13,739 nt of DNA from Nannocystales bacterium. GTDB taxonomy: Bacteria > Myxococcota_A > Polyangia > Nannocystales > Nannocystaceae. The notes under the pieces are model-generated. The model had not been told where the DNA came from and ran no database searches. It saw nothing but the letters and a program-made list of their open reading frames with translations. Where the stretch lies: positions 1 to 13,739 of the forward strand of contig JBOEGF010000056.1 of the NCBI GenBank assembly GCA_050633305.1. Direction: 5' to 3'. This document shows positions 1-13,739 of the stretch, piece after piece (position 1 is the stretch's first letter; each line of letters begins with the position of its first letter). The position numbers and the translations under genes are program-made.

Positions 1-19
1 TGCTACGGCGAGGACTTAC
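1..19. repeat. Half copy (cut by the window edge) of the 37-bp palindrome at 257-293
   Basis: 1-19 TGCTACGGCGAGGACTTAC is the exact reverse complement of 257-275; 2-19 is identical to 276-293. Confidence 0.95.
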
Positions 20-256
20 CGCGGACGGCCGCCTTGAACAGGTACTCGACCGGGTTCACGCCACACAGCTTCGCCGACTCGACGAGGCTGTACATGATCG
101 CCGCCACCTCGGTCCCTCGCTTCGAACGCGAGCCGTAGTGGTTCTTCCGACCCTGAACCATGCCCCGTAGCGCACGCTCCGTCTGGTTGTTGTGGATCTC
201 GACGTGCGGGTCGTCGAGGAAGGCGGAAAGCCCCTTCCATCTCAAGAGCATGTAGT
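20..256 (-). pseudogene. tnpC: IS66-family transposase (TnpC) C-terminal fragment
   Basis: HYMLLRWKGLSAFLDDPHVEIHNNQTERALRGMVQGRKNHYGSRSKRGTEVAAIMYSLVESAKLCGVNPVEYL carries the IS66 NNxxERxLR..GRKN..YSL.ES.K..G.NP..YL signature. It is cut at both ends by the palindrome copies. Confidence 0.93.
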
Positions 257-293
257 GTAAGTCCTCGCCGTAGCAGCTACGGCGAGGACTTAC
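257..293. repeat. Perfect 37-bp palindrome GTAAGTCCTCGCCGTAGC-A-GCTACGGCGAGGACTTAC
   Basis: Perfect 18-bp arms (257-274 and 276-293) around one central A. Termini GTAA...TTAC resemble IS66 ends. Confidence 0.95.
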
Positions 294-303
294 CATCTGG
301 GCA

Positions 304-572
304 TAGCTCCCGGGCTCAAGCTTCAGCGTCGACCAGTCGATCGCGGAGACGTGCGCGGCCGAGAGCACGTGCTGCGTGCTGCAGCTCAGCGGCGGCGTTC
401 TCGGGCTGCTGGAACACGCTCTTGAAGAGCGCATCGTGCGGGGTCTTCGTCACGGGCGCGGGGCGCCGGGACGATAACACTGGCCGCCCACCTGAACACC
501 CGCCGTTTCAGAACCTCGATTTTCGGCCCGATCTTCCGCTCCGAGGCCCCCTACCCACCGGTGGCAAAAACG
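304..572 (-). pseudogene. Truncated, frameshifted tandem duplicate of the rpn 5' end plus its upstream region (copy of 1491-1744)
   Basis: Near-identical direct repeat of 1491-1744. It encodes (V)[18 protein letters not shown]...[23 protein letters not shown], interrupted by a 7-bp duplication (GTGCTGC x2, 369-382), and ends 10 bp from the palindrome. Confidence 0.9.
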
Positions 573-625
573 ACGATAATCTGACTACGTCCATAAAGGA
601 CATGTGCCCTGTGAAGACAGATATC

Positions 626-652
626 GGGGAGGGGGAGGGGGAGGGGGAGGGG
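626..652 (+). repeat. G4A-(G5A)3-G4 tract, potential G-quadruplex
   Basis: GGGGAGGGGGAGGGGGAGGGGGAGGGG directly abuts the rpn stop codon (653-655). Confidence 0.85.
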
Positions 653-880
653 TCAGCCTTCGAAAACGTCGTCCACCGACGCTGCTGTAGCCGCGCGCAT
701 CAGCCAGTTCTGCAAGACCTCAAGGTCCTGGCAGTTTTCGATCTGCACTCGAATCGCTGCTGTCACGCTCAAATCCCGCGCCTCGAGCACGGTCAAGACG
801 GAGGCCACAGCTCGGCGTAGCTCGCCCTGGACAACGCCCTGGACCTTGCCTTCGGCAAGAAGCTGTTCTGCGATGGTCAT
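653..880 (-). CDS. Probable in-frame internally translated small Rpn protein (RpnS-type antitoxin), 75 aa
   Basis: GGAG (890-893) lies 9 nt upstream of ATG 880, which starts [11 protein letters not shown], the conserved internal start position of Rpn proteins. Confidence 0.65.
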
Positions 881-1633
881 CGTGATGGACTCCGCGGCGG
901 GTGCTCGCTCCTTGAGGATGCCACGAAACTGCTCCAGCTGCAGGTCGGACGAGACGCGGACAACGTAGGAGAGCAGAGGGGCCAAAGCGCGCTCTCCGCC
1001 CGCCGTCTGGGCCAGCTCCTCGAGCTCTCCTAGCCAGCCCACGAGCCTCCGGAGGAGCAGGGCACCATCCCTCGCATCCCGCATCAACCACAACGCGAGA
1101 CGAGCCTGCTGGGCGACCTTCCGGCGGCGCAGGTCCGCGTCGTCCGTCCGATGGAGGTCGTCGACCGCGTACGAGAAGTCGGGCAGCACGGCGTCCGCCA
1201 GCTCGCCGAGGCTCGGCGAAAACAGTCCCGAGAACCGCGTCGGCGCTGCCCACCCTCCAGGCACCTGGGCCAACACCGCCGGAACGATCAACGGCAGCGG
1301 CGACGCCTTGTCCTCGTCGGAGAACCGCTCCCAGATGCTGACCATGTAGCTCAGCAGCCGCAGCGCCATCCTTGGCTCGGGCGTCGACTGGTGCTCGAAC
1401 AGCAGGTACACGAAGACGCGCTCGCCGGAGGCTTGCGCGTTCGCCGAGAAGAGCAGGTCGCTGTGCTGGTCCGCCAGCTTCTCGTCCACGTAGCTCCCGG
1501 GCTCAAGCTTCAGCGTCGACCAGTCGATCGCGGAGACGTGCTCGGCCGACAGCACGTGCTGCAGCTCTGCCGCGGCGTTCTCGGGCTGCTGGAACACGCT
1601 CTTGAAGAGCGCATCGTGCGGGGTCTTCGTCAC
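653..1633 (-). CDS. rpn: Rpn family recombination-promoting nuclease / YhgA-like putative transposase (PD-(D/E)XK), 326 aa from GTG at 1633
   Basis: Motifs [22 protein letters not shown]....[16 protein letters not shown]...MALRLL.Y, LP.I.P.V, and C-terminal MTIAEQL..EG. Start moved from 1750 to GTG 1633 because the family begins near PHD and IS sequence starts at 1745. Confidence 0.93.
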
Positions 1634-1643
1634 GGGCGCCGGG

Positions 1644-1652
1644 ACGATAACA
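1644..1652 (-). promoter_or_regulatory. Candidate extended -10 promoter element (TGTTATCGT) for rpn
   Basis: TGn-TATCGT lies 10 nt before the GTG start and is conserved in the duplicate (471-479). No SD is seen, suggesting a short or leaderless transcript. Confidence 0.45.
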
Positions 1653-1744
1653 CTCGCCGCACACCTGAACACCCGCCGTTTCAGGACCTCAGTTTTTGTG
1701 CCTATCTTCCGCCCGAGGCCCCCTACACCCCCATGGCAAAAACG

Positions 1745-2428
1745 TGTCAATGCAGAGTAGAGATGTCGGTCTGTCTGTAAAGTACAGATGTCGTGTTTAT
1801 GGTCGAATGCGGGTCTGAGCCGGTGACTTTTGCCGAATCCATTTCTTCTCCCTGAGCGACACCTTCTTGTTCTTCAGCCTGGCTTCGTCCCGCTTCTCTT
1901 GGCGTCCCTCGACCCACTTCATGGCCGCCCCCAGTCGCTTGTTCTCGACGACCTCGCTCTGGTCGACGTACGGATTCTAGTCGAAGGGGGTGAAGGGAAG
2001 GGCGCGGCCGTCGCGGACGACCTCGAGGTGGCCGTCGTCCCACTCGTAGACGCGCACCCGACGTCGAGCCAGCCCCGTCGTCTCGGGCGAGGGCGTCACC
2101 ATCAGCATCTTCTTGCGGTAGTGCAGCGTCAGGTTCTTCGAGAGCGTCCGCTCTTCCTGCCACGTAAACACCTTGTCGAGATCGTCGTGGTCGAGCAGGG
2201 GGCGATGCGCGTCGTGCTCGGAAGCTGGGGCAACAGCGAACTTAGCGAACTTCGCGTTGTGGGCCCTGCGGTGCTCCTCGAGGTACGCATTTCCGTCCTC
2301 CAAGGTCGAAATCCCGCGCAGTCGCATTTCCTTCGCCAGCCGGTCTTGCAGCGTCAGGTTCGACCGTTCGACGCACCCCTTTGTCGCCGGGGTGTTCGCA
2401 CACAGGATGTCGATGTTCAGCTCCGCTA
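1745..2428 (-). mobile_element. IS1202-family (ISNCY) remnant with its right end
   Basis: The end starts TGT at 1745, followed by two 18-bp direct repeats (1751-1768 TGCAGAGTAGAGATGTCG, 1776-1793 TGTAAAGTACAGATGTCG; 15/18 identical) resembling repeated transposase-binding sites. Homology with the rpn duplicate stops exactly at 1744. Confidence 0.8.
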
Positions 2429-2429
2429 G
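1797..2429 (-). pseudogene. IS1202/ISNCY transposase C-terminal portion with premature stop
   Basis: One frame reads LAELNIDILCANTPATKGCVERSNLTLQDRLAKEMRLRGIST...HNAKFAKFAVAP...EERTLSKNLT...PFD*NPYVDQSEVVENKRLGAAM... to TAA at 1797-1799. Internal TAG at 1977-1979; N-terminus lost at the IS630 junction. Confidence 0.87.
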
Positions 2430-3047
2430 TGTCGTGGAACAGGAGTCCGTTCAAGAAGTCGCGTCGTGAAGTCGGGCGCAGTAGCGGGCGATCGACGCAA
2501 GGATGTCGTCCGCACTCTTGGTCCAGATGTACGGCTTAGGTTCGTCATTGTGGACCTCGATGAACTCACGGATATCGTGCTCGAGCGCGACGGTCGAGCG
2601 GTGAGACGAGCGACGCAGCTGGCGAGTGGTGAGCTCTGCGAACCAGCGTTCGACGAGGTTCAGCCACGACGAGTATGTCGGGACGAAGTGAGCATGGAAC
2701 CGCGTGTGCCGCTTGAACCAGGCTCGGACTTTGGGCGTCCGATGCGTCCCGTAGTTATCCATGATGACGTGGGCATCGAGTTCGTCGGGGACGGCCGCCT
2801 CAAGCTTGTTGAGGAAGACGAGGAACTCCTTCGCTCGATGCCTCCGAAAACACTTCCCGATGACCCTGCCGGTCGCAACGTCGAGAGCGGCGAAGAGCGT
2901 CGTCGTGCCGTGTCGAAGGTAGCGGCATGTCCGTCGTTCGGGAACACCGGGCATAATCGGGAGCACGAGCTGAGACCGCTCCAGGGCTTGAATCTGCGAT
3001 TTCTCGTCGACGCACAGGACTATCGCGTTGTCTGGAGGGGACATATA
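2429..3047 (-). mobile_element. IS630-family element remnant (right end plus DDE domain), inserted at CTAG within the IS1202 transposase
   Basis: CTAG at 2426-2429 (TA target 2427-2428) is followed by GTGTCGTGGAAC just beyond the transposase stop. The left part of the element is missing. Confidence 0.8.
2451..3044 (-). pseudogene. IS630-family transposase, DDE catalytic domain only (N-terminal HTH missing)
   Basis: (Y)MSPPDNAIVLCVDEKSQIQAL, RHGTTTLFAAL, VIMDNYGTH, PTYSSWLNLVERWF, PKPYIWTKSADDIL: D-D-E triad present, but only 197 aa. Confidence 0.93.
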
Positions 3048-3286
3048 CCTCGGCGTGCCTGCAGTTTGAGCCCTCGGGGCTCGGCGGTCGCTTCGGGCCC
3101 ACTTCTTGCCACCGATGCCTTTGCTTTGCCCCTGTTCACAGCCGGCCGCTCGGCACCTGCGCCATCACCGCCCTCGACGGCGGGAAGCCGTACTCCTTCG
3201 CATCGGCTTTTTCCCACTTCGTGTTGCTTAGACGCGACCTCCGCCAGTCTGCCGAATCCGTCGCGAAGCAGGGGGCCTGTTCGTCC

Positions 3287-3607
3287 ATCGAGCACGCCCG
3301 CAAGCACCTCGCGGTCGAAGCCGCGGCCGAGCACCAGCTCGACCGCGCCCACTCGCAGCGTCACAGGCAACGCGCCGCCGTGCGTCTCCGGCACGACCTC
3401 GACCAGCTGCAGCGGCTTCGCCGTCTTCGGCCCCGTCGCTTTCTTCGGATCCAGCGCCTCGCCATCGACGCTGAGCTTCCATGCCCATCGTTCGAGCGAC
3501 TGCCCCGAGAAGCCTTTCCCCTTCGCGAACTCTCCGAGCCCCTGACCGCTCGCCTTCCACGACCGCACCCGTTCCAGCCACTCTCCCCGCGTCGCCCGTT
3601 TGCTCAC
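3287..3607 (-). pseudogene. tnpA: IS66 accessory protein TnpA, C-terminus replaced by read-through into unrelated sequence
   Basis: W..RV.SW..SG....EFA...G.....L.RW..KL ... LVEVV ... LVLGRGFDREVLAGVLD matches the TnpA pattern. The tnpB expected next is absent. Confidence 0.82.
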
Positions 3608-3644
3608 CGGTCCGGCCTACGCCGGCCACCGCCTCATGTCACGA

Positions 3645-3665
3645 CGGGGATCGTCGAACGGATAC
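3645..3665 (-). mobile_element. IS66 left inverted repeat (GTATCCGTTCGACGA...)
   Basis: The minus strand reads GTATCCGTTCGACGATCCCCG, starting 58 bp upstream of the tnpA GTG and resembling IS66 GTAxxCGT ends. Confidence 0.7.
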
Positions 3666-3995
3666 GTTCGTCCTCGTCGCTGCTTTGCATGCGCGATTGC
3701 GTCCGCTTGCGATGCGTCGCGTTCGGCCTCACCGTTTCTGGATTGTGTCGAGTTCCGACCCGGACCGGACAAGTAGTCTTCGAAGAAGGGGGGGGGCGGC
3801 TGGCTGGCCTTCTGTGCCTGGGCTAAGGTCGCCCTGTCGAGGTTCGAATAGGAACGTCACCGCGTTGAATAGATATGGACCGCTGAGTTGACCGCGTATT
3901 GACACTGAGTTCGTGCCTTGCCATGGGGCCGCGGGGATCCTAGCCTTTCCTAGAATGGTTCGACATGTCGCGATGCGAACGGGAGCGAGCAGCTA

Positions 3996-4625
3996 GTGCC
4001 GTGGTTATTGCTGCTGTTCGTCCTGGGAGGAGGGGGGCTCGGTGCGCTAGCGTCACGCTCGATTCCTCCGAGGGACCCGCCCCCTCGCTGGAGAGACGAG
4101 ATCGGCCCATCTCTGGTTGCGGCGCTCAGTGTCCCGGTCTTCCTGCAACTCGGCCAGAGCCCCCTCGTCGACGAGTCGTTACAGGCTGATTGGAGCAGTA
4201 TGGTCGTTCTGCTAGGCCTCTGCGCGCTTGCGGGCACCAGCTCTCGGACATTCATCTCGCAGGTGAGTCGGACGGCGTTGGGGCAGGCGGAAGAGGCGAA
4301 GCGGGTAGCCGAGCAGGCGCAGAAAGCCGCAAACGAGGTCGCAGTAGCCACCGTGAACGCCTCGGATACGTCCACCACACCCTTCGAGGGGGCAAACCCG
4401 GGCGAGCTGAGCGAGGGGGAACAAGTGATGTTGAGCAAGTTCGGGACGACGACCGGTCCGTATCTCTCCTTGGAGGACATTGGCCATCTTGCAGGCCGGG
4501 ACGCGACGCTCGCGGAACTCGAACGCAGGAAGCTCGTCGGGCGTCTGACAGTGGACGGTCGACCACGCTACTACCTGACGAAGCCAGGCCGGTCGGTGTC
4601 GAGGGGAGAGCAACTCGGTGAGTAG
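3996..4625 (+). CDS. YEATS-associated three-TM (YLATT-like) membrane protein with coiled coil and C-terminal winged-helix-like domain, 209 aa
   Basis: Three hydrophobic segments with the pattern GGGLG...AALSVPVFL...S.L...VLLGLCALAGTSSRTFI..VS; helical AEEAKRVAEQAQKAANE; C-terminal LSEGEQVML...LAELERRKLV...YYLTKPG. GGGAG upstream of the GTG start. Confidence 0.75.
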   Translation: MPWLLLLFVLGGGGLGALASRSIPPRDPPPRWRDEIGPSLVAALSVPVFLQLGQSPLVDESLQADWSSMVVLLGLCALAGTSSRTFISQVSRTALGQAEEAKRVAEQAQKAANEVAVATVNASDTSTTPFEGANPGELSEGEQVMLSKFGTTTGPYLSLEDIGHLAGRDATLAELERRKLVGRLTVDGRPRYYLTKPGRSVSRGEQLGE

Positions 4626-6300
4626 GTACTGGCCAGCGGATGCTGTCGCGATTCCCGTTGATCAGCTGTCGGATGCAGCGTACTTGAACAAGCGGCTCAG
4701 TCGCTTCATGTCCAGCGACACCAAGACGTTCCTGTGTGGTGCAAAGGGGATGGGCAAGACGATGCTGCTCAAGTACAAGCGGTACGAGCTCGAGAAGCGA
4801 TATTCTCGGTCCTTCGACGGGGCCCCAGACGTCCAGTTCGTGCCCGCGTCGAAACCGTATCTCGACCAGATGCCACCGCTCGCGACGCTCTCTGCGAACG
4901 AAATTTCGTTTTTCGGAACTCCGGAGAATGCGAGGGGGATCTGGGAGCTGGCTCTGGGCTTGTCCGCACTGTCCCACAAGTGCGAGGAAGCCGCCAGGCC
5001 TCTCCTGGAGCCCCTGTTCAAAGCGTCCGAGCCAGGCCCACTGACGCCCACTGACGCGTTCTCTCGCCTGATGCACCTAGGTGTTCAAGGCTACGTTCGA
5101 GTTCGAGCCCAAATCAAAAATGAGCTTCAAACCGCCGTTCGGAAGGAGGTGCGGGACGGTCTGTTCATGTTCGTGGACCGAATCGACCAAGCGCTCGGTG
5201 GTATGCCGCAGGAAGCGTGGGTGAACTTTCAGGCCGGGATGCTTCGCGCTTCATGGCAGTTGATGCAGGATAATACTCATATAAAGGTGTTCGGGACGAT
5301 TCGACAAGAAGCCTATGGGAACATGGGGAAAGAGCAGCGCGCCAACGTTTGTACGATCGTCACCGAGGTCAGGTACCACGAATCCGATCTGCGAAGGATT
5401 CTGGATAAGCTGACGGCTCTCTACGAGGAGGACCTTGGGGGGTTCTCGGGGTTCGTTGGTTTCGAAAGTGTCTCGAATTGCCGGAGCGGGGTCAGGGAAG
5501 ACCTGTTCGACTACGTTTGCAGACACACGCTGGGTCGACCCAGGGATCTCGTTCGCGTTGCGGAGAAGCTGTCCGAGCTTCCCGAGGAGAAGACGGAGAA
5601 AGATGTTGTCGAGACCGTAGAGGAGGTGAGCAGTTCCATCGCCGCCGACGAGGCTTTTGCAGAAGTACAGATGTTCCTCGACGTTCTCGCAAAACCAAGC
5701 GGAAGAGCAGAGTTCTTCAGGCATGTCGGCTTCCCTGTGCTACAACGCGCCGACGTGGAACGAGTCTTCCTAAGCCTCAATCGTGGCGTTGTGGTGGAGG
5801 ATCGGAAGCACCCGTTTTTCGAACTCTACGTGGCGGGGCTTCTGGGGTTTGTTACCTCTCCCGGACCTGAGTGCAAACAGCGGTTTCGCGACCCGGGGGA
5901 CCCGCTTCCGTCGAGTTTCGGCGAACTGCCGCGTTCGGACCTCTACGTCCTGCACCCAGGCCTATGGGACGCAGTGGCAGTTGTGAACGCAGAGTTCGCG
6001 ACGGTAGCAGGGCTGACGCTGGGGCGCGGTCGCGGTTGGACTCGGCGGGATAGCGTCATCGCGTCGGCGCAGCGCGAGCTGTGGAGGATCGGAAGCAGGA
6101 GGCAGAACCCAGAGCTATACCGAAAATTGCAGGTTGTACTCCGCGCTGTCGCGGGGTGCAGTCGCGATGCGGACGTAATGAGGTTCCTCCGGCGGAGTGA
6201 GAGCTGGACGGAGTATGACGAGCTCCGGAGGTTCTTCTCTCAGTCGCAGTCTTTCAATGGGGTCAATCACTGGCTGGAGGAACTCAGCCGACTTGGCTGA
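4618..6300 (+). CDS. P-loop NTPase, Sll1717/FunZ-like (STAND/ORC-Cdc6-related), 560 aa
   Basis: Walker A FLCGAKGMGKT; Walker B LFMFVDRID; IKVFGTIRQE; RHTLGRPRDL; wHTH-like HPFFELYVAGLLG...YVLHP. Start overlaps the upstream gene by 8 nt (GTGAGTAG) with GGAGAG upstream. Confidence 0.82.
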   Translation: MSRYWPADAVAIPVDQLSDAAYLNKRLSRFMSSDTKTFLCGAKGMGKTMLLKYKRYELEKRYSRSFDGAPDVQFVPASKPYLDQMPPLATLSANEISFFGTPENARGIWELALGLSALSHKCEEAARPLLEPLFKASEPGPLTPTDAFSRLMHLGVQGYVRVRAQIKNELQTAVRKEVRDGLFMFVDRIDQALGGMPQEAWVNFQAGMLRASWQLMQDNTHIKVFGTIRQEAYGNMGKEQRANVCTIVTEVRYHESDLRRILDKLTALYEEDLGGFSGFVGFESVSNCRSGVREDLFDYVCRHTLGRPRDLVRVAEKLSELPEEKTEKDVVETVEEVSSSIAADEAFAEVQMFLDVLAKPSGRAEFFRHVGFPVLQRADVERVFLSLNRGVVVEDRKHPFFELYVAGLLGFVTSPGPECKQRFRDPGDPLPSSFGELPRSDLYVLHPGLWDAVAVVNAEFATVAGLTLGRGRGWTRRDSVIASAQRELWRIGSRRQNPELYRKLQVVLRAVAGCSRDADVMRFLRRSESWTEYDELRRFFSQSQSFNGVNHWLEELSRLG

Positions 6301-6697
6301 CGCCGTGCGCACTGCATGTTGCGCGTAAGCTCGGGTTCGTCTTCGGCGGTTCGATGTCGTGCGCTTAAGTGAAACAAGCTGGGAAATGCTGTCAGCGGCA
6401 TCGGCGCAGATAGGCGGAGACGAGTGAGAGGCAACGCGGGGGGTGCCCAGCGGAGCCAGGGGTGGGGCGGATGAGGACAGAACCGGGCGGCGGCGAGTGC
6501 GGCGCTCCGCAGGTGGGGCAAGTCGAGCGCAGACCCTCCTCGATGTGGCGAAGGCCAGTGAAGCGAGCCTGCAGCGCCGGCGGCCGACGACCGCAACACC
6601 GCGACCGACCTCACCCGCCTGATCTGAGGGGACTGTTTGGCGTTGGGTTGCTCATTCCACAACATGAGACGGAAGGTCGGTCGAGGGCTTGAGATCG

Positions 6698-7993
6698 CTA
6701 CGGCACGATCGGCAGGAGGGCTTTGCCGGCAACGCCCGCGGTCCGGGTGCAATAGGCACCCGTCCGGCGCGGGTCAGGATCCATCTCTCCAATCCGGTCG
6801 TCCCACTCGGTGACTGACTCCGATTCGCAGCCATTGCGGCGGCAGCACTTCGACTCGATCGCGCCAGCGGGTGTTAGGCCGGGGAAGGTCGTCGCCAGCT
6901 GCGTCCCGGCAGGGCAGTAGCTCGCCCCCACAAAGCTCGCGCCTTCGAGTTTGGCGCCCGTGAAGTCCGCCGCGATCAGGTTGGCTCCGTCGAGGGTCGC
7001 GCCGACCAGTGATGCTCCCTGGAGCTTTGCGCCGCGTAGCAGTGCACCGGTGAGATCCACTTTCCACATCTCGACCCCAAACAGCTCTGCGCCGAAGAGG
7101 TTTGCCCACGCCAGGTCCGCACCCGCCATCTTGAGTCCCACCGATCGCCTGAGGTGTTTGAGTGTGGCCCCTCGCATTTTCGCCTGGTGCAGGTTCACAA
7201 ATCGTAGCGTTGCGTATTCGAACGAGGCCTCCCCGAGATAGGCGTTGTCGAAGGTCGCGGAGTGAAGCGAGATGCGACTGAGGTCGGCGCCGCACAGGTC
7301 CGCGCCAGAAAAATCGCTCGTCACAGATGGGTTTTCGTGGGTTCCAGTGTTGCGAATGCCGTCGATCGCGGCGATTTCGCGGACGGCCCCAGCTCGTTCG
7401 CGAACACTCGACGCCACGCAGATCGTGTCGCCTCCGTCGCCACGCATTTCGCTCGGCAAACACTGCCGGGTCGCGTACAGCGACCGCACGCTGAGCGTGT
7501 AGCGGCTCGCTTGCTGCTGAGCATCCTGCCGATCGGCTTGGTGTTGCACGAGCGCGTTGGCCTTCCTCTGCTCTTCAAGAGACTTTAGCAGTGCTTGCTG
7601 TTGCTCCTCGATGAGGTCGTTTTGCGTACCGAGCAGCTCGTTTTGCGCACCGAGCAGCTCGTTTTGCCAGATCAATAACGCAGTCGGGAACAGGGCCAGC
7701 GCAACCGTTAACGCGCCAACCCGAAGGACCCGTCGGATGACCGCGGCGGCAACCTGTGCCGTTTCTGGACTGGGGACCGGATCGCCCGCTTGTCTTGCCA
7801 ACCTCCAGCGCTCGATTGACTGGTCGAGGTCGGCGCCCACGAAAACACGGGCAGCGAAACCACCAGCCCAGCCCCAACGCTGTCGTCGTGCCCGCTCCGC
7901 CGCGTCAACCCGGGTTCGGAGCCTCCGGAGTTGGCTCAGCTCTCGACGTTCCTGGTCGGCCAGCGGCTGGGCGTCCGACATGGGCTGGTTCAT
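6698..7993 (-). CDS. Membrane-anchored pentapeptide-repeat protein with coiled coil
   Basis: Repeats such as FSGADLCGADLSRISL, LAWANLFGAEL, LTGALLRGAKLQGASLVGATLDGANLIAADFTGAKLEGASFVGA; TM segment ALTVALALFPTALLIW; Q-rich coil. Start uncertain (8032, 7993 or 7981). Confidence 0.88.
   Translation of the reverse strand: MNQPMSDAQPLADQERRELSQLRRLRTRVDAAERARRQRWGWAGGFAARVFVGADLDQSIERWRLARQAGDPVPSPETAQVAAAVIRRVLRVGALTVALALFPTALLIWQNELLGAQNELLGTQNDLIEEQQQALLKSLEEQRKANALVQHQADRQDAQQQASRYTLSVRSLYATRQCLPSEMRGDGGDTICVASSVRERAGAVREIAAIDGIRNTGTHENPSVTSDFSGADLCGADLSRISLHSATFDNAYLGEASFEYATLRFVNLHQAKMRGATLKHLRRSVGLKMAGADLAWANLFGAELFGVEMWKVDLTGALLRGAKLQGASLVGATLDGANLIAADFTGAKLEGASFVGASYCPAGTQLATTFPGLTPAGAIESKCCRRNGCESESVTEWDDRIGEMDPDPRRTGAYCTRTAGVAGKALLPIVP
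7617..7667. repeat. In-frame 21-bp tandem repeat (about 2.4 copies) encoding QNELLGA/QNELLGT heptads
   Basis: TCGTTTTGCGTACCGAGCAGC / TCGTTTTGCGCACCGAGCAGC / TCGTTTTGC. Confidence 0.9.
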
Positions 7994-8341
7994 CGGGGCT
8001 GGATGGTAGCAGTGTATCGGCCGCACAGGCATTGACGCCGGCGTTCAGCGCAGACGCCACCCAGCTCGGCGTGCTAGTTCAGCGGCACCTTCTGCCCCGA
8101 ATGGCCCAGCAGGCCGGCTTGGAGCGGCCTTTCCCTTTTCGGATCAAACGCGCGTCGGGATCGGTATTCGGACGGATCGAGCAACTCGATGCGCCGCCCT
8201 CGATGATCGATATCGATCGCGGGACCTCACATCGGCCGCAATACAGTCACAGAAAATTCGACAAAGTGTGACTCCCTGGCTTCCGGGGACAGGTCGATTT
8301 CGATTTTAACCTCGGATCGGCCGTGGCAGGGTAGGAGCGCG

Positions 8342-9388
8342 ATGCAGCTCGCGCTCTTCAGAACTCCGCCCCCCGAGCGTCGGCGAACGTCGGCCTCGGT
8401 GAGGGTGGGGGGACCTTCGGTCTCGAAGGCATCGAAACGAGGGCTCGAGATTCGGCTGCAGCGGCGGACTGATGCGCCGGCGATCGTCAGTGACCCGCGG
8501 CTGTCGTTTCTCAAGCCGGCACCGCCGAGTCTGGAGAAGGAGGGTAGGGGGGAGGTCGATGCGAAGGCCGTCAGGCTCGACCGCCCCGTCGTGGACCCGG
8601 TCGACGTCGAAGCCGAGCTTGAGCGAGCTGTCGTCGAGCTCGACGTCGACGCGAGGGCAGGGGAGTCCTCAAAAGAAAACTCGGCCGAACTCGCGCCGCA
8701 TCCGACTCGCGGCAAGCTCATGCCGCCCGAGGTGCTCACGGATGTCGAGGTTCGGGCGCTCATCGGCGCGTGCTCGACTCGTGGGATCACCGGGCACCGG
8801 AACCGGGCGTTACTCGCGATCCTCTGGCGGACCGGAGTCCGGATCTCGGAGGCGCTCGAGCTTCGGCCGCACGACGTAGACTTCAAGAACGGCACCGTGC
8901 GCGTGCGACTCGGCAAAGGGCTCAAGCCGCGGACGACCGTACTCTCAGACCTCGACGCGTTGCCGGCGGTCGAGCGCTGGCTTGAGGAGCGCGGGAAACT
9001 GGAGACCGTGGCGCAGGGGGCTCCGCTGCTCTGCACGCTCAAGGGCACCCCCACCGACCCGAGTTACGCCCGGCACTTGCTGCCTCGGCTGGCCAAGCGG
9101 GCCGGTCTGGAGCGGCGGGTCCACCCCCACGGGCTGCGACACACCCATGCCGCCGACCTGGCGCTCGCGGGGGTACCCGTGCTCGCGATCCAGCAGCAGC
9201 TCGGACACAGCTCCCTCGTCACCACCGCCAACTACCTTCGGCGTGTGGCCGTCCACCTCGATACCGCGAAGATCATCCGACCTTCCGTGTTAACGCGAAA
9301 GTTTCGACGCCATAAGCCCTTCGGGCGGCACCATGCTCGCTTGCTCCAATGGCGTGCGACCATCGTCGTTCAATGGGCCAACTGCTAG
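8342..9388 (+). CDS. Tyrosine recombinase/integrase (catalytic domain with low-complexity N-terminal extension)
   Basis: Full catalytic set: RNRALLAILWRTGVRISE (R), GKGLKPR (K), HPHGLRH (HxxR), LGHSS (H), TTANY (Y). AGGAG precedes ATG 8342; an alternative start is ATG 8720. Confidence 0.93.
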   Translation: MQLALFRTPPPERRRTSASVRVGGPSVSKASKRGLEIRLQRRTDAPAIVSDPRLSFLKPAPPSLEKEGRGEVDAKAVRLDRPVVDPVDVEAELERAVVELDVDARAGESSKENSAELAPHPTRGKLMPPEVLTDVEVRALIGACSTRGITGHRNRALLAILWRTGVRISEALELRPHDVDFKNGTVRVRLGKGLKPRTTVLSDLDALPAVERWLEERGKLETVAQGAPLLCTLKGTPTDPSYARHLLPRLAKRAGLERRVHPHGLRHTHAADLALAGVPVLAIQQQLGHSSLVTTANYLRRVAVHLDTAKIIRPSVLTRKFRRHKPFGRHHARLLQWRATIVVQWANC

Positions 9389-10293
9389 CGCTTAGGGACT
9401 ACTTCCGGCTGCGGCGAGCCACCCCGATGCCTCCCGTTGCAGATTGGAACTCGCTGGAGATCCTGAAGGACTCCGGTCCCGCCCCGAGAGTTCAGGACTT
9501 ACACCCGTTCGTGTTTCATCCGAATGCCCTAGATGCGGCCGAGAACCACGCGCACAAGGACGGCACATGGGCTGACTTCAACTACCTGCTTGACCTGCCG
9601 TTCGAGCGGGTCTGGATTGAAGCGTTTGATGGAGCAGCGCTCCACGAACTCATTGGCCCGTTGCCCGGGGCGGCAGACTATGAGAGCGGGACCCTCGCTT
9701 TCACCGCCTGGGGCATGGCGATCCACGAGCTGTCGCCAGGCGACTACGCGTTGGAAATGCTCGGTGAAATGTGCATCGAGGATGGCAAGATCGATCACCC
9801 GCTCTTCCTGAAGAACGACGGCCGTGCGACGCCCCAGCTGATCTGGAAGCATCGGCTCACCCCCAACGCCGGGACCGGCGCCCACGGCTGGGACGACGCG
9901 ATTCTCTTCATGAAACTCCAGAAGCTCTTCCGATTCGCCCGCGGTGAGGGCACGGTTGCGGGCGCATCAAGAGCCCGGTCGATCTCCGTCGGCAAAGGGA
10001 TGAAGAAGCGCTTCGTGGAGGTGAAAGACCTCGTCCACATCGTACTCAAACGAGATCGCGTCGAGTATGAGCGGCAGACCGGCCTCGAAGGCAAAGTTGA
10101 CTGGACCCACAAGTGGCAGGTGCGCGGCCATTGGAGGAAGGTCGACGGCATCGGAAAGGACCGCTCCGGGTCGTACCAGGTCAAAGGGGCGACCTGGGTG
10201 AACCCGCATCAGAAGGGAAAAGGCCCTCTCGTCGAAAAAATCCGGTTCGTTCGCTCTGGGGCGGAAGCGGGGGATGACGGGAAGTGCAACTGA
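9373..10293 (+). CDS. Hypothetical mobile-element protein with C-terminal VRGHWR...WV.P motif (possible distant AcrVA2/FinQ-like)
   Basis: Long ORF with GC-rich third codon positions overlapping the integrase end. Motifs LLDLPFERVWIE and WTHKWQVRGHWRKV...WVNPHQKG. Start uncertain (9349, 9373 or 9427). Confidence refers to it being a CDS; the family call is weaker. Confidence 0.8.
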   Translation: MGQLLALRDYFRLRRATPMPPVADWNSLEILKDSGPAPRVQDLHPFVFHPNALDAAENHAHKDGTWADFNYLLDLPFERVWIEAFDGAALHELIGPLPGAADYESGTLAFTAWGMAIHELSPGDYALEMLGEMCIEDGKIDHPLFLKNDGRATPQLIWKHRLTPNAGTGAHGWDDAILFMKLQKLFRFARGEGTVAGASRARSISVGKGMKKRFVEVKDLVHIVLKRDRVEYERQTGLEGKVDWTHKWQVRGHWRKVDGIGKDRSGSYQVKGATWVNPHQKGKGPLVEKIRFVRSGAEAGDDGKCN

Positions 10294-10353
10294 CAACGTT
10301 GACTCGGGGCCTGGCGCACGAGGATTCCGTTGCGTTGTTCCCCATGCCCTGAG

Positions 10354-10886
10354 TCAGGGCCGAGCAGAGGAGGGACTGCGCACCTCATAGTTGAAAAACG
10401 CGAGGGCGACGTGACCGCCCACAGCGCCCCGCAGCCTGGAGAGCATTTCTCCCCACTCCGGGAGGAGCCCCGCGTCCCAGTACTCATCCGGCCGAACACC
10501 GACTTCCGCGGGCATCCACTCGCCGACGCTGTAGGGAGCACCATCCGCGATCCGCCGAAACACCCTCTCGGACTCGACCAACCGATGCTCGGCGTGCACT
10601 GGAACCGGCGCTGAGAAGCACGGAATATCGGGAGACGACCACCTAACGATCTGCCACCCTACGTTGGCCCCATCTACGTGCCGGCATGCGACCGCGAACA
10701 CTTCTCGTCGCGGACGGTCGCGGCCTCCGAACTCCACCGCCACGACGTCGTGAGCGACAAGCCCCGACGACTGACAGCGCTTGCGGTCACCGAGGAGCGA
10801 ATCTAGCAATCTAGCAGCCGGCGCCAGACGACTGGACCCGGGGCAGCAGAGGGGCCAACTCGTCCCAGCAACCTGAGAGCAGCCAC
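10354..10886 (-). pseudogene. Hypothetical protein, possibly frameshifted by an 8-bp duplication
   Basis: ORF 10354-10809 has protein-like composition and GC-rich third positions. Removing one AATCTAGC copy (10800-10815) extends the frame to GTG 10886, preceded by GAGAAGG (174 aa). Confidence 0.45.
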
Positions 10887-10951
10887 GTGTCCGACCTTCT
10901 CGAGCGGGAAGCTGGAGTCACCAAAAGCACAAGGATGTTACTCTTCGTCCA

Positions 10952-12115
10952 GTGCTACGCCGTGCCACGACTGCAGCTTCCCTTGCCACATGCACCTTTC
11001 TTTTTGGATGCGCACAACACAACTTGGTTAAGGGTCTTGTAAACAAGGACATCGAACGCGTGAGAGCGTCACTGGCGGATGGAGCTGACCCGAACCACGA
11101 GTATGCGAAACCGACCTTTCCGATGTTTCGACCTGATGTCGATGGGAAACCGCTTGAGATCGTGTGTCACGGTGGAAATGGAGAGTTTCGACGAAAGGGA
11201 TTTCAGGACAGCGCCACTGGCGCCCTCCTGGAGGCAGGCGCAAGCTTTGACACTGGTTCCGGAAGCGACTGCGGCCCGCTTTCTTGCTTTCTCCGCAAAC
11301 ACGACCTCGGGGCAGTTGAGCTACTTCTTGAGGCAGGGGCCGACCCTCGACCTGAAAAAAAGTGTAGCGGCGAAGCTCCGCTCCTTACTGTCTTTGAGGA
11401 CTCTGATCTGCGAGGCAAGGGAGAGTTAACTCAATTGCTTATCGAGAGAGGGGCCGACCCGAGCCCCGCTCTTCATTCGGCCGCCCTGGCATATCTGCAA
11501 GAGCATGTAGAGCTTGACACTGTAACCTTGCTTCTCGACGCTGGCGCAGACCCGAACTTCGAGAGCTCAAAGTCTTACACCAGAAAACACGGAGGTTCCC
11601 GATCAAAGGAGCGGGGGCTCCTCCCTTTGGATGTGACGTTTAAAGATCTTGTGTCGCAAGAGCGAAAACTTGCCGTTGTGACACTGCTTCTGGAGCGCGG
11701 GGCCTCTACAGAGCCATATCACGGCACCGCATGGGGAGAGTTTGCAAGCATCCATACGCCTGAGCTGACCGTCCTTCTTGAAGAAGAGTTTCAGATGTAC
11801 GAGTATGTACAGGACGACGAGCCGCCGAGCCAGCTGGACTTGCTGCTAGGCGAAGCCGTAAGGCGAACCGTCAGAGACCTCGAGACGGGCAGTCCGGAGG
11901 CTCAAGGTGGAGCTGCCTGCGTGAAAAACGTGCATGCCGGCAAGACCATTGACCGCAAGCTCTCGGATTCGTGGGATGGCACTGACACTAGCTGCGTGGT
12001 CTTCGCTTGCGGAGATTCCAACATAGACAAAACGCTTTGCCAGAAGCCAGACGGCACTTGGCGTGGCGGAAAAGACCTGACAAGCGCCCTCAGAGAAGCT
12101 TGCGATTGCGACTGA
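10952..12115 (+). CDS. Ankyrin-repeat lipoprotein with Cys-rich C-terminal domain, 387 aa
   Basis: Signal peptide MLRR...TFLFG-C20 (lipobox); ankyrin turns LADGADPN, LLEAGAS, LLEAGADP, LIERGADP, LLDAGADPN, LLERGAS; six Cys in the last ~65 aa. Confidence 0.85.
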   Translation: MLRRATTAASLATCTFLFGCAQHNLVKGLVNKDIERVRASLADGADPNHEYAKPTFPMFRPDVDGKPLEIVCHGGNGEFRRKGFQDSATGALLEAGASFDTGSGSDCGPLSCFLRKHDLGAVELLLEAGADPRPEKKCSGEAPLLTVFEDSDLRGKGELTQLLIERGADPSPALHSAALAYLQEHVELDTVTLLLDAGADPNFESSKSYTRKHGGSRSKERGLLPLDVTFKDLVSQERKLAVVTLLLERGASTEPYHGTAWGEFASIHTPELTVLLEEEFQMYEYVQDDEPPSQLDLLLGEAVRRTVRDLETGSPEAQGGAACVKNVHAGKTIDRKLSDSWDGTDTSCVVFACGDSNIDKTLCQKPDGTWRGGKDLTSALREACDCD

Positions 12116-12431
12116 GCAAACCTGCGACGCTTGAGCGTCTCGGTAGCCCGGCAAAAAAAAAAGACGCCGATAATCTGGATTATGTCCAATGAGGACAGGA
12201 TGCACCTGTAGGACAGGTTCGATCGTAGCGCAGTAGCGCCACCAAAACAAGCTCGCCACGTGCCATCTGCGCCGGAGCGCGGGCTGCTCAAACGGGACTT
12301 CTTTTTTGCAAGCGCCCGCTGCCGAGCTGCCCACAGCAGCCCCTAGGAGATCAAGCAGCTGCCAGGGTTGGCTATCGTCCGACGTTGCCCCGGTTGCCCC
12401 TGATAAGCCTGATAAGGGCTGAGGCTGGAGG

Positions 12432-13193
12432 TCAGAGCGTGAAGCCGACGCGGTACTGAGACGGTGTCTGCCCCATGAGGTCCCGAAACGCAGACTGGAA
12501 CGCCGAGAGCGACGCGTAGCCGACGTCCATCGCGATCTGGGTCACCGAGCGATCGGTGCCTGCGAGCTGCTCGATCGCTCGAAGCACGCGGAGGCGCCGT
12601 AGCGCGGCTCGCCAGGTCATGCCGAGTTCCTGTTCGAATCGCCGGGCCAACGATCGCGACGCCATCCCGATCTCGTCGGCGATGTCGGTAAGCCGAGGAT
12701 CGTCGGCGAGCCGCGCCTCCGTGATCGCAAGCGCTCGCCGGACCTCCGCCGATCGCCCGGCGGGCATGTGCGCCGGACTCGGATGCGCGGCAAGAGCCCA
12801 CGCAACCTCGGCCAGTGCGCGAAACATCGCGAGCGCGTAGGCGTCGAGCGGCGCAGCCTCGTCACCCCACTGTGCGCACTCGGTGATGAGCGCGTGAGCG
12901 AGCTGTGTCAGGTCGACGACCGCGAGGTTCGTCGGTGGTGCCGGGGCGAATGTCGTGCTGAAGAGCACCGAAGCGGTCGTGGCCCGTTGCGGGATCGTGA
13001 CCTGGATCGGCACTGCCGCCCGGATGATCGCCGCCCGGGCCGGCGGCAGTGACCAGGTCGTTCCGTCGACCTCCAGCCGCAGCGCTCCGCGAGAGGCGGC
13101 AAGTAGATAGTGCCGGTTGACGCACAACGGCTGCGCCGGCGTTGACTGGAACTCACGGACGAAGCTGAACGCCGGCCGCTGCACACCGCACAC
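12432..13193 (-). CDS. AraC-family transcriptional regulator (cupin-like N-domain plus double HTH)
   Basis: HYLL....G.L.LEV....W.LPPARAA.I; C-terminal IADEIGMASRSLARRFEQELGMTW...SVTQIAMDVGYASLSAFQSAFRDLMGQTPSQYR. Confidence 0.95.
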   Translation of the reverse strand: MCGVQRPAFSFVREFQSTPAQPLCVNRHYLLAASRGALRLEVDGTTWSLPPARAAIIRAAVPIQVTIPQRATTASVLFSTTFAPAPPTNLAVVDLTQLAHALITECAQWGDEAAPLDAYALAMFRALAEVAWALAAHPSPAHMPAGRSAEVRRALAITEARLADDPRLTDIADEIGMASRSLARRFEQELGMTWRAALRRLRVLRAIEQLAGTDRSVTQIAMDVGYASLSAFQSAFRDLMGQTPSQYRVGFTL

Positions 13194-13202
13194 TATCGCC
13201 CT

Positions 13203-13517
13203 TCAAGCGACGGTCTCCACCAACTCGACCAGGAAGCGGCGGCTGGACGGCGTCCCGATCATCATCGGACGGAGGCGAGCAACCGAACGGGCAAACGACT
13301 CCGACGCGAGGTACGCGTCAAAAGATGGCTGGTCGGCCCACTCGTGGAGCACAGTTATATCATTGTCGTTTTGCCGGCTCGAGAAGGCCCGGATCGCGAG
13401 ACAGCCCGGCATTGCGGCGATCCCAGGCTGTTCACGCTCAAGCTGGGCGATGGCGGCCGCTCGGTCCGCGGCGGCCGTCGAAAAGTCGAGGATGGCAATG
13501 AAGGAGGGCGTTGTCAT
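13203..13517 (-). CDS. Antibiotic biosynthesis monooxygenase (ABM/putative quinol monooxygenase) family protein, 104 aa
   Basis: AMPGCL..RAF.......ITVLHEWADQPSFDAYLASESF matches the ABM pattern. Start ATG 13517; 9 bp gap to the AraC gene suggests an operon. Confidence 0.88.
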   Translation of the reverse strand: MTTPSFIAILDFSTAAADRAAAIAQLEREQPGIAAMPGCLAIRAFSSRQNDNDITVLHEWADQPSFDAYLASESFARSVARLRPMMIGTPSSRRFLVELVETVA

Positions 13518-13556
13518 GCATCCATGGTGCGCCGACCCGGAACGAACGCGCTGCCG

Positions 13557-13587
13557 CCGAACGGACGAAAACACGCTCCGAACGGCC
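13557..13587 (-). promoter_or_regulatory. Candidate AraC operator: direct repeat with 21-bp period
   Basis: CCGAACGGAC (13557-13566) and CCGAACGGCC (13578-13587) lie just upstream of a poor -35. A -10-like CACCAT (13524-13529, minus) is 6 nt before the ATG. Confidence 0.6.
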
Positions 13588-13739
13588 AACCGTCGAGGGC
13601 TTTGGACGGCGATCCTCGCGCGCGATTAACGCCTCGGGTTCGAGACGCTTCCTCCGAACTGGCCAGCGCGATCGTTTTCGATCCTCGGGCCGGGGTCCAT
13701 CGGTGTCCGATAAAAAGTGCGGATTCAGTCGGTCAGCGC

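Follow-up and report, generated by a model that had tools for sequence, protein, structure and literature searches.

A rare, mobile two-gene module pairing a YLATT-winged helix membrane protein with an Orc1/Cdc6-clade NTPase

The two genes and their surroundings

The window, i.e. the whole stretch of 13,739 nucleotides that was analysed, corresponds to an entire 13.7-kb contig of a genome of 11.0 Mb with 66% GC. It contains two genes of interest, ORF1 and ORF2, as well as IS fragments, an Rpn gene and an integrase, all of which had been reported in an earlier sequence-only reading. The features of the locus are the following.

3532..3665, no strand: left flank repeat, with a second copy on contig C63, overlapping a TnpA-like ORF (repeat search)
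3996..4625, + strand: ORF1 (209 aa), comprising YLATT (3 TM), a coiled coil and a winged helix
4014..4307, + strand: YLATT domain of ORF1 (Pfam PF20303), three hydrophobic helices (Pfam match over cut-off)
4395..4607, + strand: MarR-like wHTH tail of ORF1 (predicted structure, alignment)
4618..4625, + strand: start/stop overlap of ORF1 and ORF2, 8 nt, GTGAGTAG, with the purine run GGGGAG ahead (sequence)
4618..6300, + strand: ORF2 (560 aa), Orc1/Cdc6-clade AAA+ NTPase of the Sll1717-like subfamily, no fused effector
4738..4761, + strand: Walker A of ORF2, residues 41-48, with K47 (alignment)
5170..5190, + strand: Walker B of ORF2, residues 185-191, with D187 and D190 invariant (alignment)
5521..5547, + strand: RHTxGRPRD motif in the helical lid of ORF2, residues 302-310, RHTLGRPRD (alignment)
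5695..5997, + strand: winged-helix-like region of ORF2, about residues 360-460, approximate boundaries (model, alignment to 2QBY_A)
6034..6297, + strand: four-helix C-terminal tail of ORF2, residues 473-560 (model)
6362..6500, no strand: right flank, repeat of about 140 nt with copies on at least five other contigs (repeat search)

Both genes are intact, each being single-copy in the genome, and their arrangement, with the 8-nt overlap at 4618-4625, shows ORF1 and ORF2 as a translationally coupled pair. A sigma-70 promoter-like site was searched for at the locus and was not found. The genome has no second copy of the segment 3666-6361, which is flanked by two repeated element ends. The TnpA-like ORF at the left flank, tentatively labelled IS66, gave no family match in the profile scan. 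At the right flank, the repeat copy on contig C13 adjoins a Y2 (IS91-type) transposase, so this flank is probably the end of an IS91-like element; an attC reading of the flank was abandoned in favour of this one. The GC content is 0.644 for ORF1 and 0.589 for ORF2, compared with 0.659 for the genome, which places ORF2 among the 0.14% of 6,425 genome windows with the least GC.

ORF1 starts with GTG, and the database gene call (P0012) begins four codons later, at TTG 4008. The protein belongs to the YLATT family, reportedly defined by Burroughs and Aravind in 2020, as it matches PF20303 with 48.9-50.3 bits for a Pfam gathering score of 26.7. Its three hydrophobic segments are moderate (KD19 peaks of 1.82, 1.58 and 1.61) and are followed by a long helix. 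The AlphaFold model has a middling pLDDT of 65 overall, with better values for the tail (73-86). This tail aligns to a MarR-type winged helix with an rmsd of 1.8 Å over 72 columns, and a second structure alignment to a MarR-like wHTH gave a Z of 11.5 and an rmsd of 3.7, with 74 aligned. Solo relatives have an R[ST]xxG motif that is absent from the ORF1 wHTH, where five residues ahead of helix 3 are also deleted. The wing arginine, which serves DNA binding in MarR proteins, is retained. A single-sequence word search matched nothing but ORF1 itself; relatives, named 'YEATS-associated helix-containing protein' at NCBI, emerged with an alignment-based search.

The ORF2 model (pLDDT 90) exhibits an AAA+ core, a helical lid and a winged helix, which place it in the Orc1/Cdc6 clade, a clade that includes STAND, and it matches Cdc6/Orc1 over residues 1-459 (2QBY_A alignment). 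The top Foldseek matches are 2QBY, 2FNA and 2V1U (E 1.5e-4 to 3.6e-4). The best structural matches are Cdc6/Orc1, SSO1545, TnsC and DnaA, with weaker matches to plant NLRs and Avs5, and the VIA structure alignment of the Orc1/Cdc6-clade comparison gave a Z of 10.6 and an rmsd of 6.0, with 333 aligned. A sequence-level search of solved structures yielded no match (best E 0.12). The key residues of the ORF2 motifs are invariant or nearly so in an alignment of 29 relatives. TIRQE is found at residue 227, and the RHTxGRPRD motif may, by analogy, correspond to the GxP/sensor-2 region. With regard to family, ORF2 has the P-loop AAA+ core of the Sll1717 family, with intact Walker A/B over the model length, and its only NCBIfam match is NF047389 (P-loop ATPase, Sll1717 family; also phrog_13260), with 61.3 bits (E 9e-17), which is below the cut-off of 75 bits and thus outside the family by score. 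As 11 of 15 hand-picked relatives pass this cut-off and the closest relative, P0043, scores 75.1, ORF2 is regarded as a divergent edge member. Its ESM Atlas neighbours are named Sll1717, and full-length structure matches reach a TM of 0.60-0.74.

Most of what the sequence-only reading had described in the two genes is borne out by these results: two open, overlapping frames; three TM helices, a coiled coil and a wHTH tail in the first protein; and Walker A/B, RHTxxRPRD, a wHTH-like region and a helical tail of about 90 aa in the second. Equally, Pfam, PADLOC and NCBIfam-type profile scans revealed neither a nuclease nor a TIR or protease domain in ORF1 or ORF2, and no pYEATS-like family was found among the 13 window ORFs (Pfam) or the scanned YLATT-adjacent genes of the two related loci described below, L005 and L140. 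The label of a Sll1717-like STAND-type NTPase stands for the clade and for the NF047389 match, but not for the family cut-off.

The NTPase family and its membrane partners

At E <= 0.001, a profile search with the ORF2 family retrieved 1,270 representatives. Of 108 GTDB loci, the best 80 belong to Planctomycetota (44), Myxococcota (31), Nitrospirota (2) and Bacteroidota (2), with one unassigned. Pooling three locus scans yielded 130 distinct NTPase cores. A kinase motif precedes 70 of them at the N-terminus, and some other long N-terminal part (TIR where checked) precedes 8; 21 are extended at the C-terminus, 17 are incomplete or frameshifted, and the remaining 14 are, judged by their length, stand-alone. 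A domain scan of 60 of 160 proteins, which were chosen mainly for their extensions so that the counts are not frequencies, revealed 36 TIR, 9 kinase and 2 trypsin domains, as well as one each of cyclase, GGDEF, DUF4062, TCAD9, deoxyribosyltransferase and methyltransferase. Such swappable TIR, kinase, trypsin and cyclase domains agree with the conflict-type family that had been proposed for ORF2, effector swapping being the pattern of predicted conflict systems in the consulted portions of PMC7159879 and PMC8195603.

Both families are rare. The NTPase occurs in 2 of 401 genomes, and was found in none of 6 same-genus genomes and in none of the 80 relatives of each of the L005 and L140 hosts. YLATT-wHTH occurs in 1 of 401 genomes, and the phylum's 400 other genomes contained none; Atlas clusters whose proteins are of comparable length have 57, 172 and 71 members. 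The kinase-fused form of the NTPase is present in 3 of 35 same-family genomes, which, together with genome size and GC, makes the host probably a myxobacterium. The DNA flanking the kinase-fused form is common to 7-8 of 10 Sorangium genomes, as is the case for resident signalling genes. Viral contigs contained no relative of ORF1 or ORF2, and phage records no relative of YLATT-wHTH. The two-gene module appears to be horizontally mobile, with a patchy distribution, a low GC of ORF2 and mobile-element flanks.

On inspection, six of the 14 stand-alone rows were dropped: L035 and L093 run off a contig edge, L083 is a kinase-TIR fusion with a frameshift, and the ends of L101, L150 and L107 resemble, by eye, the start of a TIR or cyclase. 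This leaves eight loci, plus the window, as nine effector-less NTPases of known context. A wHTH-tailed membrane partner accompanies six of these nine (6/12 if L101, L150 and L107 are counted). The gene order is constant, and the two genes either overlap or lie 7-10 nt apart. The partner is YLATT-coiled coil-wHTH, as in the window, at L005 (Bacteroidota, 7 nt upstream of the NTPase) and L140 (Leptospiraceae, 10 nt), which are the only phmmer matches of ORF1 among all ORFs of NTPase loci. At L070 (Ekhidna), L139 (Agaribacillus) and L090 (metagenome), it is an SBP_bac_3-TM-caspase protein, 7 nt upstream or overlapping, with the caspase His and Cys intact in all three. Such a partner is missing at L001 and L002 (Nitrospirota), where a divergent TIR-FGE gene is present instead, and at L098, whose NTPase follows ParA-like and cyclase-like genes (both labels by eye). 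Since both families are rare and yet adjacent in three genomes of three phyla, the YLATT-NTPase pairing is beyond chance.

The tails of the two partner types were compared. Against 2,679 ORF tails, the YLATT wHTH profile matched the caspase partners of L070 (E 7e-4, the first non-YLATT match), L090 (0.027) and L139 (1.6). With hhalign, the YLATT wHTH and the last 70 residues of the caspase partners gave 81.5%; a smaller tail-versus-tail comparison of three sequences a side carried little information (0.8%). The same profile matched an unrelated segment of the genome to which the window belongs with an E of 0.006, and the likeness of these tails may be that of a generic wHTH. Two other candidates were rejected. 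For the three-helix protein of 135 aa that is encoded ahead of the caspase partners, no relationship to YLATT was detectable (hhalign 0.2%), and an EAD-like logic, in which a partner would carry a second copy of the four-helix tail of the NTPase, was dropped, as the only non-NTPase match in the loci was a frameshifted NTPase end; in the genome to which the window belongs, the best other match of this tail had an E of 0.11. The four-helix tail is typical of the subclade containing all six wHTH-partnered NTPases and was not detected in members with a C-terminal TIR.

In a tree of 26 NTPases of known context (LG+G4), the six partnered NTPases lie within a 19-row clade (support 100/99), which also takes in the proteins from Nitrospirota and those fused to a TIR or kinase at the N-terminus. 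The NTPase of L005, which has a YLATT partner, is sister to those of L070 and L139, which have caspase partners (99/99); the N-terminal part of the partner would thus have been swapped and the wHTH tail kept. A clade of the three YLATT-coupled NTPases is rejected (p-AU 0.016), whereas a grouping of all six is not (0.19), and a quick tree of 57 rows requires at least three changes for the six. The NTPase of the window sits on a long branch. In the partner tree, the coupled YLATT branches are also long (3.3, 1.7 and 3.8 for a median of 0.45), and their union in a single clade, while compatible with the data (p-AU 0.145), is not established. The simplest reading of these trees would be an old arrangement of NTPase and wHTH partner in which the N-terminal part of the partner changed; the pairing may also have arisen more than once.

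YLATT-wHTH genes are usually found alone. A YLATT scan, seeded with four closer relatives, recovered 33 loci, of which 20 have a strong wHTH, 12 are betaproteobacterial tandem-YLATT loci and one is other. As the seed missed L005 and L140, this sample is biased to other subgroups. No NTPase was found at any of the 33 loci within the available DNA, which is below 300 nt downstream at four of them, so YLATT-wHTH works or persists alone. It is solo at all 20 strong-wHTH loci (with little downstream DNA at L183) and in both plasmid records; in the Rhizobium plasmid, it lies between trypsin and caspase genes, in a trypsin/C1-peptidase/caspase cassette. Of 19 solo wHTHs in the alignment, 17 have the R[ST]xxG motif, as do the two plasmid copies, compared with none of the three coupled wHTHs (Fisher p 0.006, a significance exaggerated by kinship).

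Comparison with described systems

Scanned with PADLOC (2023 database), 11 window proteins gave a weak ankyrin match and an RdrA match of ORF2 (E 0.02) only, with none for ORF1, and neither four YLATT-wHTH nor five effector-less NTPase relatives matched a named system. Going by the Pfam name, a predicted pYEATS-YLATT conflict system would consist of a pYEATS domain fused to, or encoded beside, YLATT. The pair shares YLATT with these systems, but in ORF1 this domain precedes a coiled coil and a wHTH, with the coupled NTPase gene next and no pYEATS match, which places the pair outside them. Avs and bacterial NACHT/NLR proteins share an Orc/Cdc6-clade NTPase with a winged helix and, in relatives, swappable TIR, kinase or protease domains. 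In contrast to these, ORF2 has no C-terminal repeat sensor of the TPR, WD40 or FGE type, and no N-terminal effector, as its NTPase core begins at about residue 5; PADLOC found no Avs or NLR match in the window. The family model NF047389 gives neither function nor partners, and ORF2 differs from it by its four-helix-tail subclade and its coupled membrane partner.

DS-41 (AAA2, WP_033812887.1) is described, in the part of PMC13092281 consulted, as a validated one-gene anti-phage AAA+ of DefensePredictor, of 502 aa, with 2QBY_A as its top HHpred match. Both DS-41 and ORF2 are AAA+ proteins with this top match and no recognisable effector, the likeness being that of a shared structural match; however, ORF2 has 560 aa and is coupled to ORF1, whereas DS-41 is a single gene. 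The consulted part of bioRxiv 10.64898/2026.10.19.760177 describes predicted ParA-wHTH and HINPO systems, which likewise have an Orc-Cdc6-like NTPase or wHTH gene in an operon with conflict parts, and mentions pYEATS once. The present pair differs by the absence of ParA, HEPN and nucleotidyltransferase and by a wHTH that is membrane-anchored by YLATT. In the examined supplements of PMC13581612, a survey of 589 STAND clades, there is no entry for YLATT, YEATS, Sll1717 or the DS-41 accession. The literature searched, to which the YLATT-defining paper with supplements that may list the pair did not belong, contained no description of a YLATT-wHTH/NTPase pair, no mechanism or partner for Sll1717-like ATPases, and no tested YLATT function. 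The pair is a new arrangement of known conflict-type parts and not a named system, as had been proposed.

The surroundings agree less well with the sequence-only reading. The defence island proposed for the locus was not recovered: according to PADLOC, neither the window nor the pairs of L005 and L140 have a credible known defence neighbour, and the latter two sit among housekeeping or two-component genes, a context that the same reading had named as speaking against it. Credible PADLOC neighbours were seen at two of the 20 solo YLATT-wHTH loci (123 ORFs) and, among 51 ORFs of seven loci with a stand-alone NTPase, the one credible match beyond the partners' caspase and TIR was a Mokosh-like helicase at L139, both scans being without background control. 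The conserved pairing that the reading had asked for exists at L005 and L140, but it is not obligate. Its assignment of sensing to the NTPase is not upheld, as ORF2 has no recognisable sensor, the tail of about 90 aa alone following its wHTH, and the likely sensor of the caspase variant is the periplasmic binding domain of the partner.

Possible roles of the pair

Some defensive role of the pair is probable. As to how it would act, we tentatively favour a mobile two-gene conflict module in which the NTPase switch clusters a swappable membrane effector via the wHTH tail of the latter. The output domain, which is fused to the NTPase in most relatives, would here be provided in trans by the coupled upstream membrane gene. 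ORF1 and ORF2 would be co-translated, and the wHTH tail would dock the partner on the NTPase, possibly on the four-helix tail. As in STAND/Orc-type NTPases, a stress or infection signal would lead to nucleotide exchange and oligomerisation. The oligomer would cluster the partner, the YLATT helices then disturbing the membrane or, in the Bacteroidota version, the caspase becoming active, and the resulting cell death or arrest would limit the invader. In favour of this reading are the constant order and coupling at six of nine loci, the wHTH-like tail of both partner types, the exchange of partners between sister NTPases, the intact caspase residues, the lack of R[ST]xxG and the long branches of the coupled YLATT proteins, the effector swapping of the family, the patchy distribution, the low GC of ORF2 and the top structural match that it has in common with DS-41. 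Counting against it, the YLATT pairs are just three, the other 33 YLATT loci lack the NTPase, the tails may be alike as generic wHTHs, and the R[ST]xxG contrast derives from three coupled and related solo sequences. The retained wing arginine, the scattering of the YLATT-coupled NTPases over more than one clade, the lack of credible PADLOC neighbours at L005 and L140 and the Sorangium-wide flanks of kinase-fused relatives also count against it. A split membrane 'apoptosome-like' family, in which a repurposed wHTH acts as a docking tag that recruits interchangeable partners, i.e. a YLATT pore-like effector or a periplasmic-ligand receptor-caspase, appears rather doubtful to us. We know of no pore activity of YLATT.

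The best structural matches of ORF2 include DNA-binding AAA+ proteins (Cdc6/Orc1, TnsC, DnaA), and the ORF1 tail has a MarR-type fold. This could mean that the pair intercepts DNA at the membrane, the anchored wHTH binding incoming DNA, the Orc/Cdc6/TnsC-like NTPase loading or polymerising to block or flag it, and YLATT being a mere anchor; ParA-wHTH and HINPO are predicted to act so in the consulted part of bioRxiv 10.64898/2026.10.19.760177. We nevertheless consider this unlikely: the coupled wHTHs lack the solo R[ST]xxG motif, the helix region is shortened in the window protein, and the periplasmic binding domain and caspase of the variant partner would be left unexplained. It is similarly improbable that two independent accessory genes, one for a solo NTPase like DS-41 and one for a solo YLATT-wHTH, came to share an operon and each act alone. 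The solo occurrence of YLATT-wHTH, the differing GC of ORF1 and ORF2, the scattering of the YLATT-coupled NTPases over more than one clade, and the protection conferred by DS-41 as a single gene (PMC13092281, part consulted) would all fit. However, two rare families meet in the same order, at most 10 nt apart, in three phyla, and the second partner type also has a wHTH-like C-terminal tail.

The housekeeping or two-component neighbours of L005 and L140, the scarcity of credible PADLOC neighbours at solo loci and the stable kinase-NTPase-cyclase genes in Sorangium would fit a non-defence role, in which ORF1 would be a membrane-anchored transcription regulator controlled by the ATP switch of the NTPase in an envelope or stress response. 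According to the part of PMC13581612 consulted, only 198 of 589 STAND clades are classed as defence-associated. In contrast, the NTPase is absent from near relatives of all three hosts tested, low GC and mobile-element flanks mark the locus, and YLATT-wHTH lies in the peptidase and caspase cassette of the Rhizobium plasmid. Moreover, TIR, caspase and trypsin make up a set of effectors that characterises conflict systems in the consulted part of PMC7159879. Such signalling has, in our estimation, a low probability.

What distinguishes the pair from a usual Sll1717 gene is the recurrence of a wHTH-tailed membrane partner with swappable effector. Sll1717-like ATPases are widespread, and the structurally similar DS-41 has been validated against phages (PMC13092281, part consulted). 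The fused effectors, the YLATT-wHTH partner and the receptor-caspase-wHTH partner form a natural series. With it, the way in which these ATPases signal can be tested directly in a small construct of two genes, and a specific interface is predicted. If the docking proposed in our favoured reading is true, a winged-helix adaptor would join the known effector-recruiting domains of bacterial immunity. If the apoptosome-like reading is true, it would provide a first mechanism for YLATT and for the Sll1717 family, and in the receptor version a small-molecule signal from outside the cell would be coupled to death driven by the caspase.

Other genes of the window

The genes around the YLATT-wHTH/NTPase pair (ORF1-ORF2) comprise the following elements:

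Within 1-293, IS66 fragment at the contig start
257-293, perfect 18-bp inverted repeat
653-1750, Rpn gene
6698-8032 (-), membrane-anchored coiled-coil pentapeptide-repeat protein, convergent to the ORF1-ORF2 pair
8175-9279, tyrosine integrase
9349-10293, 314-aa ORF downstream of the integrase
10952-12115, ankyrin-repeat protein of low GC with a signal-peptide-like start

As the Rpn gene and the integrase both have several copies, 81-93% identical, on other contigs of the genome, they point to a multi-copy mobile family in the host. After the inverted repeat comes part of a second copy of the Rpn gene, and the contig start with these two elements and the IS66 fragment is possibly an assembly join. 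The 314-aa ORF has no match in Pfam, NCBIfam or PADLOC and a single weak PHROG match (phrog_15934, E 7e-4). The ankyrin-repeat protein weakly matches PDC-M72A in PADLOC (E 5e-9), and the pentapeptide-repeat gene contains a 21-nt triple repeat at 7601-7667.

YLATT and NTPase genes in other settings

Twelve betaproteobacterial loci (L185-L191 and L193-L197) share a conserved cluster in which a short YLATT gene precedes a YLATT gene with a weak wHTH; an SseB-domain gene is third in loci whose sequence extends that far. On a Rhizobium plasmid (NZ_CP048282.1, L207 1088-8720), a YLATT-wHTH gene is enclosed in a protease cassette, in the order C1 peptidase, trypsin-like, hypothetical, YLATT and caspase. 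At L168 (4950-6592), a solo-type YLATT-wHTH gene shares a 4-nt overlap with a DUF559 nuclease gene.

With regard to the NTPases, an effector-less member is divergent to a TIR-FGE-sulfatase gene in two Nitrospirota loci (L001 5353-8824; L002 610-3939). At L098 (478-4333), ParA-like, cyclase-like and NTPase genes are consecutive; with the first two labelled by eye, this row is reminiscent of the ParA-PAACC systems in a preprint on ParA (bioRxiv 10.64898/2026.10.19.760177). A C-terminally extended NTPase is followed by a TIR + SLOG cluster 2 gene at L106 (family match) and, judged by eye, at L110.

Receptor-caspase operon with the NTPase

Three loci have a three-gene operon containing the NTPase:

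L070 3033-8692, Ekhidna
L139 2034-7692, Agaribacillus
L090 1424-5462, metagenome

Each encodes a 135-aa three-helix membrane protein, an SBP_bac_3-TM-caspase-wHTH receptor and an effector-less NTPase, with an extra membrane gene (~490 aa) upstream in L070 and L139. Neither of these membrane genes, small or large, matches a known family. This receptor-caspase-NTPase operon merits a separate study.
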